Below, piece by piece: positions 1 through 64,000 of a DNA stretch of 64,000 bases (position 1 is the first letter of the stretch; each line of letters starts with the position of its first letter). The notes beneath the pieces were generated by a model, which saw only the letters and a list, made by a program, of their open reading frames with translations, was not told the DNA's origin and did no database searches. The position numbers and the translations under genes were made by a program. Origin of the DNA: an uncultured delta proteobacterium (lineage in GTDB: Bacteria; Desulfobacterota; Binatia; UBA9968); assembly GCA_963816145.1 (NCBI GenBank), contig CAWFJP010000030.1, positions 256,001 to 320,000 of the forward strand, in the 5' to 3' direction.

Positions 1-2397
1 CCGCTGAATAAGATCATCGTCCGGCTTGAATTCTAAGTCATCGAGCGATTCTCGAAGCTGGTCAAGCATCAACAAAGATTTAGTGTGAAACCCCCTTGAT
101 TCGGCGCCGGGTCCGGTTAAGTCCACCAACTTGTCAAAGGCTTGTTCGCGCAAATGTTGCCGTAAAAGTGGGTTAGTTGCCTTTAACGATAACTCCCGAG
201 ATAAGACAGCCTCCGAGTGTTTTATCAATGGATCAGAGGGGCGCATACGTGAAGCTGCATCTAAATACTTTTTTGCAAGCTCCAGACTACCTCCTTCGTG
301 ATTCATTTCAAAAATTGCGTGTTGTTGCAGTAAATACGGATCCTCACCGGCAATCTCATGTGCTGCATCATAAAACCGTCTACCCAACTCCTGGGACCGA
401 AAGGTATCGCCAACGTTTCTACCCCTGACCAATTGCCAAAATGCCGTCGAATCACACGCGTAGTCGAGATTTAAACCTTTTAAGAGTCGCAAAAGCACGT
501 CAAACCGCTGTTCTGGATCCACCAATACCTGCTCGAAAACCAACTGCGCTACGTGTTGATGGCGAGCCGCATACATCATATCACCGCTATATTTGTCGTG
601 CCTCGCAGTTAACACATGTTCTAACGGCAGAAAAAACCGGTCTCGAAATTCGTTGAAGCGAATACCACTAACCCTAGATATTAATCCCGCTCGAACGGTC
701 ACACCTAAACGATTAAGAGCGCAGACATCTAGATACAATAGTTGAGCCTCGGTAGGCGAAATACCTCTGTACTCATCCAACAGAATTTCCTCGAACGGTC
801 GCCCCAACGTCAATTCGTGAAGAGCAACGAGCAGCTGTCGTTCCGCACGTTTGACAAAAGCGTCCAAGCGCTCGGGAAAGGTGAGGTTTTCGAGCAATCC
901 AAGAGCACGATGTGACTCAAGAAGTTCCAAAAGATCGCGGATTTCACGTTCGTTAAGAAACCGAACCGGAAACTCATTGCTTACGAACGGATCCAAATCA
1001 GCACACCGAATATTCCATTCGTTATCACGTTCCGCACCAATAATCGTAACTGGCAATTTCTCCGCCTTGCAGCTTCTGAGTAAAGCCTTTACCTCGTCAC
1101 GAAATGTAGCAACTCGGTCAACAAAACAAAAAATGCGTTGTTTTGTAAGTGCGGAAACTTCACGAATAGCATCAAATCGGAGAGAGCCACCGGCTTTCAA
1201 AAACATTACGACCTTTTCAAATTCATGTGCAGCTTCCCATGCTATTCTCTTCAAGCAGACCGTTTTTCCATTTCCCGCCGGCCCTTTCAACACATAGAAA
1301 TCTACAAGATCAGATCGTTGCTCTTCTTCTGGTAAAATCGCGTCGACTATTACCGTGTCAGTTATAGCTCTTCGCGCGTCTAATTTTTGAGCTATACACC
1401 CCCATCCTAAATCGTAACCCCGATAAAATTCTGCTGGACGCTGCGATTGAATTGGCATGTCAGGAAATACATGATCCACATCATCGGACAAAAAAGAAAG
1501 AAGCAGATCGCTCTCATTCGGATGAGCGACACCGAAATACGCACGTAGTGATGACTTTCCACCACCGTAGGACCGGGGCAAAATCCTTTGGTTCTTGGGA
1601 ATTGCTTGGCTAATCGCTTCGAGAAATTTGTCAAACGTGGCATCAATTGGTGTAACTCGTTGCCGCGTCCAATAGCGCTTTTCAACATCTTCCAAATTCG
1701 GAGCTACGCAGAAGTAGCCCGGCCGATGCAGGTTTTCATCGAATAAATCAAACAGAATCGCCTGGATATGGGGGTCACTTACTGAATAGCCACAGAAAAT
1801 AAAAGGAAACTCTCGCCCCCAATCTCGAACTCGTTCAAAAAGGCGACTGCGCTGCTGCGACCATTTTGCGTATTGTTCCGTCGCTAAGATGAATGGCGCG
1901 TCACGGTCATAAGGATGTCCGATACAACCATGCAATTTTACATATTGTAATGGAAAGGGATATTTCTTCATCTCCGTTTCTATTAATTGACCATTTTTGA
2001 AAAACGGAATCAGCTGCTGGAGTTTCTCCCCCTGCTTGTCGTAAGCACTCTCGATAACAAGATCCAAATTCGTACTTATGATTGCATGCCAGCGAAACGT
2101 CGGAATCAGCTTGTGAAATTCGGCAGCCGAAAACTCTTTGAGTATTTCCGCAACGAAAAGCTGAACCTGATCGAGGCTGGCTTCGTTAGCGGCAAGCTCA
2201 GCGACTTCGGACAGACCTCGATGCCTGAGCTTACCCCCCAAGAAATGATCACAGATCTGATCCCGAAGCTCTGGGCCCGTGGGAATAGACGCCGCTCGTG
2301 GATGTAAAGCACCGCGGCTTGCGCCTGCTCCAAGGAATAACACTGCTCGTTGCTCCGAGACAGCGGCAATTAGGGCCGGTGGTAGTTCGATATCCAT
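1..2397 (-). CDS. SIR2-like NADase domain + P-loop (STAND-like) NTPase + helical/TPR-like region; Avs5-like defence protein, truncated by the window edge
   Basis: Absent from the ORF track because there is no stop in the window. Manual translation from ATG 2397 stays open for 799 codons: MDIELPPALIAAVSEQRAVLFLGAGAS..., IISTNLD, YVKLHGC, FIFCGYSVSDPHI (SIR2_2 motifs); Walker A GPAGNGKT (~1261-1284); Walker B IFCFVD; ERDNEW; TPR-like DPYLLQQHAIFEM...LELAKKYL. AT-richer than neighbours. Confidence 0.85.
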   Translation of the reverse strand, partial: MDIELPPALIAAVSEQRAVLFLGAGASRGALHPRAASIPTGPELRDQICDHFLGGKLRHRGLSEVAELAANEASLDQVQLFVAEILKEFSAAEFHKLIPTFRWHAIISTNLDLVIESAYDKQGEKLQQLIPFFKNGQLIETEMKKYPFPLQYVKLHGCIGHPYDRDAPFILATEQYAKWSQQRSRLFERVRDWGREFPFIFCGYSVSDPHIQAILFDLFDENLHRPGYFCVAPNLEDVEKRYWTRQRVTPIDATFDKFLEAISQAIPKNQRILPRSYGGGKSSLRAYFGVAHPNESDLLLSFLSDDVDHVFPDMPIQSQRPAEFYRGYDLGWGCIAQKLDARRAITDTVIVDAILPEEEQRSDLVDFYVLKGPAGNGKTVCLKRIAWEAAHEFEKVVMFLKAGGSLRFDAIREVSALTKQRIFCFVDRVATFRDEVKALLRSCKAEKLPVTIIGAERDNEWNIRCADLDPFVSNEFPVRFLNEREIRDLLELLESHRALGLLENLTFPERLDAFVKRAERQLLVALHELTLGRPFEEILLDEYRGISPTEAQLLYLDVCALNRLGVTVRAGLISRVSGIRFNEFRDRFFLPLEHVLTARHDKYSGDMMYAARHQHVAQLVFEQVLVDPEQRFDVLLRLLKGLNLDYACDSTAFWQLVRGRNVGDTFRSQELGRRFYDAAHEIAGEDPYLLQQHAIFEMNHEGGSLELAKKYLDAASRMRPSDPLIKHSEAVLSRELSLKATNPLLRQHLREQAFDKLVDLTGPGAESRGFHTKSLLMLDQLRESLDDLEFKPDDDLIQR

Positions 2398-2577
2398 GGG
2401 CGTGCCTTCTAATCCTTTTCCTTTGAGAATTCGGGTCAGCCGTAACAACTACATTAATCTATTTGCTTTTCGCGCGCGACCTTGCCAACGCCGCTACTAG
2501 CGGTCACTGCAGCTTTTGGATCCACTCAAATGAGTACTGGGATCATTAGAAACCCCAACAGGATCACGTCTTGCCTA

Positions 2578-3574
2578 TTAACCTTCTCCTTCGGATCTAG
2601 CGAAGTACGCTCTTAGCACCCGCATCATGTTGCCGCCGAGGATCTTGCCGATCGCCTCGTCGGAATAATTGCGCCGCTGAAATTCCGCCGCCAAATTGTC
2701 GCGGTCCAGCAGTTTGGCGCCGATGCCGTTGCGCCGCACGACGCGGTCGTCACTCCAGTCGCGCTTTTTGAGCTCCGCCGCGTAGGACGGCAGATACGGC
2801 GCGATGCGCTTGGTGTCTTTGTACGAGCGGTGATAATCGTCTTGCGCCGCCACGCCGATGTGATCGACGCCGACGAGCTTGACGCAGTAGTCGACCCAAT
2901 CGACATATTCGCCGACGCTGGTATTGGCGCGCACGTCCTGGCAGATCACCCCGCCCCGCTTCGCCGCCGCGACGATCAGCGGATCGGGCGCGCTGCGCGG
3001 CCGGTTGAACAGCGTGCGGCTAGTGGAGTGGCTGAAGATCACCGGCTGCTCGGACAATTCCAACGCTTCAAGGGCCGTGCGGTCGCCGGAATGCGACAGA
3101 TCGATGACGATGCCAAGGCGATTCATACGCTTGATCGCTTGGCGGCCGAGCGATGTGAGTCCGCTGTCGACCTCGCTGGCATGGCCGCAGCCGTAGTAGC
3201 TGTTTTCGCTGAAGGCCAGGGACAGACAGCGCAAACCCAAATCGAAGAAGGCATCGAGCAGTCCCAAACTGTCGCTCAACGCTTTGGGATTCTGCAGACC
3301 CGAGCAGCACTCCCACTTTGTTGCGACTCTCCTCGCGATCAAGATCGGCGCCGCTGCGCAGAATATACGCCTGGGGATGCTCGCGCACGATCGCCTTGAC
3401 GATTTCAAAGTTCTCGATGCTTTCAATCGTGTCGTCCCATGTCAGATTGGCGGTGCAACCGACCACCGCGACGTCTTGGCCCAGCAGTTGATCGATAAAC
3501 GGCGCCGACAAATCCTCCGGCCAGGGCGCGCCGAGACAGTTGACCACGCCACCATTGAATGCGCTTGTACTCAT
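2578..3574 (-). CDS. Membrane dipeptidase (peptidase M19) family protein, split by a +1 frameshift at ~3300
   Basis: N-terminal part MSTSAFNGG...KVGVLLG in ORF 3068..3715 continues as LQNPKAL...GLTSLGRQAIKRMNRLGIVIDLSH...PVIFSHS...VGVDHIG in ORF 2578..3426; extra G in GGG at ~3299-3301. Confidence 0.8.
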
Positions 3575-3696
3575 GAGCAACTCCTCGATCGATACCGATT
3601 TACGCCCCAAGCCGTAATCGAATTCGTCTCCACGCGCAAGCCGACAACCGGTAAATTCCTTTGACTTGCACAACTCGACCATGTTACCTCGGCTCC

Positions 3697-4776
3697 ATGG
3701 CCAACCCACCCGCAAGTTTCACCGGCGAGATCGGCATTCATTATCCGCTCCACGTGCTCAACCGCTACTCGCTGCCGAAACTCATCGGCCTTGCCGAGCG
3801 CGCCCGACAAATCATGGGGCCCTTCGGCTTCACGCGAGTTTGGACCAACGATAATTTGGAATATCGCAGCGTGATGGCTAGCTCCGCAGCGATCCTGGCC
3901 AAGGTGCCGGTAAAGCTCGGCACCGCGGTGACGGTGCCCTACTTTCGCAACCCCATCGATGTGGCGATGGCGTTTGCCACCATGTCCGAGTTAGCCAACG
4001 GCAAAGAAATCTCCCTCGGCCTGGGTCCAGGTTCGCGCTCGATCTTGACGCGTCACGTCGTCCGCGCCAAACCGCTGACGATCATGGCGGAACTGGCGGT
4101 CGCTCTACACACGTTGTTTGCCGGCGACACGCTCGAGCGCCGGGACATTCCAACCTTGGCCGACTATTTTCATTTGAACTCGGAACGCTACGCGCTGCGC
4201 TTCAAAACTCCGGCACCGATCCATCTCTACTACGGACCGAGCCTGCTCAAACCGACGGTGCTCGATCTGGTGGCGCGCCATTTCGACGGCGTGATTTTGC
4301 AAACGCTTTACGGCATCGACGATATGGAAGCTTCACTTTCACGGCTCAATGCCGCGCGGGTTCAAGCCGGCGCCGCTGAGCCGCTGCGCAGAACCATGCT
4401 GCTCAACGCTTCAGTATCGCGCGACGCCGAGGCCGCGCGCCAGCACGCGAAACGCTTCGTGTCGCATATCGTCTCGGGTTGGCCAGACGACGCCCTGCTA
4501 GCCAAGGGAATCGATCCCAGGGCGATCCAGGCTGTGCGCCAGGCCTACGCGGAAAATCGCGGCGTCGACGAAGCCGCCGCGCTCACTCCCGACGACGCGG
4601 TCGATCGCCTGATCATCGCCGGCACGCCGGCGCAGTGCATGGACCGGCTGGGCCAGCTATTTGCCGTGGCGGCGCGCCACGGCTTCAGCGAAATCGCCAT
4701 CGGCGTGCCACTCGGCCCGGACGTTCCCGAAGCGATCGACCTGTGGGGCAACGAGATTCTGCCCGCGCTTAAGTAA
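3697..4776 (+). CDS. LLM-class (luciferase-like) flavin-dependent oxidoreductase
   Basis: KLGTAVTVPYFRNPIDVAMAFATMSELANG, LGLGPG, IIAGTPAQC motifs typical of the LLM/Mer fold. Confidence 0.85.
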   Translation: MANPPASFTGEIGIHYPLHVLNRYSLPKLIGLAERARQIMGPFGFTRVWTNDNLEYRSVMASSAAILAKVPVKLGTAVTVPYFRNPIDVAMAFATMSELANGKEISLGLGPGSRSILTRHVVRAKPLTIMAELAVALHTLFAGDTLERRDIPTLADYFHLNSERYALRFKTPAPIHLYYGPSLLKPTVLDLVARHFDGVILQTLYGIDDMEASLSRLNAARVQAGAAEPLRRTMLLNASVSRDAEAARQHAKRFVSHIVSGWPDDALLAKGIDPRAIQAVRQAYAENRGVDEAAALTPDDAVDRLIIAGTPAQCMDRLGQLFAVAARHGFSEIAIGVPLGPDVPEAIDLWGNEILPALK

Positions 4777-4876
4777 AAGACTCTACCGGTTTTCCCGTGG
4801 GAAAGTTTTCATCTTCCATGCATCGAAGAATTTGAAAAATGCCCCGCTAAAACGTGACGGCGCAAAATCAAACCTT

Positions 4877-4993
4877 CTGTCATTTCGACCGAAGGGAGAA
4901 ATCTGTCTTAGATCCCTCGCATTCGCTCGGGATGACGGGCAGCCGCCCATCTCCTTTGCGATCCTTGCGCCTTTGCGGGAGACGTTCTGAAAT
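4877..4993. repeat. TGTC/CGTC-type palindromic REP-like element plus a trailing 9-bp-period half element
   Basis: CTGTCATTTCGA...TCGGGATGAC inverted ends; 4877-4903 is identical to the reverse complement of 59672-59698; ~115 bp similar to 63081-63195. Confidence 0.8.
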
Positions 4994-5019
4994 TCCCGTT
5001 CGTATTCGCCGCATTTAGA

Positions 5020-5140
5020 TCACTTATAAAGCCCGCCGACAAAACCGCTCTTGTCGAGCCGCTGCAACATCCGGTCGTGGTAAAAACGCACCGGGTCGGT
5101 TTTCCGCCCCCGGGAGATTTTCATGGCGATCTCCTCTTTT
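5020..5140 (-). pseudogene. C-terminal remnant of an NMT1/SsuA-type solute-binding protein
   Basis: Reads EEIAMKISRGRKTDPVRFYHDRMLQRLDKSGFVGGLYK*, resembling SBP C-termini in this window (e.g. DDRIVRRLDENGFIGRL in 61988..62995). Confidence 0.5.
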
Positions 5141-5171
5141 GTCCATCAAGGATTCTTCGATCTCACGACCC

Positions 5172-6173
5172 TCAATCGATGCGGTAAACCCGAACGGCGT
5201 TGTCGTGAAACAAAGCGGCGCGCTCGCCGGCCGAGTAATTCTGGGTGATTCGCTTGAAGGCGTTCCAGAGATTGACGTAAGTGTTCGAGGCTTTTTCCAC
5301 CGGGAAGTTACTCTCGAACAGGCAGCGTTCGACGCCGAACTTGTCGATACAATGCTCGATATAAGGTCGGAGAATCTGCGCCAACTCGAACGACGACGGC
5401 TTCACCCCGCGCTCGTGCCAGTCGTAACCCGAACGCAGCGAGCCGACCCCGCCCAACTTCACCACCACATTATTCAGTTGAGCCACTGCGGCGATACCGC
5501 GGCTCCAGTGGCGAAACACTTCATCGCGCTTACCGGCGTAGGGACCGACGCCGAGCGGCGCGCCGATGTGATTGACGATAATCGGAACTTGCGAGAACGT
5601 CCGCGCCAAATCGGCGACCTCGGTTAACTGCGGATGATAAACCCAAGCCTCAAAGCTCAGCCCAAGCGTTTCCAGCCAGGCAAAACCGGCGCGGAATTGG
5701 CTATTGGCCAACATTTCCTGCGACGCTTCATTACGTAAGGCGCCGCTGCCGTCCCAGGTCGCCGAGTGGCGAATGCCGCGGAACCGTTTGGGACTTATGG
5801 CGAGATGGGCTTCGAGCACCGGCGCCACCGCATCGCCCAAGGCGAGATTGGCGTGACCGACGATCGCCGCGGCGACGCGGGTTGCGACCGACGCGTCGCG
5901 CGTCACGCGCTCGGCGACCCCTTCGAGAAACTCGGTCTCGCCGAGCGGTTTGAATTCCATGGCGCCGTCCGGGCGATAACCGTAACCGCATTCGATCGCC
6001 ACGGTCGACACGATGTTGTGGCCGCTGCGCAGATCCTCAAGCAATTCATTGAGCAAGTAATCCCGGGGCGGCCGCTCCCAGAGGTGGTGGTGCGCGTCGC
6101 AGATCGGCAGCGAGGGATCAAGCGCCACTTCGGTTTCAATCGAGTCAGATTGTCGTGACCTTCGATCATCCAT
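5172..6173 (-). CDS. Amidohydrolase_2 family protein (lactonase-like)
   Basis: DAHHHLW, RFRGIRH, IIVNHIG, CLFESNFPV, FHDNAVRVY motifs. Confidence 0.9.
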   Translation of the reverse strand: MDDRRSRQSDSIETEVALDPSLPICDAHHHLWERPPRDYLLNELLEDLRSGHNIVSTVAIECGYGYRPDGAMEFKPLGETEFLEGVAERVTRDASVATRVAAAIVGHANLALGDAVAPVLEAHLAISPKRFRGIRHSATWDGSGALRNEASQEMLANSQFRAGFAWLETLGLSFEAWVYHPQLTEVADLARTFSQVPIIVNHIGAPLGVGPYAGKRDEVFRHWSRGIAAVAQLNNVVVKLGGVGSLRSGYDWHERGVKPSSFELAQILRPYIEHCIDKFGVERCLFESNFPVEKASNTYVNLWNAFKRITQNYSAGERAALFHDNAVRVYRID

Positions 6174-6201
6174 CCTCGAGCCTCGATTCTTGAATTACCT
6201 A

Positions 6202-7440
6202 TTAGCGAATTTGCCAGGCCCGCGGCAGGGTCAAATGGATGGCGAGCATCGCCAGAGCCCCGGCTCCGCCCATCAAGATTACGGCCCATTGCGTGCCAAC
6301 AGCGGTCGCCAGCGCGCCGATCACCATGCTGCCAACCGTCATGACGACGTTGCTGAGCTGAAACATCGACATGGTGCGGCCGCGAAATTCCGGCGGCGAA
6401 TAGGTCTGCAAGACGGTTTGCACAAGCGCATGACAACAGACGTTGGCCAGACCGATGACGATCATCAATCCCATAGAGATGTGGAACCACGGCGACGCCG
6501 CGAAAGCGACCACACCGAAACCATAAAGCGCCGCGCCACCGAGCATGAACATGCCGCGGGGCAACCGCTCGCCGATCGCCGCGATCATCACCGCGCTACC
6601 CAGGGCGCCGATGCCCATACCGGTGAGCAACAGGCCCTGCCCCGAAGCCCCAACGCCAAGAATGTCCCGCGCAAAGATCGGCAAGAGCGTGGTAAACGGC
6701 ACGATAAATAACGAGGCCAGCATAACCACCAACAACCCGGTGCGCACCGTTTCATTGCGCCAGCTAAACCTCCACCCTTCGACGACACTGCGCGCGAAGG
6801 ACACGCCATGGCCGGCACGATCCTCCGCCGCCGGCGACTGGCCCGTGCGCGCGCTCAACCGCATCGTCCAGAAGGTCGCTAAGAACAAAAACAACGCCTG
6901 GGTCGCGTACGAGCCGAAGCTGCCCAATTTGGCAATCAGCACACCGGCCAGCGCCGGCCCAGTGCTGCGCGCCACGTTGAAAATGATCGAGTTGAGGCCG
7001 ATAGCATTGGTCAGATGACTGCGCGGCACCGCATCGGCGATAATCGCCGCTCTGGACGGCTGTAAGAAAGTCTGATCGATCGCCATCACGAAGGCGCTAA
7101 CGTAAACATGCCAAGGCCGAATCGCCCCGGTGAAAATCAGCATGGTCAGCGCCGCGAACATCAGGCCATCGACAATCTGCGCGATGAGAATTTGCTTCTT
7201 GCGGGAAAAGCGATCCGCCGCGCTGCCCGCCACCGGCGACAACAAAAGCGTCGGGATCGCTTGGACACCGCGGATCATGCCGAGTTGCAGCGCGGAGTCG
7301 GTCAGTTCGTAGATCAGCCAGCCACGCGAGACCTGATCCATCCAAAACGCCATCGACGCAAAAGAGTGGCCCAGCCAAAGCAAACGAAACTCACGATAGT
7401 GCAGAACTTCGACGGCACGATGTCGATATAACCAATCCAA
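6202..7440 (-). CDS. MFS transporter (MFS_3/DHA3-like), paralog 1 of a tandem triplet
   Basis: About 12 hydrophobic segments, FRLLWLG, AGSAADRFSRKK, RGRTMS. Confidence 0.9.
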   Translation of the reverse strand: MDWLYRHRAVEVLHYREFRLLWLGHSFASMAFWMDQVSRGWLIYELTDSALQLGMIRGVQAIPTLLLSPVAGSAADRFSRKKQILIAQIVDGLMFAALTMLIFTGAIRPWHVYVSAFVMAIDQTFLQPSRAAIIADAVPRSHLTNAIGLNSIIFNVARSTGPALAGVLIAKLGSFGSYATQALFLFLATFWTMRLSARTGQSPAAEDRAGHGVSFARSVVEGWRFSWRNETVRTGLLVVMLASLFIVPFTTLLPIFARDILGVGASGQGLLLTGMGIGALGSAVMIAAIGERLPRGMFMLGGAALYGFGVVAFAASPWFHISMGLMIVIGLANVCCHALVQTVLQTYSPPEFRGRTMSMFQLSNVVMTVGSMVIGALATAVGTQWAVILMGGAGALAMLAIHLTLPRAWQIR

Positions 7441-7687
7441 CCGACGCCGGCTGGGCTGCGCCGCGGAACCGGCAGCCGTGGTTGCGAGCGCATCCGATTG
7501 GTTTTCTTTGTCGCGTGGAACGGAGCTCAGGACCGGCTCCCAAGTTGGTGGTGAAAACTCATGATGTTCCCGCTATAGCATGGGTGAAATTATCAGGCCA
7601 GCGCCGGTTAGTTTTGTGGGCGCAGAAACCGATGACGGAGAAGCTCGGCAGCCAGCCAAACGAAAACTGCTCCGGCGCAACTGCTGG

Positions 7688-8968
7688 CTAGCGAATGTCC
7701 CGCGCCCGCGGCACCATGACGAAGATCGCCACCATGCAGAGTGTGCCGACGATGCTCATGGACGACGCCGCCCAGGGCGCGCCGATCATTGCTGATAACG
7801 CGCCCACCGCCATACCACCAACCAGCAACAATACCTGGGTCATGTGGAAAATCGCGATGGCCCGGCCGCGAAACTCTGGCGGCGAATAAGTTTGAATGAC
7901 GGTCTGCACCAACGCATGCGAGCTGACATGGCACAAGCCGATGATCGCCATCAGCCCCATCGACAACGGAAACCAATGGGACACGGAAAAGATCACCACC
8001 AGCACGCCGTAAAGCGCGACACCGCCGAGCATCAGTAAACCGCGCGGCATTCGGTCGCCCACCGAAGCGATCAAGATAGAGCTGCACAACGCGCCGATCC
8101 CCATAGCCGTCAGCAGCAAACCCTGCCCGCGCGCGCCGACAAGGAGCAAATCACGCGCAAAAACGGGCAGGAGCGTGCTGAACGGAATCATAAACAAAGC
8201 GGCGACAATCACGATCAGAATGCCGGTGCGTACCTCCGGGGTGCGCCAGCTAAATTTCCAGCCTTCGATAATGCTTTGGCCGAAGGACTCCTCGTGGCTG
8301 CCATGGCTGCTCGGGTCACCCGGCGTCACCTTGCTCAATTGGGTTGTCCAAACCGTGGCGAGAATCATGAATAGCGCTTGCACCGCATAGGAAATCCCGG
8401 TGCTGGAGAGAGAAATCAACATCCCCGAGAGCGCCGGCCCGGTGCTGCGCGCCATATTGAACACCATGGCGTTCAAACCGATCGCGCTGGTAAGGGTTTT
8501 TTGCGGCACGAAATCGGAGATCATCGCTGAGCGCGAAGGTTGCAAAAACACCTGCACGCAGGCCATCAAAAACGCCGTCACATAGACATGCCAAGGCCGA
8601 ATCAAGCCGGTAAGAACCAGCGCAGCCGTCACAGCATATAGAAAGCCGCTGGCGAACTGCGCGGACACCACTTGAAACTTGCGCGGATAGCGGTCCGCCG
8701 CGCTGCCGGCGATAGGCGACAATAACAAAAATGGAATGGCCTGGATACCCCGCACCAAGCCGAGCTGCAACGCGGAGTTGGTCAGCTCGTAAATGAGCCA
8801 GCCGCGCGTCACTTGATCCATCCAAGTGCCCATGGAACCAAAAATCTGGCCGTACCAAAGCAATCGGTAGTCGCGGTGGCGCAGCGCTTCAAAGGCGCGC
8901 ATGCGCACCAGCATGGCGACCGGCCAGGCGAGTTCTTCGCTGGGGCTTACTGAGTCGGCCTCATCCAT
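7688..8968 (-). CDS. MFS transporter (MFS_3/DHA3-like), paralog 2
   Basis: YRLLWYGQ, AGSAADRYPRK, YSPPEFRGR; strong similarity to flanking paralogs. Confidence 0.9.
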   Translation of the reverse strand: MDEADSVSPSEELAWPVAMLVRMRAFEALRHRDYRLLWYGQIFGSMGTWMDQVTRGWLIYELTNSALQLGLVRGIQAIPFLLLSPIAGSAADRYPRKFQVVSAQFASGFLYAVTAALVLTGLIRPWHVYVTAFLMACVQVFLQPSRSAMISDFVPQKTLTSAIGLNAMVFNMARSTGPALSGMLISLSSTGISYAVQALFMILATVWTTQLSKVTPGDPSSHGSHEESFGQSIIEGWKFSWRTPEVRTGILIVIVAALFMIPFSTLLPVFARDLLLVGARGQGLLLTAMGIGALCSSILIASVGDRMPRGLLMLGGVALYGVLVVIFSVSHWFPLSMGLMAIIGLCHVSSHALVQTVIQTYSPPEFRGRAIAIFHMTQVLLLVGGMAVGALSAMIGAPWAASSMSIVGTLCMVAIFVMVPRARDIR

Positions 8969-9115
8969 CGGCGCGCCGGGCTGGCATTAGCAGGTTCAAA
9001 AGCTTCATAGAAAAATCGCGCGGCGACTGGAAACTTCGAGGGAAATCTCCAGCCAAACACAAGAATCGACAGTAACACGCGTAGCGCAGAGCGTCCAACC
9101 AACGACAAAAAATGA

Positions 9116-10354
9116 CTATTGAATCTGCCGCGCCTTGGGCAGCGTCACGTAGATCGCAATCATCAGCGCAGTACCGAGCAAGCCCATGGAGGTCACCGCC
9201 CAGCGCGCGCCGATGAGTTCGGCGAGCGCGCCGACAAACATCGCGCCAAGCACTAAAATTACCTGTGTCATATGAAAAATCGCCATAGTGCGGCCGCGCA
9301 TTTCGGCGGGCGAGTAGGCTTGAATGACGATCTGAATCAGCGCGTGGGAGGTGACATGGCAAAAGCCGATGAGCAGCATCATGATCATTGAAAGCGGAAA
9401 CCACGTCGATGCCGCAAAGATCGCCACCAGCACTCCGTAAATCGCCACGCCGCCGATGATAACGATGCCACGCGGCAAGCGATCACCCGCCGATGCGACA
9501 ACCACCGAGCTGAACAAGGCGCCGATGCCCATGGACGTTAGTAATAACCCCTGGCCTTTGGCGCCGGCATGCAATACATCCCGGGCAAAGACCGGCAGAA
9601 GCGTAGTGAAGGGTATGAGCAGAAACATTGAAATTGAAACGACCATCATGCCGATGCGCACTTCGAAATTACGCCAGCTAAACTGCCAGCCTTCGATGAC
9701 AGTGCGAACGAAAGATTCGTGTTGGCAGGCAGCATTCCGCCCCACCGCGTCCACGTTTTGATCGCGCCGCAACATGAAGGTCCAAATGGTCGCCAAGAAA
9801 TAGCAAAGCGCCTGCACGGAGTAGGATCCCGCAGTGCCGTAGGCGGCGATCACCACGCCGGCCAACGCCGGACCGGCGCTGCGCGCCGAGTTGAACACTA
9901 CGGCGTTGAGCGCCAGACCATTACTCAATTGGGCCGCTGGCACGGTGTCCGAAACCATCGCGACCCGCGCCGGTTGCTGAAATGTCTGAACGCTCGCCAG
10001 GCCGACCGACGTCACGTAGACCTGCCAGGGCTCGATGGCGCCGGTAAAAATCATCATTGCCATCCAGGCATAGAGCAAGCCATTCAAAGTCTGGGCGATG
10101 AGGATCTGGGTGCGGCGCGAATACAGATCGGCGACGCTGCCGGCAATCGGCGACAACAATAACGTCGGCACCGCCTGCACGCCGCGCACCAAACCCAGTT
10201 GAAATGACGAGTGAGTGAGCTGGTACATCAACCAGCCGCGCGCGATGGAATCCATCCAGGTCGCCATCGATGTAAAGACCTGGCCATACCAAAGGAGGCG
10301 AAACTCCCGGTGCTGCAAGGCCGCCAGAGCGCGCGAATTTAATAGCGCTCGCAC
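9116..10354 (-). CDS. MFS transporter (MFS_3/DHA3-like), paralog 3
   Basis: FRLLWYGQ, AGSVADLYSRR, YSPAEMRGR. Confidence 0.9.
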   Translation of the reverse strand: MRALLNSRALAALQHREFRLLWYGQVFTSMATWMDSIARGWLMYQLTHSSFQLGLVRGVQAVPTLLLSPIAGSVADLYSRRTQILIAQTLNGLLYAWMAMMIFTGAIEPWQVYVTSVGLASVQTFQQPARVAMVSDTVPAAQLSNGLALNAVVFNSARSAGPALAGVVIAAYGTAGSYSVQALCYFLATIWTFMLRRDQNVDAVGRNAACQHESFVRTVIEGWQFSWRNFEVRIGMMVVSISMFLLIPFTTLLPVFARDVLHAGAKGQGLLLTSMGIGALFSSVVVASAGDRLPRGIVIIGGVAIYGVLVAIFAASTWFPLSMIMMLLIGFCHVTSHALIQIVIQAYSPAEMRGRTMAIFHMTQVILVLGAMFVGALAELIGARWAVTSMGLLGTALMIAIYVTLPKARQIQ

Positions 10355-10736
10355 CGCCGCCGCGTAAGGCGATGCGGGCGAATGAGGATCGGCGCTTGCA
10401 ACTGGCCGCTCATCATTTTTGTCGGTCGGTAAATCCAGAGTCGTGCTCGTGTCGGCGGGAAGCGAATCGATATGCTTTCGCCAAGAATAAAATTTCTTCT
10501 TGGCTATAACACGCGACTCAATAGGGTTCTAGCAAAGACGCGCGGAAGTTCGATCGCAGCTAAGCTATGGTTTTCACGGTTTGTGATTCCCCTGCAGAAA
10601 TGGCCGATTTAGTTCGCCGCAAAAATCTGAATTCCTGCTTCGGATCGAGTCCAGATAGGATGTGCGCCAGAATGACGGCGGTCAACCTCCCGCCGACATC
10701 TAGTTCGAGGAAACCGGGCGTTGGGCGTGGAAATAA

Positions 10737-11381
10737 TCAGTTCAGCGTCACGTACTTCTCGAGACGCGCCACTTCTTTTTTGTCGACATATTTGCCGATT
10801 TCTTTGCGGAACTGTTCAAGGGTCGTCCAGGGGCGGTATTCTTTGAACTCACGCACCATGCGCTTACCGGCGCCGGGGATCGACAGAATATCGTCATCGC
10901 TGGCGCTATTAAGATTCACCGGCACAAAGACGTACTGCTCCAAGCGCGCGACTTCTTTGACATCGACATACTTGCCGATCTCCTTGCGAAACTGGCCGAT
11001 GGTCTTGTACGGCCGATATTCGCGGAACTCACGCACCATGCGACTGCCGGCGCCAGGGATCATCAATATTTCCTCTTGGCTGGCCGTGTTCAGGTTGATC
11101 TGCACAAACATCTTACCGTAGAGTTCGGCGAGCTGTTCTTTGCTCAAAGATTTCGCCAACAGTGCATTGAGATCGGCCATCTGCAAGAACGGCCGCTGTT
11201 CGAGAATACTTTTGACGATCGCCGCATTCATGTGCGGCAAGGCGAGCAGATCCTTTTCGCTGGCGAGGTCGGGGTTGACCAATTGCGATTGGCCGACTTG
11301 GCCGTGTGTCACAGAGATCCCGCTCAGAGCGAGCGCAACTGAAACAAAAACCGCAAATGAAAATCGTCGCAATTGAAACAT
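10737..11381 (-). CDS. Secreted helix-hairpin-helix (ComEA-like) repeat protein
   Basis: Signal peptide; two near-identical ~60 aa units (INLNTASQEEILMIPGAG / VNLNSASDDDILSIPGAG) plus a divergent first unit (VNPDLASEKDLLALP). Confidence 0.8.
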   Translation of the reverse strand: MFQLRRFSFAVFVSVALALSGISVTHGQVGQSQLVNPDLASEKDLLALPHMNAAIVKSILEQRPFLQMADLNALLAKSLSKEQLAELYGKMFVQINLNTASQEEILMIPGAGSRMVREFREYRPYKTIGQFRKEIGKYVDVKEVARLEQYVFVPVNLNSASDDDILSIPGAGKRMVREFKEYRPWTTLEQFRKEIGKYVDKKEVARLEKYVTLN

Positions 11382-11382
11382 T

Positions 11383-11853
11383 CTAATCTCCCTGTTCGTT
11401 CGACTGTTTTAGCACCGGATGCTTGTAAGTGTAAGCCAAACCCAAAAGTCCTAACTGGACCATCGCGCCCGGCGCTAGCAACGGCGGGGTCTTGGCGCGG
11501 ATCGCTTGCCAAAATAACGCCATACCAGCCAAAGTCGGCTGCGATTCTAGTTTGAATTCGGCGCTGCCTTGAAAATGAAAGTAGACTCCCGCAATACCGG
11601 CAGCAACAAAACTCCCCATCACCCAGCGCATCAGCCGAAGACTTGCGGCGCCCCCGTTCGCGCTGTGCCACGCCAGCACCGCGCCTCCTGCCCCGAGCAA
11701 TACTAAGGGCACCCATTGAATAGGATCTTCCGTGTGCTTGAGCAAGATCAGTTCCGTCAGGCTCCCCGCCATACCGAGCGCCAAAATGGCAAGCAGGATC
11801 TTTCTGACCTTGTCCAAGACCGATCGCTCATCGGTCGAGTTTATTTCCGCCAT
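11383..11853 (-). CDS. Hypothetical membrane protein (about 4 TM segments)
   Basis: Hydrophobic segments; ends 1 nt before the HhH gene start, suggesting an operon. Confidence 0.7.
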   Translation of the reverse strand: MAEINSTDERSVLDKVRKILLAILALGMAGSLTELILLKHTEDPIQWVPLVLLGAGGAVLAWHSANGGAASLRLMRWVMGSFVAAGIAGVYFHFQGSAEFKLESQPTLAGMALFWQAIRAKTPPLLAPGAMVQLGLLGLAYTYKHPVLKQSNEQGD

Positions 11854-12110
11854 ATTCTAAGCCGCTCGGAGCATCGCATCAGATACATATCGATTGGACG
11901 AGTCGCTGCTGAAACTGGTGTACGGCCGCGCCTGCAATAATTTAAAATAATACCTATTCCCAGAATATAGAAAGTCCCATCAGGAGATTCCACCCGTTAG
12001 GAATGATGCACTGCTAACGACGCGAATTCCGTCGAATATTTACCGCAAGCAATCTGGCGCAGCGTTTGCAGTTGAGCCTCAACGAACAATTTTTCCATCG
12101 GAGGTTTGCA

Positions 12111-12356
12111 ATGAATCGGCATCTTCTACAAGGCATCGTCGTCGGCGCGCTGTTCGCGCTGCCGATCACCTGGATCGCCGCCTCGGACGCTTTAGCCGCA
12201 GGCAATTTTTTTGAGATACTCGCCAGCACAGTATTCGGCTTAGCCGCCGGACTCTGCGTCGGCGCTCTGATCGCGGCTAACTTCGCCATGTTGGCGCTGG
12301 AAGAAAAGGAACACGTGGTGGCACATCGACACGCGGAAGCTCACGCCCACGCGTGA
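12111..12356 (+). CDS. Small hypothetical membrane protein with His-rich C-terminus
   Basis: GGAGG RBS before ATG 12111; two TM segments; ends HRHAEAHAHA. Confidence 0.6.
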   Translation: MNRHLLQGIVVGALFALPITWIAASDALAAGNFFEILASTVFGLAAGLCVGALIAANFAMLALEEKEHVVAHRHAEAHAHA

Positions 12357-12380
12357 GCCAGGCTGAAGACCCTCGGTCTG

Positions 12381-12454
12381 CGCCGCGGAGACGCGGAGAC
12401 CTCCGAGCGTTTTGTTACAAAAGGCTCTGTGATCTCCGCGTCCTTTGTGGTGAA
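12381..12454. repeat. Palindromic element with 9-bp-period inverted ends
   Basis: CGCCGCGGAGACGCGGAGAC...CTCTGTGATCTCCGCGTCCTTTGTGGTGAA; same family as 23819-24013. Confidence 0.6.
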
Positions 12455-12549
12455 TTATTCTCCTGTTATCGTCGAACCGCACAGCATTACGGGTTCTCGA
12501 TCCTGGTGAAAAATCCTTCGCTTCTCCGTTCGCGAAGCAACGAAACATC

Positions 12550-12880
12550 AATTGACTCAGCTGCCCTGGCGCCTTTCAACTTCGGCGTGGCGTGGCCGCG
12601 AAGTCTTAGACCTGGATCCGAATCGCTTCGTCGATGGTGGCAACGATTACCGGCGACGCCCGTTGCGCGGCTACCGCATTACCGGTTGCTGCCGCTTCCG
12701 CCGTCAAGTGCACAGCGCCAGCCAAGAGCGCGCTAACCATCACACTGCCGGCGTCAATTTGGACCATTTTAAATTCCACGCCGTACTTCTCAAAGATCCC
12801 GTTAACACGGCCGACCCATAGCGGGGTGCGATTTCCCGTGACCGAACAGAATCTTGGTTGGCATCGACACCGTCCATTTT
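12550..12880 (-). pseudogene. Decayed NMT1/SsuA-type solute-binding protein fragment
   Basis: Minus frame reads NRTPLWVGRVNGIFEKYGVEFKMVQIDAGSVMVSALLAGAVHL and then hits stops; compare IAPLWIAHEQKFFAKYGVE in 61988..62995. Confidence 0.55.
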
Positions 12881-13126
12881 CCCTTGTCGAATCTCGGCAA
12901 ATCTAGTCCTGCCCCGAGTATCGGTGAAGCGATCATGTCAGCTCATGACGGTTCGGTATGGCAGGCCCCGCTCTCTGATCGGGACGAGTGTAAGCTCAAA
13001 TCTGTCATTTCGAGCAAAGCGAGAAATCTCTCCCATTCGGAGCACGGCGCCAAAAACGAAAAACTCGGCATCACGGCCGACTCGCTGAGTCAATTCCGGC
13101 ATCTAACGAGCAAATTGCTTCGCGCC

Positions 13127-14365
13127 TTAGATCTCCCTAGATTGAATTCGAGGACCCTTCGGGTGGCGAAATCTCAACAGCACCGTGGCCGCCGCCATGA
13201 AGCAGATAGTCGCCGCTGCGCCTACTGTCCAGTTAACACCGACAACAGAAGCGGAACTCCCCAATAGCAGCCCGCCGATCGACCAGAGCCCCCGGTCCAT
13301 AAAGAAAAAACTCAACACGCGGCCGAGCAAATGCGGCGGCGTCACCGATTGCAAGGCGGTATTGAGGCAAGCGCGAAAGGCGATAAAACAAAAACCCACC
13401 GAAACCAATAGACCCAGGGACAAAATAAAATAGTGAGACCAGGCGAACAGACCGAGAAAAACTCCGTAACCGAGTACGAAGACACACATCCAAGACAAAC
13501 TCGGCCTGTGGTCGCCCAACGAAGCTAGCCACAACCCAGCGGTGGTAGCGCCGATGCCCGGGGCTGCGGCGAGCAGACCGAAACCGGTGGCACCGACGTG
13601 GAGCACGCTGGTTGCGAAGACGGGTACAAATGTTGCGTAGGGCGCGCCGATCATTGCCACCACATAGGACAATGCAATCGTCGAAAACAATTGGGAGTTA
13701 CCGCGCAGATAACTGAACCCTTCTTTGACCTCGGTCCACAAAGCGCTGCTCTTGGCTTTGGCGCGCCACGGCGGCAGATCCATCTGCTGCAAGGTAAAAA
13801 TCAACGCGAGAAAGCTCAAGGCATTGACCAGAAAACAGCCCTCCACATCGACGAGAGCAATCACAATCCCGCCGATGGACGGGCCGAGGATGCGCGAGAG
13901 ATTGAATACCGAAGAATGGAGCGCGATCGCGTTAGCCAAATCCTCCTTGGGTACCAGGTCGTTAACCAGAGACTGGCGTGCGGTCTGATTGATGGTGTTC
14001 ACGACGCCCAGAAAGCAAGCGAGAATAAGCACATGCCAGTAGCGAATCACGCCAAAAAAAACTACCAACCAGTAAATCGCGGCTTGCAGCATGCCGAGTC
14101 CTTGCGTGAGCATCACTAATCGGCGCCGTTCGAATCGATCGGTCAGCACGCCACCGATGGCGCCGAGGAGCAATCGCGGCATGCTGTCAAAAAAACCCAC
14201 GAGTCCCAATAACAGCGGCGATTTCGTCAGATGCCATACCAACCAGGCCTGCGCGACGTTTTGCATGAAATCGCCGGCGTTGGACAGCAACGCGCCGAGC
14301 AATAGAAGGCGGAAGTTACGATTGCGCAGAGAACGCAGCGTTTTGAAGCGAGCTAAACTGGGCAT
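13127..14365 (-). CDS. MFS transporter (MFS_3/DHA3-like)
   Basis: NFRLLLLG, GGVLTDRFERRRL, LLGRVLS. Confidence 0.9.
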   Translation of the reverse strand: MPSLARFKTLRSLRNRNFRLLLLGALLSNAGDFMQNVAQAWLVWHLTKSPLLLGLVGFFDSMPRLLLGAIGGVLTDRFERRRLVMLTQGLGMLQAAIYWLVVFFGVIRYWHVLILACFLGVVNTINQTARQSLVNDLVPKEDLANAIALHSSVFNLSRILGPSIGGIVIALVDVEGCFLVNALSFLALIFTLQQMDLPPWRAKAKSSALWTEVKEGFSYLRGNSQLFSTIALSYVVAMIGAPYATFVPVFATSVLHVGATGFGLLAAAPGIGATTAGLWLASLGDHRPSLSWMCVFVLGYGVFLGLFAWSHYFILSLGLLVSVGFCFIAFRACLNTALQSVTPPHLLGRVLSFFFMDRGLWSIGGLLLGSSASVVGVNWTVGAAATICFMAAATVLLRFRHPKGPRIQSREI

Positions 14366-14589
14366 GGCTTGAGAATTCTCATCATAATTCCATTTAGTTT
14401 TACGTGAATTATTATGCGACGCAATCCAGACGGAATACCGCCCGTCAGCGCGATTGATCGTTGCGGACGAGTCTGCTGGATCGTGGCAAGACGATCGCGT
14501 TCAGAAGGATGAACAGCGAGAATTTCTTGCAGAGCTTCACGAAGGATGCAGACTACGCTCATGACATTGATCGTCACAAGCGCCGTGGC

Positions 14590-15246
14590 AACGCCGCCGC
14601 CTTTGCTCAAAGAAGTCGGCAGCTTCATCGTCAACGGCGAAGTGATCCCCAAAGACGGCATCGTCCAGTTCACCTACGAGCCCGCCTGGCCGATCTTTCA
14701 CTTCGGTCCCAATCCCGATGAATGATGGCCCAATGCGAAATTTTCCAAGGATCATTTAGACCAATACATGGCCCGACTCGTGCCCAACACCGAAGCGACG
14801 CTGCCGCAGCCGCGGCGTAAAACCGTCGACGCGCCGATCGCCCTGTTGGAAAAAATCGGCCCGTCGATCTTGATGGTCCACTCCCACTCCGGCGTCTACG
14901 GCGCGCTCAACGCGATCGCTGGTCCCGACTTGGTGAAAGGTTTTCTCAACGCCGAAGGCCGAACCGGCTGCGACCCGAACCTAGAGCAGATCAACATCAT
15001 CGCCAAAGTGCCGATGCTGGTGGCCGCCGTCGATCACGAATGGAACAGCGAAGAGCAATGCCGCAAAGCCCTGCCGCCGTCAACGCCGCCGGCGGCAGGT
15101 CGGCCTTCCTAGCCCCCTACGATCAAAGCGTACGCGGCAACACCCATATGATGATGGACTTGAATAATCTCCAGGTCGCCGACTGGATTTTGGCGTGGGT
15201 CGAAAAGAATGTACCAAAGAAGCTGGCAGCAGTGGGCAAAAAGTAG
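14590..15246 (+). pseudogene. Fragmented alpha/beta-hydrolase (esterase-like)
   Basis: LLEKIGPSILMVHSHSG (nucleophile elbow) and VRGNTHMMM.DLNNLQVADWILAWVEKNV lie in different frames; no intact N-terminus. Confidence 0.65.
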
Positions 15247-15301
15247 GGCGTCCTAGCGATCTTCGCACACAATCGGCGCGTGGACTACCACAAACGATGG
15301 A

Positions 15302-17270
15302 CTACTTATCGCCAGTGGTCGAACGAGTCGCAGTCAATCGCCGCAGCGCTTCATCCTCTGAAATCAACTCCAATTCAGCCAACAAACGTTCCAGATTTTC
15401 CCCGCCGAGGGTCTGGCCTCGATGCGCCGTGATCACCGCCGCCATCTCGGCAACCGTCGGCGATTGAAACAAGGATCGAAGCGGCAGCTCCAGCCGGAGC
15501 TGTTGAACGATTTGGGACACGATCCGTGTAGTAGCGAGAGAATCACCTTCCTTATCATAAAAGTTATCATGGATACCGTCGCGCTCTAGCTCCAAGACCT
15601 CTTGCCAACTCCCGGCTCGCTGTCGTTCGACTACTGAATTGGGCTCGACGTAGACGGACTTTGGATGATCCGGACGAAGGCTCGTCGGGGCCGGCCAGGC
15701 GTGGCGATCGATTTTTCCATTGAGATTCAGCGGCAGGGCGCAAGTTGGACGAATCCTGAGGGAATCAGGAAGTCGGGGGTTTTTCTTTGAGATAGCTTCG
15801 TAACGACTCGACCTTGGGCGCCGGAGATTGAGCTGCGATAAAGTAGCCAACCAGTTTTTCTACGCCTGATTTCCTAGTCATGCCCAGTACCACCGCATCC
15901 TTCACACCGAGATGTTCCATCAAGACTCGCTCGCCTTGTTCCGGCTCGACGCGATAACCGCGGATCTTGATCTGAAAATCTTTGCGCCCCAAATGAAGCA
16001 AACCGCACTGTGCCGTCATGCGCCCAAGATTGCCGGTGAGATAAATCCGCTCGCCGCTACCCTGCGGATAGAGGCAAAACTTTTCGCCACTTAGTTCCGG
16101 TAGTTGCCAATAACCCGAAGCGATGAAGCGACTCTTGGCGCGATCTGGTCCGTCGCGCCAAACAAAACAGGTTCGCCCTTGTCGTCGAGGATCAGCAACT
16201 CCTTGCCTTCAAGCGCCCAGCCCAGCGGCAGCGGGCCAGGACTGATCGCTGTCGACCGGTCCATCAGCCGCCAACTGATGGTTTGCGTTTCAGTGGCGCC
16301 AATTCGATGCAGGAAGACGCTGTCATGAGGAAAATGTTTTTGGTAACTCTCGACATCGCTGTGAAACACGGGAGCGCCGGATAAGTGCGCCGGGCGCAAA
16401 GCCGGAAACCGTTCCCCCGACGCCAGACTTTCGATCATCCGTCGATATACCGTCGGAATGGAATGCCAGACGGTAATCTCGTCACGGCGGAACCAAGCGG
16501 CTAGGCCTCAAACGCCCAATGCCGCCACGTCGTACGGAAACAGACACGCGCCCGTGAGGAGCGCAGCAAAGAGGTGAAGCTCGCAGGCGCGAAAGCTTAG
16601 GGAATGAAGCAGTGTAAGCCGATCATGGCGGCTCACAGGAACCTGGTTCACTGAATAACGGATCTCGTGGAGCGTGTTTAGTTGCATTTCCGCGACTCCT
16701 TTGAAGCGGCCCGTCGATCCGGAAGTATGCAATATTTACGCGTAATAATCGCCGGTGATCGGTATTCCCGGATTGTCATCGCGCGCCGTGCTGTCGGCGT
16801 CCTCCATCAAGACCGTTCGATACCCGTTGCAGAAGAGGTCAGCAACGGTCGCGCTAATCGATCGGTCGGTAATGATAACCGCCGCAGCGCGGTCCTGCAC
16901 CACCGACACGTTGCGCGACGGCGGGAATGACGGGTCTAAACGCAAGTAAAACTTACCAGTCCTGAGGATTCCCAGACGCGCCACCACCATCGCCGAGTGA
17001 TCCGTTAAACAAATCCCGATCGGTTCCGGCCCGCTGCCGCGGAAAGACACAATTATGGTGATCGAGCCGATTCGCCGCCCGGTTCAATCGATCGAAAGTA
17101 AAGCTCCGATCTCCCTGTTTCAAGGCTAATCGATCCGGATAGAGCCGCACGACTTTCTCAAACCTTGCGGCGATCGATTGCCCGACTTCTTCGGCGGCGA
17201 ATTCGCTAAAGCCGCTGCCGAGATGCCAACACTTGTCCCACAGAATCTCTTGCTCCGCCAGCGACTTCAA
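15302..17270 (-). pseudogene. Degraded NRPS-like adenylation + carrier (A-T) gene
   Basis: Pieces in at least six frames: SIAARFEKVVRLYPD, HTSGSTGRFKGV, IGATET, GRKDFQIKIRGYRVE, NGKIDR, GIHDNFYDKEGDSL, LRSLFQSPTVAEMA; paralog of 17980..19944. Confidence 0.85.
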
Positions 17271-17602
17271 TCCAATACACCTAAGGATCTTCGCGAAACT
17301 CCAATTGGTTCCATAGCCGGTATCCTTGTCCTCATCATAAAATCGATTACCACGGCCACTTAAGCTTGCGAACTCGGATTGAGGCGACAAATGCTCAGCC
17401 ACCCCACCAAAACCGATTAGTAATACATACCGAAAGAGACTCGATCGGTTGAGCATCCGGTCAGCGTGTTCGACGATAGCATTTGAGAAACCTGGAGTGA
17501 ATACGTTAGTGACGCCAACACAAATATTCGGCTAAACTAGCGAGATAGCTGCGAACATACGATTGCGCCATCAAGATCTGGCATGGAAAATAAAGCTTTA
17601 AC

Positions 17603-17634
17603 TCTTTCATCACACCATCTTTCATCACACCATC
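17603..17634. repeat. 15-bp tandem duplication TCTTTCATCACACCA x2
   Basis: Seen directly in the sequence. Confidence 0.85.
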
Positions 17635-17696
17635 CTGACGACCCGACTGCTATCCGGTATAATTGCACGGAACATCCGCTGCAAAAATGTCCGCGG

Positions 17697-17791
17697 TGAT
17701 GGGTCTGAACAATCTCCAAGTCACCGACTGGATTTTTGCCCGAGCCGAAAAGAATGTGCCGAAGAAAGCGGCGGCGATGAGCAGAAAATAA
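17697..17791 (+). pseudogene. Second copy of the alpha/beta-hydrolase 3' end
   Basis: Encodes MGLNNLQVTDWIFARAEKNVPKKAAAMSRK*, matching MDLNNLQVADWILAWVEKNVPKKLAAVGKK* at ~15150-15246. Confidence 0.75.
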
Positions 17792-17979
17792 GTTCGCTGT
17801 AGAGTCCGATGACGCCAAAATCTCGTGACAGATTTCGTTGAAGGACAATCAGTTCAAACTCAGCCTGCGAATGGAGGACATCGCCCAATAACCGATGCCG
17901 ATCCGGCTTTATCTGTTGCCCGGCTTTTCTTCGGCTCTCTCGGAGGATCGTGCAAGGACGAAAGACTCAGAAGGACAAA

Positions 17980-19944
17980 CTACTTTTTGGTGATGGTCGA
18001 ATTAACTTCCTTCACAAGAAGCTGAGCTTCAGCGTCCGACAGCAACGCTAATTCGTCTAAGATGGTTGCTAACTGGTCTTCGTCCAACCTCTTCCCTTGA
18101 TGCTCGGTGATCACCGCGGCCATTTCAGCAATGGTCGGAGACTGAAATAGCGATTGCAGTGGTATCTCTAACTGATACTGCACGAAAATCCTCGACACCA
18201 CTCGGGCTGCTGACAGCGAGTGGCCTCCCAGATCGAAAAAGTTGTCGTGTATACCTATGGGGTGAACAGCAAGAACCCTTTCCCAAATCTTCACTAAGCT
18301 ATCTTCGGTCTCATCCTGTGGCTGCGCGTAGGGTATGCCAAGCTCCGGGCGCTCTTGGTCTGGTTCAGGCAAGGCTTTGCGGTCGAGCTTGCCGTTGGCG
18401 GTAGTTGGTAGGGCTTTCATCCTCACAAATACTGCGGGTATCATGTAATCGGCGAGTACGTTACTCAAGTATTTCCGTAACTCACGTGTTGTCGGACCCT
18501 TCTCAATTGAAGATGTAAAATAAGCGGCGAGCCGACTCTCTCCCAATTTATCTTTTCGATCCACGACAACCGCGTCGCGGATGGCCTTATGACTGCGGAG
18601 GGACGCCTCAACCTCGTTAAGATCCACACCATGGCCCCGAATCTTAATCCGGGCGTCCTTGCGCCCTTTGTGCACCAAGCAGCCGTCGGGGAGCATTAAC
18701 CCAAGGTCCCCGGTGAAGTAAAGCCGCTTGGTCGGATCCTCTGGATCGTGCTTGAATTTTGCAGCGGTCAACTCCGGATTATGCCAATAGCCCAATGAAA
18801 GATGGGAACTGCGTACGACGATTTCACCGACCTCATGGTACCCAACCTGATCACCGTTATCGTCGAGAAGTAGAATTTCATTTCCAGGTGTGGGATAACC
18901 CACCGGCACATCGTCCTCCGTTAATTGGTTGTATCCGTCAAAATAAAAATAAGCCAGGTCATGTGTTTCGCTAGAGGAGAGACCGTTAGCGAGAAGGCTG
19001 TTATGGGAAAAATGCTTCTTGTACAGCTCAATGTCAGATTTCCTGGCGTGATCGCTTCGCAGTTTCAGCACGCGCAACTCTGGAAATTCGTCTTCGGTAG
19101 TCAACACCTCGCAGAGTTGTCTATACAATGGTGAAGCAATGTGGCAGATAGTTGGTTTTTGGTTCTTTAAGTAATCGCGTAGCTCCGCGGCGCTTGCTTG
19201 CTGCGCGGTAAACGGCAAAAGCGCAGCTCCGTTCAGGAGCGCGTAGAAGCATTCCTGGACAGCATTTGATGTTCCTGACGAGAGATTTGAGACTCGGTCT
19301 GATGGACAGCAGCGGAACACATTAGTGCGCAGCATGATACTGTGCAAGAATATTCTGTGAGTATTCACGACTGCCTTCGGTCTCCCCGTGGAACCAGAGG
19401 TATATGCAATTAAGGCTATGTCGTCCGGCGAAATCACTAAATTTGGGTTCTCGCCAGAAAAGTCTTTATCTTCCGTATCGCAAGCTAAGACTCTCGCGCT
19501 TTCTGCCATCAATTGTGTTGCCGCCCCCGTGTTGCGTAAGTCTGCTATCATGAATTGTGTTGAGCAATCATCAAGGATCATGCGCATTCGATTTTCCGGG
19601 AGAGACGGCTCTACGATCACGAAAAAGTGTCCCGCTTTTATGACTGCGATCATCGCTGCAATCTGCTTGATTCCCTTCTCAAACAACAACGCGATGGGTT
19701 CGTTGGAGGGGAGGGACCGTGCGATGAGATTATGAGCCATCTGATTGGCTACGGCATTTAACTGGGAGTAACTTACAAGCTCATGATCGGTCTCAATTGC
19801 GGTATGATCAGGATACTGCCGTACAATCTTCTCAAACCGTTCAGGGATCGAGGTCTCGACATCTTCCTTAGGAAACTCAATAAACATTCCAGAAGCGTGA
19901 AAGCATCTAGCCTGAATCGCTTCTTGTTCCGGCGGTAACTTCAT
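17980..19944 (-). CDS. Standalone NRPS-like adenylation-thiolation (A-PCP) didomain protein
   Basis: YTSGSTGRPK (A3), YFTGDLG (A7), GRKDARIKIRG (A8), NGKLDR (A10), PCP motif FFDLGGHSL; RBS AGAGGAGG. Confidence 0.9.
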   Translation of the reverse strand: MKLPPEQEAIQARCFHASGMFIEFPKEDVETSIPERFEKIVRQYPDHTAIETDHELVSYSQLNAVANQMAHNLIARSLPSNEPIALLFEKGIKQIAAMIAVIKAGHFFVIVEPSLPENRMRMILDDCSTQFMIADLRNTGAATQLMAESARVLACDTEDKDFSGENPNLVISPDDIALIAYTSGSTGRPKAVVNTHRIFLHSIMLRTNVFRCCPSDRVSNLSSGTSNAVQECFYALLNGAALLPFTAQQASAAELRDYLKNQKPTICHIASPLYRQLCEVLTTEDEFPELRVLKLRSDHARKSDIELYKKHFSHNSLLANGLSSSETHDLAYFYFDGYNQLTEDDVPVGYPTPGNEILLLDDNGDQVGYHEVGEIVVRSSHLSLGYWHNPELTAAKFKHDPEDPTKRLYFTGDLGLMLPDGCLVHKGRKDARIKIRGHGVDLNEVEASLRSHKAIRDAVVVDRKDKLGESRLAAYFTSSIEKGPTTRELRKYLSNVLADYMIPAVFVRMKALPTTANGKLDRKALPEPDQERPELGIPYAQPQDETEDSLVKIWERVLAVHPIGIHDNFFDLGGHSLSAARVVSRIFVQYQLEIPLQSLFQSPTIAEMAAVITEHQGKRLDEDQLATILDELALLSDAEAQLLVKEVNSTITKK

Positions 19945-20016
19945 ACGGCCTCCTCTAGACTCACTCGCGGGAGTTTCATTCGTTCCATGGTGCGCGGTGA
20001 TATCCGAATTAGCCGT

Positions 20017-20044
20017 ATTATATGATCGAATTTACTCTTGACAA
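20017..20044 (-). promoter_or_regulatory. Putative sigma70 promoter of the A-PCP gene
   Basis: Minus strand TTGTCA-N16-TATAAT about 75 nt upstream of ATG 19944. Confidence 0.55.
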
Positions 20045-20365
20045 GTAAGGTAGCGGTGAGGATTTTTGCCCTGTAGAATTAAAGGAGATCGAAGGAAATC
20101 GCGGTAAGGAAAAGGTGAGTTGGCAGATCTCGGATTTAGCTTAAAAACTGAAAATCCAAATAGTTAACAAACAAATCTAGATGAAGGATTTCGCTCACGA
20201 CCTGTGCAGGGTAGATGCCCGAATTTCGCCGTAGGATTGACCGGTACGACGTTTCGTTTAAGTCCGAGTAGTGACGACTACGCGGGAAATAGGCTACACT
20301 ATTGTTTCTCGTACTTGGCCATCGCGTCCAACAGATCAATATCGTTACCCGGGGAGAATTTCTCA

Positions 20366-21052
20366 ATGAGTGCTCGTATCATCAGTTTCCCAGTCGCCTT
20401 GATTAGCGTTCTTCTATTCCTTTCGCGATCACCTTACCTATTCGCCGCCGACTCCGCCGCCGCGCTCACCGTACGCGACTCAGGCACGCCACTCTATGCG
20501 CAGCAGGATCCTGAGACCGAGCCGATTATGCGGTTGCAGAAGGGCGAAACTCTGACGCCGATGGCCGAGAGCGTCGGCCAGGAGATCTGGTACATGGTGC
20601 GCACCAAGCAAGGCCAGATCGGCTGGGTACGGGCGGCGGACCTGACTGTCAGCAGTCAAGTTAAGGAATCGTTCAAGGAGAAAGAGCCGGCATCCTCCAG
20701 CTGGGGCGCCGTGACTGAAGACGGCAAAGCCTTCGGCGGTAGCTACACCGTCGATCCGAGTTCGACGGGAAGCGTTGCGCGCGGCTTCTGGACATTGCGC
20801 GACGCCAACGGCAGCACCGTGCTGCGCGGTTCCTGGTCGATGCAGTTGCATAAAACCGGGTGGAACGGCACCTGGAGAGCTGCGGTCGAAGGCCGGGGCG
20901 GCGATTTCACCGGCAGTTGGTCGGCCGAGCTGCCGACGGCGCGCACGGGTCGTATCGCCGATATGTTCGAAATGGCGGCCAAGGAAGCGGTCAAAGGCTT
21001 ATGGACCGGCGCCAATCAGTCCGGCAGCTGGTCGATCAAGACCTTCAAATAA
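20366..21052 (+). CDS. Secreted SH3b-domain protein with Trp-rich beta C-terminal region, paralog 1
   Basis: Signal peptide; LQKGETLT...WYMVRTKQGQIGWV (SH3b); repeated G(S/T)W motifs. Confidence 0.75.
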   Translation: MSARIISFPVALISVLLFLSRSPYLFAADSAAALTVRDSGTPLYAQQDPETEPIMRLQKGETLTPMAESVGQEIWYMVRTKQGQIGWVRAADLTVSSQVKESFKEKEPASSSWGAVTEDGKAFGGSYTVDPSSTGSVARGFWTLRDANGSTVLRGSWSMQLHKTGWNGTWRAAVEGRGGDFTGSWSAELPTARTGRIADMFEMAAKEAVKGLWTGANQSGSWSIKTFK

Positions 21053-21248
21053 CATCGACAACGTCGAGCGCAGCCGCAAAACCTGCGGTGGCTGCCTAAG
21101 TTTGTTGAAGACTACTGTCGTGCCACGCCAAAATGACGGCTCACGCAGGGTATTGTCGAATCGCAGCACGGGATTGGCCTACCGGCCGTTTCCAGCGTCG
21201 GAGGTCGATTCCGTGGAATCCCATTCGAGAACTGGGGAGAAACGGTCA

Positions 21249-21944
21249 ATGGCAATTCGAATCGCCACTCTTTGCTCTGCACTGCTCTGCTGCGTGCTGG
21301 TCCTCGCCGACTCAACCAGCCTTCGCGCCGCTGCGGCGCCAGCGCTGACTGCGCGCGAGCCTGGGACACCGCTCTATGCACGCCAGGATCGCGAGTCCAA
21401 CCCGATCATACGCTTGCCGAAAGGCGAAGTCCTAACACCGATAGCGGAGAGTGTCGGCCAAGAGATTTGGTATATGGTGCGCACCATGCAAGGCCAGATC
21501 GGCTGGGTGCGCGCGGCGGATGTCGGTGCCAGCGAGCAGGTCAAAGAAATTTCAATAGAAAAGGAACCCGAGTCGTCCAATTGGGCGGTGGTTACGAATG
21601 ACGGCAGAACTTTCAATGGCAGTTACAGCGTCGATGCGAATTCGACCGACCGATCGGTGCACGGCGTTTGGGCATTGCGCGATGCCAACGGAAACACCGT
21701 GCTTCGTGGCGCCTGGTCCGCGCAAATGCAGAGCACGGGCTGGAAAGGCAGCTGGCGGGCGTCATTCGAAAGTAGCCAGGGCGATCTTACCGGCAGTTGG
21801 TCCGCGGAGCTGCCGGCCGCGGGCACTCGGCAGTTTGCCAGAATGTTCGAGTTGGCAGCCAAAGACGCGATCAAAGGCCTCTGGTCCGGCGCCAATCAGT
21901 CCGGCAGCTGGTCGATCAAAACGTTCAAACCAACGGTCGAATAA
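21249..21944 (+). CDS. Secreted SH3b-domain protein, paralog 2
   Basis: LPKGEVLT...WYMVRTMQGQIGWV; C-terminus KGLWSGANQSGSWSIKTFK nearly identical to paralog 1. Confidence 0.75.
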   Translation: MAIRIATLCSALLCCVLVLADSTSLRAAAAPALTAREPGTPLYARQDRESNPIIRLPKGEVLTPIAESVGQEIWYMVRTMQGQIGWVRAADVGASEQVKEISIEKEPESSNWAVVTNDGRTFNGSYSVDANSTDRSVHGVWALRDANGNTVLRGAWSAQMQSTGWKGSWRASFESSQGDLTGSWSAELPAAGTRQFARMFELAAKDAIKGLWSGANQSGSWSIKTFKPTVE

Positions 21945-22153
21945 TCCTCCTCGTCTAACCGGCGAAAAAATTTTCGAAGGCATCGCCCATGCCGTGAGCA
22001 CCGACATCACACAACACCGCAGCCGGTATATTAGTATGTTTGTTGAAGACTCCTGCCGTGCCATGCTAATCAAAGCTACGGCGTACGCATGGCACCGAAG
22101 ACTCGCAACAGCGCATCCTACCCACAAATTTTTCAATCATCGGCAATTGCCCA

Positions 22154-23809
22154 ATGGATCACGGGGCCGGGAGATCGGCTTTAATGCTGCGCTCCTATAA
22201 CCGCTTCGCGGTCCTGGCCGGCTCATTGATCGCGGTATTGCTGGCGCTGAGTTTGCTCTACATGCTCGGCATGTATTACCTCGAAGGTAAGCCGAGAAGT
22301 TTCATGCAGGCTCTGCAATGGGCCGCCGGCACGGCATCGACCACCGGTTACGGCGGCGATCTCTCCTGGCAGCATCCGGTGATGGTGGTATACGTCGTCT
22401 TCGCGCAGTTCATCGGCGTCATCTTGCTCTTCCTGGTTTTTCCGATCTATCTGATTCCGTTTCTCGAAGCGCGGTTCGAAACCAAATTGCCGAAAGAATC
22501 GGCCAATGCCAGGAATCATGTGGTGATCTTCGACTACGGTCCGGCGGTCGCCACACTGATCACCGAACTGGAGCAAGCGAACATTCCCACGGTTGTCATT
22601 GATGAAGACGAGAACGATGCGCGTCACCTGTTAGAACAAGGCCACCGGGTAATTTACGGCAATCTCGACGAAGGCGTTTTGGAAAAATCCAATCTCAGCG
22701 CGGCCCGTGCGCTGATCGTCAACAGCAGCGATGACCGCAACGCCGCGACGATTTTAGCAGCGCGCCAGTTGGGCTTCACGGGCGAGATTCTCGCCTTGGT
22801 CGAAGACCCGTATCATCGCCAACCGATCATTCTCGCCGGCGCCAGCGGCGCCTACACGCCGCGCCACGTCCTTGGCGCAGCCCTCGCCGCCCGCGCCAGT
22901 CAAAAAGTCAGCCCGACGGTCGCGGGCATTCAACATCTCGGCCACAAACTCCAAGTCGCCGAGGCGCGCATCACCCGCGACAGTTCGCTCGCCGGCAAAA
23001 CGCTCGCCGAGGCCGATCTCGGCCAGCACGCCGGTGTGACGGTGATCGGCCAGTGGGTCAGCGGCAAGTTGATCGCACCGTCGGCGCCGAGCATGCGCCT
23101 CGAAGCGGGCGGCATCCTCATCCTCGTCGGCAACGACGCCAGCATCCGCAATTTTATGAATCTGTGCGCCGGCGCGCGCCAGCTGCGCCGCGACGGACCG
23201 TTTCTGATCGCCGGCGGCGGTGAAGTCGGGCGCAAAGTCGCCGAACTGCTCACCGACTGCGGCGAAGAAACTTTCATGATCGATACTCGCCCCGGGCCGG
23301 GAGTGAATCTGGTCGGTAACGTGCTCGACACCCAGATCCTCAAACAAGCAGGTTTAGAAAATGTCCAGGCGGTAATCCTCGCGCTCAGCGCCGATGCAAC
23401 GACGATATTCAGCACTGTCATCGTCAAGGACTTAGCGCCCGATGTTCCGGTCATCGCTCGGGTCAATCGCGCCGAGAACGTCGAACGAATCTACGCCGCC
23501 GGCGCCGATTTCGCCTTGTCGATCAGCCAGGTCTCCGGACAACTGCTCGCCTGGCGACTGCTCGGCAAAGAATCGGTGGCCGTAGACCCCGAGCTACGGG
23601 TCATCAAAGTGTCCACCCGCGGCTTGGAGCATCTTAAACAAAATGATCTGCGCGAAAAAACCGGCTGCTCCATCGTAGCGGTGGAGCGGGGCGAGGACCT
23701 ATTGGTGGAGTTCGGCGCTGAATTTAAGTTTCGATCCGGCGATGCCGTGTATGTCTGCGGCAGCGTGGAAGCGACGCAGAAGTTCTATCAGCAGTTTCCG
23801 CAGGAATAA
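22154..23809 (+). CDS. Potassium channel with two RCK (TrkA-N/TrkA-C) pairs
   Basis: Two TM segments with pore motif TTGYG; HVVIFDYG and IAGGGEVG Rossmann motifs; TrkA-C SLAGKTL and CSIVAVERG. Confidence 0.85.
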   Translation: MDHGAGRSALMLRSYNRFAVLAGSLIAVLLALSLLYMLGMYYLEGKPRSFMQALQWAAGTASTTGYGGDLSWQHPVMVVYVVFAQFIGVILLFLVFPIYLIPFLEARFETKLPKESANARNHVVIFDYGPAVATLITELEQANIPTVVIDEDENDARHLLEQGHRVIYGNLDEGVLEKSNLSAARALIVNSSDDRNAATILAARQLGFTGEILALVEDPYHRQPIILAGASGAYTPRHVLGAALAARASQKVSPTVAGIQHLGHKLQVAEARITRDSSLAGKTLAEADLGQHAGVTVIGQWVSGKLIAPSAPSMRLEAGGILILVGNDASIRNFMNLCAGARQLRRDGPFLIAGGGEVGRKVAELLTDCGEETFMIDTRPGPGVNLVGNVLDTQILKQAGLENVQAVILALSADATTIFSTVIVKDLAPDVPVIARVNRAENVERIYAAGADFALSISQVSGQLLAWRLLGKESVAVDPELRVIKVSTRGLEHLKQNDLREKTGCSIVAVERGEDLLVEFGAEFKFRSGDAVYVCGSVEATQKFYQQFPQE

Positions 23810-23818
23810 GACCGGAGG

Positions 23819-24013
23819 ATTTAACCACAAAGAGCACAAAGGATACAAAGGTTTCAGAACGGTTACCTGTCACACTCCACAACCCGGGGAGAAGCTCCAA
23901 CCACTGGGAGCTTCCTCTCCTACAATTCCGGTTAACCCTTTTGCGTTCACCGCGCCATTCGCGGTGAAATATACGATTCCGAATCTTTTACTTTGTGACC
24001 TTTGTGGTTAAAT
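23819..24013. repeat. MITE/REP-like element with 23-bp imperfect terminal inverted repeats of 9-bp period
   Basis: ATTTAACCACAAAGAGCACAAAG ... CTTTGTGACCTTTGTGGTTAAAT, between convergent genes. Confidence 0.8.
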
Positions 24014-24017
24014 CTTC

Positions 24018-25076
24018 CTAATTCCCCGGCGACAACATAGGGCGCAACTTTTCCTTGAGCTTGACTGGCATCGACAGACCGTCAGCGATCATGCCGCGCA
24101 GTTGCTCGCCGGAGATTGGGCCGAGAGAGAGTCGCGATTTTTCCGCTTCGGCTAGCAATTCCGGATCACGCAGGGTTTTTTGCAGCGCGGCTTCGAGGGC
24201 GCGGACTCGATCGACCGGCACGGCAGGCGGCAAGGCGTAGGGACGGGCGTAGCTATTGGGTTTCACCAAACCCAAGCGAAACAGCTGCTTCTCCTCATCG
24301 TTACGGGCAAATTGGTAGATCGACGGGACGCTTTTCTGCGGCAGGTCCGTGAGCGGCTCCTCGACCCATTGGGACAAGATCTGCCATTCGCCGGTTTCGA
24401 ACTCTTTCATGTTGGTCACTCGCAGCGACTCCCAGCCGGTGACCACGCTGTCGACCTCTCCCGACTTCATCGCCAGGCGGATCTCCGCGGTGCCTTTGAA
24501 ACCGTTGACAACTTTCACGTTAGCGCCGAAGACCTCGCGCATCAGCATCGCGGCATGTTGAATGCCGGTGTTGGGCACCGCGCCGATCACCACCTGCTTA
24601 CCGCCGGCAATGAAATCTTCCATTTTGCCGATGCCAGGCTTCTTGGTCACCACCATGATGTATTTGAAAAAATCCGGCGCGCCGATGTAATTGAACTTGG
24701 CGAGATCGAACTGCACCGACTTCGAGCCATAAATCTGCATCGGCACGATGCCGCCGTCGAAGCTATTGATCAGCGTGCCGTCTTTGGGCGCTTGATTGTA
24801 GGTATAGTTCGCCGAGATCAGCGTGCCCGCGCCGGGCATGTTGTTGACGAGAATGTTGGGATTGCCGGGAATATGCTTGCCGAGATGGCGCGAGATCACC
24901 CGTGCGTAGGTATCGAATCCGCCGCCGGCCGAGTGGCCGACCAGAATCGTCACGGTCTTGCCGCGGTAAAAGTTGGCGACCGCCTTCTCGTCATAGCCAG
25001 CCTCCGCGGCAATCGCAGCACGACCCATTGTCCCGAACAGCATCACCGCCACAAGCGTCGAAATATTTCGTTTCAT
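24018..25076 (-). CDS. Tripartite tricarboxylate transporter substrate-binding protein (TctC/Bug family)
   Basis: VGHSAGGGFDTYAR, NMPGAG, APKDG, GFKGTAEIRLAMKSGEV. Confidence 0.9.
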   Translation of the reverse strand: MKRNISTLVAVMLFGTMGRAAIAAEAGYDEKAVANFYRGKTVTILVGHSAGGGFDTYARVISRHLGKHIPGNPNILVNNMPGAGTLISANYTYNQAPKDGTLINSFDGGIVPMQIYGSKSVQFDLAKFNYIGAPDFFKYIMVVTKKPGIGKMEDFIAGGKQVVIGAVPNTGIQHAAMLMREVFGANVKVVNGFKGTAEIRLAMKSGEVDSVVTGWESLRVTNMKEFETGEWQILSQWVEEPLTDLPQKSVPSIYQFARNDEEKQLFRLGLVKPNSYARPYALPPAVPVDRVRALEAALQKTLRDPELLAEAEKSRLSLGPISGEQLRGMIADGLSMPVKLKEKLRPMLSPGN

Positions 25077-25103
25077 AAGTCCTCCAGCCTTTATCGTCCC
25101 ATG

Positions 25104-25733
25104 CTATGCCGACAGCTTGGCCATCAGAGATTGCGAATCCATCACCACGCCAAAGTGCTTGTCGAAGTTGTTGAGCGTCGCCTCCTGCTCGGCTTGGGAG
25201 AAGGACGCGTTGCAATCCGAGAGAAACAGCACTTTGAAATCGCGCATGGCGCCGTCCCGCGCCGTGCTGTCGCAGCAAACGTTGGTCGCCACTCCGGTGA
25301 TGGCGATCGTGTCGCGTCCCATGGCGCGCAAAAGATTCTCCAACTGCGTGCCGTAAAAGCCGCTGTAGCGAAATTTTTTGACCAAGATATCTTCCGCCGT
25401 CGGCTTAACCGGCTCATAGATCTCCGCCCCCGGCGCGCCTTCGAAATTGTTCCATTCGTCATCGGCGTCATGGGTTTGCGGCTTTATATCGGCGAAGATA
25501 CCGACGTCGGCGAGATCGCGCCGCTTGGTGGTATGAAGATAGATCACCGGCACTTTGCTGGCGTGGCAGAAGCGCAGCAGTTGTTGAATCTTCGGCACGA
25601 TATCCTCGGACGACGGCAAGTAACGCGCGCCGCGCGGGTGTACCCAGATATTTTGCATGTCGACCAGGATCAGTGCGACATTTTTGGTCGTGATCGGCCA
25701 ATGATCGGCGGGCCGGCCTTGAGTCGCTGTCAT
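25104..25733 (-). CDS. Isochorismatase-family cysteine hydrolase
   Basis: ALILVDMQN, KFRYSGFYGT, GVATNVCCDSTARD. Confidence 0.9.
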   Translation of the reverse strand: MTATQGRPADHWPITTKNVALILVDMQNIWVHPRGARYLPSSEDIVPKIQQLLRFCHASKVPVIYLHTTKRRDLADVGIFADIKPQTHDADDEWNNFEGAPGAEIYEPVKPTAEDILVKKFRYSGFYGTQLENLLRAMGRDTIAITGVATNVCCDSTARDGAMRDFKVLFLSDCNASFSQAEQEATLNNFDKHFGVVMDSQSLMAKLSA

Positions 25734-25869
25734 CTTCCCTCCTAAATAACATCAATTGAATCGCGCTGAACGCATCTAAGCAGCGACGCGCCAACCTGTC
25801 AATTCCATTCGTCTCCGATTGATTGGACAGCTCCGCAACGGCTATGGTAGCGTGCCGCAACGACATAGC

Positions 25870-26520
25870 ATGAAAACCCCAATGGCTCGCAGTAAACCCG
25901 GCAAACAGCGCATCCACTTTTCCATGCTGCGCGATTATCGCGCCGCCGATCTGATCACTCTGGCGAACGCCGGCGCCGGCATGGCCGCCGTTTTGTTTAT
26001 GATGAGCTACTTGACGACGGCCGAAGAGTGGCGGGTCTACTTGTCGCTCGCCCTGATACCCGTTGCCCTATTCTTCGATATCGCCGATGGCCGGGTGGCA
26101 CGCCGTCACGGCGAACACTCGCCCTTCGGCCAGGAGCTCGACTCGCTCGCGGACATCGTCAGCTTCGGCGTCGCCCCTGCCGCCCTGGGCTATGGTTTGG
26201 GCTTGCGCGGCGGCCTCGATCTTATCATTCTAATTTTCTTCGTCGCCTGCGGCATCAGCCGGCTGGCGCGTTACAACGTCACCGCGAGTCAGTTGAGCGA
26301 CGACAGCGGCAAAGTAAAATACTTCGAAGGCACGCCGATCCCGTCGAGCCTGTTGTTGGTAGCCCTGCTGGCGCTGTGCTTTTACTTCGGACGCACCGGC
26401 GAGAAACTACCCTTGGCGAAAATCGAACTCTTTGGTATTGGCTTGCATCCGTTCGCCCTGCTATTTTTTGCCAACGGATGCACGATGATCAGCAAGACCC
26501 TAAAGATCCCCAAACTGTAA
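25870..26520 (+). CDS. pssA: CDP-diacylglycerol--serine O-phosphatidyltransferase
   Basis: DIADGRVARR...GQELDSLADIVSFGVAP, RLARYN, YFEGTPIP. Confidence 0.85.
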   Translation: MKTPMARSKPGKQRIHFSMLRDYRAADLITLANAGAGMAAVLFMMSYLTTAEEWRVYLSLALIPVALFFDIADGRVARRHGEHSPFGQELDSLADIVSFGVAPAALGYGLGLRGGLDLIILIFFVACGISRLARYNVTASQLSDDSGKVKYFEGTPIPSSLLLVALLALCFYFGRTGEKLPLAKIELFGIGLHPFALLFFANGCTMISKTLKIPKL

Positions 26521-26704
26521 CGCTAACCAACCGTCGTGACGAGACATCAGGATTTATTAACGAATTGGATTCCACCTCTAAGAGCAGAAAGGGCTCGGAT
26601 ACTTTAGAATCCTATATTCGTGCTTTTCACGTCCTTCGTGGTGATAAAAATAAACGAAGGCAACCCTCATCCACAGAGAATTCACTAGGATCAAGGACAC
26701 ACCA

Positions 26705-27676
26705 ATGCAGCGAAAATTGATATTTACATTAACCTTAATCTTCGCGATGACCTTTCTCTGCGGTCGGCTCGCCGCCCAGGACAAAGTTCGGGTCGCGATC
26801 TCGAATTTCTCTGCATCGTATATCCCCATGGTGCTCGCCAACAAGCGCGGCTATTACACTGAGGAAGGCATGACGGTCGAAATCATCTTGATGGCCGGAC
26901 TCACCAGCACCCGGGCGCTCATCGGCAACAGCGTCGAGTTCGGCTCGGCGAGCAATCCGACCGCAGCTGTGCAAGGCGCCAAATTGAAAATCCTCATGGT
27001 GTTCAACGACAAGCCGCCCGGCAGCTTCATGGCGCAGCCGGGATTCAAAAGCATCGCCGAACTCCGCGGCAAACGGGTCGGCGGATCGACCGTCGGCAGC
27101 CTGGACTACGGGTGGCTGAAAGAGGTCCTGCCCAAGTTCGGCTTGAATCTGGAGAAGGATGTGAACTTCGTCCCGGTGGGCTCGACCAGCGCGCGCTACG
27201 TCGCGCTCCGAGCCGGCAGCATCGACGCCGCGTCGCTGAGCCCGCCGTCGAGCCTGCTGGCGCAGTCTTTGGGCTATCCAACATTTTTTAATTTCGCTGA
27301 TCACTTGGAAGACATCCAAGCATCCATCGTCGCCAGCGACGACCGCTTGGCCCGCCAAGGCGACTTGGTGCGCCGCTTTATGCGCGCCACGGTCAAAGGG
27401 CAGCGCGTCTATCAGGGGCACCGACAAGAAAGTATCACAGCGATCATGGAATTCACCCGGCAAAAAGATCGCGACCTCATGGCGCGCGTCTACGACGATC
27501 ACATGAAGACTGTCGCCAAGGACGGCACCATCAGCGAACGGCTGCAGCGCATTGTCATCGAGCGCAGCAAGCGATTCACTGGCGTGACCCGCGACGTGCG
27601 GCCGGAAGAGATTTTTGATTTTTCCCACTTGCGGCGAGCACAAGCAGAAGTCAGTCAGAGCGGCTGGACTCCCTAG
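26705..27676 (+). CDS. ABC transporter substrate-binding protein (NMT1/SsuA-like)
   Basis: Signal peptide, RGYYTEEG, ELRGKRVG, ALRAGSIDA. Confidence 0.85.
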   Translation: MQRKLIFTLTLIFAMTFLCGRLAAQDKVRVAISNFSASYIPMVLANKRGYYTEEGMTVEIILMAGLTSTRALIGNSVEFGSASNPTAAVQGAKLKILMVFNDKPPGSFMAQPGFKSIAELRGKRVGGSTVGSLDYGWLKEVLPKFGLNLEKDVNFVPVGSTSARYVALRAGSIDAASLSPPSSLLAQSLGYPTFFNFADHLEDIQASIVASDDRLARQGDLVRRFMRATVKGQRVYQGHRQESITAIMEFTRQKDRDLMARVYDDHMKTVAKDGTISERLQRIVIERSKRFTGVTRDVRPEEIFDFSHLRRAQAEVSQSGWTP

Positions 27677-27721
27677 AATCCTTCAGACACTTTTCGGCAT
27701 GAAACGACTCAGTTGTTCGGC

Positions 27722-27790
27722 GAGATCTCTCACTCCGTTCGAGATGACAAAGCGTTACTATTTGTCATTTCAAGCATAGCGAGAAATCTT
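27722..27790. repeat. Two TGTC-type REP halves in tail-to-tail arrangement
   Basis: GAGATCTCTCACTCCGTTCGAGATGACAA and TTGTCATTTCAAGCATAGCGAGAAATCT. Confidence 0.65.
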
Positions 27791-27866
27791 CCAGGCTCTC
27801 GGCAGTTCAGCCGAACTGAACCGCGCTGCTCCCGTGGTGTGCAATGATCCTGGGCAGCGACCCCGC

Positions 27867-28259
27867 TCAGTTATTGCTGGGCCGGGCAAACCAGCTTAAC
27901 CGCTCGTCGATATCTTCCCACTCGATCACCAAACCCTTTACTTTTGTCTTTTCGCGATTTGGCCGGTCGGCATTGTCCGCCGGTCTTTTCGTAGCGCTGC
28001 GGTTTTGAGGTTTTGGCGCGACTCCAGCCTCTCGCGGAGCCGGCTGACGCAAGGTTGGATTCTGCGCGACGATCACCGGCTCGTCTGCTGCGGTGGTGCG
28101 CAGGACCCGTAATCTTCGCTGCAAATAGGTGTCCGTGGGCCATGACCATGTATGCGACGGCAGGCGATCCTCGCGGTACTCCGCGCCGTTGACCTTGCTG
28201 TTACTGAACACATCCAACCAAAAACTTCGCATCTTCTGATCATGATCTGGCTTGCTCAT
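27867..28259 (-). CDS. Hypothetical protein
   Basis: GAGAGGA RBS before ATG; 130 aa; no recognised motif. Confidence 0.5.
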   Translation of the reverse strand: MSKPDHDQKMRSFWLDVFSNSKVNGAEYREDRLPSHTWSWPTDTYLQRRLRVLRTTAADEPVIVAQNPTLRQPAPREAGVAPKPQNRSATKRPADNADRPNREKTKVKGLVIEWEDIDERLSWFARPSNN

Positions 28260-28572
28260 CTCGCGGTCCTCTCAATTCGTTTTGTTCGCTACGCGTAACG
28301 ATAGGAATGGATAGAACTGACACCGCCGAAAAACTGGCGTCACACTACGCGGCTAGCTTCGGCGATTACCTGAGCCTAGCGCAGTTTGCGTACCATGGCG
28401 CGCTTGTCCATCCTTGTCACAAGATCGGCGGCGATGATCCAAATTTTGGACGGGACAGCTAAGGCAGTTTTGCCGCGGTGAAATGAGATCAATTACGGAT
28501 CGGGTAGACAGGATAAGATTGGAGTTCCGTATTGCCGGGCGGTTCAGCCGCAACAAAAGAAACGCAAAAGGT

Positions 28573-28657
28573 ATTCACCACGAAGAGCACGAAGCACACG
28601 AAGGTTTCGGAAATCAATAAGACCGAACTTCGCAATCTTCGTGTCCCGCGCGGTGAG
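28573..28657. repeat. Palindromic element with 9-bp-period inverted ends
   Basis: TTCACCACGAAGAGCACGAAGCACACGAAG...CTTCGCAATCTTCGTGTCCCGCGCGGTGA. Confidence 0.7.
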
Positions 28658-28698
28658 ATTGGATTTTTGCATCAAGCATGCAACTGAAGCGCTCTGGT

Positions 28699-29604
28699 CT
28701 ATTTCAACCAGCCGGTTTCCTTGTACGCTCGGTTCGCGCCGGGATGCAGCGGCACACCGCCGAACTCGAAGGCAGCGGCGCCGTTGGCGCGCAGCGGGTC
28801 GAAGAGGCTTTTCAGGCCTTTGAACAGCGGGTTCATTTGCGGCAGCTTGTCGAGGTTATCGGCGATCGACCTCGCCATGGCGTAGACCGTGCTTTCGGCG
28901 ACGCTTTCATGGGTGACGATGACGTTGATCACGCCCACCTGGACAATGTCTTCGACCACACCGCGAAAGGCGTTTTTCTCCACCGTTACCGGCCGGTAGA
29001 ACGGAACCTGGGCGAAGAGCTTATCGAGCTGCGCTGGCGCAAACGGAATCACCCGAAGGTCGGCGCGCTGGCTCAGATCAGTGAGAACGGCGTTGGGAAT
29101 GGGCGGGTGAAACTGCACGTCGATCTTGCCATCGATCAGCGCGTCAGCGCCCTCGGCGAAACCCATATGCACCGGCGTGAAACTGTCAAAGGAAATCCCC
29201 AGCACATTGAAAATCGTGTGGATATGCTGCTCCATGCCGCTGCCTTTGGTACCGATCGCGATCCGTTTGCCGGCGAAGTTGGCGACCGAGTGGATCGGCG
29301 CATTGGCCAACCGCACGAAGCACATGGGCCCGGCGTTGGCCGGCGCCACCATGCGAATGGCGATATTTTTCGTAAACGGCGCCGTGGCGTCTTTGGCGCG
29401 GCCGATCCAATTGGACGCCATGAAGCCAAACTCGAGGCTGCCGGCGTCCAATTGCTTGGCATTGTGGATGCTAGCATCGCTGGTTTCGACGACGCACTCA
29501 TCGCCGGCCACTCGTCCCTGGTTGAATAGCTCCGCGATCGCTTGCCCCTGAGTATAAAAAGTCCCGCCGAGCTCCGAAGTTCCGATTCGAATTGCCATCG
29601 CCAT
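28699..29604 (-). CDS. TAXI-family TRAP transporter solute-binding subunit
   Basis: IGTSELGGTFYTQG, ASIHNAKQL, GKRIAIGTKGSG, VPLHPGANRAYKETG. Confidence 0.9.
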   Translation of the reverse strand: MAMAIRIGTSELGGTFYTQGQAIAELFNQGRVAGDECVVETSDASIHNAKQLDAGSLEFGFMASNWIGRAKDATAPFTKNIAIRMVAPANAGPMCFVRLANAPIHSVANFAGKRIAIGTKGSGMEQHIHTIFNVLGISFDSFTPVHMGFAEGADALIDGKIDVQFHPPIPNAVLTDLSQRADLRVIPFAPAQLDKLFAQVPFYRPVTVEKNAFRGVVEDIVQVGVINVIVTHESVAESTVYAMARSIADNLDKLPQMNPLFKGLKSLFDPLRANGAAAFEFGGVPLHPGANRAYKETGWLK

Positions 29605-29841
29605 GAGCCTCCCGTCTTTGTCTCTCAACGTCTTACACCAGCCCACCGCAGCGCTGCAAATGACGGGCGCGCTAAAATCACGGCGGCAACGACCGACTTG
29701 CGTCTAATGATAGCGTCAAGCCTCGACGCTACGAGTCCTGCCCTATCTCTATCTCTGTCCTCCGATCCAACCTTTTCAGTTGCTCGCCGCAAACCAACAG
29801 CGCTATAGTCGCGAGCGAATCGAACGATAAGGGAGACCAGC

Positions 29842-30645
29842 ATGCCATTTGTTAATCGTGACGGCGCCGAGATCTATTACGAAGTACACGGAGACGGTTC
29901 GCCGTTGCTTTTTTGCAGCGTTACCGGCCTCGATCATCAAGCCTGGAAGTTTCACCAGGTGCCGGAGTTTTGCCGCGATCACAAAGTCATCCTGTTCGAC
30001 TATCGCGGCACCGGCAAGTCGAGCAAAAGGATCGAGAAATATTCGATCCAGATGTTCACCGACGACGCCGCGGCGATCTTGGACCATCTCGAGGTCGAGC
30101 AAGCGATCGTCTGCGGCCATTCCATGGGCGGCGTGGTGGCGCAGCTCTTAACGCTCGACTATCCGACCATGGTGAAGAAATTGATCCTCGCTTCCAGCGG
30201 CTCGGCTCACCCGGGCGCCCACGGCATCCCGCTCGCCATGTGCCGCGACATGGTGCGCGACGGATTCAAAGCCTATATCCGCAAGCACACCATCGAAACC
30301 GGCTGGACCAAGAAGTTCGTGGCGGAGAATCCCGATCTGATCGAGAAGTTCTTGCAGGTCAGGATGTCCGGTATCGCGCCGCTGGAAAACTATCTCTACT
30401 TTGTCCTGGCGCGCCAGGAGCACGACCACACCGCTCGTTTGCAGAATATCAACGTGCCCACCCTCGTCATGGTCGGCGATGACGAGAACCATGGCGCCAC
30501 CGACAACACCCACTGGGCTTCCGCGCACCAACTGGCGCGCGCGATTCCCAAAGCGAAATTAGTCATTCTCGCCGGCGAAGGTCACCATTATCTGGCAACC
30601 AATCCGGCAGCGGCGCACAAAGCGATCCGAGAATTCATCGCTTAG
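29842..30645 (+). CDS. Alpha/beta hydrolase
   Basis: DYRGTGKS, GHSMGG, PTLVMVGD, GEGHH. Confidence 0.9.
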   Translation: MPFVNRDGAEIYYEVHGDGSPLLFCSVTGLDHQAWKFHQVPEFCRDHKVILFDYRGTGKSSKRIEKYSIQMFTDDAAAILDHLEVEQAIVCGHSMGGVVAQLLTLDYPTMVKKLILASSGSAHPGAHGIPLAMCRDMVRDGFKAYIRKHTIETGWTKKFVAENPDLIEKFLQVRMSGIAPLENYLYFVLARQEHDHTARLQNINVPTLVMVGDDENHGATDNTHWASAHQLARAIPKAKLVILAGEGHHYLATNPAAAHKAIREFIA

Positions 30646-30656
30646 GAGCAAAATCC

Positions 30657-31787
30657 ATGGCCACCGACCAGATCGATCTTAGCCGGCGCAACTTCCTCAA
30701 ACTGGCGGGAGCGGCCGCGGTGAGCTCGGCCGGGCTTATTTCCGGTTGCGCCACCACGGCGACAACATCTCAAACCGCCGCCAGCGCCATCGACATCCAC
30801 CATCATTATTTTGCGCCCGAGCTAATCGACGAGATCAAACAACATGGCAAGGCCCTGGGCGGCATCGAGCATTTCCCGCCAAAGCAGGTCAAAGAGAACC
30901 CCTATCGCATTCAATTTCCCAAGGGACGACCTTTCGCTCCCGATCCGCGCATGGCTGAGGTTCCCAATCGCCTCGATGCTATGACCAAGGGCCATGTCGG
31001 CATCGCCATGGTCGAAGTCCATACAGCCTCGGTCGGCTACGAGTTGGACGGCCCGCACGGCGAGACCTGGTCGAACATCTACAATGAGGCGATCATGAAT
31101 TTGGTCAAGCGCCACCCCAACCGCTTCGCCGGCATCGCTACCGTGCCGCTGCAAGATCCGCCGCGCGCCGCCAAGGTCTTGGAGCATGCGATCGTCAATC
31201 TCAAAATGTCCGGCGTCACGATCGCTTCCAATGTCGTCGGCAAGTATTTCGCCGACAAGAGCTTCGATCCTTTCTGGGCCAAGGCGCAGGAACTTGACGT
31301 GCTCATGATCATGCATCCGGAGTGGGTCGCCGGCGCCGACAAGATGGAACCCTACAGCCTGCGTAACATCTGCGGCAATCCGGCAGACACGACGCTCTCG
31401 GTCGCCTATATGATGTACGCCGGTGTCTTCGATCGCTTTCCCAATTTGAAACTCGGCTTACTCCACGGCGGCGGCTATATCCCGTATCATTTGGGTCGCT
31501 TGGACCAGGGCAAGACCGGAGGCTCAGGATCTTCTGCTATCCCCGCAAAATATCCACCGAGCCGATATCTCAAGAACCTCTACTTCGACAATCTCGTCTA
31601 TCGCGTCGAGACCGTCGAATATCTGAAACGCATGGTCGGCGCCGATCACATCATGGTCGGCACGGACTATCCCTTCGACCTCGGCGATTGGATGGCCGCG
31701 GAAAAGATTTACACGATGGAATGCAGCAGCGCCGAACGCGAAGCGATGCTGCACGGCAATGCCAGGAAACTCTTAAGAATCGCCTAG
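30657..31787 (+). CDS. Amidohydrolase_2 (ACMSD-like) with Tat signal and probable lipobox
   Basis: SRRNFLK...LISGC; IDIHHH, MHP, HGGGYIPY, GTDYPF. Confidence 0.85.
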   Translation: MATDQIDLSRRNFLKLAGAAAVSSAGLISGCATTATTSQTAASAIDIHHHYFAPELIDEIKQHGKALGGIEHFPPKQVKENPYRIQFPKGRPFAPDPRMAEVPNRLDAMTKGHVGIAMVEVHTASVGYELDGPHGETWSNIYNEAIMNLVKRHPNRFAGIATVPLQDPPRAAKVLEHAIVNLKMSGVTIASNVVGKYFADKSFDPFWAKAQELDVLMIMHPEWVAGADKMEPYSLRNICGNPADTTLSVAYMMYAGVFDRFPNLKLGLLHGGGYIPYHLGRLDQGKTGGSGSSAIPAKYPPSRYLKNLYFDNLVYRVETVEYLKRMVGADHIMVGTDYPFDLGDWMAAEKIYTMECSSAEREAMLHGNARKLLRIA

Positions 31788-31821
31788 TGCACGACTGATC
31801 CCAAAAGAATCGCCGAAGCCA

Positions 31822-33613
31822 ATGTTGCGGGGAATTGAATTTTGCATACGCGCCCTGGCATTGGTGTTGCTGCTCCACGCCGCCGCATTGGCGCAAGATA
31901 CAGGCGCCAACGACGCCGCCAAGGCATTGCACACCCTCTTCGCCGCGGACTGGGACTACCAAATGGAGCAGCACCCAACCTGGGCGTCTGCTTTGGGCGA
32001 TCGGCGTTGGAACGAGCGCTGGAGCGATGTCAGCCTAGACGCAATATTCAAACGGCACGCACACGCCGTCGAGATCCTGGACCATCTGACGAAGATCAAG
32101 CGCGGCGCGCTGACGCCGGCGGATCAACTCAACTACGACCTGTTCAAGAGAGATTATGAAAACGACGTCGAAGGATTTCAGTACCGCTGGTATTTGCTGC
32201 CACTCAATCAGCTTGGCGGGGTTCATACCTTAAATCAACTAGTCGATGTGCTGCGTTTCCAGACGGTGAAAGATTACGACGACTGGATCGGCAGACTTAA
32301 CGGATTACCGACACTTGTCGATCAGACCATCTACTCTGATGCGTTTGGGGATCAAAAACGGCATCGTTCACCCGAAGATCGTCCTGCAGCGCGTGCCAGC
32401 CCAGATCGACCATCACATCGTCAACGATCCGAAGGCGAGTCTGTTTTATGCACCCTTCAAAAAGTTTCCGTCGCCGATAACTGCAGCGGACCGAGCACGG
32501 CTCGCGCAAGCCGCCGAAAACGCCATCGCTAACGCCGTGATTCCAGCCTATCAGAGGTTGAAAGACTTTATCGTCAACGACTACCTCCCCGCTGCGCCTT
32601 CTCAAGTGGGCATCTGGCAGTTCCCCGATGGAGCGGCGATGTACGCGTACGCCGCGCGCTCCAACAGCACGACGGATCTCGCGCCGCAGAAGATCCATGA
32701 AATCGGTTTGGATGAGGTCAAGCGTATCCGTACCGAAATGCAAGCCATCATTGACAAGTTAGGCTTTAAGGGCTCATTCGGCGAATTTGCCAAGTTTCTG
32801 CGCAACGATCCAAATTTTTACTTCAAAAGCGAGGCCGAGTTACTCGACGGTTACCGCGCCCTGAGCCGGCGCATCGATCCGTTGCTCGTAAAAATTTTTG
32901 GCGTCCTGCCGCGCACGCCTTATGGCATCGAGCCGGTGCCGGCAAATATCGCACCCGATAGCCCCGTCGGCCTCTACCGCGGTCCGGCCGCCGACGGTTC
33001 CCGCGCCGGCATTTTCAGCGTCAATACGTTCAAACCGGAGATCAGACCGAAGTACGAAATGATGGCGCTATCGCTGCACGAAGGCGTGCCCGGACATCAC
33101 CTGCAAATTGCTCTGGCCATGGAGCAACAAGGCATCCCCAATTTTCGCCGTTACGGCGGCTACACGGCGTTTGTCGAAGGTTGGGGACTGTACGCGGAAT
33201 CGCTCGGCGATGAGATGGGTTTGTACGACGATCCCTATTCTAAATTCGGCCAGCTCATGTATGAAATCTGGCGCGCCAGCCGGCTGGTCGTCGACACCGG
33301 CATCCACTATTTCCATTGGGATCGACAGAAGGCCATCGACTTCATGCTGGAAAACACCGTGAAACAGGAATTGGAAGTGGCCGCTGAAATCGACCGCTAC
33401 ATCGTCTGGCCCGGCCAAGCGCTCGCTTACAAGATCGGTCAGCTGAAGATCTCTGAGCTGCGCGCCAAAGCCAAGCAAACTCTAGGCGACAAATTCGACA
33501 TCCGCCGCTTCCACGACGAAGTGCTCAGAGATGGCGCCATGCCGTTGGATCGGTTGGAGTCTAAGATGAATGCATGGCTCGCAAAGCAGCAACAATCGGA
33601 AACTAAACCGTAA
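31822..33613 (+). CDS. DUF885 family secreted metallopeptidase-like protein, split by a +1 frameshift at ~32332
   Basis: N-part in ORF 31822..32532 and C-part in ORF 32315..33613 with HEGVPGHHLQ, EGWGLYAE, PGQALAYKIG; ACC ATC T ACT CTG carries an extra T. Confidence 0.85.
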
Positions 33614-33711
33614 CGGCGCGAATCGACGTGACGAACGCTCGACGTCGACTTTACGCTAAGAGAGACTATGACCTGCCGAGTGATGCAAACGAAAAGAACT
33701 CGAAAGATTTT

Positions 33712-35637
33712 ATGACAGCCATCGTTTCCCCCTTCGGTTCATGGAAGTCGCCGATCACCGCCGAAATCGTCGGCAGCGGCGAGATCGGCCTGGAACAGCT
33801 ACGCATCGATGGCCATGACATCTATTGGATCGAGCGGCGCGCCCAGGAAGGCGGCCGTAAGGTAATCGTGCGGCGCTCTGCAACCGGAGAAATCATCGAT
33901 CTCACACCCGCGGGATTCAACGCGCGCACCCGCGTGCACGAATACGGCGGCGGCGATTACGCGGTTTCCAAAGAGACCATCGTCTTTTCCAACTTCGCCG
34001 ACCAACGGCTTTACCTCCAAGCCAATGACGCACAACCGCGGCCGCTAACCCCCAGTGCTGCGCACCGTTTTGCCGATGGACAATTCGATCGGCGAAGAAA
34101 TCTTTATTATACCGTCCGCGAGGATCATTCCGGTCATGGCGAAGCCATCAACACCTTGGCTACGCTCGACCTCGACAGCGACAATACCGGCACAATCATC
34201 CATTCGGGCAACGACTTCTATGCGTCGCCGCGTCTGCGTCCGGATGGTTCACAACTAGCCTGGCTCAGCTGGAACCATCCCAACATGCCCTGGGATGGCA
34301 CCGAGCTTTGGCTCGGGCAGTTAAACGGCGACGGCTCGGTGGGCGAGCGCCAGTGCATCGCCGGTGGCGCAAATGAATCCATCTGCCAGCCGCAATGGTC
34401 GCCCGACGGCACGCTCTATTTCATCTCCGATCGCAACGGCTGGTGGAATCTCCATCGCTGGAATGAAAATCAAATTGAAGCGCTCTGCCCAATGGAAGCG
34501 GAGTTCGGCCAACCGCAGTGGGTGTTTGGCGGTTCGCTCTACGGCTTCGCGTCCGAAAGGCAAATCATCTGTAGCTACAGCAAAAACGGCATTGATCATC
34601 TCGCCACACTGGACGTGGCCACCAAGATATTGCGCGATATCGAACTGCCGTATACGGCAATTTCCCAAGTTCGCGTTGCTGGAGGGCGCGTCCTCTTCAT
34701 CGGCGCATGCGGAACGGAAAGCAGCGCGGTTATCGCACTGGATCTATCAACGCGACAGTTCGAAGTTTTGCGCAGATCGCGCGATACGGCTGTCGACGCC
34801 GGCTATCTTTCCGAAGCGAGAGCCATCGAATTCCCAACCGAACAGGGTTTAACCGCGCACGGCTATTTCTACCCGCCGAAGAATTGCGACTACGCCGCGC
34901 CGGCAAACGACAAACCACCGCTACTGGTCATGAGCCATGGCGGGCCGACCTCTTCCAGCTCCGCATCCTTGAAATATTCGATTCAGTATTGGACCAGCCG
35001 CGGCATCGCCGTGCTTGACGTCAACTATGGCGGCAGCGCCGGCTACGGTCGGGCGTACCGAGAACGATTGAACGGAAGCTGGGGCATTATTGACGTCGAC
35101 GACTGCGCCAACGGCGCGCGCTACCTCGCAGAGCGCGGCGAAGTCGACGCCAATCGCCTCGCGATCCGCGGCGGCAGTGCCGGCGGCTATACGACGCTGT
35201 GCGCGCTCACATTCCGCAATGTTTTCAAGGCCGGCGCCAGCCACTACGGCATCAGCGACTTGGAAGCCCTAGTGAAAGACACGCACAAATTCGAGTCGCG
35301 CTATTGCGACAGGCTCATCGGACCCTACCCTGAGCGACGCGACCTCTACGTCGCGCGTTCGCCGATCCATTTCACGAAGAAATTAAATTGCCCCATGATC
35401 ATCTTCCAAGGTTTGGAAGATAAAGTCGTGCCGCCCAACCAAGCCGAGATAATGGTCGCCGCCGTCCGCGCCAAGAAACTCCCTGTCGCCTATCTGACGT
35501 TCGAAGGCGAACAGCACGGCTTCCGCAAAGCCGAGAACATCAAGCGCGTGCTGGAGGCGGAGCTGTATTTCTACTCGAAGGTGTTCGGGTTCGAATTGGC
35601 CGATCCGATCGAGCCGGTCGAGATCGAGAACCTTTAA
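33712..35637 (+). CDS. S9 family peptidase (prolyl oligopeptidase/acylaminoacyl peptidase-like)
   Basis: PFGSWKSPI, HGGPT, GGSAGG, QGLEDKVV, EGEQHGF. Confidence 0.92.
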   Translation: MTAIVSPFGSWKSPITAEIVGSGEIGLEQLRIDGHDIYWIERRAQEGGRKVIVRRSATGEIIDLTPAGFNARTRVHEYGGGDYAVSKETIVFSNFADQRLYLQANDAQPRPLTPSAAHRFADGQFDRRRNLYYTVREDHSGHGEAINTLATLDLDSDNTGTIIHSGNDFYASPRLRPDGSQLAWLSWNHPNMPWDGTELWLGQLNGDGSVGERQCIAGGANESICQPQWSPDGTLYFISDRNGWWNLHRWNENQIEALCPMEAEFGQPQWVFGGSLYGFASERQIICSYSKNGIDHLATLDVATKILRDIELPYTAISQVRVAGGRVLFIGACGTESSAVIALDLSTRQFEVLRRSRDTAVDAGYLSEARAIEFPTEQGLTAHGYFYPPKNCDYAAPANDKPPLLVMSHGGPTSSSSASLKYSIQYWTSRGIAVLDVNYGGSAGYGRAYRERLNGSWGIIDVDDCANGARYLAERGEVDANRLAIRGGSAGGYTTLCALTFRNVFKAGASHYGISDLEALVKDTHKFESRYCDRLIGPYPERRDLYVARSPIHFTKKLNCPMIIFQGLEDKVVPPNQAEIMVAAVRAKKLPVAYLTFEGEQHGFRKAENIKRVLEAELYFYSKVFGFELADPIEPVEIENL

Positions 35638-35751
35638 ACTGCGCGCTCGGTTTCGCAACTCGATTTTTTCGTCATTCCGGGCAAGCTGGCGATGGCTAGC
35701 GCGACCCGAAATCCGGCGAGGAGGCGCGGCGGTCCCGGACTTCCCTCCGCT

Positions 35752-35883
35752 GAGGCTGTGTCGTAATGCGCAAATGCCCCGCATCTGTCATCCCGAGCGC
35801 GGCGAGGGATCTCGTGTTCTCAGTCACATACGAAGAAGAGATTCCTCGGCTTCACCTCGGAATGACAGTTGCGAGACAGTCTC
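35752..35883. repeat. TGTC-type REP dimer (35785-35868) nested in a second pair of inverted ends
   Basis: Inner CTGTCATCCCGAG...CTCGGAATGACAG; outer GAGGCTGTGTCGTAAT / GTTGCGAGACAGTCTC (12 of 16 complementary). Confidence 0.7.
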
Positions 35884-36068
35884 CCCAGCGGGTTGGCGCA
35901 AGCCACCAGCTATCTGTGTTAACATGAGTCCATAGATTCCCGGTTGGGAACCAAGTCAATGAAGGTTATGCGACACGACACACCAGCGAGCTTTCTCGGT
36001 CGGGCAAAAAATCGGCGACCGAGCGGTTTGCGAAGTGCAGGATTGGATCTTTGAATCGAAGGCTATCC

Positions 36069-37262
36069 ATGTACGATGTAACCAGACACGAACCGCTTAT
36101 TGAGGCAGAATGGAATCAGGAACTGGCACTTGCGGCGATCGATCGGATCATCCGAGATACTCACGCGCGGTTTGATCGGCAACAACTTTGGCCAATTCAC
36201 CCTCTCGACAAAATATCCGACGAACCGACAAAGCCTTTCAGGATGCTCTATTTCGGCGCGGCAGGAGTGATATGGGCGCTGGACTACTTACGGGTCGCTG
36301 GGGCGACCGCGATGCAACGCGATTTCAAAGACACGCTCATCGACCTTGCCGCGAAGAATCGTGCCGAAATGCAGCTGCGTGCCCCGCACACCTACTCGTA
36401 CCTCATGGGCGATGTCGGGATTCAACTAGTGCAATGGCGCCTCTCGCCCAGCGATGTTTTGGCGGATCAAATCTTTCAAGCCGTCGAGGCCAACGTGGCC
36501 AACCCAGCGAGGGAATTTATGTGGGGCGCGCCAGGAACTATGCTAGCTGCGCTCTTTATGTTTGAAGCGAGCGGAGCTACGCGCTGGAAGGAAGTTTATT
36601 TGCAAAGCGTTGAACAACTCGTTGGCGAACTTAGAAAGAACGAGGAGCGCAACTGCTACGTCTGGATCCAGCACCTCTATGGCCGGTCGAGCGTGTATCT
36701 TGGAGCGGTTCACGGTTTTGCAGCAAATATTTTTTCAATCATCAAAGGTCGCAAATATCTTGACTCACAGACCCTATCACTCGTCGAGTCACGGGCTCGG
36801 GAAACCGCCGCACGTAGCGCGCAAACCGATTATGTCTGCGCCAATTGGCCCGCGGACCTGGGTGGCACAAGCAAACTCGTTCAACATTGTCATGGCGCGC
36901 CCGGCATGATCACCTGCCTTGCGGACTTGCCGTCCGGCCCGGCCGAGGAATTCGATCGATTGCTGATAAAAGCCGGCGAACTTATATGGCAAGCCGGCCC
37001 GTTGACGAAAGGCCCAAACCTCTGTCACGGCACCGCTGGCAACGGCTATGCTTTTTTAAAACTCTATCGGAGAACCGGCGACACGAAGTGGCTCGAACGC
37101 GCCCGCGCATTTGCGACGCACGCCATTGACCAGAGTGAGCGGCATGCCCAAAACTTCGGCCAGCGGCGTTACTCGCTTTGGACCGGCGACCTTGGGCTTG
37201 CCGTCTATCTGTGGGACTGCATGAGCGGCGAAGCTCGGTTTCCAACCATGGATATTTTCTGA
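36069..37262 (+). CDS. Orphan LanC-like (lanthionine synthetase C-like) protein
   Basis: LGAVHG, QHCHGAPG, NLCHGTAGN (Zn ligands), SLWTGDLG. Confidence 0.88.
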   Translation: MYDVTRHEPLIEAEWNQELALAAIDRIIRDTHARFDRQQLWPIHPLDKISDEPTKPFRMLYFGAAGVIWALDYLRVAGATAMQRDFKDTLIDLAAKNRAEMQLRAPHTYSYLMGDVGIQLVQWRLSPSDVLADQIFQAVEANVANPAREFMWGAPGTMLAALFMFEASGATRWKEVYLQSVEQLVGELRKNEERNCYVWIQHLYGRSSVYLGAVHGFAANIFSIIKGRKYLDSQTLSLVESRARETAARSAQTDYVCANWPADLGGTSKLVQHCHGAPGMITCLADLPSGPAEEFDRLLIKAGELIWQAGPLTKGPNLCHGTAGNGYAFLKLYRRTGDTKWLERARAFATHAIDQSERHAQNFGQRRYSLWTGDLGLAVYLWDCMSGEARFPTMDIF

Positions 37263-37966
37263 TGAAGATCTGCGCGGTCATCTTCGACTTATTCGGCACC
37301 ATCGTCGAGGACTTCGCCGCGGCTTCGGCTGGTTCGAACCATGCCGAATTTCCGGCAGCGCTGGGCGTAGCCTACGATCCTTTTATGCAACACTGGCGAC
37401 AACTAACGAACCGGCGGAGCCTGGGCGAATTTCAAACCATCGAAGCGAGCATCGAGCATGTTTGCAATATCATCGGCGCAAGGGTAACTGCCGAGCAAAT
37501 GACGAAAGCTGTCGCAATCCGCTTGCAACTAACCCGACGCGCGCTGACGCCACGAGCCGACGCGGTCACAACTCTGGCACAACTAAGAAACGACGGCTTC
37601 AAGATCGGCCTGCTCAGCAATTGCTCCATCGAAATCCCCATGGTCTGGCCTGAGACGGAATTTGCCGACCTGTTTCATGCCACAATCTTATCCAGCCGGG
37701 AGCGGATCAAGAAACCTGCGCGGCAGATCTATATGCTCGCCTGCGAACGCCTCGGCGTCGAACCTGAAGAATGCATCTACGTCGCCGACGGAGAAAATCA
37801 CGAACTCAGAGCCGCCGCCGATTTCGGCATGAACCCGGTATTGATACGAGCGAATTCGCATCAGCCTCAAGGTGAAGTGCGCCAGGAGGCGCGGGAGTGG
37901 CAAGGCCTGACGATTTCAACTCTGTCGGAAATTTTGCGCCTTACCGACAAGAACAACGCTTGGTGA
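37262..37966 (+). CDS. HAD-family hydrolase
   Basis: VIFDLFGT, LLSN, KKP, YVADG; TGATG overlap with the LanC-like gene. Confidence 0.85.
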   Translation: MKICAVIFDLFGTIVEDFAAASAGSNHAEFPAALGVAYDPFMQHWRQLTNRRSLGEFQTIEASIEHVCNIIGARVTAEQMTKAVAIRLQLTRRALTPRADAVTTLAQLRNDGFKIGLLSNCSIEIPMVWPETEFADLFHATILSSRERIKKPARQIYMLACERLGVEPEECIYVADGENHELRAAADFGMNPVLIRANSHQPQGEVRQEAREWQGLTISTLSEILRLTDKNNAW

Positions 37967-37990
37967 CTTCGGTATGCTTAGTCCTTGCCT

Positions 37991-38482
37991 ATGATCATCC
38001 GCGATGCCACGGAAAGCGATCTGCCGGAAATAATCGCCATCTACAACGCATCGGTTCCCGGGCGTACCGCCACCGCCGATACGCAACCGGTCACAGTTGA
38101 GAGTCGACGAGCCTGGTTTCATGAACATCATCCAACCACGCGCCCGCTTTGGGTCGCTACTGAAAATAACGCCGTCGCCGGCTGGCTCAGCTTCCAATCG
38201 TACTACGGGCGGCCTGCCTATCATGCCACTGCTGAGATGAGCATTTACGTCGCCGCGGATTTTCAGCGTAAGGGAATTGGCAACGCGCTCCTGGCCAAGG
38301 CGATCGAGCATGGGCCACGATTGGGATTGAAGACTCTCCTCGGCTTTATCTTCGGTCACAACGTCGCGAGCCTGCGGCTGTTCGAGACGCTCGGCTTTCA
38401 ACGTTGGGGCGTTTTGCCGCGCGTCGCCGAGATCGACGGCGTCGAGCGCGATCTAATCATTGTCGGCCGTCGAACAGCCTAG
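37991..38482 (+). CDS. GNAT N-acetyltransferase (phosphinothricin/methionine-sulfoximine acetyltransferase-like)
   Basis: IRDATESDLPEIIAIYN, RPAYHATAE.SIYV, QRKGIG, NVASLRLF. Confidence 0.88.
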   Translation: MIIRDATESDLPEIIAIYNASVPGRTATADTQPVTVESRRAWFHEHHPTTRPLWVATENNAVAGWLSFQSYYGRPAYHATAEMSIYVAADFQRKGIGNALLAKAIEHGPRLGLKTLLGFIFGHNVASLRLFETLGFQRWGVLPRVAEIDGVERDLIIVGRRTA

Positions 38483-38491
38483 CCGCGACCA

Positions 38492-39214
38492 TTGGATAAC
38501 TACGACAAATTTTTCAAATTCTACGACCGGGTCATGGGCGATCGATCGCAGGCTGCGAACTATATTGCCAATCTAATCGAACACTATCACCCAAACGCAA
38601 AAACGCTGTTGGAAATTGGCTGCGGCACCGGCGGACTATTGGGCCGGTTTTCAGAATCCTACGATGTCACCGGCCTCGATCGCTCTCGGCCCATGCTCGC
38701 GATCGCGCGACAAAGATTGCCGCATATTCGCCTGCTCCGGCAGGATATGACGAGTTTCCAAATCAATCGCCGATTTGACGCCGTGGTCTGCGCCTTCGAC
38801 TCGATCAATCACTTACATCGGTTTTCCGACTGGAAGAAAACCTTTCGCTGCGTCGCCGCCCATCTCAATGCCGGCGGCGTTTTTGTCTTTGACGTGAATA
38901 CTATCGGCAAACTGCAACGTTTGGTCAAAGGCCCGCCGTGGGTTAAACAGTTCGGGCGGGATCTAGTGATCATCAAAGTAAACGGTGGGCGTGCCGGCGT
39001 CTTCGCATGGGACGTGAAAATCTTTGAGCACCAAAAAAGAGACGACTATAAACTCATCGGCGAGACTATCGAAGAAACCGCCTATCCGATGCAGCGCATT
39101 TTAACTTCTTTGCGAAGCTATTTTCGACAAGTCAAAGCGTTCGACCCCGAAGGCGCGCGGCCATCGGATCAGTCGGAGCGGTTGTATTTCGTGGGCAACG
39201 CCGGACCTGATTGA
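38492..39214 (+). CDS. Class I SAM-dependent methyltransferase
   Basis: LLEIGCGTG, GLDRS, QDMTSF, FDSINHL, GGVFVFD. Confidence 0.88.
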   Translation: MDNYDKFFKFYDRVMGDRSQAANYIANLIEHYHPNAKTLLEIGCGTGGLLGRFSESYDVTGLDRSRPMLAIARQRLPHIRLLRQDMTSFQINRRFDAVVCAFDSINHLHRFSDWKKTFRCVAAHLNAGGVFVFDVNTIGKLQRLVKGPPWVKQFGRDLVIIKVNGGRAGVFAWDVKIFEHQKRDDYKLIGETIEETAYPMQRILTSLRSYFRQVKAFDPEGARPSDQSERLYFVGNAGPD

Positions 39215-39361
39215 GAACAAAGGCCAACTGTGGCGAGTTGGCCCCTTCGGCGCTTAAGTTTTGCCGCGGCGGTGTGTTATGCTGCCGCTCTGAAAACCGG
39301 ATGGCCCTCGGCCTTAAGCCAAGGAGATTGAATTTGTCGACTGGAAGACGTCTCCTCCTTT

Positions 39362-39425
39362 CGTCATTCCGGCGCAGGCCGGAATCCAGGTTTTTTTGGC
39401 CTTGTAGCACAAGTGCCGGCATGAC
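39362..39425. repeat. CGTC-type REP element
   Basis: CGTCATTCCGGCGCAGGCCGGAATCC...GCCGGCATGAC. Confidence 0.75.
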
Positions 39426-39502
39426 AAACCTTTTCTTCGCCTGAAGGCGCGGGATTTCAACCATCCCCGAAAGGGACATTAATTTTGAAGTAGGCGCTTA
39501 CA

Positions 39503-40675
<1,173 letters not shown>

Positions 40676-40759
40676 AAATTACCGTGACCGTGTTCGTGGT
40701 TCGTGATCGTGCCGGAAAGAACTCGATCGGTTTATTCGTAATCTAGAAGGAAATTTTCG

Positions 40760-41932
40760 ATGAACCAACAGCTCGCCAATTTTTTAGTCAAGGGCGGCCG
40801 CCTCATCGACCCCGAGGGGAGCCATGATGGCTCGTTAGACATTCGCGTTCGCGACGGCAAGATTGACGCTATCGGCGCGAATCTCGCTGCTGGCGGTGCC
40901 GTTGTTATCGACGCCAAGGATTGCGTCGTCACGCCCGGATTGATCGACGTCCACCTCCACTTGATGAAAGGCCTTGGCGCCTTCGGTGTCGACCCGGATA
41001 TTTTCGGCGTTGGCTCCGGCGTGACGACTGTCGTCGACGCCGGCAGCGCCGGCCACACGCTGCTCAATGTATTTCGTAACTACGTCACCGACAACGCCAA
41101 GACCCGCGTGCTCAATTACATCAATCTGTCGACCCTTGGCGGCGTCAGCGGCCCCGGCTATAGCATCCTCGCCGACCCGCGTTTGATCGATGAAGCGAAG
41201 ATCGAGCAGGCGGTCGAAGCCAACCGCGACATCATTGTCGGCATCAAGATCATCGCCACCGGCGGCGCGCTGGGAGTTCAAGGATTAAAACCGCTCGAGC
41301 GCGCCCGCAAGCTGGGCGATTCGCTCAAAATCCCTTTGCTAATTCATATCGGCGAGAGCTGGACCAAAGGCACCGAACCGATCGCCATCGGCGACGTGCT
41401 CAAGTACCTCGTCCCCGGCGACATCATCACGCATATGTTCACCGTGCACCCGGGCGGTTTGCTCGACGCCAACGGCAAACTGTGGCCACAAGTACGCGAT
41501 GCCAAGGCAACCGGCGTACTCATGGACGTGGGCCATGGGCTGCACAATTTGAACTTCGACGTGGCGCGCAAAGTGCTCGACCAGGGGCTTCAGCCCGACG
41601 GCGTCTCCACCGACGGCCACCGCGGCAACCGCTCCGGCCCGGTGTACGATCTACCGACGACCATGGCTAAACTTATGGCGCTGGGGTTCTCTCTGAATCA
41701 GGTCGTCGAGATGGCAACGGCGAACGCCGCGAAACTGCTCGGACGAGCCGGCCAACTCGGCACCCTGCGCGCTGGCGATTCAGCGGAGATCTCGGTTTTG
41801 AAAATTGAAGACCGCGAGTGGCAGGCACTCGACTCGCAGAAGGGAATGATCCCCGCCAAGCAGACCATTACACCAGTCTATGCCATCCGCGGCGATATGA
41901 TCTACGAACCACTCCCGGCAAACAGACCATGA
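40760..41932 (+). CDS. Amidohydrolase/deacetylase (dihydroorotase-like) metallohydrolase
   Basis: PGLIDVHLH, GVTTVVDAGSAG, DVGHG, STDGH. Confidence 0.85.
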   Translation: MNQQLANFLVKGGRLIDPEGSHDGSLDIRVRDGKIDAIGANLAAGGAVVIDAKDCVVTPGLIDVHLHLMKGLGAFGVDPDIFGVGSGVTTVVDAGSAGHTLLNVFRNYVTDNAKTRVLNYINLSTLGGVSGPGYSILADPRLIDEAKIEQAVEANRDIIVGIKIIATGGALGVQGLKPLERARKLGDSLKIPLLIHIGESWTKGTEPIAIGDVLKYLVPGDIITHMFTVHPGGLLDANGKLWPQVRDAKATGVLMDVGHGLHNLNFDVARKVLDQGLQPDGVSTDGHRGNRSGPVYDLPTTMAKLMALGFSLNQVVEMATANAAKLLGRAGQLGTLRAGDSAEISVLKIEDREWQALDSQKGMIPAKQTITPVYAIRGDMIYEPLPANRP

Positions 41933-41940
41933 AGAAGGAA

Positions 41941-42034
41941 CGGCCGCAAAGAACTCATAGGACGCAAAAAAACTAATGGCGGGTGTTGAACCCGTCATTA
42001 CTGAGCATTTGCGCTTTTTGCGTTCTTTGCGGCC
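41941..42034. repeat. Palindromic element with 9-bp-period inverted ends
   Basis: GGCCGCAAAGAACTCATAGGACGCAA ... TTGCGCTTTTTGCGTTCTTTGCGGCC, between convergent genes. Confidence 0.7.
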
Positions 42035-42042
42035 AACCAATC

Positions 42043-43500
42043 CTATCTTTTTCTCCGCGTCGTCGTGCTGCCGAAGATCGATCCCAACACACCGCGCATG
42101 ATCTCTCGTCCAACTTGACTGCCGATCGCTCGCGCCGCGCTCGTTCCCAACGCGCCGAGCAGTTTCCCGGCCTCTCCTTGCCATCCGCTACCGCTTTGCC
42201 CCGGTGCTTGCCCGGCTTCAGCCTGCGGCGTACGCGTTTTGAGCATCTCGTAAGCCGAATCGCGATCGACGATCTTTTCGTAGTGACCGTACAGTGTCGA
42301 CTGTTTGACGACCTGCTCGCGTTCGCCGGCGGCCAGCGGCGGCAGTTGGCTTTGCGGCGGATAGATCAGCGCGCGCTCAACCGGCGTCGGTTGCCCTTTG
42401 TCGTTAAGAAACGATACAAGCGCCTCGCCGACGCCAAGCTCGGTGATCACCGATTCCACATCGACGTTCTTGTTCTGCCGAAAAGTCGTCGCGGCCGCCT
42501 TGACAGCTTTTTGATCGCGCGGCGTGAAGGCGCGCAGCGCGTGCTGCACGCGATTGCCGAGTTGGCCGAGCACAACCTCGGGCACGTCGAGTGGATTTTG
42601 CGTTACGAAATAGACGCCGATGCCCTTGGAACGGATCAGGCGGATTACTTGCTCGATCTTCTCCAGCAAGACATTGGGGGCATCGTTAAACAGCAGATGC
42701 GCCTCATCGAAGAAAAACGCCAATTTGGGCTTCTCCGGATCCCCCACCTCCGGCAAGCGCTCGAATAACTCGGATAACAGCCAGAGCAAGAAAGTCGCGT
42801 ACAGCTTGGGGGCATTGATGAGCTTATCGGCGGTGAGAATGTTGATGATTCCGCGCCCTTGGCTATCGGTCTGCATCATGTCGTCCAGATCGAGGGCCGG
42901 CTCGCCGAAGAACTTGTCGCCGCCCTGCTCTTCGAGCGCCAGCAAGCCGCGCTGGATCGCGCCGACGCTCGCCGCCGAGACATTGCCGTACTGGGTTTTA
43001 AACTGCGCCGCATTGTCACCGACATGCTGCAGCATGGCGCGCAGGTCTTTCAAATCGAGCAGCAGCATGCCGTTGTCGTCGGCGATCTTGAAGACCATCG
43101 CCAGCACGCCGCTCTGGGTCTCGTTTAAATTGAGCAGGCGCGCCATCAGCAGCGGCCCCATGTCGGAAATCGTCGTCCGCACCGGATGGCCCTGTTCGCC
43201 GAAAACATCCCAAAATGCCACCGTATAGGCGGCAAATTGAAATCCGTCGATGGCGAGCTTGTCGAGCCGTTCACTAATTTTTGGGTTCGCCGCGCCGGCC
43301 CGGGCGAGCCCCGACAAATCGCCCTTCACATCGGCCATGAATACCGGCACGCCGATCCGGCTGAACCCTTCTGCGATCACGCGGAGCGTCACCGTCTTGC
43401 CGGTGCCGGTGGCGCCGGCGATCAGCCCATGGCGGTTCGCCATTCGCGGCAGAAGCACCAGATCGTTGTCCCCCTTGGCAATCGTAAGAACATCCGACAT
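42043..43500 (-). CDS. DUF853 / HerA-like ATPase (YjgR family)
   Basis: [49 protein letters not shown]. Confidence 0.92.
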
Positions 43501-43724
43501 GGAAATAACCTCCCAGAATTCAATAACTTAGGCTCATGGGCGGCCGTTATTTAGCTTAAGCATTGAAGCCGTTTCATATATAGACTCATCCGGAGTGAAT
43601 GGAAAGCCGGTAGCGCGCGTCCAAGTCACCAGAATGAGGTCGATTACATCGGGTCGAGCGGAGGGCGATGCAGTCAAGGCTTCATTCAAAAATCAACAAC
43701 AACATTTTTAAGGGGGATTCACGA

Positions 43725-43949
43725 GTGAAAAGAATTTTGAGCGTATTTATTACTTCGATGTTTTTGGCCTCTGCCGCATTTGCCGCCGATGCTACGAAGG
43801 ACGAGAAGAAGACCGAACCAGCCAAGGCGAAAGCCAGCGACACTAAGGGTGAGGCCAAATCCACTGAGAAGAAGGCCGATGGCAAGGCGAAAGCCAGCGG
43901 CGCCAAAGCCGACGCTAAGAGCGACGAGAAAAAAGCCGCCACTAAGTAA
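43725..43949 (+). CDS. Small secreted Lys/Ala-rich protein
   Basis: GGGGGA RBS, GTG start, signal peptide ending AFA-AD, low-complexity tail; followed by a terminator. Confidence 0.7.
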   Translation: MKRILSVFITSMFLASAAFAADATKDEKKTEPAKAKASDTKGEAKSTEKKADGKAKASGAKADAKSDEKKAATK

Positions 43950-43969
43950 GCATTTTTCTGGGTTGTCTC

Positions 43970-44007
43970 AAGAGCAAGGTGTCCCTCCCCACCTTGCTCT
44001 TTTTTTT
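43970..44007 (+). terminator. Rho-independent terminator
   Basis: AAGAGCAAGGTG-loop-CACCTTGCTCTT followed by a T-tract. Confidence 0.85.
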
Positions 44008-44246
44008 GCCCATCGACCTTTCGCCCGCGTTAAATACGATCAGCTGCTTCGAAGCGCCATCATTCGCGGCGCACTGACCGCGACTCAATGGGATTATTCG
44101 TGAGAGTCCTGTGGATGGCACTGTAACTTTGAATCACTATCAGATATGTTCGTCTATACTATTAGTTGCATGGTTCATGCGTGGTGGAGGGGACGCATGG
44201 GCGGGTTAAAGAATTTACCCAAAACAAATCCTAGGAGGATTGATCG

Positions 44247-44546
44247 ATGAAAGGACTACTCGGTTTACTCGTCGCCGCCGCGTTTGTCGCCAGCGCCTCG
44301 CTCGCACTGGCTAAAGATTATCAAGTCACCGGCCCGGTTGTCGACGTGACAAATGACCAGATCACCGTTAAGAAAGGCACTGAGAATTGGGAAATCGCCC
44401 GCGATAAAGATACCAAGTCGACCGGCGAAATCAAAAAAGGCGACCGCGTCATGATCAAGTACAAGATGATCGCCACCACTATCGAGTCGAAGAGCACGGC
44501 CAAACCCGCCGATAAGACCAAGGTCGACACTAAGAAGACCAAGTAA
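44247..44546 (+). CDS. Small secreted OB-fold-like protein
   Basis: AGGAGG RBS, signal peptide, YQVTGPVVDV...IKKGDRVMIKY. Confidence 0.75.
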   Translation: MKGLLGLLVAAAFVASASLALAKDYQVTGPVVDVTNDQITVKKGTENWEIARDKDTKSTGEIKKGDRVMIKYKMIATTIESKSTAKPADKTKVDTKKTK

Positions 44547-44583
44547 GCTCATTCTTAGGAACTCCCTCCACCTAATACTCACT

Positions 44584-44614
44584 AACGGGCCGCGCTTTGC
44601 GGCCCGTTGTGTTT
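44584..44614 (+). terminator. Probable terminator hairpin
   Basis: AACGGGCCGC-GCTTT-GCGGCCCGTT then GTGTTT. Confidence 0.6.
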
Positions 44615-44686
44615 CTAGCCCTGACTTTTCTTTTCCCAGCTGTTTTGCTACGGTTTTGGAAATTCGCGGCAACGGGACGGCTAAAT

Positions 44687-45397
44687 ATGGCAACGCACCC
44701 AGAAGTCACTATTGTTCATAGCTCGGATTTACATCTCGGCACCGACGACAGTTTCAGCGACAAAGACCGTTTGGCGGTATTACCGCAAGTCCTGGGCGCG
44801 GCTAACGAGGTCAACGCCGATATTGTCGTGCTCGCCGGCGACTCTTTCGACAATCACCGGCAACCGGCCGATCTGCTCGAGCGAGCCGCCGGGATTTTGC
44901 GCGATTACGGCAAGCGCGTGGTGATCTTGCCGGGCAACCATGATCCGCTGACCCCCGACTCGGTCTATCGGCGCGGCGGCCTGGCGGAGGTTGCCAACGT
45001 CAACATACTCGGCTTGAACTGCGGCAAGTCCGTGATCTTCCCCGAGTTTGAGTTGGAGATTTGGGGCCACGCCCATGTCGACTACACCGACATGTCGCCG
45101 CTCGCCAACCCCCAGCCGCGCACGACCCGCTGGCAGCTGGCCGCCGCCCACGGCCACTACGTCGATGAAGAACGCGATCCCAACCGTATGATCGGCTCCT
45201 GGCTGATCCATCGCGAAGAGCTGCTTGCCATCAGCGCCGACTACGTCGCTCTCGGCCATTGGAATCAGTCCATCGCGGTCGGCAACGGCGACGTTAACGC
45301 CCACTACTCCGGCTCGCCGGAGTACACCGGCACCGTCAATGTCGTCAAGTTTACGAAAGACGGCCAAGTCGAGGTCGGCAAAGCCAAACTGCGCTAG
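44687..45397 (+). CDS. Metallophosphoesterase, SbcD/Mre11-like nuclease domain only
   Basis: HSSDLHLG, LAGDSFD, PGNHD, AHG, YVALGHW, YSGSPE. Confidence 0.8.
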   Translation: MATHPEVTIVHSSDLHLGTDDSFSDKDRLAVLPQVLGAANEVNADIVVLAGDSFDNHRQPADLLERAAGILRDYGKRVVILPGNHDPLTPDSVYRRGGLAEVANVNILGLNCGKSVIFPEFELEIWGHAHVDYTDMSPLANPQPRTTRWQLAAAHGHYVDEERDPNRMIGSWLIHREELLAISADYVALGHWNQSIAVGNGDVNAHYSGSPEYTGTVNVVKFTKDGQVEVGKAKLR

Positions 45398-45471
45398 CGG
45401 CCTTGCCTTACTCCCTTCTGTATTCATAATTCATATCCGCCCCAACGCGGCAATTCATCACAGATTCCAAC

Positions 45472-46545
45472 ATGTGTAGGTTGCTATTCCTTGCCGGCGC
45501 ACTGCTATGGGCAAGCGTGTTATTCGCGCTAGAATCAATTGGCGCCGCCCAACCCGCAGCGAGTACTTTCAATAACGAACAAAGCGCAGCCAGTTTTTAC
45601 CGCGGAAAAGTCCTCCGTATCGTCGTCGGTTTTCCCCCCGGCGGCGGGGCTGACGTCTACTCACGGCTGATCGCGCGCCATCTGGGCCGGTACATCCCCG
45701 GCAACCCCACCCTCGCCGTCGCTAACATGCCTGGCGCCGGCAGCATCATCGCCGGCAATCATGTCTTCAATAACGGCGCGCGCGACGGCAGCGAGATCGG
45801 CATGCTCAATGGCGCGGTGATCTTGGAACAGCTCTTCGCCAACCCCGGGGTCCATTTCGACATGGCCAAGTTCCGCTACCTGGCGGTCCCGGTCAACGAA
45901 ACCTATGTGATGATCGTCACCCGCCAGTCGGGCATCGGAAAGTTCAGCGAGCTCGTTGGACCGGGTGCCAAGCATCTGACCCTGGGCGCCATCCCCAACT
46001 CGACTCTGGAACATGCACCGATCTTGATGCGCGAGGCCTTGGACGCCAATCTCAAGGTCGTCTCGGGCTACAAAGGCAGCGCCGATATCCGATTGGCCAT
46101 CGACTCGGGCGAGATCGGCGGCTTTTTCAATCCCTGGAGCACGGTCAAGCCGAGTTCCCACGATAAATTCAAAAGCGGCGACTGGTCGGTCATCGCCCAG
46201 CTCGCCGATCAACCGTTGCCCGACCTGCCGGCGCATGGCGTTCCGACCATTAACGAGCTCACCAGAGACGAAAGCCCGCGTCTGCTGCTGCGCTATGGCA
46301 CCAGCGCGCCCAATCAGTTCGGCAAAGTCTATATGCTACCGATGGGTGTCCCGGCCGACCGCGCTGCGGCATTGGAGAACGCCTTCGCCAGAACTTTAGC
46401 CGATAAGAATTTCTTAGCCGATGCGGAGAAAGGTAAGTTGGAAATCACGCCGATTTACGGCGAGTCGATTTATAAGATCGTTCGCGAATTTCTCGCCATG
46501 CCGCCAACAATCAAAGCGCGCCTGGAAAAAGCTCTCAAGAGATAA
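45472..46545 (+). CDS. TctC/Bug-family substrate-binding protein
   Basis: VGFPPGGGADVYSR, NMPGAG, GYKGSADIRLAIDSGEI. Confidence 0.9.
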   Translation: MCRLLFLAGALLWASVLFALESIGAAQPAASTFNNEQSAASFYRGKVLRIVVGFPPGGGADVYSRLIARHLGRYIPGNPTLAVANMPGAGSIIAGNHVFNNGARDGSEIGMLNGAVILEQLFANPGVHFDMAKFRYLAVPVNETYVMIVTRQSGIGKFSELVGPGAKHLTLGAIPNSTLEHAPILMREALDANLKVVSGYKGSADIRLAIDSGEIGGFFNPWSTVKPSSHDKFKSGDWSVIAQLADQPLPDLPAHGVPTINELTRDESPRLLLRYGTSAPNQFGKVYMLPMGVPADRAAALENAFARTLADKNFLADAEKGKLEITPIYGESIYKIVREFLAMPPTIKARLEKALKR

Positions 46546-46550
46546 ATACA

Positions 46551-46628
46551 CGTGAGGGGGTGAAGCGTCAGCGGTAAGGCGTTCCGGAAAATCCCCATCC
46601 GAACACCTAACCCTTCACCCCTCACGCT
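46551..46628. repeat. Palindromic element with 7-bp-period arms
   Basis: CGTGAGGGGGTGAAGCGTCAGCGGTAAGG ... CACCTAACCCTTCACCCCTCACG, between convergent genes. Confidence 0.6.
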
Positions 46629-46639
46629 TTGCGCCTGCA

Positions 46640-47626
46640 TTACGCCGGCAACAGCAGCCGCGCCTCATCCGCATCCACCACCGGATTCTTCGGCCGTTTG
46701 CTTTCGAGCACGCGGATCACTTCCTCGGCGGCGCCCCACTCGCCGCGCTCGGAAGCTTCCAGCGTCACCGCGCCCAAATGCGGCGTCCAGAGCACATTGT
46801 CGAGCTTGAACAACGGATGATCCTTGGCCGGCGGCTCGCTGGCGATCACATCCAACGCGGCGCCGGCGAGCTTGTGCTTTTGCAGCATCTCACACAGCGC
46901 TGCTTCGTCGACGATACCGCCGCGCGCCGCATTGATCAGAAAAGCTGCAGGCTTCATCAGCCCCAGTTCCTTGGCGCCGATCATGCCGCGGGTTTCACGG
47001 TTGAGTGGGCAATGGATCGTGACGAAATCGGAATCCGCCAGCAGCTCGCTGAGACCGACCCACTTGCCGCCGAGCGCGGTCACGTGGGACTCGGGGATGT
47101 AGGGATCGCAGACGAGAAAATCCATCTCGAAAGCCCGCGCCCGGATCGCCAGGCGCGCGCCGATATTACCCATGCCGACGATGCCGATGGTTTTGCCGGC
47201 CAGCTCGGTGCCGATGAATTTCAGATAATCGCTCCAGCGATTGTCTTTGACCGCGCGGTCGGCCGCATGGGTGTGGCGTACCAGCGCGATCATCTGACCG
47301 AACACCAACTCGGCGACCGAGACGGCGTTGCTGCCGGGCTGGTTGGTCACCCAGACTTTCAGTTCCTTGGCCGCTTCCAGGTCCACGCGCGACGGATCGA
47401 CGCCGACGCCGGTCCGGGCGATAATCTTCAAGCGCCCGCCGGCTTTTTCCATATGCTCGCGCTTGATTTGACCCTTGCGGCTGATGACCGCATCGACGCG
47501 CGCCGCCTCGATGTCCCAACGTTGCGGCTCGACCCAAGGATTGACGACCACCAGATCGACCCGCTCGCGCAACCATTTCAAAACTTCCGGTTGAAACTCC
47601 TCGACCAACACGCGCCCTAATGACAT
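46640..47626 (-). CDS. D-isomer-specific 2-hydroxyacid dehydrogenase (SerA-like)
   Basis: RTGVGVD, GIVGMGNIG, INAARGGIVDE, LDV...EP, TPHLG. Confidence 0.9.
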   Translation of the reverse strand: MSLGRVLVEEFQPEVLKWLRERVDLVVVNPWVEPQRWDIEAARVDAVISRKGQIKREHMEKAGGRLKIIARTGVGVDPSRVDLEAAKELKVWVTNQPGSNAVSVAELVFGQMIALVRHTHAADRAVKDNRWSDYLKFIGTELAGKTIGIVGMGNIGARLAIRARAFEMDFLVCDPYIPESHVTALGGKWVGLSELLADSDFVTIHCPLNRETRGMIGAKELGLMKPAAFLINAARGGIVDEAALCEMLQKHKLAGAALDVIASEPPAKDHPLFKLDNVLWTPHLGAVTLEASERGEWGAAEEVIRVLESKRPKNPVVDADEARLLLPA

Positions 47627-47778
47627 AAGTGCAGCCTCCGCGGTAATCGTGATGTTGCGCTGTATTCTAAACAGACCCGTGGCGGAATACTACGACCCAC
47701 TGCTGGAAGAACCGAGTTGCTTCATAGCCGGTTCCCGATATACTGGCGCCAATTTAACGTCGAACTCCGGAGCCGATC

Positions 47779-48747
47779 ATGACCCGCAGGTTTCTCCATA
47801 GCTTGAACGGAATTTTGACCGTCGCGCTGACCGTCCTGGCCACGACAAATTTCGCCGCGGCGGAAAAAATCCGCCTGGCATTGCCGTCGCGTTCCATGGG
47901 TTATCTGCCCATGTTCATCGCGCTGCAGCGCGGCTTTCTCAAAGACGAAAATCTAGACCTCGAACTCCCGGCCATGCTGCCCAACATCGCGCACAACGCG
48001 CTGTTGAGCGGCGAGGTGGAGTATCACGGCGTTGCCGACTCGGCGCTGCGCCTGGCCGCCAAAGGGGCGCCGCTGAAGTCGATCTTTTTCAGCGCCCGGT
48101 TGCCGAATTACTTTTTAATGGCCAAGCCAACGATCAAATCGGTCAGCGAACTGCGCGGCAAATTAGTCGCCGTCAGCCGTTTCGGCGGCACCACCGATTT
48201 GGCCGCCCGGGTCGCGCTCCAAGCCAACGGCCTCGACCCGCATAAAGATGTCGTCTTGATCATGATCGGCCTGGGCAACACGCGCAATGCCGCACTCATG
48301 GCCGGCTCGGTGGACGCCAACATCGCCAACCCGCCGGACAATTCCATGCTCAAACAAAAAGGCTTTCGCGAATTGTTGTTTCTCGGCGATGCCATGGAGT
48401 TCCCCAGCAACGGCTTTACCACCACTGAGCGCCGGCTGGCTGAGAACCGCGATCAGGTGAAGCGCCTGCTGCGCGCGTTTTACCGCGGCCTGCTGTTTTC
48501 CCGCGACAATCCCGAAGAATCGATCAAGATCGTCGAGCGCGAGTGGAAGCTCGACCCGGCGATGGCGCGCGACTCCTATCAATCGATCATGAAGGCCGCC
48601 AGCCGCGACGGCGCTTCTTCTGACGCCGGTCTGAAAGTCCATATCAAATTGATCCAGAATTCCGACAAAAGCATCGGTGACATTCCCTTGAACAAGATCG
48701 TCGACTTCCGCGTCCTCGAAGAAGTCCGGCGCGAGATTTCCCGCTAA
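47779..48747 (+). CDS. ABC substrate-binding protein (NMT1/SsuA-like)
   Basis: Signal peptide, RGFLKDENL, ELRGKLVAVSRFGG. Confidence 0.85.
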   Translation: MTRRFLHSLNGILTVALTVLATTNFAAAEKIRLALPSRSMGYLPMFIALQRGFLKDENLDLELPAMLPNIAHNALLSGEVEYHGVADSALRLAAKGAPLKSIFFSARLPNYFLMAKPTIKSVSELRGKLVAVSRFGGTTDLAARVALQANGLDPHKDVVLIMIGLGNTRNAALMAGSVDANIANPPDNSMLKQKGFRELLFLGDAMEFPSNGFTTTERRLAENRDQVKRLLRAFYRGLLFSRDNPEESIKIVEREWKLDPAMARDSYQSIMKAASRDGASSDAGLKVHIKLIQNSDKSIGDIPLNKIVDFRVLEEVRREISR

Positions 48748-48757
48748 GAGTAAATCA

Positions 48758-49726
48758 ATGAAACTACCTATCGTTCTCGCACTTGTGTTTCTCGCTGCCA
48801 CCGATGGTCGGGCCGAGCGTGTGCGCACCATCATCCCGCGAGCGACGCTGAATTACTTGAGCGTGCCCGTAGCTGAGCTTAAGGGTTACTTTCGCGATGA
48901 GAATCTGGAAAACGAAACCATCGTCATCCCGGGCAGCACCGCCATCGCCGCGCTGGTGAGCGGCGAGGCCGACTACAGCGGCGCTGGCGGTACCGGCATG
49001 CGGGCGGCGCTGCGCGGCGCGCCGATCAAATGCGTGATGTTTCAGACCGAGAAAGTGACCTGGTACTTGATCGCCGCACCGGAGATCGCCAAGGCCGCCG
49101 ACCTTAAGGGCAAGCGCGTGGCGGTGGGCACCGTCGGCGACACCCAGGATTCGTTGATCACGCTTTTCGCTGAACGGAACGGCGTCGCGCCGCGCGATCT
49201 GACCCGTGTCGCCATGCCATCGCGCTCGACAATGACGACCATCCTCGGACTGAAATCGGGCGCCATCCAGGCCGCCACAGTCAACGGGGACGAGGCGATC
49301 ATCGCCGAGAAGGAAGGGCTGCGCACCATCACCTTCTTGGGCGACCTCTTTCCCTATCCGTTTCAAGGTTTCATGGCGAGCGATAAAAAAATTGCCGAGC
49401 GGCCGGGCGATATCAAACGTTGGCTGCGCGCCATGATGCGCGCCCTCATGTTCATCCGCGAGCGGCCCGAAGAAGCCGCCGACATCGCCATTAAAAAAAT
49501 TCCCATGGGTAGCCCGAGCCGGCCCGTCGTTATCGAAGGCATCCGCCGCTTTGTTCGGGCGCTGCCCGACGGCATTCCTGGAGTGCCTTCGGCCCAAGGG
49601 CTGAAAAACGTCATCGAGTTCGACGTCAAGGCGCCGTTAAAAATCAAAGACGAGGTCGCCCCGGAAAAATTTCTCGCGCTCAAGCTCGCCGCCGAAGTCA
49701 AAGAAGAGTTGGAACGTAAACGCTAA
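48758..49726 (+). CDS. ABC substrate-binding protein (NMT1/SsuA-like)
   Basis: KGYFRDENL, DLKGKRVAVG. Confidence 0.85.
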   Translation: MKLPIVLALVFLAATDGRAERVRTIIPRATLNYLSVPVAELKGYFRDENLENETIVIPGSTAIAALVSGEADYSGAGGTGMRAALRGAPIKCVMFQTEKVTWYLIAAPEIAKAADLKGKRVAVGTVGDTQDSLITLFAERNGVAPRDLTRVAMPSRSTMTTILGLKSGAIQAATVNGDEAIIAEKEGLRTITFLGDLFPYPFQGFMASDKKIAERPGDIKRWLRAMMRALMFIRERPEEAADIAIKKIPMGSPSRPVVIEGIRRFVRALPDGIPGVPSAQGLKNVIEFDVKAPLKIKDEVAPEKFLALKLAAEVKEELERKR

Positions 49727-49738
49727 AAAGGATTTGTC

Positions 49739-50740
49739 ATGATTCGGCTTGCCCATCGTGCAATCGCGCTTGCTCTGCTCGGGCTATTGGTTCAAGCAAG
49801 CGCCGTCCACAGCCAAGAAAAGAAAAACCTGCGGGTCGTATTCGTCAGCCTGTCATGGAACGCCCAATTGCCGTTCCGCATCGCCAGCGCCAAAGGGTTT
49901 TTCAAGGAGCAGGGACTGACGGTGGAGCAGATCTTCGTGCGCGGCGGACCGATCGCGATCGCCTCGCTGGTCTCCGGCAATGTCGATTTCGCCAGCATCG
50001 GCGGCGCCCAAGCGGCGATTCGCAGCAAGGCGAAGGGGCTCGATCTCAACATCATCTCATCGCTGTCGAACTACACCAACTACACGCTGATCGGCAGCAA
50101 AGAAAACAAGCGGCTCGACGACCTGCGCGGCAAAACCGTCGGCATCACCGGCGCCGGCACATTCTCCGACTTTACCATTCGGCTTTACCTCAAGCGCAAC
50201 AATATCGACCCTGACAAGGACGTCGCCTTGCGCGCCATCGGCCAAACCGTCGTGCGCGCCGGCGCGCTGGAAAAAGGCCTGATCGCCGCGGCGCCGTTTT
50301 CCGCCGAAGATGCGGTAAAACTGCTCGACAAAGGTTTCCCGATGATCGTCAACCTGAACGAGGCCCTGCGCGTGCCGCAAAGCGTCTACGTCACCCGCGG
50401 CGATATGCTGGAGAAAGCTCCCGACACGACGAAAAGATTTTTGAAAGCGGTGATTCTCGGCATGCAGCTGGCCAAGTACAACAAGCAGGAAGCGATCAAG
50501 ATCGGCTTTGCCGCCGGACTGCAAGGCGATCCCGATATCGTCAACCGTTCCTACGATCTTTTCAGCCCCGGCTACGCCGCCGATCTCTCGGTCGCCTGGG
50601 ACGGCATACAGATTATGCTCGACGACGATATCCACACCGGACTGGTGGACAAAAAATTTACCCTCGATCGCGTCATTAATGACCGGATTTTGAAGCAAGC
50701 GCAGCAGGAGTTACGAAACGAAGGACGGCTGAGACAATGA
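49739..50740 (+). CDS. ABC substrate-binding protein (NMT1/SsuA-like)
   Basis: KGFFKEQGL, DLRGKTVGITG. Confidence 0.85.
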   Translation: MIRLAHRAIALALLGLLVQASAVHSQEKKNLRVVFVSLSWNAQLPFRIASAKGFFKEQGLTVEQIFVRGGPIAIASLVSGNVDFASIGGAQAAIRSKAKGLDLNIISSLSNYTNYTLIGSKENKRLDDLRGKTVGITGAGTFSDFTIRLYLKRNNIDPDKDVALRAIGQTVVRAGALEKGLIAAAPFSAEDAVKLLDKGFPMIVNLNEALRVPQSVYVTRGDMLEKAPDTTKRFLKAVILGMQLAKYNKQEAIKIGFAAGLQGDPDIVNRSYDLFSPGYAADLSVAWDGIQIMLDDDIHTGLVDKKFTLDRVINDRILKQAQQELRNEGRLRQ

Positions 50741-50840
50741 CCCCTGGGCGAGCTTCAAACTCGCCCCTACGTCAAGAATTATTTTGCGTTAGTATGCGTT
50801 CTTTGCGGCGAAACCTCCGATCTTGAAAGGAGATTCTGTC

Positions 50841-51650
50841 ATGAACCAAGAACTGACCGCCAGCATCCCCTATACCGTGGACACGGGTGAAAAACTCGTG
50901 AACGAAACCTTCGGCCCGAATAACATACGGCGACGCAAGACGGGCAGCCACGAACTCATGACCATGGCCGTGCGCAATGGCCGGTTGCTTGGCGGCGAGA
51001 TTTCACTGGAGCAAAACGGCTTCGTCTTGGTTGACCACAAAACCAAGGTCGCCGACTTCTTCGATACCCGGCAACTTGAGTCGGTGTACTACCGGGAAGT
51101 CGAGCAATTGATCAAACGAGAGTCAGGCGCATCCCGGGTGGTGATTTTCGATCATACGCTACGCTCCGGCGACGAAGCCGAGCGCGAAAAGAAGCTGATC
51201 CGCGAACCGGTCATGTCGGCGCACAACGATTATACCGAATGGTCGGGACCGAACCGAGTGCGCGAGTTTCTGCCGGACGAAGCGGAAGACTTGCTGACCC
51301 GCCGCTTCGCGATCGTTCAAGTCTGGCGCGCGATCAATCAACCGATCCAAACCAATCCCCTCGCGCTGGCCGACGCCAAGAGTGTGGCGATGGAAGATCT
51401 GGTCGTCGCCGAGCGCCGCTACCCACACCGGGTCGGCCAAACCTATCGATTGAAATACAACCCCAATCATCGCTGGTATTATTTTCCCGAGATGCGCCGC
51501 GACGAAGCGCTGGTGTTTAAAGTCTACGATTCCGAAATGGACGGCCGCGCGCGCTTCACGCCGCACACATCCTTCGACGATCCCAACACTCCGGCCGGGG
51601 CTCCGGCACGGCAAAGCATCGAAGTGCGCGCTTTCGCCTTTTATAATTGA
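50841..51650 (+). CDS. CmcJ/NvfI (AsaB-like) family oxidoreductase
   Basis: FDHTLR, AHNDYT, QVWRAI..PLALAD, HRWYYFPEM, FTPHTSF, RQSIEVR. Confidence 0.85.
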   Translation: MNQELTASIPYTVDTGEKLVNETFGPNNIRRRKTGSHELMTMAVRNGRLLGGEISLEQNGFVLVDHKTKVADFFDTRQLESVYYREVEQLIKRESGASRVVIFDHTLRSGDEAEREKKLIREPVMSAHNDYTEWSGPNRVREFLPDEAEDLLTRRFAIVQVWRAINQPIQTNPLALADAKSVAMEDLVVAERRYPHRVGQTYRLKYNPNHRWYYFPEMRRDEALVFKVYDSEMDGRARFTPHTSFDDPNTPAGAPARQSIEVRAFAFYN

Positions 51651-51714
51651 ACATTCCACAGCGAGAATTCACGAGAATGCGATTCAAGTCGACTCAAAGT
51701 TGACTTGCAAATTT

Positions 51715-51793
51715 CTGTCATTCCGGCGTCGGCCGGAATCCAGGTTTGTTCCGCTGAACTCTAAGCTGGATACCGGCTTTCGCCGGTATGACG
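51715..51793. repeat. TGTC/CGTC-type REP dimer
   Basis: CTGTCATTCCGGCGTCGGCCGGAATCCAG...CTGGATACCGGCTTTCGCCGGTATGACG. Confidence 0.8.
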
Positions 51794-51901
51794 GAACAGC
51801 TCTTCATCAGAGGCGATGCTCAATTCGGGTGACGGTGCGGCCTGATTTCAATCTAAACCGAAATGGCGTGCGGAGTTTGGAAAAAATTTCTCGCCGAACC
51901 A

Positions 51902-51929
51902 TTCACAAGTTTTTCTGCTTTGCTATAAT
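51902..51929 (+). promoter_or_regulatory. Putative sigma70 promoter (extended -10) upstream of the transposase-PolA unit
   Basis: TTCACA-N16-TATAAT with TG at 51921-51922. Confidence 0.55.
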
Positions 51930-52180
51930 CATCTGCGAACATCAACCTTCCGAACTGTGAGCGTTTGATCCTGTTTTGCATTCAACTATCGCGTCACGAG
52001 CTTACGGCGACGCTTGGCGCAGCCCGATAATCGCCAAGTTCCGGCGCGCAATCCATTGATGGAGAAACCGAATCAAAATGTCTAAACCTATGCCGAAACC
52101 CGAGGTGGCTCGTAACAGGTTATTGCGTTGCCGCCTGTAGGGCGAGAATCTATGATTGCAAGGCTCCCTGCTAAAGTTCC

Positions 52181-53833
52181 ATGAGAATAGCCCAGTCGGT
52201 TCAACTAACCAAAGACGAAATACGGATACTGACGAAATGGGCACGAGGTCGTCGGACCCCAACTCGGCAGATGCAACGAGCGAAGATCGTTCTATTGGCC
52301 GCCGAGGGACATCAGAATAATACGATCGCGAACATGCTGGGCATTAACCGAGTGCGGGTGGCGCGCTGGCGCCAGCGGTTCGCAAATCATCGGTTAGCAG
52401 GAATTGAAAAAGATGCTCCACGATCAGGCACCAAGCGTCGCTTTGACCAGAATTTGGGGCAGCATGATTCGGCGACTCTGGAGCAGCATCTCCACACAAA
52501 ACGATTGTATCGCGATTTATCCAGCAAAGCCGATGTTTCCGACAGCTCCCCCCACACCATCCATGTAATTGACCCCTTACCACCTTCGATAGCACTGTCA
52601 TCCCAGCAACGGGAGGCCCTTGATGCGATCGTTGAAGAGCAACCGAGTCTTCCAGCCTCAGAGTGGCCTGCACGCGCAATTTTAATGTGGAGCAACGGAG
52701 TCACACAATCAACTACGGCTCGGGATCTCGGTATTAGCGAGGAGACCATCAAACTTCTACGTCATCGCTGGTTGTCATCAATGGACCGTATTGATGCAGC
52801 AGAGAAGAGGTTGACCAAGGAATTGACCAAGTTCTTGTCACTCATTTGTCAGACTCTAAGCGAGGAAACACCTGCCGAAACGCCACTGGATGCTCCTGCG
52901 GATATCGCCAAAACAAGAACCGCCAACCGAGAGAAGCCAACTACGAGTATTGAATTGCGACCGGCGACTAACGCACTAATCGAGATCCTTCATCACAAGC
53001 CAAACGTCTACGGAATTAACAGAAGCAATTGGAACCAACGAAGCCTCGCGCAAGCATTTGAAATACTATATGGCCAGAGGCCATCAAAAAGTACGGTATC
53101 CCGGCTATTGAAGCAAGCTGGTCTCAGCTGGAAGAAGTCGAGAAAAGTTTTGACAAGTCCAGATCCCAATTACCGCGAAAAGGTCGAGTTGTTATTAACA
53201 ACACTCCAATCTCTGAAAGCTGACGAGGATTTGTTCTTTATAGATGAACTAGGACCACTTCAGGTCAAAAGGTACGGAGGTAGATGCTACACTCCGAGGG
53301 GAAGCACGCCCACCCATCCGCAGAATCAGCGTACGAAAGGGTCTATCACCTTATACGGGGCGTTGAGTGCTACCACCAACCAAGTAACTTGGTTCTATAG
53401 GAATACGAAAGACTCAGCGGGAATGATCGACTTAGTCGAGATAGTTTACAATCAGCATCACGACAAAGCGAGAATCTATCTGACCTGGGATGCTGCCTCT
53501 TGGCACGGATCGAATGAGTTGGTGGAGTGGGCTGACAACTTCAATTCTTGGAACAACGCAAACAGCACCGGCCCAACTATCGAGTTCGTTCCGCTCCCGG
53601 CGAGCGCACAGTTCCTGGATGTCATTGAGGCAGTTTTCAGTGCTATGAAAAAGGCAGTGGTCCACAATTCGGACTATCAGTCGGAGGAAGAAATGAAGAC
53701 TGCCATATCCGTGCACTTTTGTGAACGAAACGAGTTCTTTAAACACAACCCCAAACGCGCCGGCAAGAAAATATGGCAAATAGACTTCTTCGAAGACCAA
53801 AACTACATACGGTCTGGGAACTATAAGGAATGA
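52181..53833 (+). mobile_element. IS630-family DDE transposase, elongated (550 aa) with an extra N-terminal HTH module
   Basis: N-terminus RAKIVLLAAEG...VARWRQRF...DAPRSG; second HTH ARAILMWSNG...ARDLGISEETI; PNVYGINRSNW...STVSRLLKQAGLSWKK; catalytic FFIDE, TWDAASWH, LDVIEAVF. Confidence 0.88.
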
Positions 53834-53839
53834 AAAGGC

Positions 53840-56143
53840 ATGAGCCAGTTTTTGGTCGATACAGCATTTATCATCGAGCGGACATACCAGACGTTCTTTG
53901 GGACTCCGCTTCTGACAGCACAGGGAAGCGACCTTACTTTCACCTTCGCCTTTGCAAGAGATTTTCTAAGGCTGCGATGCGAGTTGAGTATTAAGGCGGG
54001 AGTTCTGGTTATAGGAAGGGAATCTCACTCACTCACCACCCATCAGAACATTGAGAGTGTTATTATTTTTCTTCAGCAACTGAAGATTCCTTACATCCAC
54101 GATCCGGCGAATCCCGGTTTAAAAATCATCGCCTCTATCAGTTCCCAATTCACGCATATCGTTTCGGGGGACAAGCGATGTCTACAACTGTGCAGCGACG
54201 ACCTTACCGTCGTCCTCGTTGGAGGTGCTAGCCGCTACCAATACGACTGGATGTCCGCGGATAAGGTCGGAACGAAGATGGGCATCGCTCCGAAAGATAT
54301 ACCCACCTACCTAGCGTTAACGGAAGCATCGAACGCGCAAGCAATAACCAGTAGACAAGCGGTCCGGCTCATCGAGCTGTATGGCGACTTGGATTCTATT
54401 TACGAGACCCTATCAAAGGTCGCGTCAGGCCAAATCCGAAAGACGCTGGTAAAAAACGAGACTCGAGCCCGGGATTACTATTCGGAGAGTAAAGCTAACC
54501 GAGCCAAGGAGTCATGCTCCTGCAATGTTCAAACCTTTTCTTTGAGCGACTTGGACACTGACAGAAATCGGCAACTTTTGAGAACTCACGGTTTTCACTC
54601 ACTTTTGCCACTATTGGCAAATCCTACGGATGCCCGGCTGGATTTGAATGAGATTACACCCAGACCAGACGCCTATCACGCCGTGGTTGACGTAAAGGGG
54701 ATCCTAGAACTCGAATCTTTGCTTGTGTCATCAAAGCAATGTTCAATAGACACAGAATCCGATGACAAGGATCCTAGGGAGGCACATTTACTTGGAGTTG
54801 CCTTCTCGGTAAAGGGCGGAGAAGCTTATTTCGTCCCGCTGATCGAGGAGGACCTCAAGGGATTGACCAAAGATGATGTGCTGAAGTTTCTAAAGCGGGT
54901 ATGCGATAGCGACATAGGTTTCATTGGACATAATATAAAGTACGATCACTTACTCCTCCGGCGAAACGGCATAAGGATTAAGTCGATTCACTTTGACACG
55001 ATGCTGGCCGCCTATGACTGTCATGGTGACTGGGACTTTTTCAATCTTCGTGACTTAGCTCAGAGATTCCTGCACGAGAAAATCAAATCCTACTCGGATT
55101 TGGTCGATGAAGGCAAAACCTTTCTAGACTTGCCCTTAAAAGAGTTGGTTAACCACGCTTGCCAGGACGCTGACGTGACCATGCGACTGTATCCCATTTT
55201 CTTGGCGGAGTTGAACGATCGAAATATAATTGAACAGTATTACGAACATACCATGCGTCAGATGATGCATCTAGCTGAGCTAGAATTCCAAGGGATTGCA
55301 GCAGATTTGGGGCAAATCGATGCGATCAGGCGATCTCTTGGTAAAAAGGCTTCTGACTTGAAGGACGATATCTGTAGAAAAGTGGGGATAGCCTTTGACC
55401 TGGACTCGGAGAAGGATCTTTCGGGAGTATTTAAGGAGGCTATAGTTTTGAGGGGCTATCTCGCGCCAAGAAAGATCACGATGGCAATATTAGAGCAGAT
55501 GGCCATTAGCGATCCGATTATGCGTTTGGTCATTCAGTATAAAAGACTCCGTCGTCGTATTTCGGGGCTGGAATCGATCTCCGCTTCTGTAACTGACGGA
55601 AAGATCTATCCGCTCTTTAGTCAAATTAAATCTCGTGCTGGTCTTCTGACCACGGTCAAACCAAGTTTGTTCGAGAACGATACATTGCCAGAACTCAAGT
55701 CTTGCTTCGATAGCGGTGTAAGGGATTATTTCAGGGATAGACAGCGAGCATTGGACACGTTATCGCAAGTGACTCATGATACTGCCCTAAGCGAACGCCA
55801 GACGTGTAAGTCTAACGCCGACGTTTTCACGACGGATCAAGTTGGGATGCAGAACCTTGACCACGAAGAATGCTTGCTTTCTCTCGCAGTGGGCCATTCC
55901 GATTCACAGCTGAGTAAAATGTTTCTCATGGATCGACCGAAGGTTGACATGATGCGGCATGATTTCACCAAGAGATATTCGACTATGTTTCGGTGGCTGG
56001 ACAATTATCGCCGGAAAGCCCAGGCAAACGGCTATTCCGCGATTAACGGCAAGCGAAAATACATTGATGGTCTCAAGAGTTCAGATATTTCTAGGAGAGA
56101 ACGAGCAACGGAACATGTGGTGAGGTGGTTGATACGTTATTAA
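53840..56143 (+). CDS. DNA polymerase I-derived protein: degenerate 5' nuclease, intact-looking 3'-5' exonuclease, degenerate and truncated polymerase domain
   Basis: FLVDT...IVSGDK...LIELYGDLDSIY (5'-3' exo fold); SIDTES, IGHNIKYD, FDTMLAAY, HACQDADVT (ExoI-III); thumb ELEFQGIAAD/FDLDSEKDL; ends at ...RERATEHVVRWLIRY before motif C. Confidence 0.85.
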   Translation: MSQFLVDTAFIIERTYQTFFGTPLLTAQGSDLTFTFAFARDFLRLRCELSIKAGVLVIGRESHSLTTHQNIESVIIFLQQLKIPYIHDPANPGLKIIASISSQFTHIVSGDKRCLQLCSDDLTVVLVGGASRYQYDWMSADKVGTKMGIAPKDIPTYLALTEASNAQAITSRQAVRLIELYGDLDSIYETLSKVASGQIRKTLVKNETRARDYYSESKANRAKESCSCNVQTFSLSDLDTDRNRQLLRTHGFHSLLPLLANPTDARLDLNEITPRPDAYHAVVDVKGILELESLLVSSKQCSIDTESDDKDPREAHLLGVAFSVKGGEAYFVPLIEEDLKGLTKDDVLKFLKRVCDSDIGFIGHNIKYDHLLLRRNGIRIKSIHFDTMLAAYDCHGDWDFFNLRDLAQRFLHEKIKSYSDLVDEGKTFLDLPLKELVNHACQDADVTMRLYPIFLAELNDRNIIEQYYEHTMRQMMHLAELEFQGIAADLGQIDAIRRSLGKKASDLKDDICRKVGIAFDLDSEKDLSGVFKEAIVLRGYLAPRKITMAILEQMAISDPIMRLVIQYKRLRRRISGLESISASVTDGKIYPLFSQIKSRAGLLTTVKPSLFENDTLPELKSCFDSGVRDYFRDRQRALDTLSQVTHDTALSERQTCKSNADVFTTDQVGMQNLDHEECLLSLAVGHSDSQLSKMFLMDRPKVDMMRHDFTKRYSTMFRWLDNYRRKAQANGYSAINGKRKYIDGLKSSDISRRERATEHVVRWLIRY

Positions 56144-56204
56144 GCGCCAGTATGTGGACCTATCCACCAGCCAGTTTTGAGATCTAACCTCAATTTCTGA
56201 ACCA

Positions 56205-56235
56205 GGATTTGGGTAGCGTCCTAAATCCCAATTTT
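56205..56235 (+). terminator. Possible terminator hairpin after the PolA-like gene
   Basis: GGATTTGGG-TAGCGT-CCTAAATCC followed by CAATTTT. Confidence 0.35.
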
Positions 56236-56467
56236 GGCCTGGGAACGTTTGACACCGGTTTAGCTTGACCCCAAGTTAATTCATTTCTCGCATCGAAGGA
56301 TTAACAAACCCATTCGCTCTGATATATTAGAGATTAACAATCGGAATCGCTCGTTTGTCAGCACTGAGTCAATCATTCGTTGGGGGGTACTTAACTGTGA
56401 TTTATTCAGCGCCGACCCCGCCGATTTGGTACCACACATTCTATGCTATGGAGAGCCGTGAATTGAG

Positions 56468-58503
56468 ATGTCTAAAGCTATGCTAAAAACCGAAGCGGTA
56501 GCCACGCCGGCGCCGCCCAGCGAACCGCGAAAGATCGTCACCGCCGCCGAGATGGGCGCGCGCCAGAGAGAAATTTCCGTATCGGAATTTTTTACCAAGA
56601 ATCGCCACCTGTTGGGCTTCGACAGTCCGCGCAAGGCGCTGCTTACTTGCATCAAAGAAGCGGTCGATAACGCACTGGACGCTTGTGAAGAAGCCGGCAT
56701 CTTGCCCGAAGTCATCGTCAAGCTCGAAGTGGTGCCCAATGGCGGGATTACGGCGGCGCCGAGCCAAGCAACGCGCTTTCGCGTCACCGTGATCGATTAC
56801 GGTCCCGGCATCGTGCGCCAGCAGATTCCGCCGATTTTCGCCAAGCTGCTTTACGGCTCGAAGTTCCATCGTTTGCGCATGAGCCGCGGCCAGCAAGGCA
56901 TCGGCATCTCCGCCGCCGGCATGTACGCCCAGCTCACCACCGGCAAGCCGGTGCAGATCATTTCCCGCACCAGCGCCAGAGCGCCGGCGCACTATTTCGA
57001 AGTCCAGATCGACACCAAGAAAAACGAGCCGCGCATTTTCGAGAGTAAGAAAATCGACTGGGAAAACCACCGCGGCACACAGGTCAGTTTAGAAATCGAA
57101 GGGCGTTATCAAAAGGGCCGCGCCTCGGTGGATGAATATTTAGAACAAACGGCCATCGCCAATCCGCATGTCAAGCTCGTCTACCATACGCCTGAAGGCG
57201 AGATAAAGCAGTATCCGCGCACCATCGAAGAGCTGCCGCCGCAACCGCGCGAGATCAAGCCTCATCCCTACGGCATCGAGTTCGGTATGATGCTGAAGAT
57301 GTTGCACGACACCAAAAGCCATTCTCTGGTGGGTTTTCTGTCCAGCGAGTTTAGCCGGGTGTCATCCAGTCTGGCTCAAGAGATTTGTAAAACCGCCAAA
57401 CTCTCGCCCAACGCCCGGCCGCGCGATCTCCATGGCGCCGCCGCTGAAACCTTTTACAAAGCCATGCAGTCGACCAAGATCATGGCGCCACCGAGCAGCT
57501 GCATATCGCCCATCGGCGAACGGGCGATATCTGCACGGCCTGTACAAACAGATCAAAGGCGAATTTTACACCGCTGTGACCAGGCCGCCGGCGGTCTATC
57601 GCGGCAATCCGTTTGTCATCGAGGCCGGCCTCGCGTTCGGAAAAAGTCCGGAGCAGACGGTAAAAGTCAAAGAACCAAAGCATCCCGCTCGCCGAAGGCG
57701 AAGACAAAGACGACGACAACGAATTGGCGAGCGTGATCCGCTACGCCAATCGCGTGCCGCTGCTCTACCAGCAGTCGGCTTGCGCGACGTTTAAATCGGT
57801 CCTCGACACCACCTGGCGCAATTACGGCGTGGCGCAGTCGCGCGGCGCCCTGCCCGCCGGGCCGATGGTGATCTTCGTGCACATGGCGTCGGTCTGGGTG
57901 CCGTTCACCAGCGAGTCCAAGGAAGCCATCGCCGACTACGACGAGATTCGCAAAGAAATCAAACTCGCTCTCCAAGAGTGCGGCCGGCGGCTGGGAGTCT
58001 TCTTGCGGCGGCGCGAGCGCGCCAAGGGGGAATTTCGCCGGCGCAATATCTTCGCGCTTTACATCGAGGAAGTCGTCGATGCCTGCGCACGCTTGAAAGG
58101 CGGCAAGCTCGCCAAGGAAAAGCTCAAAGAACAGTTGCAAAAGATCGCCAGCAAACGCACCGGCGGCGAGAAAACCGACGAGATCCTGGGCCACGATGGC
58201 GGCGGGCCTGAAGGCCTGCCTCATTCGATCATCGTCACCGCCGACGGCACCGAAGGCGATGCTCCTAGCCTGCCAAGCTCGGATGAGAGCGCGGCGATGG
58301 CGCCTGCCGCAAGCGAGACCGAGCCGGAGCTGCCCATACTCGTCGACGATGATCCGGCGCCAGCAGCCAGAAACAAAAACGTCCGTGTAAAAGCAGCTAA
58401 TGCCGATCAAGCCAAAGATGGCGCGAAACAGATGACGCTAGCCTTGGACAGAAGGGCCAAACCTACAGGAAAGAAAGATGGCGGCAAAAAAAGCAAAAAA
58501 TAA
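56468..58503 (+). CDS. top6B: DNA topoisomerase VI subunit B, with two +1 frameshifts (~57530 and ~57680)
   Basis: EISVSEFF.KN.HLLGF, KEAVDNALDA, DYGPGI, SRGQQGIGISAA, KPHPYG, TRPPAVYRGNPFVIEAG, RYANRVPLLY, VPFTSESKEAIA, spread over three frames. Confidence 0.9.
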
Positions 58504-59584
58504 CGGCGTCGTCGAGAAAAAGCTCATCAGCATCGCCGACACGGTGATCACTGCGGCGCAGCGCAGCCAGGACCCAACGCTGAATATTCCGGTGCGTAGC
58601 CTGGCCAACGTCAACTTCAACCCCAAGCGCGGCATTATCGAGATGGGCCGGCGCAAGCAGGAGCGCACCTTCTTCAACGTCGGCATGGCCAAAAAATTCA
58701 TGCAGACGGTGCTAGTGGCCGACGCCTTGGCCGAGCTGCAGCGCGCCAACTTGACCACCTCGCTGCGCGAAATTTACTACCGCACCAAACACACCATCAA
58801 AAATTCCCACGAGAACACCTTTGATGGCCAGAACGAGTCCGATCCGCTCATCGAAGATCTCGAAGTCACCCTCGAAGCGCTCCGCGAAGAACTGCATGTC
58901 AGCGCGGAAAACCGCGGCACCGTAGTCGGGCCGTTGACCATCGTCGACGATGGTGACCGCGTCGACTGCACCAAACTCGGCAAAGGCGGCTATTCGGTGC
59001 CCTCCATCGTCGAGCCGGAATATATTCAGATCAGCAAATGCACCGCCGACTTCATCCTGCTGGTGGAAAAAGGCACCCAATGGAACCGGTTATCGGAGGA
59101 TAAATTCTGGCGCAGGTATAATTGCGTCCTGATCACCGGCAACGGCCAACCGCCCCGAGGCGTGCGCCGGTTGGTGCGCCGGCTGCACGAGGATTACAAA
59201 CTGCCGGTCTACGTTTTGGTCGACAACGACCCCTGGGGCTACTACATATACTCCGTCATCAAGCAGGGGTCGATCAATCTCGCCTTTGAAAGCGAGCGCA
59301 TGGCGATCCCCAAGGCAAAATTCATCGGTTTCTCCAGCGCCGACCCCGAACGCTACGGCCTGCCGCGCAACGTCGGCATCAAGTTGAACGACAAAGACAT
59401 CAACCGCGCCAAAGAGCTGATGAAGTACAAGTGGTTTCAAAAAAAAGAGTGGCAGAACGAAATCAAAGGCATGCTTACCAGCGGCCTGAAATTCGAGCTC
59501 GACGCGCTCGCCAACAAAGATTTTCAGTATCTGACCAAGACCTACTTGCCAAGAAAACTGAAGGATAAGGATTGGCTTGATTAG
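58478..59584 (+). CDS. top6A: DNA topoisomerase VI subunit A (Spo11 family)
   Basis: TSLREIYY (catalytic Tyr), Q.ESD..IEDLEV, LVEK, GNGQP, VDNDPWG..IY (TOPRIM), GSI.LA; overlaps the top6B end by 26 nt. Confidence 0.93.
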   Translation: MAAKKAKNNGVVEKKLISIADTVITAAQRSQDPTLNIPVRSLANVNFNPKRGIIEMGRRKQERTFFNVGMAKKFMQTVLVADALAELQRANLTTSLREIYYRTKHTIKNSHENTFDGQNESDPLIEDLEVTLEALREELHVSAENRGTVVGPLTIVDDGDRVDCTKLGKGGYSVPSIVEPEYIQISKCTADFILLVEKGTQWNRLSEDKFWRRYNCVLITGNGQPPRGVRRLVRRLHEDYKLPVYVLVDNDPWGYYIYSVIKQGSINLAFESERMAIPKAKFIGFSSADPERYGLPRNVGIKLNDKDINRAKELMKYKWFQKKEWQNEIKGMLTSGLKFELDALANKDFQYLTKTYLPRKLKDKDWLD

Positions 59585-59622
59585 TTTTTTGCCGGCGCGT
59601 AAAGACGGCATCTAACTTTTAT

Positions 59623-59698
59623 CTGTCATTCCGAACGAATGTGAGGAATCCTGCCGCAGAATCTGAGTCGGGATTTCTCCCTTCGGTCGAAATGACAG
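59623..59698. repeat. TGTC-type REP dimer between convergent genes
   Basis: CTGTCATTCCGAACGAATGTGAGGAATCC...GGATTTCTCCCTTCGGTCGAAATGACAG. Confidence 0.8.
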
Positions 59699-59728
59699 CG
59701 GTCCAATCCAGCTGCGATTAGATTCTAA

Positions 59729-60520
59729 TTATTCCCCGCCATTCACATCAATTATCGCGCCGCTGACAAAGCTCGCCGCGTCGGAAGCCAGGAACAGTGC
59801 TACGCCGGCGACTTCATCGGCGGTGCCGGCGCGGCCCAGGGCGATTTTTTTGAGCACCTGCGCCCAATCGTCCTGGCGAGTGCTACCCGCCGGGCGCGGC
59901 GTGTCGATGATGCCTGGGGCGATGGCGTTAACGCGGATCTCCGGCCCCCAGTGCTGCGCCATGTGAATCGACAGGTTCATCACCGCCGCCTTGGCCGCGC
60001 CATAGGCCGCCATGTCAGCTCGTTCTTTCTTTGTGCCGCGCCCTGATATCGAACCGATATTGACCATGCTGCCTTTGCCGCGCGCCATCATCGCCGGCGC
60101 CACCGCTTTGGCGCAGAGAAAGGCGCTCTTGGTGTTGACCGCATAGGCGGTCATGAAGTCTTCCGGCGCGAGATCGAGCAGCGGCGCGCGATTGAACGCC
60201 GGCATATGCGGGTTGCGGCTGTAGGAGCCGCCGGCGACGTTGATCAGCGCGTCTATACGGCCAAACTTCGCCAAGGTTTGATCGACCAGCGATTTGACCT
60301 GGGCCTCGTCCGACACATCCACCGCCAAGCCAAGCGCCATCACGCCGAGAGCTTCGATCTCCTGGACCACCGGCGGGATCGAGTCGGGCGGCAATGACGC
60401 GATCACGATGTTCGCCCCGGCCTTGGCGAACGCCACCGCGCACGCTCGGCCAATGCCACCGCTGCCGCCGGTGATGATCGCCGTCCGGCTGTCCAAAGAA
60501 AAACGCGATAAATCGATCAT
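59729..60520 (-). CDS. SDR family oxidoreductase
   Basis: TGGSGGIG, NIGS, YGAAK, VNAIAPG, DVNGG. Confidence 0.92.
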   Translation of the reverse strand: MIDLSRFSLDSRTAIITGGSGGIGRACAVAFAKAGANIVIASLPPDSIPPVVQEIEALGVMALGLAVDVSDEAQVKSLVDQTLAKFGRIDALINVAGGSYSRNPHMPAFNRAPLLDLAPEDFMTAYAVNTKSAFLCAKAVAPAMMARGKGSMVNIGSISGRGTKKERADMAAYGAAKAAVMNLSIHMAQHWGPEIRVNAIAPGIIDTPRPAGSTRQDDWAQVLKKIALGRAGTADEVAGVALFLASDAASFVSGAIIDVNGGE

Positions 60521-60642
60521 TGCTCTGCCCCCGCTATGAAAAACAAATTATTATTTCGAATCGAGTTTCGTGTGATTAAGATGAGTATTCGGAAAGCCGG
60601 CGAGTCAAGACCTTTTTGCTGCATCACCACGGAGCGGTCGCT

Positions 60643-61671
60643 TCAGGCGCCGCGCTCGCGGCGGTTGTAGCGAATCGAGTCGCAAAACGCCCAAACGATA
60701 AACCCGCTGCCGATCAGGCCCGTGACCACTTCCGGAATATGGATGACGGCATTGAGAAACATCATCACCGCCAGAGCGATGATCGCGTAGAACGCGCCGT
60801 GCTCGAGGTAGCGGTACGAGGCGAGGGCTTCTTTCTCCACCAGCATAATGGTCAGACTGCGGACAAACATGGCGCCGATGCCCAGGCCGATGGCGATGAT
60901 GAATAGGTTATTGGAAAGCGCAAAAGCGCCGATCACGCCGTCGAAGCTGAAACTGGCATCGAGGACTTCAAGATAGAGAAACGAGGCCGCGCCCGAGCGC
61001 GCCACTTCGCCGGTGATCGCCGATTCGAAATTGAGCAGGGCGGAAACGCCGTCAACCGCAATGTAAGTCACCAAGCCAAAGATCCCAGCGGTTAAGAACT
61101 CGACCTGCTCGCTGCCGAAAAGCCAGCGGGAAATCGCGTAGAGCAGTAGCAAGACCAAACCTAGCTCCACCGCTTCGATGCGGCCGAGCCGCGTCAGCGG
61201 ACGCTCGATGACCGTAATCCAGTGAATTTCCTTCTCCTGATTAAAAAAATGCTTCAAGCCGACCATGGCGAGAAATGCCCCGCCGAATGCAGCGACCGAG
61301 ACATGTGCGCTGGTGAGCACGCGCGAGTATTGATCCGGGTCGGTGGCCGCCATGACCAGCGCCGACCATGGATCGATGCGCGCGATGATCGCGACAATGG
61401 CCAACGGGAATATGATCCGCATGCCAAAGACCGCGATGGCGATACCCCAGGTGAGGAAGCGATGTCGCCACACTGGAGTCATTTCTTTGAGCACCGTGGC
61501 ATTGACGACGGCGTTGTCGAACGATAACGAAACTTCCAGAATCGCCAGCACGCCGACGATAAAAACCGTCGATAAAGCGCTAAATAAACTGCGCTGAACT
61601 TCCCACCCGAGAAAGGCGCCGAGACCAAGACCGACGAGGGTAACGACAAACGAGTTGCGAAAATAGCCCAT
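60643..61671 (-). CDS. DUF475 (TerC-like) membrane protein
   Basis: LEVSLSFDNAVVNA, YLEVLDASFSFDGVIGAFA, YLEHGAFYAI. Confidence 0.88.
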   Translation of the reverse strand: MGYFRNSFVVTLVGLGLGAFLGWEVQRSLFSALSTVFIVGVLAILEVSLSFDNAVVNATVLKEMTPVWRHRFLTWGIAIAVFGMRIIFPLAIVAIIARIDPWSALVMAATDPDQYSRVLTSAHVSVAAFGGAFLAMVGLKHFFNQEKEIHWITVIERPLTRLGRIEAVELGLVLLLLYAISRWLFGSEQVEFLTAGIFGLVTYIAVDGVSALLNFESAITGEVARSGAASFLYLEVLDASFSFDGVIGAFALSNNLFIIAIGLGIGAMFVRSLTIMLVEKEALASYRYLEHGAFYAIIALAVMMFLNAVIHIPEVVTGLIGSGFIVWAFCDSIRYNRRERGA

Positions 61672-61987
61672 GGTGGAATTCAGCTCCGCTGTGCAATAGC
61701 TTAAATTCACCTCACTGTCCAACGCTTTTTTGCCGGCCAACCGATTTGGCTATTGAAAGCAAGAAAGGGCGGTCATCGGATCGGCAATCCGATGCTTAGA
61801 GATCTGAATCAATTGAGGCGATTCAATCAATCATGACGGTACGGCAAGACAACGTTACGAGTCGTGGCAAACTGACGCCTAACCCCCCAACGGTAATTTG
61901 CGCTATAGGCAGCGTCGAGAAATTCATTAATCAGGACTTATCGATCAACTTGGCGGAGATTTAATCTCGGATTGGGATTACCTGCGC

Positions 61988-62995
61988 TCACTTAACTCCA
62001 TAGGTCGCCTGCAGCCGGCCAATGAAGCCATTCTCGTCCAGCCTTCTTACAATCCGATCATCGATCAACTCTTCGATCTTGATGTTTTCCAGCTTCTGAT
62101 TACGCGGCTTGAGCAGCCGTTGTGTGTTGCGCAGGCCATCAACCGACGGCAGAAGCTTTTTGTCGAGGCCGGTAACCAGATCTTGATAACCTTCTTCGGC
62201 GGTGGCCGGATCATTGATGCGCAGATGCTGCATGATTGTCTTGAGCACCACTGGCTTGGACTTTTGACTTAGAATAAATGCCACCGATTCGGCGAGCCCT
62301 TTGAGCACGCCTTCGAGGGCGTCTTGGCGCTCGCGCAGCAAATTCGTCCTGGCGATCAAGCCGAGACCGATGGTCGGAATATTGGCGTTGCTGAATTCGG
62401 CGAGCACGGTAAAACCCTTTTGTTTCAGCCGGCGGCTAAACACGCCGTCGAGGGCCGCGGCGTCGATGCTCCCGGCTTCGAGCGCTTGGGCGATCACTGA
62501 TTGGTCGCCGACTTGCAGCACGTTGATATTGTCCCGTTGCGGGTCGAGTCCTAACGACTCCAGGCCGAGCATGGCACCCATCCACAGTCCGCCGCCAAAT
62601 GCTTGAATGCCGAAACGCTTGCCGCGCAAATCCTTGACGGTTTTGATCCCCGGCGTCGCCACGAGATCATAATTCACTCGGCCATTGAGCGCGGCCACCA
62701 TCTTGGCGTCGAGTCCGCCAGCCGCAGCACCGAGCAGGGTGCTGCCTGAAGACAGTGCAAGATCGATCTCGCCGGTGCCCAGGCCGCTGACCATGATCTG
62801 AATCTGGCGCACGAGAATCACCGTCGACTCGACGCCATATTTGGCAAAGAACTTTTGTTCGTGCGCGATCCACAGCGGTGCGATCCGCGCGTTGAGGGCG
62901 CCATGCGCCAGGACCATCTTGGCCGCGATGGCAGGACCAGACGAATTTAGGATCAGTCCAAGGATCAATGCACTAATGACGAAGAATTTTGCCAT
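61988..62995 (-). CDS. ABC substrate-binding protein (NMT1/SsuA-like)
   Basis: PLWIAHEQKFFAKYG, DLRGKRFG, ALEAGSIDAA. Confidence 0.87.
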   Translation of the reverse strand: MAKFFVISALILGLILNSSGPAIAAKMVLAHGALNARIAPLWIAHEQKFFAKYGVESTVILVRQIQIMVSGLGTGEIDLALSSGSTLLGAAAGGLDAKMVAALNGRVNYDLVATPGIKTVKDLRGKRFGIQAFGGGLWMGAMLGLESLGLDPQRDNINVLQVGDQSVIAQALEAGSIDAAALDGVFSRRLKQKGFTVLAEFSNANIPTIGLGLIARTNLLRERQDALEGVLKGLAESVAFILSQKSKPVVLKTIMQHLRINDPATAEEGYQDLVTGLDKKLLPSVDGLRNTQRLLKPRNQKLENIKIEELIDDRIVRRLDENGFIGRLQATYGVK

Positions 62996-63039
62996 AATTG
63001 ATTCTCACTGAGCCAGCACGGAAATTGAAGAAACTAGGA

Positions 63040-63195
63040 TTCGAAAATATTTCCCGCAAAGACGCCCGGTTCGGAATCGTTGTCATTTCGACCCTTGGGA
63101 GAAATCTTTCTTAGATCCCTCGCGTTCCCTCGGGATGACGGGCAGCACCCGTCACCATTGCGGCCTTGGCGCCTTTGCGGGAGATATTCCGAAAT
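63040..63195. repeat. TGTC-type REP dimer (63081-63139) nested inside ~26-bp imperfect inverted ends
   Basis: Outer TCGAAAATATTTCCCGCAAAGACGCC / GGCGCCTTTGCGGGAGATATTCCGA; inner TGTCATTTCGA...TCGGGATGAC. Confidence 0.8.
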
Positions 63196-63256
63196 ATTCC
63201 TGCGGCTCCGGCGCGCTACTTCCTTCGTGGTAAGACTTCCGAAAACTTCACAGTGA

Positions 63257-64000
63257 TCAGCGCCGCGCCACCGCTTTGGCTTGAGGGTCCGGCGCGAAGA
63301 ATTTCTCGGCACCGCCGAGTTTGCGCGCTTCGGCTTCGATACCGGCGGCGTAGATCAAGGCTTGGATATTTTCTTTGCTGATGACGATGGAATAATCGTT
63401 GGCCAGATAGTCCAGCGCTTTGCGCTCCCTGGCGAGATCGCCGCGGGCGGTTTTTTTGAATGCCGCCGCGGCGGCACGCTCCTTGTCGGTGCGGATCACT
63501 TCCATGGCGCGATGCAACGCCCGTAGGAACGCTTCCACTTCCACCGGGCTAGTTTCCAGCTTGCGCCGGCTGCTGGCGAGAATACTCAACGGGAATTCCG
63601 GTATGACCTGAACCATGTCCATGAGCAATGAGTAACCCTTCGGTTCAAGCGCCACCCGCTCTCCCGGCGAAAACGCCGCGGCTTGGATAATCTTCGTCTC
63701 CAACGCCAACACCCGCGCCGGGCTGTTGCCCGCATAGTGAATCCGATAGTCGCGATCGCGTTTGAGACCACGGCGCGCCAGAGCTTCCACCGTTAAAAAC
63801 TCTGTCATGCCGCCCGCCGAAGTCACGCCGACGACCTGTCCCTTGATCGCGTTGAGGGTGGTCACGCCGGGGCCGCCCATCAGCATCCAATTGACGTGGC
63901 GAACATAATTGCCAATCACCACGGCCGGGACGCCCTTGGCAATCGCTTGCACCACGGTCGTCGAACCGACGATCGAATAGTCCGACGCTCCGCTGACCAT
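63257..64000 (-). CDS. ABC substrate-binding protein (NMT1/SsuA-like), N-terminus beyond the window
   Basis: IKGQVVGVTSAGG, RVLALETK, VEAFLRAL. Confidence 0.8.
   Translation of the reverse strand: MVSGASDYSIVGSTTVVQAIAKGVPAVVIGNYVRHVNWMLMGGPGVTTLNAIKGQVVGVTSAGGMTEFLTVEALARRGLKRDRDYRIHYAGNSPARVLALETKIIQAAAFSPGERVALEPKGYSLLMDMVQVIPEFPLSILASSRRKLETSPVEVEAFLRALHRAMEVIRTDKERAAAAAFKKTARGDLARERKALDYLANDYSIVISKENIQALIYAAGIEAEARKLGGAEKFFAPDPQAKAVARR

What the first reader, a model, noticed from the sequence alone, without database searches (positions are those of the whole stretch)
52181..56143. Two-gene unit: intact IS630-type DDE transposase coupled to a polymerase-dead DNA Pol I derivative (candidate undescribed system)
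Seen: two co-oriented, uninterrupted ORFs 6 bp apart (TGA AAAGGC ATG). They are visibly AT-richer than the flanking CmcJ-like and top6B genes. The transposase keeps D-D-E (FFIDE / TWDAASWH / LDVIE), and the partner follows the PolA domain order. Known: IS630/Tc1 elements normally encode only a transposase. Mobile elements that pair an integrase with a polymerase (casposons, Polintons, pipolins) use active family-B polymerases, not PolA. Inference: the pair was acquired as one unit. The dead PolA may bind nicked, gapped or primer-template DNA and trim 3' ends. It could be a targeting or end-processing partner of the transposase, or the two could form a domesticated nuclease plus sensor antiphage module. 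I know of no described system with this architecture.
Basis: partly seen in the sequence, partly recalled or inferred. Interest (0 to 1): 0.85.

Follow-up and report, generated by a model that had tools for sequence, protein, structure and literature searches.

The report
Transposase paired with dead polymerase I
An IS630-type transposase gene and a gene descended from DNA polymerase I that keeps only its proofreading nuclease form one conserved, mobile two-gene unit that no paper found here describes.

Summary
There are two coupled ORFs, tnp (52181-53833) and dPol (53840-56143), with lower G+C than their flanks.

The pair is not a chance neighbourhood. dPol homologues sit directly behind a tnp homologue in 7 of 7 genomes. 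The same holds for 57 of 71 informative metagenome loci, in MAGs labelled with several phyla. Both genes evolve under purifying selection (dN/dS 0.19-0.32). A complex model passes its controls (ipSAE 0.74 against 0.00).

dPol has the full Pol I fold. It has lost the 5'-nuclease acidic residues, the motif A aspartate and the whole motif C end. The 3'-5' exonuclease residues are almost invariant. The transposase DDE triad is kept in 120 of 120 relatives.

In this genome the unit is a 4,390-bp insertion (52110-56499) inside the first codons of top6B. Five sister species lack it, and so do contigs from three metagenomes: it is polymorphic in nature.

It has no terminal inverted repeats and no TA duplication. 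Its right end carries a diverged copy of the target's 5' region.

Best reading: a non-canonical mobile module, mechanism inferred. Rival: a domesticated nuclease module. I found no description in print.

The parts
52059..52109 (+). Resident copy of the top6B ribosome-binding region and first 11 codons. It now lies stranded to the left of the insertion.
   Evidence: It is contiguous with the left-flank homology to five sister species. In the empty-site contigs of runs X1, X4 and X10 it is joined straight to 56500. It is 77% identical to the copy at 56448-56493.
52110..56499 (+). Inserted DNA (4,390 bp): the whole mobile segment as defined by the empty-site allele.
   Evidence: The joint 52109->56500 'skips 4390', with no shared letters, in contigs of 3 of 4 metagenome runs. 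Sister species have the two flanks contiguous. G+C is low. The non-coding ends have no other copy in the genome.
52128..52156 (+). Promoter-like site 25 nt before the transposase start codon. Weak evidence.
   Evidence: TTGCCG-17-TATGAT, 9 of 12. The number of such sites in the region equals the shuffle expectation, so this is a lead only.
52181..53833 (+). tnp: an IS630-clade DDE transposase (550 aa). It has an extra N-terminal HTH module, the clade's own two HTH domains and a DDE_3 core (D355, D437, E483).
   Evidence: The triad is kept in 120 of 120 relatives. The C-terminal 289 residues are 56-91% identical across loci. The N-terminus is variable.
53840..56143 (+). dPol: a Pol I-derived protein (767 aa). 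Residues about 1-260 are a dead 5'-nuclease-like domain. Residues about 285-458 are a 3'-5' exonuclease with its motifs kept. Residues about 490-767 are thumb, fingers and a partial palm, without the motif A aspartate and without motif C.
   Evidence: AlphaFold2 model with mean pLDDT 84.7. The best Foldseek matches are full-length Pol I and Klenow.
56299..56352 (+). Two 21-nt direct repeats spaced 33 nt start to start. They overlap an outward-facing promoter-like site (56301-56328) ahead of the rebuilt top6B start. Function unknown.
   Evidence: Repeat family D6. TTAACA-16-TATATT, 10 of 12, with TG (the site count is at chance level).
56445..56499 (+). Insert-borne, diverged copy of the top6B ribosome-binding region and first 11 codons. 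It forms the right end of the insertion and restores an intact start for top6B.
   Evidence: It lies inside the skipped segment of the empty-site joint. It aligns to the single copy of sister species and to the left copy.
56468..58503 (+). top6B, the target gene. It is read from the insert-borne start and is also split by a 1-nt insertion near 57672.
   Evidence: Alignment to intact 674-708-aa orthologues.

Best explanation
The two genes are one conserved, horizontally moving two-protein module. They are not an IS630 copy that landed beside a polA relic.

Shown:
- Gene 1 is an IS630-clade DDE transposase whose catalytic triad is kept throughout the clade.
- Gene 2 descends from full-length DNA polymerase I. 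It has lost the 5'-nuclease acidic residues, the motif A aspartate and the C-terminal part that holds motif C. It keeps the 3'-5' exonuclease site.
- The genes are separated by 6-18 nt, are co-inherited and are under purifying selection.
- In this genome the module is a 4,390-bp insertion (52110-56499) after codon 11 of top6B. It is still present/absent in natural populations.
- It has no terminal inverted repeats and makes no TA duplication.
- Its right end carries a diverged copy of the about 55 nt that precede the insertion point. That copy rebuilds the start of the interrupted gene.

Predicted: the two proteins bind each other, mainly through the dead 5'-nuclease domain of gene 2.

Inferred mechanism:
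- The transposase makes the DNA breaks and joins.
- The Pol I-derived partner holds a 3' end at a nick or primer-template-like junction and trims it with its exonuclease.
- Together they give a seamless, homology-assisted insertion into the 5' ends of genes. Often these are other transposase genes.
For: Co-occurrence:
- Every genome with a dPol homologue has the tnp homologue 15-18 nt upstream on the same strand. These are G092, G090 and G055 and MAGs labelled Deltaproteobacteria, Verrucomicrobiae and Bacteroidetes. With the window that is 7 of 7.
- Searching from the transposase side gave 80 metagenome loci. Of these, 71 have at least 200 nt downstream of tnp, and 57 of the 71 carry dPol there.
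- Pairwise distances of the two proteins correlate: Mantel r 0.69 over 27 loci, reached by 0 of 2000 permutations.

Selection: dN/dS is 0.19-0.32 in 13 comparisons of both genes.

Active sites:
- The DDE triad is kept in 120 of 120 relatives. The exonuclease residues D304, E306 and N365 are kept in 101 of 101. D369 and D443 are kept in 100 of 101. H439 is kept in 98 of 101.
- The polymerase motif A aspartate is deleted in 18 of 18 members, and all 18 end about 30 residues before motif C. No member among the 120 listed is longer than 775 aa.
- 19 columns are acidic in all four 5'-nuclease references. 16 of them are acidic in fewer than 9 of the 18 family members.

Binding: the complex prediction score is 0.74 and the best of 3 controls is 0.00. 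That mark was reached by 58 of 80 solved complexes and 2 of 110 mismatched pairs. The runs agree in at least 81% of contacts, and the partner's pLDDT is at least 74. My own alignments were used, so these counts hold only roughly. No transposase-Pol I complex came up in my PDB searches, so a pass from memory is unlikely. The interface holds family-invariant residues: dPol G21, L24, R40 and S254; tnp T403, W404, D411, D417 and E420.

Mobility:
- Five sister species have an empty site.
- An empty-site joint 52109->56500 appears in contigs of 3 of 4 metagenome runs. Those contigs differ from this genome by 0-3 letters.
- G055 carries the unit inside a 5.5-kb stretch that G056 lacks.
- The unit is a single copy in G000.
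- It was found in 4 of 123 genomes of the order and in 1 of 401 of a phylum-wide draw, that one being G000 itself.

Target-like right end: besides the window, L180 and L165 also show a diverged copy of the downstream gene's 5' region on both sides of the unit.
Against: - No transposition chemistry is shown.
- There are no terminal inverted repeats in the window or in 10 of 10 elements tested.
- There is no TA at the junctions.
- The non-coding ends are not conserved even between units that are 83-86% identical in DNA. So it is unclear what a transposase would recognise.
- Flanking direct repeats were significant in only 5 of 26 loci tested. One of these (L188/G055) is a dispersed genomic repeat rather than a product of the insertion.
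- Presence/absence polymorphism can also come from recombination that moves an island without any activity of its own genes.
- Several loci hold broken or truncated copies. These include the G092 dPol frameshift, in-frame stops in the tnp of L143 and L156, and short dPol matches in L112, L115, L124, L130, L153 and L163.
- 14 of the 71 loci have the transposase without dPol. 13 of them are 97-100% identical copies of one segment.
Confidence: 0.55

Rival explanations
1. A domesticated module. The transposase-derived nuclease and the Pol I-derived DNA-junction binder with exonuclease act together on foreign or replicating DNA, as a defence against phages, plasmids or other transposons. The pair spreads passively with variable islands rather than by its own transposition.
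For: - It is a single copy per genome.
- It has no inverted repeats or TA duplication.
- Both genes are under purifying selection.
- The N-terminal domains on the transposase are variable and modular, including PRiA4_ORF3 and extra HTH modules. L031 has tandem tnp paralogues before one dPol.
- Neighbours often include toxin-antitoxin or abortive-infection genes and mobile-element genes: AbiEi/AbiEii, HTH_3 with DUF6036, integrase, Rep_trans and several IS transposases.
Against: - PADLOC gives no match for the transposase. For dPol it gives only a weak DEDDh hit (0.0018).
- Most neighbours are not defence genes.
- The clean 4,390-bp insertion that rebuilds the target gene's start looks like an element's own way of inserting, not like island shuffling.
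- No family member was found in the plasmid or phage collections.
Confidence: 0.25
2. An ordinary transposon whose real ends lie further out. On this reading dPol is a passenger gene of a larger IS630-type or composite element, and the ends were missed because most contigs are short.
For: - Four contigs (L165, L166, L168, L169) share a sharp left boundary. Each has TA followed by the same 12 or more bases, with four different sequences to the left.
- Some loci have a second clade transposase gene converging on the 3' end of dPol: L131, L141 and L124.
Against: - In the window both boundaries are fixed to the base by the empty-site allele. They show no inverted repeat and no TA.
- The inverted complement of the L165 boundary motif is in none of the 214 loci held then.
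- A passenger gene would not be expected to co-evolve with the transposase or to be predicted to bind it.
Confidence: 0.12
3. A host repair factor. The dead Pol I stands in for the missing polA of this genome, for example as a gap-binding exonuclease. The transposase gene would be incidental.
For: - G000 has no canonical polA. The only PF00476 match in the assembly is dPol.
- There is a clean deletion at the syntenic polA site.
- G055, G090 and G092 also lack a canonical PolA match.
Against: - Three other dPol-bearing genomes (G123, G124, G125) do have a canonical PolA.
- G056 and G089 lack both PolA and dPol.
- dPol has no polymerase or 5'-nuclease residues. G000 has a separate 5'-3' exonuclease gene.
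- Most cells of the natural population lack the insertion.
Confidence: 0.04
4. Chance: an IS630 copy that happened to insert beside a decaying polA fragment.
For: None beyond the single locus.
Against: - The two genes are adjacent in 7 of 7 genomes and 57 of 71 loci.
- dN/dS is 0.19-0.32.
- The family has a conserved length of 759-779 aa down to 30% identity.
- The exonuclease residues are almost invariant.
Confidence: 0.01

Closest known systems
IS630 / Tc1 / mariner insertion sequences (such as IS630 and ISY100)
   Same: The transposase has the HTH-HTH-DDE_3 architecture. It scores above the curated cut-off of NCBIfam NF033545. The DDE triad is intact.
   Different: - It has no terminal inverted repeats.
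- It makes no TA target duplication.
- It is 4.4 kb with an obligatory second gene, not about 1.1-1.4 kb with one gene (that size is recalled).
- It is a single copy per genome.
- The transposase carries variable N-terminal add-ons and a conserved C-terminal tail.
Bacterial DNA polymerase I (PolA1; Klenow fragment structures 1kfs, 8oo6; full-length 6vde)
   Same: It has the same three-domain order and fold. The Foldseek E-value is 9e-25 to 6vde and 3e-23 to 8oo6. The family profile matches Klenow at 7e-56. The 3'-5' exonuclease motifs Exo I-III are present.
   Different: - The motif A aspartate is deleted.
- The protein ends before motif C.
- The 5'-nuclease carboxylates are lost.
- The Exo III tyrosine is replaced by histidine in 98 of 101 members.
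- The length is fixed at about 770 aa, against about 890-930.
- The gene is always coupled to a transposase gene.
Self-synthesising elements that pair an integrase with a polymerase (casposons, Polintons, pipolins). This comparison is recalled, not tested here.
   Same: A DNA-integrating enzyme and a polymerase-family protein are encoded side by side on a mobile segment.
   Different: Those use active family B polymerases that replicate the element. Here the partner is family A and cannot polymerise.
Integrases that work with a 3'-5' trimming exonuclease (Cas1-Cas2 with a DEDDh/DnaQ-like exonuclease in CRISPR adaptation). An analogy only, recalled.
   Same: A DNA-joining enzyme is paired with a DEDD-type 3'-5' exonuclease that could trim 3' ends before joining. 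The only PADLOC hit of dPol is the CRISPR-associated DEDDh model, and it is weak at 0.0018.
   Different: No Cas genes or repeat arrays were seen. The joining enzyme is a DDE transposase. The exonuclease sits inside a whole Pol I scaffold.
Transposons with a separate target-selecting or accessory protein (Tn7 TnsE, IS21 IstB). Recalled.
   Same: It is a two-protein transposition machine. TnsE is known to direct insertion to 3'-recessed ends, the kind of DNA that a Pol I scaffold binds.
   Different: There is no sequence or fold relation. Those elements have defined inverted ends and short target duplications.

Membership tests
IS630 family insertion sequence | Transposase of the IS630 family (DDE with HTH domains) | tested here: met
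   NF033545 at 1.7e-51, 175 bits against a cut-off of 100. DDE_3 and HTH families. Triad kept in 120 of 120 relatives.
IS630 family insertion sequence | Terminal inverted repeats at both ends | tested here: not met
   Local alignment of the left end against the reverse-complemented right end scores below the shuffle mean in the window. The z-score is at most 1.6 in 10 of 10 elements. The repeat finder shows no pair at the ends.
IS630 family insertion sequence | Insertion at TA with TA duplication | tested here: not met
   The empty-site joint is 52109->56500. The skipped segment begins TC and ends GT, and no letters are shared. There is no TA at either junction.
IS630 family insertion sequence | One gene, about 1-1.4 kb, usually several copies per genome (recalled definition) | tested here: not met
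   The insert is 4,390 bp with two genes. G000 holds one copy of each gene.
DNA polymerase I (family A polymerase) | Pol I fold with 5'-nuclease, 3'-5' exonuclease and polymerase domains in that order | tested here: met
   AlphaFold2 model with pLDDT 84.7. Foldseek matches to 6vde_A and 1taq over about 825-831 columns, and to Klenow at TM 0.63-0.64 normalised to the target.
DNA polymerase I (family A polymerase) | Polymerase catalytic carboxylates (motif A Asp, motif C Asp) | tested here: not met
   The motif A aspartate is deleted, and the protein ends before motif C, in 18 of 18 members. The profile aligns to Klenow residues 4-521 of 605 only.
DNA polymerase I (family A polymerase) | 5'-nuclease acidic cluster | tested here: not met
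   Of 19 reference-acidic columns, 2 are kept in at least 16 of 18 members, 1 in 9-15, and 16 in fewer than 9.
DNA polymerase I (family A polymerase) | 3'-5' exonuclease motifs Exo I, II, III | tested here: met
   D304, E306 and N365 in 101 of 101. D369 and D443 in 100 of 101. H439 replaces the tyrosine in 98 of 101.
Known anti-phage defence systems (PADLOC-DB 2.0) | Match of either protein to a model of a known or candidate system | tested here: not met
   tnp has no match. dPol has only DEDDh (CRISPR-associated) at 0.0018.
Self-synthesising transposons (casposon, Polinton, pipolin) | Active family B polymerase beside the integrase | tested here: not met
   The partner is family A and lacks the polymerase residues.

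The most novel reading that the evidence does not exclude
This may be a new transposition pathway within the IS630 superfamily. The element would have no inverted repeats and make no target duplication. It would carry a copy of its previous target's 5' region at its right end, and use that homology to home seamlessly into the same gene, or the same family of transposase genes, in a new genome. A repurposed Pol I scaffold would hold and proofread the paired 3' end, while the DDE subunit, docked where the 5' nuclease used to act, cuts and joins. The variable N-termini of the transposase would then be 5' pieces of earlier target genes, captured in frame.
Probability: 0.2. Interest if true: 0.9.

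Novelty: new variant of a known kind. Interest (0 to 1): 0.8.

Why it matters
Neither of the two recent family A classifications read here mentions a family A polymerase that has lost polymerisation yet is kept under selection as the fixed partner of a transposase. The module is widespread in soil, wetland and sediment metagenomes. The transposase clade has about 1,000 90%-identity clusters. The dPol family has about 30 full-length 50%-identity clusters.

If the pair is a self-mobile element, it shows a DDE transposase working without inverted repeats, with a DNA-junction-binding exonuclease as a subunit. It would insert in a way that repairs the gene it interrupts. That would be of interest both for transposition mechanisms and as a possible seamless-insertion tool.

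If the pair is instead a domesticated nuclease module, it adds a new architecture to bacterial conflict systems.

Either way it gives a concrete, testable two-protein system with a predicted interface.

Tried and rejected
Ends and repeats
- Terminal inverted repeats were sought with the repeat finder and with local alignment against shuffles. None was found.
- A 7-nt similarity between the start of the core tnp gene and the reverse complement of the dPol stop region is too short to count.
- The 90-nt near-perfect repeats around the G055 unit looked like a long target duplication. They are a dispersed repeat with at least 11 copies in G055, and they also lie upstream of ordinary genes. I rejected them as insertion products.
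- I could not tell whether the 87-nt perfect repeat of L156 is a duplication or an assembly effect.

Other negative searches
- I guessed a tRNA gene downstream of L155. ARAGORN found none in 7 loci, so the guess was wrong.
- Rfam gives no match in 51600-56600 at E up to 1.
- PADLOC gives nothing useful.
- The plasmid and phage collections hold only canonical PolA, at no more than 26% identity.

Link between dPol and loss of polA
- I rejected this as a rule. G123, G124 and G125 have both genes. G056 and G089 have neither.

Expression
- No RNA holder was listed.

Parts of the insert without contig cover
- Several bins have zero depth in single runs. This is not used as evidence.

Tools and searches that gave nothing
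- Literature: three full-text searches gave no paper on a transposase paired with an inactivated family A polymerase.
- PMC11544213 (passages) defines Tn630 as a composite of two IS630 copies. The words 'polymerase' and 'exonuclease' do not occur in it.
- PMC12926913 (section 15 in full, and passages) and PMC10201439 (passages only) classify family A polymerases and never use a word beginning 'transpos'. Their supplementary tables were not seen and could list this group.

Errors in my own scripts
- In one search the 'canonical' rows L010 and L011 were wrong-frame ORFs. I ignored them.
- In one search, loci L035, L036 and L039 (24-26% identical; taken as ordinary PolA, not checked further) had no tnp. 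Only 6 of the 80 loci were tested there.

Full report

Two uninterrupted, co-oriented ORFs lie at 52181-53833 (550 aa, here 'tnp') and 53840-56143 (767 aa, here 'dPol'). They are separated by TGA AAAGGC ATG. G+C falls to 0.46-0.50 across them, against 0.55-0.63 on both sides.

tnp passes the curated cut-off of the NCBIfam IS630 transposase model (175 bits against 100). It has DDE_3 and several HTH domains. The triad is D355, D437, E483.

dPol matches the Pol I 3'-5' exonuclease domain. It matches only positions 5-294 of the 381-position polymerase domain model. The 5'-nuclease models match weakly. The full-length Pol I model scores 215 bits against a cut-off of 720.

The neighbours are a CmcJ/NvfI-family oxidoreductase and top6B.

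2. WHAT DPOL IS

A profile of 18 family members aligns best to the E. coli Klenow fragment (7e-56). It covers Klenow residues 4-521 of 605 only.

Aligned with canonical Pol I of sister genomes, all 18 members lack the motif A aspartate, which falls in a deletion. All 18 end about 30 residues before motif C. None of the 120 listed relatives is longer than 775 aa.

In the N-terminal domain, 19 columns are acidic in three canonical Pol I proteins and in this genome's own stand-alone 5'-3' exonuclease. 16 of those columns are acidic in fewer than 9 of the 18 members.

The 3'-5' exonuclease residues are nearly invariant. D304, E306 and N365 are kept in 101 of 101. D369 and D443 are kept in 100 of 101. 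Histidine replaces the Exo III tyrosine in 98 of 101.

The AlphaFold2 model (mean pLDDT 84.7, pTM 0.65) finds full-length Pol I (6vde, 1taq) and Klenow as its best matches.

So dPol is a whole Pol I scaffold in which only the proofreading nuclease can still be catalytic.

3. THE PAIR IS A CONSERVED UNIT

Within the order, true dPol homologues occur in 4 of 123 genomes: G000, G092, G090 and G055. In each of the other three the tnp homologue lies directly upstream on the same strand. The tnp identities are 80, 69 and 60%. The dPol identities are 76, 55 and 36%.

A scan of species-representative genomes added MAGs labelled Deltaproteobacteria, Verrucomicrobiae and Bacteroidetes. All three have the same arrangement. 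One of them has three tandem tnp paralogues before dPol.

Searching the other way, with the transposase C-terminal domain, gave 80 metagenome loci at 62-91% identity.
- 71 have at least 200 nt after tnp, and 57 of these have dPol starting within 300 nt, mostly 15-24 nt.
- Of the 14 without dPol, 13 are 97-100% identical copies of one 3.4-kb segment. In that segment tnp follows an HTH gene and a DUF6036 nucleotidyltransferase gene.
- Some of the 57 hold only the first 50-270 residues of dPol although more DNA follows. These are broken copies.

Both genes are under purifying selection: dN/dS is 0.19-0.32 in 13 comparisons. Their pairwise distances correlate: Mantel r 0.69 over 27 loci, reached by 0 of 2000 permutations. 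Related loci are not independent, so this is descriptive.

The family is large and sharply bounded.
- About 30 full-length representatives of 759-779 aa reach down to 30% identity before canonical Pol I begins near E 1e-52.
- The protein atlas holds a 327-member cluster whose commonest labelled phylum is Acidobacteriota.
- The transposase clade has 1,007 clusters at E up to 1e-10, with a median length of 423 aa.

4. PREDICTED BINDING

Complex prediction was run with dPol and tnp residues 319-550. The score was 0.74 (runs 0.74, 0.75, 0.74), against 0.00 for the best of three controls. That mark was reached by 58 of 80 solved complexes and by 2 of 110 mismatched pairs. The runs agree in at least 81% of contacts, and the partner's pLDDT is at least 74. 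My own alignments were used, so the calibration holds only roughly.

The interface has two sides.
- dPol: residues 17-25, 36, 40, 130-133 and 251-257 in the dead 5'-nuclease domain, plus 549, 553, 687-693 and 746-752.
- tnp: residues 327-337, 403-427, 448-471 and 502-510.

Several of these residues are invariant in the family alignments.

This supports binding. It does not show it.

5. THE UNIT IS A RECENT, CLEAN INSERTION HERE

In five sister species (G084, G002, G003, G004, G080) the CmcJ-like gene, its intergenic region and top6B are contiguous. The alignments to the window's two flanks overlap by about 33 nt at the top6B start. None of the 10 sister loci examined has the insert.

Contigs of three metagenome runs (X1, X4, X10; soil and sediment) join 52109 directly to 56500, skipping 4,390 nt with no shared letters. 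They differ from this genome by 0-3 letters. Their depths are 8.0, 15.5 and 7.8. Contigs over the insert itself have depths of about 0-4.6. Run X2 holds a contig across the filled right junction.

A false join is unlikely. The two top6B-start copies share no exact run longer than 9 nt.

The insertion therefore segregates in nature, and the inserted DNA is exactly 52110-56499.

The empty allele keeps the left copy of the top6B start. The right copy (56445-56499) is 77% identical, and its differences are mostly transitions. It belongs to the insert and now heads top6B.

6. IT IS NOT A CANONICAL IS630

There are no terminal inverted repeats. The window scores below the shuffle mean. In 10 of 10 elements the z-score is at most 1.6. 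There is no TA at the junctions.

DNA similarity to the closest units stops 6 nt (L111) or 28 nt (G092) before the tnp start codon, and 90 nt after the dPol stop. In another subfamily it stops within about 5-50 nt of the stop codon.

The insert's non-coding ends have no other copy in G000. The unit is a single copy there.

7. A RECURRING ARCHITECTURE

Flanking direct repeats were significant in 5 of 26 loci tested.
- In L180 a 194-nt repeat, roughly 65% identical by eye from the printed alignment, comprises the promoter-like region, the leader and the first about 45 codons of an IS66-family transposase gene. The left copy is fused in frame as the N-terminus of tnp. The right copy heads the IS66 gene downstream.
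- In L165 a 43-nt repeat (41 of 44 aligned columns identical; 93% by blastn) and a promoter-like module occur before tnp, and again before a downstream gene. That gene looked IS5/IS1182-like to me from its translation alone; I did not test it.
- The G055 repeats are a dispersed genomic repeat.

tnp N-termini are modular: PRiA4_ORF3, Sleeping-Beauty-type HTH and extra HTH_23 modules. The window's own extra HTH module matches positions 1-71 of the IS630 profile a second time.

These facts fit serial, in-frame capture of the 5' ends of target genes, often transposase genes. They also fit an element that carries a copy of its previous target. Both readings are inference.

A long target duplication that later diverged is the alternative. 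In the window it fits poorly. The left copy is identical to the population's empty allele, while the right copy differs at 23% of positions beside flanks that show at most one difference from the window.

8. MECHANISM: WHAT IS SHOWN AND WHAT IS INFERRED

Shown:
- the conserved operon;
- the loss of two of three Pol I activities, with the third kept;
- the intact DDE triad;
- the insertion polymorphism with exact boundaries;
- the absence of inverted repeats and of a TA duplication;
- the target-like right end.

Predicted: a complex through the dead 5'-nuclease domain.

Inferred: in Pol I the polymerase domain grips a primer terminus and the 5' nuclease acts on the adjacent downstream strand. 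Here the transposase core is modelled where that nuclease sits. The pair could therefore present a held, exonuclease-trimmed 3' end to the DDE site, for joining at a position set by pairing between the element's right end and the target.

I give about 0.55 to 'self-mobile, non-canonical element with dPol as DNA-end-handling subunit'. I give about 0.25 to a domesticated nuclease module.

9. COMPARISON WITH WHAT IS KNOWN

The transposase is a member of the IS630 protein family. The element fails three defining features of IS630 insertion sequences (see the membership test).

dPol is a structural member of family A, but it fails the polymerase and 5'-nuclease features.

Integrase-polymerase elements (casposons, Polintons, pipolins; recalled) use active family B enzymes.

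Three full-text searches and two recent family A classifications give no description of this pairing. Their supplements were not seen.

10. VERDICT

This is a real, widespread, selected two-protein module of undescribed architecture, caught as a segregating insertion. The mechanism is open. Interest 0.8.

Noticed in passing
Whole genome G000; syntenic site at contig C12 about 151384-151427; stand-alone nuclease at C15:96645-97424: G000 (99.5% complete, 31 contigs) has no canonical polA. The only PF00476 match is dPol. Against G004, the polA gene and its neighbour (4.3 kb) are cleanly missing inside a contig. A separate 5'-3' exonuclease gene is present. 12 of the 31 genomes searched (G000 and 30 relatives) lack a canonical PolA match, among them all 5 of family f2, which includes single-contig genomes. 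This fits the rule reported in PMC12926913 section 15, that species lacking Pol I usually keep a solo 5'-3' exonuclease.
   Followed up: partly
window 56468-58503, break near 57672: top6B is split into 422-aa and 259-aa ORFs by a 1-nt insertion relative to the intact 674-708-aa orthologues of G084, G080, G007 and G008. G003 and G004 also show split ORFs. It could be a real decay of the gene that the element interrupted, or a sequencing error.
   Followed up: partly
window 51712-51797: A short dispersed repeat lies here. It gives about 160 blastn-short hits in G000 and a summed contig depth of about 390-3000 in the four metagenome runs, with many loose ends. It sits between the CmcJ-like gene and the native top6B promoter-like site (51902-51929).
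   Followed up: no
L031:824-8277: Three tandem paralogues of the transposase, with different N-terminal domains (one is PRiA4_ORF3), precede a single dPol. The middle paralogue lacks the TWD stretch that holds the second catalytic aspartate. AbiEi/AbiEii genes follow.
   Followed up: partly
L134:201-2996, and 12 near-identical loci: Here a clade transposase has no dPol. It is preceded by overlapping HTH_3 and DUF6036 nucleotidyltransferase genes. The 3.4-kb segment has at least three different downstream flanks (L134/L139, L144/L146, L140). L144 also has the C-terminal end of a dPol gene upstream.
   Followed up: partly
L124:3-4565; L131:3178-9058; L141: Convergent arrangements. In L124 one unit stops after dPol residue about 52, where the 3' end of a second, inverted tnp-dPol unit abuts. 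In L131 and L141 a second clade transposase gene (52-54% identical) faces the dPol stop, 58 nt away.
   Followed up: no
L165:449, L166:111, L168:91, L169:2089: Four contigs share a sharp left boundary: TA followed by the same sequence, with four unrelated sequences to the left. No inverted copy of the boundary occurs in any locus held. It may be the end of a larger or host element in which the unit sits.
   Followed up: partly
G055:C102:44271-44360 and 48588-48677; G055:C10: A 90-nt dispersed repeat with at least 11 copies brackets the unit in G055. It also lies just upstream of ordinary genes on contig C10.
   Followed up: partly
G090:C75:29302-30240; G018:C15:14742-15374: Two further divergent family A polymerase-like ORFs (675 and 585 aa; PF00476 E-values 4e-15 and 1e-22). 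They are neither canonical Pol I nor dPol.
   Followed up: no
L028:6629-9002 (G092): The dPol gene of G092 is read in two overlapping frames (227 and 587 aa). This is a frameshift or an assembly error in that MAG.
   Followed up: no

What the first reader, a model, noticed from the sequence alone, without database searches (positions are those of the whole stretch)
53840..56143. PolA-like protein retains proofreading exonuclease motifs but has lost polymerase and 5'-nuclease catalysis
Seen: ExoI (DTE), ExoII (HNIKYD) and ExoIII (HACQD, Tyr replaced by His) are present. TGRLSS..PNLQN is eroded to AGLLTTVKPSL. Motif A (DYSQIELR) survives at most as DYFRDRQR. Motif B (R...K..NFG..YG) aligns to EECLLSLAVG. 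The ORF stops where IQG would begin, and none of the three forward frames after 56143 encodes VHDE. The 5' nuclease lacks the EADD and GD..DN..G.PGIG motifs. The frame stays open for 767 codons despite this divergence. Inference: selection has kept a non-polymerising DNA-binding scaffold with 3'-5' exonuclease activity, rather than letting it decay as a pseudogene.
Basis: partly seen in the sequence, partly recalled or inferred. Interest (0 to 1): 0.7.

Follow-up and report, generated by a model that had tools for sequence, protein, structure and literature searches.

The report
Polymerase-dead Pol I paired with transposase
The gene is an intact, selected, polymerase-dead relative of DNA polymerase I that always sits behind an IS630-type transposase gene, and the pair forms a small mobile island that is present in only some cells of this species.

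Summary
The 767-codon ORF (53840-56143) keeps the 3'-5' exonuclease residues. It lacks polymerase motifs A, B and C and most 5'-nuclease carboxylates.

It is not a decayed copy of the host polA. It is only 22-25% identical to the genus's canonical PolA. It belongs to a distinct family of about 770-residue proteins found in several phyla, and 49 of 52 aligned members end at the same column. dN/dS is 0.14-0.28.

In 10 of 10 loci with upstream sequence, it follows an IS630-type DDE gene (here 52181-53833) whose catalytic triad is invariant. A complex prediction docks the dead 5'-nuclease domain onto the DDE catalytic domain (score 0.73, best control 0.00).

Here the pair is a 4,390-bp low-GC insertion (52110-56499) in codon 11 of top6B. 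It is absent from the four congeners compared at this site. Contigs from 3 of 4 metagenome runs carry the precise empty site. I found no terminal inverted repeats and no target duplication. The island's right end supplies a promoter-like site, a ribosome-binding site and an in-frame replacement N-terminus for top6B.

The genome has no canonical polA: it is deleted at its syntenic site. A stand-alone 5' nuclease and a PolB-family gene are present.

Function is inferred. A two-protein nuclease/transposase machine is the most likely reading.

The parts
51902..51929 (+). Promoter-like site (TTCACA-16-TATAAT, TG-extended) upstream of the native top6B start. After the insertion it points into the island genes.
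   Evidence: Consensus scan only, 11 of 12 matches. This region is shared with relatives that lack the island. Function is inferred.
52059..52109 (+). Native top6B leader, ribosome-binding site and first 10 2/3 codons (left repeat copy), now cut off from the gene. It runs into a 20-codon ORF that stops at 52138-52140.
   Evidence: Identical to the single copy in the empty-site contigs of runs X2 and X4. Aligns with relatives up to 52109.
52110..56499 (+). Inserted island of 4,390 bp at about 47-49% GC. It holds only the two genes plus about 70 bp of 5' and 356 bp of 3' non-coding DNA. No terminal inverted repeats and no target-site duplication were found.
   Evidence: Contigs in 3 of 4 runs laid join 52109 directly to 56500 (skips 4390, no shared letters). 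The four congeners aligned at this site (G040, G002, G036, G004) have the uninterrupted site. GC profile. Inverted-repeat scores do not exceed shuffles in 0 of 6 loci, tested twice.
52181..53833 (+). IS630-type DDE protein gene (550 aa). It has N-terminal helix-turn-helix domains, a DDE_3 catalytic domain with D355, D437 and E483, and a family-specific conserved C-terminal extension.
   Evidence: Pfam HTH_23 and DDE_3. NCBIfam IS630 transposase 175.4 bits, cut-off 100. The triad is invariant in 20/20. Single copy in the genome. Found directly upstream of the PolA-like gene in 10 of 10 loci with upstream sequence.
53840..54649 (+). PolA-like protein residues 1-270: a 5'-nuclease-fold domain without its catalytic carboxylate motifs. 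It is the predicted docking surface for the DDE protein.
   Evidence: Alignments A1 and A6. AF2 model, mean pLDDT 87.8. Complex prediction interface residues 17-25, 36, 40, 130-132 and 251-257. Conservation: F19 50/52, R40 50/52, S254 51/52, L255 52/52.
54671..55219 (+). PolA-like protein residues 278-460: 3'-5' exonuclease domain with a DEDD active site and His in place of the Pol I Tyr.
   Evidence: Pfam PF01612, E 1.2e-15. Column counts. Closest solved sequences are E. coli Klenow fragment entries, 239 bits.
55229..56143 (+). PolA-like protein residues 464-767 plus the stop codon: thumb, part of the fingers and a truncated palm. Motifs A and B are deleted, and motif C and the C-terminus are absent.
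   Evidence: Alignment A1. Pfam DNA_pol_A positions 5-294 of 381. Foldseek top hits are full-length M. smegmatis Pol1, Taq and Klenow.
56144..56233 (+). 3' tail shared with the closest copy (L029). The conserved core of the module is 52153-56233.
   Evidence: blastn and pairwise alignment. A hairpin here is not better than shuffles (z -0.52), so no terminator is claimed.
56301..56328 (+). Promoter-like site (TTAACA-16-TATATT, TG-extended) inside the island, facing top6B.
   Evidence: Consensus scan only, 10 of 12 matches. Function is inferred.
56448..56499 (+). Island-borne mimic of the target: leader, ribosome-binding site and an in-frame replacement for the first 10 2/3 codons of top6B (MSKAMLKTEAV versus native MSKPMPKPEVA).
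   Evidence: 38 of 52 identical to the left copy. It is as far from the left copy as orthologues of other species are (69-88% among themselves). The empty alleles carry the left version, so the right copy came with the island.
56468..57736 (+). Target gene top6B (topoisomerase VI subunit B), first ORF. It now starts inside the island's right end.
   Evidence: Pfam HATPase_c. 77-94% identical to genus orthologues.

Best explanation
The ORF encodes a polymerase-dead, 5'-nuclease-dead derivative of DNA polymerase I. It keeps a working-looking 3'-5' exonuclease site and the DNA-holding thumb and fingers.

It is the second gene of a horizontally moving two-gene module. The first gene encodes an IS630-type DDE transposase with an intact catalytic triad.

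Shown:
- The family exists and is under purifying selection.
- The gene pairing is invariant in the loci examined.
- Here the pair is a precise 4,390-bp insertion that is polymorphic in natural populations.
- The insertion has no detectable terminal inverted repeats and no target duplication.
- It splits top6B at codon 11. It places the module behind the host promoter-like site and carries its own promoter-like site, ribosome-binding site and replacement N-terminus for top6B.

Predicted: the dead 5'-nuclease domain is the docking surface for the DDE catalytic domain.

Inferred: the two proteins act as one machine. The Pol I-derived scaffold binds a DNA end or junction, and its exonuclease trims 3' ends. 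The DDE subunit cuts and joins DNA at the position where the 5' nuclease of Pol I would act. This serves the insertion or excision of the module itself.

The module does not replace Pol I. Congeners that lack polA also lack the module.
For: Distinct family:
- The best 120 hits are 488-775 aa, and full-length members run down to 39% identity at 100% coverage.
- In the all-against-library search, the weakest full-length member listed scores 361.6 bits (762 aa). The best protein of canonical length scores 193.3 bits (881 aa).

Selection: dN/dS for the PolA-like gene is 0.278, 0.28 and 0.144. For the DDE gene it is 0.24, 0.238 and 0.091.

Active sites:
- Exonuclease residues are kept in 48-52 of 52 members.
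- The DDE triad is kept in 20/20.

Linkage:
- The DDE gene lies directly upstream in 8 of 8 genome loci and 2 of 2 metagenome loci that have upstream sequence.
- The genes are 6 nt apart here.
- Identities of the two proteins fall together across loci.

Complex prediction: ipSAE 0.73, 0.71 and 0.73, best of 3 controls 0.00. That mark was reached by 116 of 157 solved complexes and 2 of 215 mismatched pairs. These counts hold only roughly, because my own alignments were used. The runs agree in at least 72% of contacts and the partner's pLDDT is at least 71. Contact residues are conserved on both sides.

Mobility:
- GC is 47% against 56%.
- 0 of 30 other genus genomes hold a close copy.
- The empty site is seen in the four congeners aligned there.
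- Empty-site contigs occur in 3 of 4 runs, from 3 studies, with 0-3 differences in the flanks.
- Three copies at 83-86% nucleotide identity sit in three different contexts.
- 3 of 9 genome loci hold broken copies.
- Hosts span several phyla by record title.
Against: - No terminal inverted repeats. Scores do not exceed shuffles in 0 of 6 loci, in two window settings.
- No TA or other target duplication.
- One copy per genome in 6 of 6 genomes checked.
- These three features are not what an IS630/Tc1-mariner element shows, so the DDE protein may not move the module at all.
- Homology among the closest copies starts only 6-28 nt before the DDE start codon, so no conserved left end is visible.
- Boundaries are defined by an empty site in one locus only. 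An attempt at a second locus was inconclusive.
- No circle-junction contig was seen.
- The complex is a prediction, not a measurement. The part of the PolA-like protein after residue 462 was not in the job.
- No activity of either protein has been measured.
Confidence: 0.55

Rival explanations
1. The pair is an accessory nuclease system, for example defence against phages or plasmids, or a DNA-end processing system. It is built from an exapted transposase and an exapted Pol I. It spreads as cargo by other means, and the DDE subunit cuts foreign or damaged DNA rather than moving the module.
For: - No inverted repeats, no target duplication and single copy per genome.
- The DDE protein is more conserved than the PolA-like protein (67-70% against 52-54% in many members). 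That fits a cellular function.
- Some neighbours are mobile or defence-type genes: SocA/Panacea, AAA_14-DUF4143, HNH, Macro, resolvase.
- N-terminal DNA-binding parts of the DDE protein vary among members.
Against: - No match of either protein to 5,027 PADLOC models, apart from a weak DEDDh hit at E 0.0018.
- The inserted unit here is exactly the two genes and nothing else that could move it.
- Most neighbours are ordinary metabolic genes.
- No member was found on 72,556 plasmids or in IMG/VR contigs.
Confidence: 0.25
2. One reading: a stand-alone, non-polymerising DNA-binding scaffold with proofreading exonuclease activity. It serves the host's own repair or replication, perhaps standing in for the missing Pol I.
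For: - Exonuclease motifs are kept and the frame is under selection.
- The genome lacks canonical polA.
Against: - Congeners G036, G037, G041 and G007 (93-98% complete) have no PF00476 match at all and no copy of this gene. Loss of polA therefore does not call for it.
- The gene is absent from most cells of the same species in 3 of 4 runs.
- It is always tied to the DDE gene.
- It is foreign by composition.
Confidence: 0.1
3. A decaying pseudogene of a horizontally acquired polA, open by chance.
For: Catalytic motifs of two of three activities are gone. 3 of 9 genome loci hold broken copies.
Against: - The same truncation point occurs in 49 of 52 relatives down to 28% identity.
- dN/dS is 0.14-0.28.
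- The AF2 model is confident: mean pLDDT 87.8, pTM 0.75.
Confidence: 0.02

Closest known systems
[quoted passage not shown]
   Same: - Same three-domain order and fold. Foldseek top hits are 6vde, 1taq and 8oo6.
- The best solved sequence relatives are Klenow entries, 239 bits over residues 278-762.
- DEDD exonuclease site.
   Different: - No motif A, B or C, and about 80 C-terminal residues are missing.
- The 5'-nuclease carboxylate motifs are gone.
- His replaces the exonuclease Tyr in 48/52 members.
- Scores are far below the PolA equivalog cut-offs.
- It is encoded in a mobile two-gene island.
IS630 / Tc1-mariner insertion sequences
   Same: The first gene passes the NCBIfam IS630 transposase cut-off (175.4 against 100). 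It has the HTH plus DDE_3 layout and an invariant triad.
   Different: - No terminal inverted repeats and no TA duplication.
- Single copy per genome.
- An obligatory second gene.
- A conserved C-terminal extension, and about 46 residues between the second Asp and the Glu.
- No promoter region of its own is conserved.
Inactivated polymerase homologues kept as partners (ImuB, an inactive Y-family protein; inactivated B-family polymerases of archaea and Pol epsilon)
   Same: A polymerase fold kept under selection after loss of the catalytic residues, acting with partner proteins. ImuB is described as catalytically inactive in passages of PMC12926913. Inactivated B-family modules appear in the title and abstract of PMC2669801.
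   Different: Those are Y- or B-family proteins and work with other polymerases. This one is A-family, keeps an exonuclease and is paired with a transposase.
Integrative elements that rebuild the gene they split (phages and islands that carry a copy of the target gene's end); TIR-less, duplication-free IS families (IS110, IS200/IS605, IS91, IS607). Recalled, not tested.
   Same: Precise insertion without duplication or inverted repeats. An element-borne copy of the interrupted gene end restores the reading frame.
   Different: Those use tyrosine or serine recombinases, DEDD or HUH enzymes. No such gene is in this island. Here the 5' end plus a promoter-like site is replaced, not a 3' end.

Membership tests
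DNA polymerase I (TIGR00593 / NF004397, PolA1) | Whole-protein score above the curated equivalog cut-off | tested here: not met
   153.6 bits against 600 and 215.6 bits against 720.
DNA polymerase I (TIGR00593 / NF004397, PolA1) | Polymerase motifs A, B and C with the two catalytic Asp residues | tested here: not met
   Motif A is deleted, the Arg/Lys of motif B are deleted, and the protein ends before motif C (A1). Pfam covers profile positions 5-294 of 381. No HDE motif downstream.
DNA polymerase I (TIGR00593 / NF004397, PolA1) | 5'-nuclease domain with its carboxylate clusters | tested here: not met
   The fold is present, but three of the motif clusters are deleted or replaced. Only D7 (52/52) and D111 (37/52) remain.
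DNA polymerase I (TIGR00593 / NF004397, PolA1) | 3'-5' exonuclease domain with DEDD residues | tested here: met
   PF01612, E 1.2e-15. D304, E306 and D369 in 52/52, D443 in 49/52, His (48) or Tyr (4) at position 439. Activity was not measured.
IS630 family insertion sequence | DDE_3 transposase with catalytic triad | tested here: met
   NF033545 175.4 bits, cut-off 100. D355, D437 and E483 in 20/20.
IS630 family insertion sequence | Terminal inverted repeats | tested here: not met
   Best inverted matches between the ends are at or below the shuffle maxima in 6 of 6 loci, with two window settings. None was reported for the true ends by the repeat finder.
IS630 family insertion sequence | TA target-site duplication | tested here: not met
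   The empty site reads ...GGTGGC|AGCCAC.... The filled junctions are GGTGGC|TCGTAAC and GCGGT|AGCCAC, with no shared letters at the joint.
IS630 family insertion sequence | Several copies per genome (usual, not obligatory) | tested here: not met
   One copy in G000 and one family copy in each of 5 other genomes.
Known anti-phage defence systems (PADLOC-DB 2.0) | Match to a model of a described system | tested here: not met
   Only a DEDDh model at E 0.0018 for the PolA-like protein. Nothing for the DDE protein.

The most novel reading that the evidence does not exclude
The module is a new kind of DDE transposon in which a Pol I-derived, polymerase-dead scaffold chooses the site.

In this reading, the island's right end (a 52-nt mimic of the DNA just left of the insertion point) pairs with the target. 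The Pol I-like subunit holds that paired 3' end as it would hold a primer terminus, and proofreads it with its exonuclease. The DDE subunit, docked on the dead 5'-nuclease domain, joins the end to the target exactly where Pol I's 5' nuclease would cut during nick translation.

This would explain four things seen here:
- the one-sided homology
- the exact register of the junctions
- the absence of inverted repeats
- the absence of a target duplication
Probability: 0.1. Interest if true: 0.9.

Novelty: new variant of a known kind. Interest (0 to 1): 0.68.

Why it matters
Three points make this worth attention.

1. **An inactivated A-family polymerase kept as a partner.** Such inactivated homologues are known for the B and Y families. 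In the passages I read, two recent surveys of PolA diversity name no polymerase-dead group and do not use the word "transposase".

2. **An unusual use of a Tc1/mariner-IS630 type transposase.** It appears without inverted repeats or a target duplication, and is tied to a second protein that is predicted to bind its catalytic domain. That points either to an undescribed transposition route or to a bacterial domestication of this transposase class. The insertion also swaps promoters with the gene it splits and rebuilds that gene's N-terminus.

3. **Pol I loss in a large-genome bacterium.** A 7.8-Mb free-living bacterium, and several of its congeners, lack Pol I altogether while keeping a stand-alone 5' nuclease. 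This agrees with, and extends, what PMC12926913 reports for about 4% of species.

Tried and rejected
**Inverted repeats.** I searched with the repeat finder and with local alignment against shuffles in two window settings. None was found.

**Flanking direct repeats in other loci.**
- Only the window (score 34, shuffle maximum 24) and L030 (46 against 25) stood out.
- I dropped the L030 repeat. That copy is truncated by an integrase-like ORF on the other strand, so the repeat may belong to another element.

**A true target duplication that later diverged.** Rejected. The filled and empty alleles differ by 0-3 letters in the flanks, while the two repeat copies differ at 14 of 52 positions.

**Homologous recombination tract into top6B.** No drop in identity to relatives after 56468.

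**Donor of the island's right end.** No match to 56200-56467 in 123 genomes of the order.

**Empty site for a second locus (L035).** The assemblies were too fragmented and the flanks too full of repeats.

**Terminator after the gene.** The hairpin is not better than shuffles.

**Searches that found nothing:**
- Rfam: no match in 51000-57000.
- PADLOC: nothing useful.
- PLSDB plasmids: 78 records, all below 60% identity, listed rows 20.6-23.3%, annotated rows polA.
- IMG/VR: best partial matches 21-33%.
- Metagenome scan with the single protein: only 2 further family loci.
- RNA: no RNA holder was listed, so expression is untested.
- Circle junction: no contig joins 56499 back to 52110 among the joints listed.
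- Earlier findings of this scan: nothing by place or by sequence.

**Link between the module and loss of polA.** Not consistent. Of 5 other carrier genomes, 2 have canonical PolA, 1 has a divergent one, 1 has a weak one and 1 has none.

**Fused forms.** None among the best 120 hits, within the length range 421-1343 aa. The 'longer' search was not run.

**Literature.**
- Searches found no paper on a transposase-linked or polymerase-dead PolA.
- One search was badly framed and useless.
- For PMC12926913 and PMC10201439 I read passages only, not supplements. Their supplementary group lists could include or discard this family.
Full report
**1. The observation**

The ORF at 53840-56143 (+) is open for 767 codons.

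Database matches:
- Pfam finds the Pol I 3'-5' exonuclease domain (E 1.2e-15).
- Pfam also finds the family A polymerase domain (E 1.3e-12), but over profile positions 5-294 of 381 only.
- The two 5'-nuclease models score below their cut-offs.
- The NCBI PolA equivalogs score 215.6 and 153.6 bits, against cut-offs of 720 and 600.

Aligned with two canonical PolA proteins from related genomes (A1):
- Motif A falls in a deletion.
- The Arg/Lys part of motif B is deleted.
- The protein ends opposite ALNAPIQG, so motif C and the C-terminus are missing.
- Three of the 5'-nuclease carboxylate clusters are deleted or replaced.

No forward frame after the stop continues the protein.

**2. A family, not a broken copy**

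The protein is only 22-25% identical to the canonical, about 890-residue PolA of the same genus. None of 30 other genus genomes holds a closer copy.

The large protein collections hold a distinct family of about 770-residue proteins:
- The best 120 hits are 488-775 aa, and full-length members run down to 39% identity at full coverage.
- In the search without a word index, full-length members run down to 30% identity and 361.6 bits. The best protein of canonical length scores 193.3 bits.

In an alignment of 52 members (A6):
- 49 end at the same column. Lengths are 759-779 aa.
- The exonuclease residues are kept: D304, E306, N365 and D369 in 52/52, D443 in 49/52.
- The Tyr of Pol I is His in 48 members and Tyr in 4.

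dN/dS of the window's gene is 0.278 and 0.28 against its two closest copies, and 0.144 against a 55% relative.

An AlphaFold2 model built on the family alignment is confident (mean pLDDT 87.8, pTM 0.75). It matches full-length Pol I structures: M. smegmatis Pol1, Taq and Klenow. By sequence, the nearest solved proteins are E. coli Klenow entries (239 bits, residues 278-762).

The idea that it is the host's own polA is not.

**3. The partner gene**

The ORF 52181-53833 ends 6 nt before the PolA-like start.
- It has helix-turn-helix domains and a DDE_3 domain.
- It passes the NCBIfam IS630 transposase cut-off (175.4 against 100).
- A homologue lies directly upstream of the PolA-like gene in 8 of 8 genome loci that have upstream sequence (L029-L032, L034-L037; L033 is too short). 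The same holds in 2 of 2 metagenome loci (L133, L134).
- By record title, the hosts are Deltaproteobacteria/Desulfobacterales, Pirellulaceae, Verrucomicrobiae, Opitutales, Bryobacteraceae and Nitrospiraceae.
- Nothing else in the neighbourhoods is shared.
- The identities of the two proteins fall together across loci (80/76, 69/55, 59/34, 56/36, 47/31%).
- The triad D355, D437, E483 is invariant in 20 of 20 aligned members. So is a long C-terminal extension.
- Most members are about 423 aa and lack the window protein's first 125 residues.
- dN/dS is 0.09-0.24.

**4. A predicted complex**

I sent the PolA-like residues 1-462 and the DDE residues 130-550, each with its family alignment.
- Scores were 0.73, 0.71 and 0.73. 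The best of three controls was 0.00.
- That mark was reached by 116 of 157 solved complexes and 2 of 215 mismatched pairs. These counts hold only roughly, because my own alignments were used.
- The runs agree in at least 72% of contacts, and the partner's pLDDT is at least 71.

The interface joins the dead 5'-nuclease domain (residues 17-25, 36, 40, 130-132, 251-257) to the DDE catalytic domain (403-427, 454-464, 502-510). The contact residues are among the most conserved:
- PolA-like: F19 50/52, R40 50/52, S254 51/52, L255 52/52.
- DDE: Y406, E420, K506 and S510 in 20/20; N424 and Q425 in 19/20.

I know of no solved complex of this kind. This is a prediction, and residues 463-767 were not tested.

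**5. The island**

The genome is 56% GC, and contig C30 matches the rest of the genome in tetranucleotide use. The gene is 47% GC, and the dip runs from about 51650 to 56450.

Four congeners (G040, G002, G036, G004) have the CmcJ-like gene followed directly by top6B. Their sequence aligns up to 52105-52109 and again from about 56435-56467.

I laid the contigs of four metagenome runs on the region:
- Three runs (X2, X4, X8; three studies) each hold a contig that joins 52109 directly to 56500. It skips 4,390 bases with no shared letters at the joint. The flanks differ by 0-3 letters over 342 nt on the left and 189-427 nt on the right.
- All four runs also hold contigs of the island itself with no differences.
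- One run (X1) holds a contig across the right junction.

The island (52110-56499) is therefore present in some and absent from other members of one species.

There is no target duplication, and no inverted repeats beyond shuffles in any of 6 loci. The DDE gene and the PolA-like gene are single copy in this genome. The family is single copy in 5 other genomes.

The two closest copies (83% and 86% nucleotide identity) lie in other contexts. They share only 52153-56233 or 52175 onward with the window. The conserved core is thus the two genes with almost no upstream DNA.

Three of 9 genome loci hold broken copies (L029, L030, L037).

**6. What the insertion does to its target**

The insertion point lies after the 32nd base of top6B.

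On the left stay the native promoter-like site (51902-51929), the ribosome-binding site and 10 2/3 codons. These now lead into a 20-codon ORF and then into the DDE gene. The module may therefore be transcribed from the host promoter-like site (inferred). In 6 of 7 other loci the upstream neighbour is on the same strand.

The island's last 52 bases (56448-56499) copy the native 52 bases imperfectly:
- 38 of 52 positions are identical.
- The local alignment score is 34, against a shuffle maximum of 24.
- The copy includes a ribosome-binding site and an in-frame replacement N-terminus.
- A promoter-like site lies 140 nt upstream of it (56301-56328).

The empty alleles carry the left version. The right copy is as far from the left copy as orthologues of other species are (69-88% among themselves). 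The right copy therefore arrived with the island. It is not a decayed duplication.

I found no donor for the 270 bases before the start codon in 123 genomes of the order. There is no imported tract inside top6B.

How the island acquired this mimic, and whether it guides insertion, is open.

**7. The missing polA**

- The family A polymerase model finds only this gene in the 99.5%-complete genome.
- The PolA equivalog also finds a stand-alone 5' nuclease on C15 (319.7 bits, model positions 1-286), with its catalytic motifs readable.
- Compared with G004, contig C12 aligns up to 151427 and again from 151384. About 4.3 kb that hold polA and one more gene in G004 are absent.
- PF00476 is found in 13 of 18 genus genomes drawn.
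- It is found in 0 of 5 genomes of a sister family and in 6 of 7 of another family.
- It is not found in G036, G037, G041 or G007, which are 93-98% complete. In G040 it carries an internal TGA.
- These polA-less congeners have no copy of the module, so the module is not a stand-in for Pol I.
- A PolB-family match is present on C14. No PolX thumb match was found.
- PMC12926913 (passages read) reports Pol I orthologues in about 96% of species and a stand-alone 5' nuclease in most of the rest.
- The counts include one unpublished genome (G005).

**8. Reading**

Shown:
- a selected, polymerase-dead, exonuclease-bearing Pol I derivative
- its obligatory pairing with an intact IS630-type DDE protein
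- a precise, polymorphic, repeat-free insertion made of just these two genes

Predicted: a complex through the dead 5'-nuclease domain.

Inferred: the two proteins form one DNA-processing machine that most likely serves the module's own insertion or excision (0.55).

A defence-like or other accessory nuclease role is the main rival (0.25). It is favoured by the lack of inverted repeats, the lack of duplication and the single copy.

The features that define an IS630 element were tested. Only the transposase itself is met, so I do not file the island as an IS630 element.

**9. Novelty**

The word "transposase" does not occur in either of two recent surveys of family A polymerases, and the passages I read name no polymerase-dead group (PMC12926913 and PMC10201439; passages only, supplements not seen). 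Four further full-text searches found nothing on it.

Public records label members "DNA polymerase I" or "hypothetical protein".

I rate it a new variant of known kinds: an inactivated polymerase homologue plus an exapted or atypical DDE transposase.

Noticed in passing
G000 contig C12 about 151384-151427 (outside the window); C15:96588-97448; C14:101502-102398: Canonical polA is cleanly deleted from its syntenic site. Several congeners and a sister family also lack any family A polymerase match. A stand-alone 5'-3' nuclease and a PolB-family gene are present.
   Followed up: partly
window 56468-57736 and 57724-58503: top6B is split into two overlapping ORFs (422 and 259 aa). Most congeners have one frame of about 690 aa. 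G004 and G039 also show short frames. This could be a frameshift, a sequencing error or a natural split.
   Followed up: no
window about 51712-51797: A short stretch with hairpin-like arms upstream of top6B has summed contig depth of 400-3000 in four metagenome runs, against about 10 beside it, with many loose ends at its borders. It looks like a very abundant short repeat (MITE- or REP-like) shared by many organisms.
   Followed up: no
G043 contig C19:75743-76777 (about 7 kb downstream of its module copy, L031/L122): A divergent family A polymerase (E 1.1e-59, 849-aa frame) lies on the same contig as that genome's copy of the module. No canonical PolA was found there.
   Followed up: no
L030 9765-10442 (-): An ORF that looks like the N-terminal part of a tyrosine integrase (judged by eye from the translation, no family search) overlaps and truncates the PolA-like gene of this Pirellulaceae locus. 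A 28-nt direct repeat (26/28) flanks the region at 5994-6021 and 10665-10692.
   Followed up: partly
L034 6247-6909 (+): In this locus the N-terminal part of the DDE protein is replaced by a separate ORF with a PRiA4_ORF3 domain, just upstream of a 340-aa DDE core. This suggests exchangeable DNA-binding heads.
   Followed up: no
G040 contig C8:38238-39326: The polA of the congener with the most similar Top6B (94% identity) has an internal TGA and an open frame of only 364 aa. This may be polA loss in progress.
   Followed up: no
L035 10589-10749 and 12105-12215: Short repeats of about 100-160 nt downstream of the module are multicopy in that genome and its relatives. They are unrelated to the module.
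   Followed up: no
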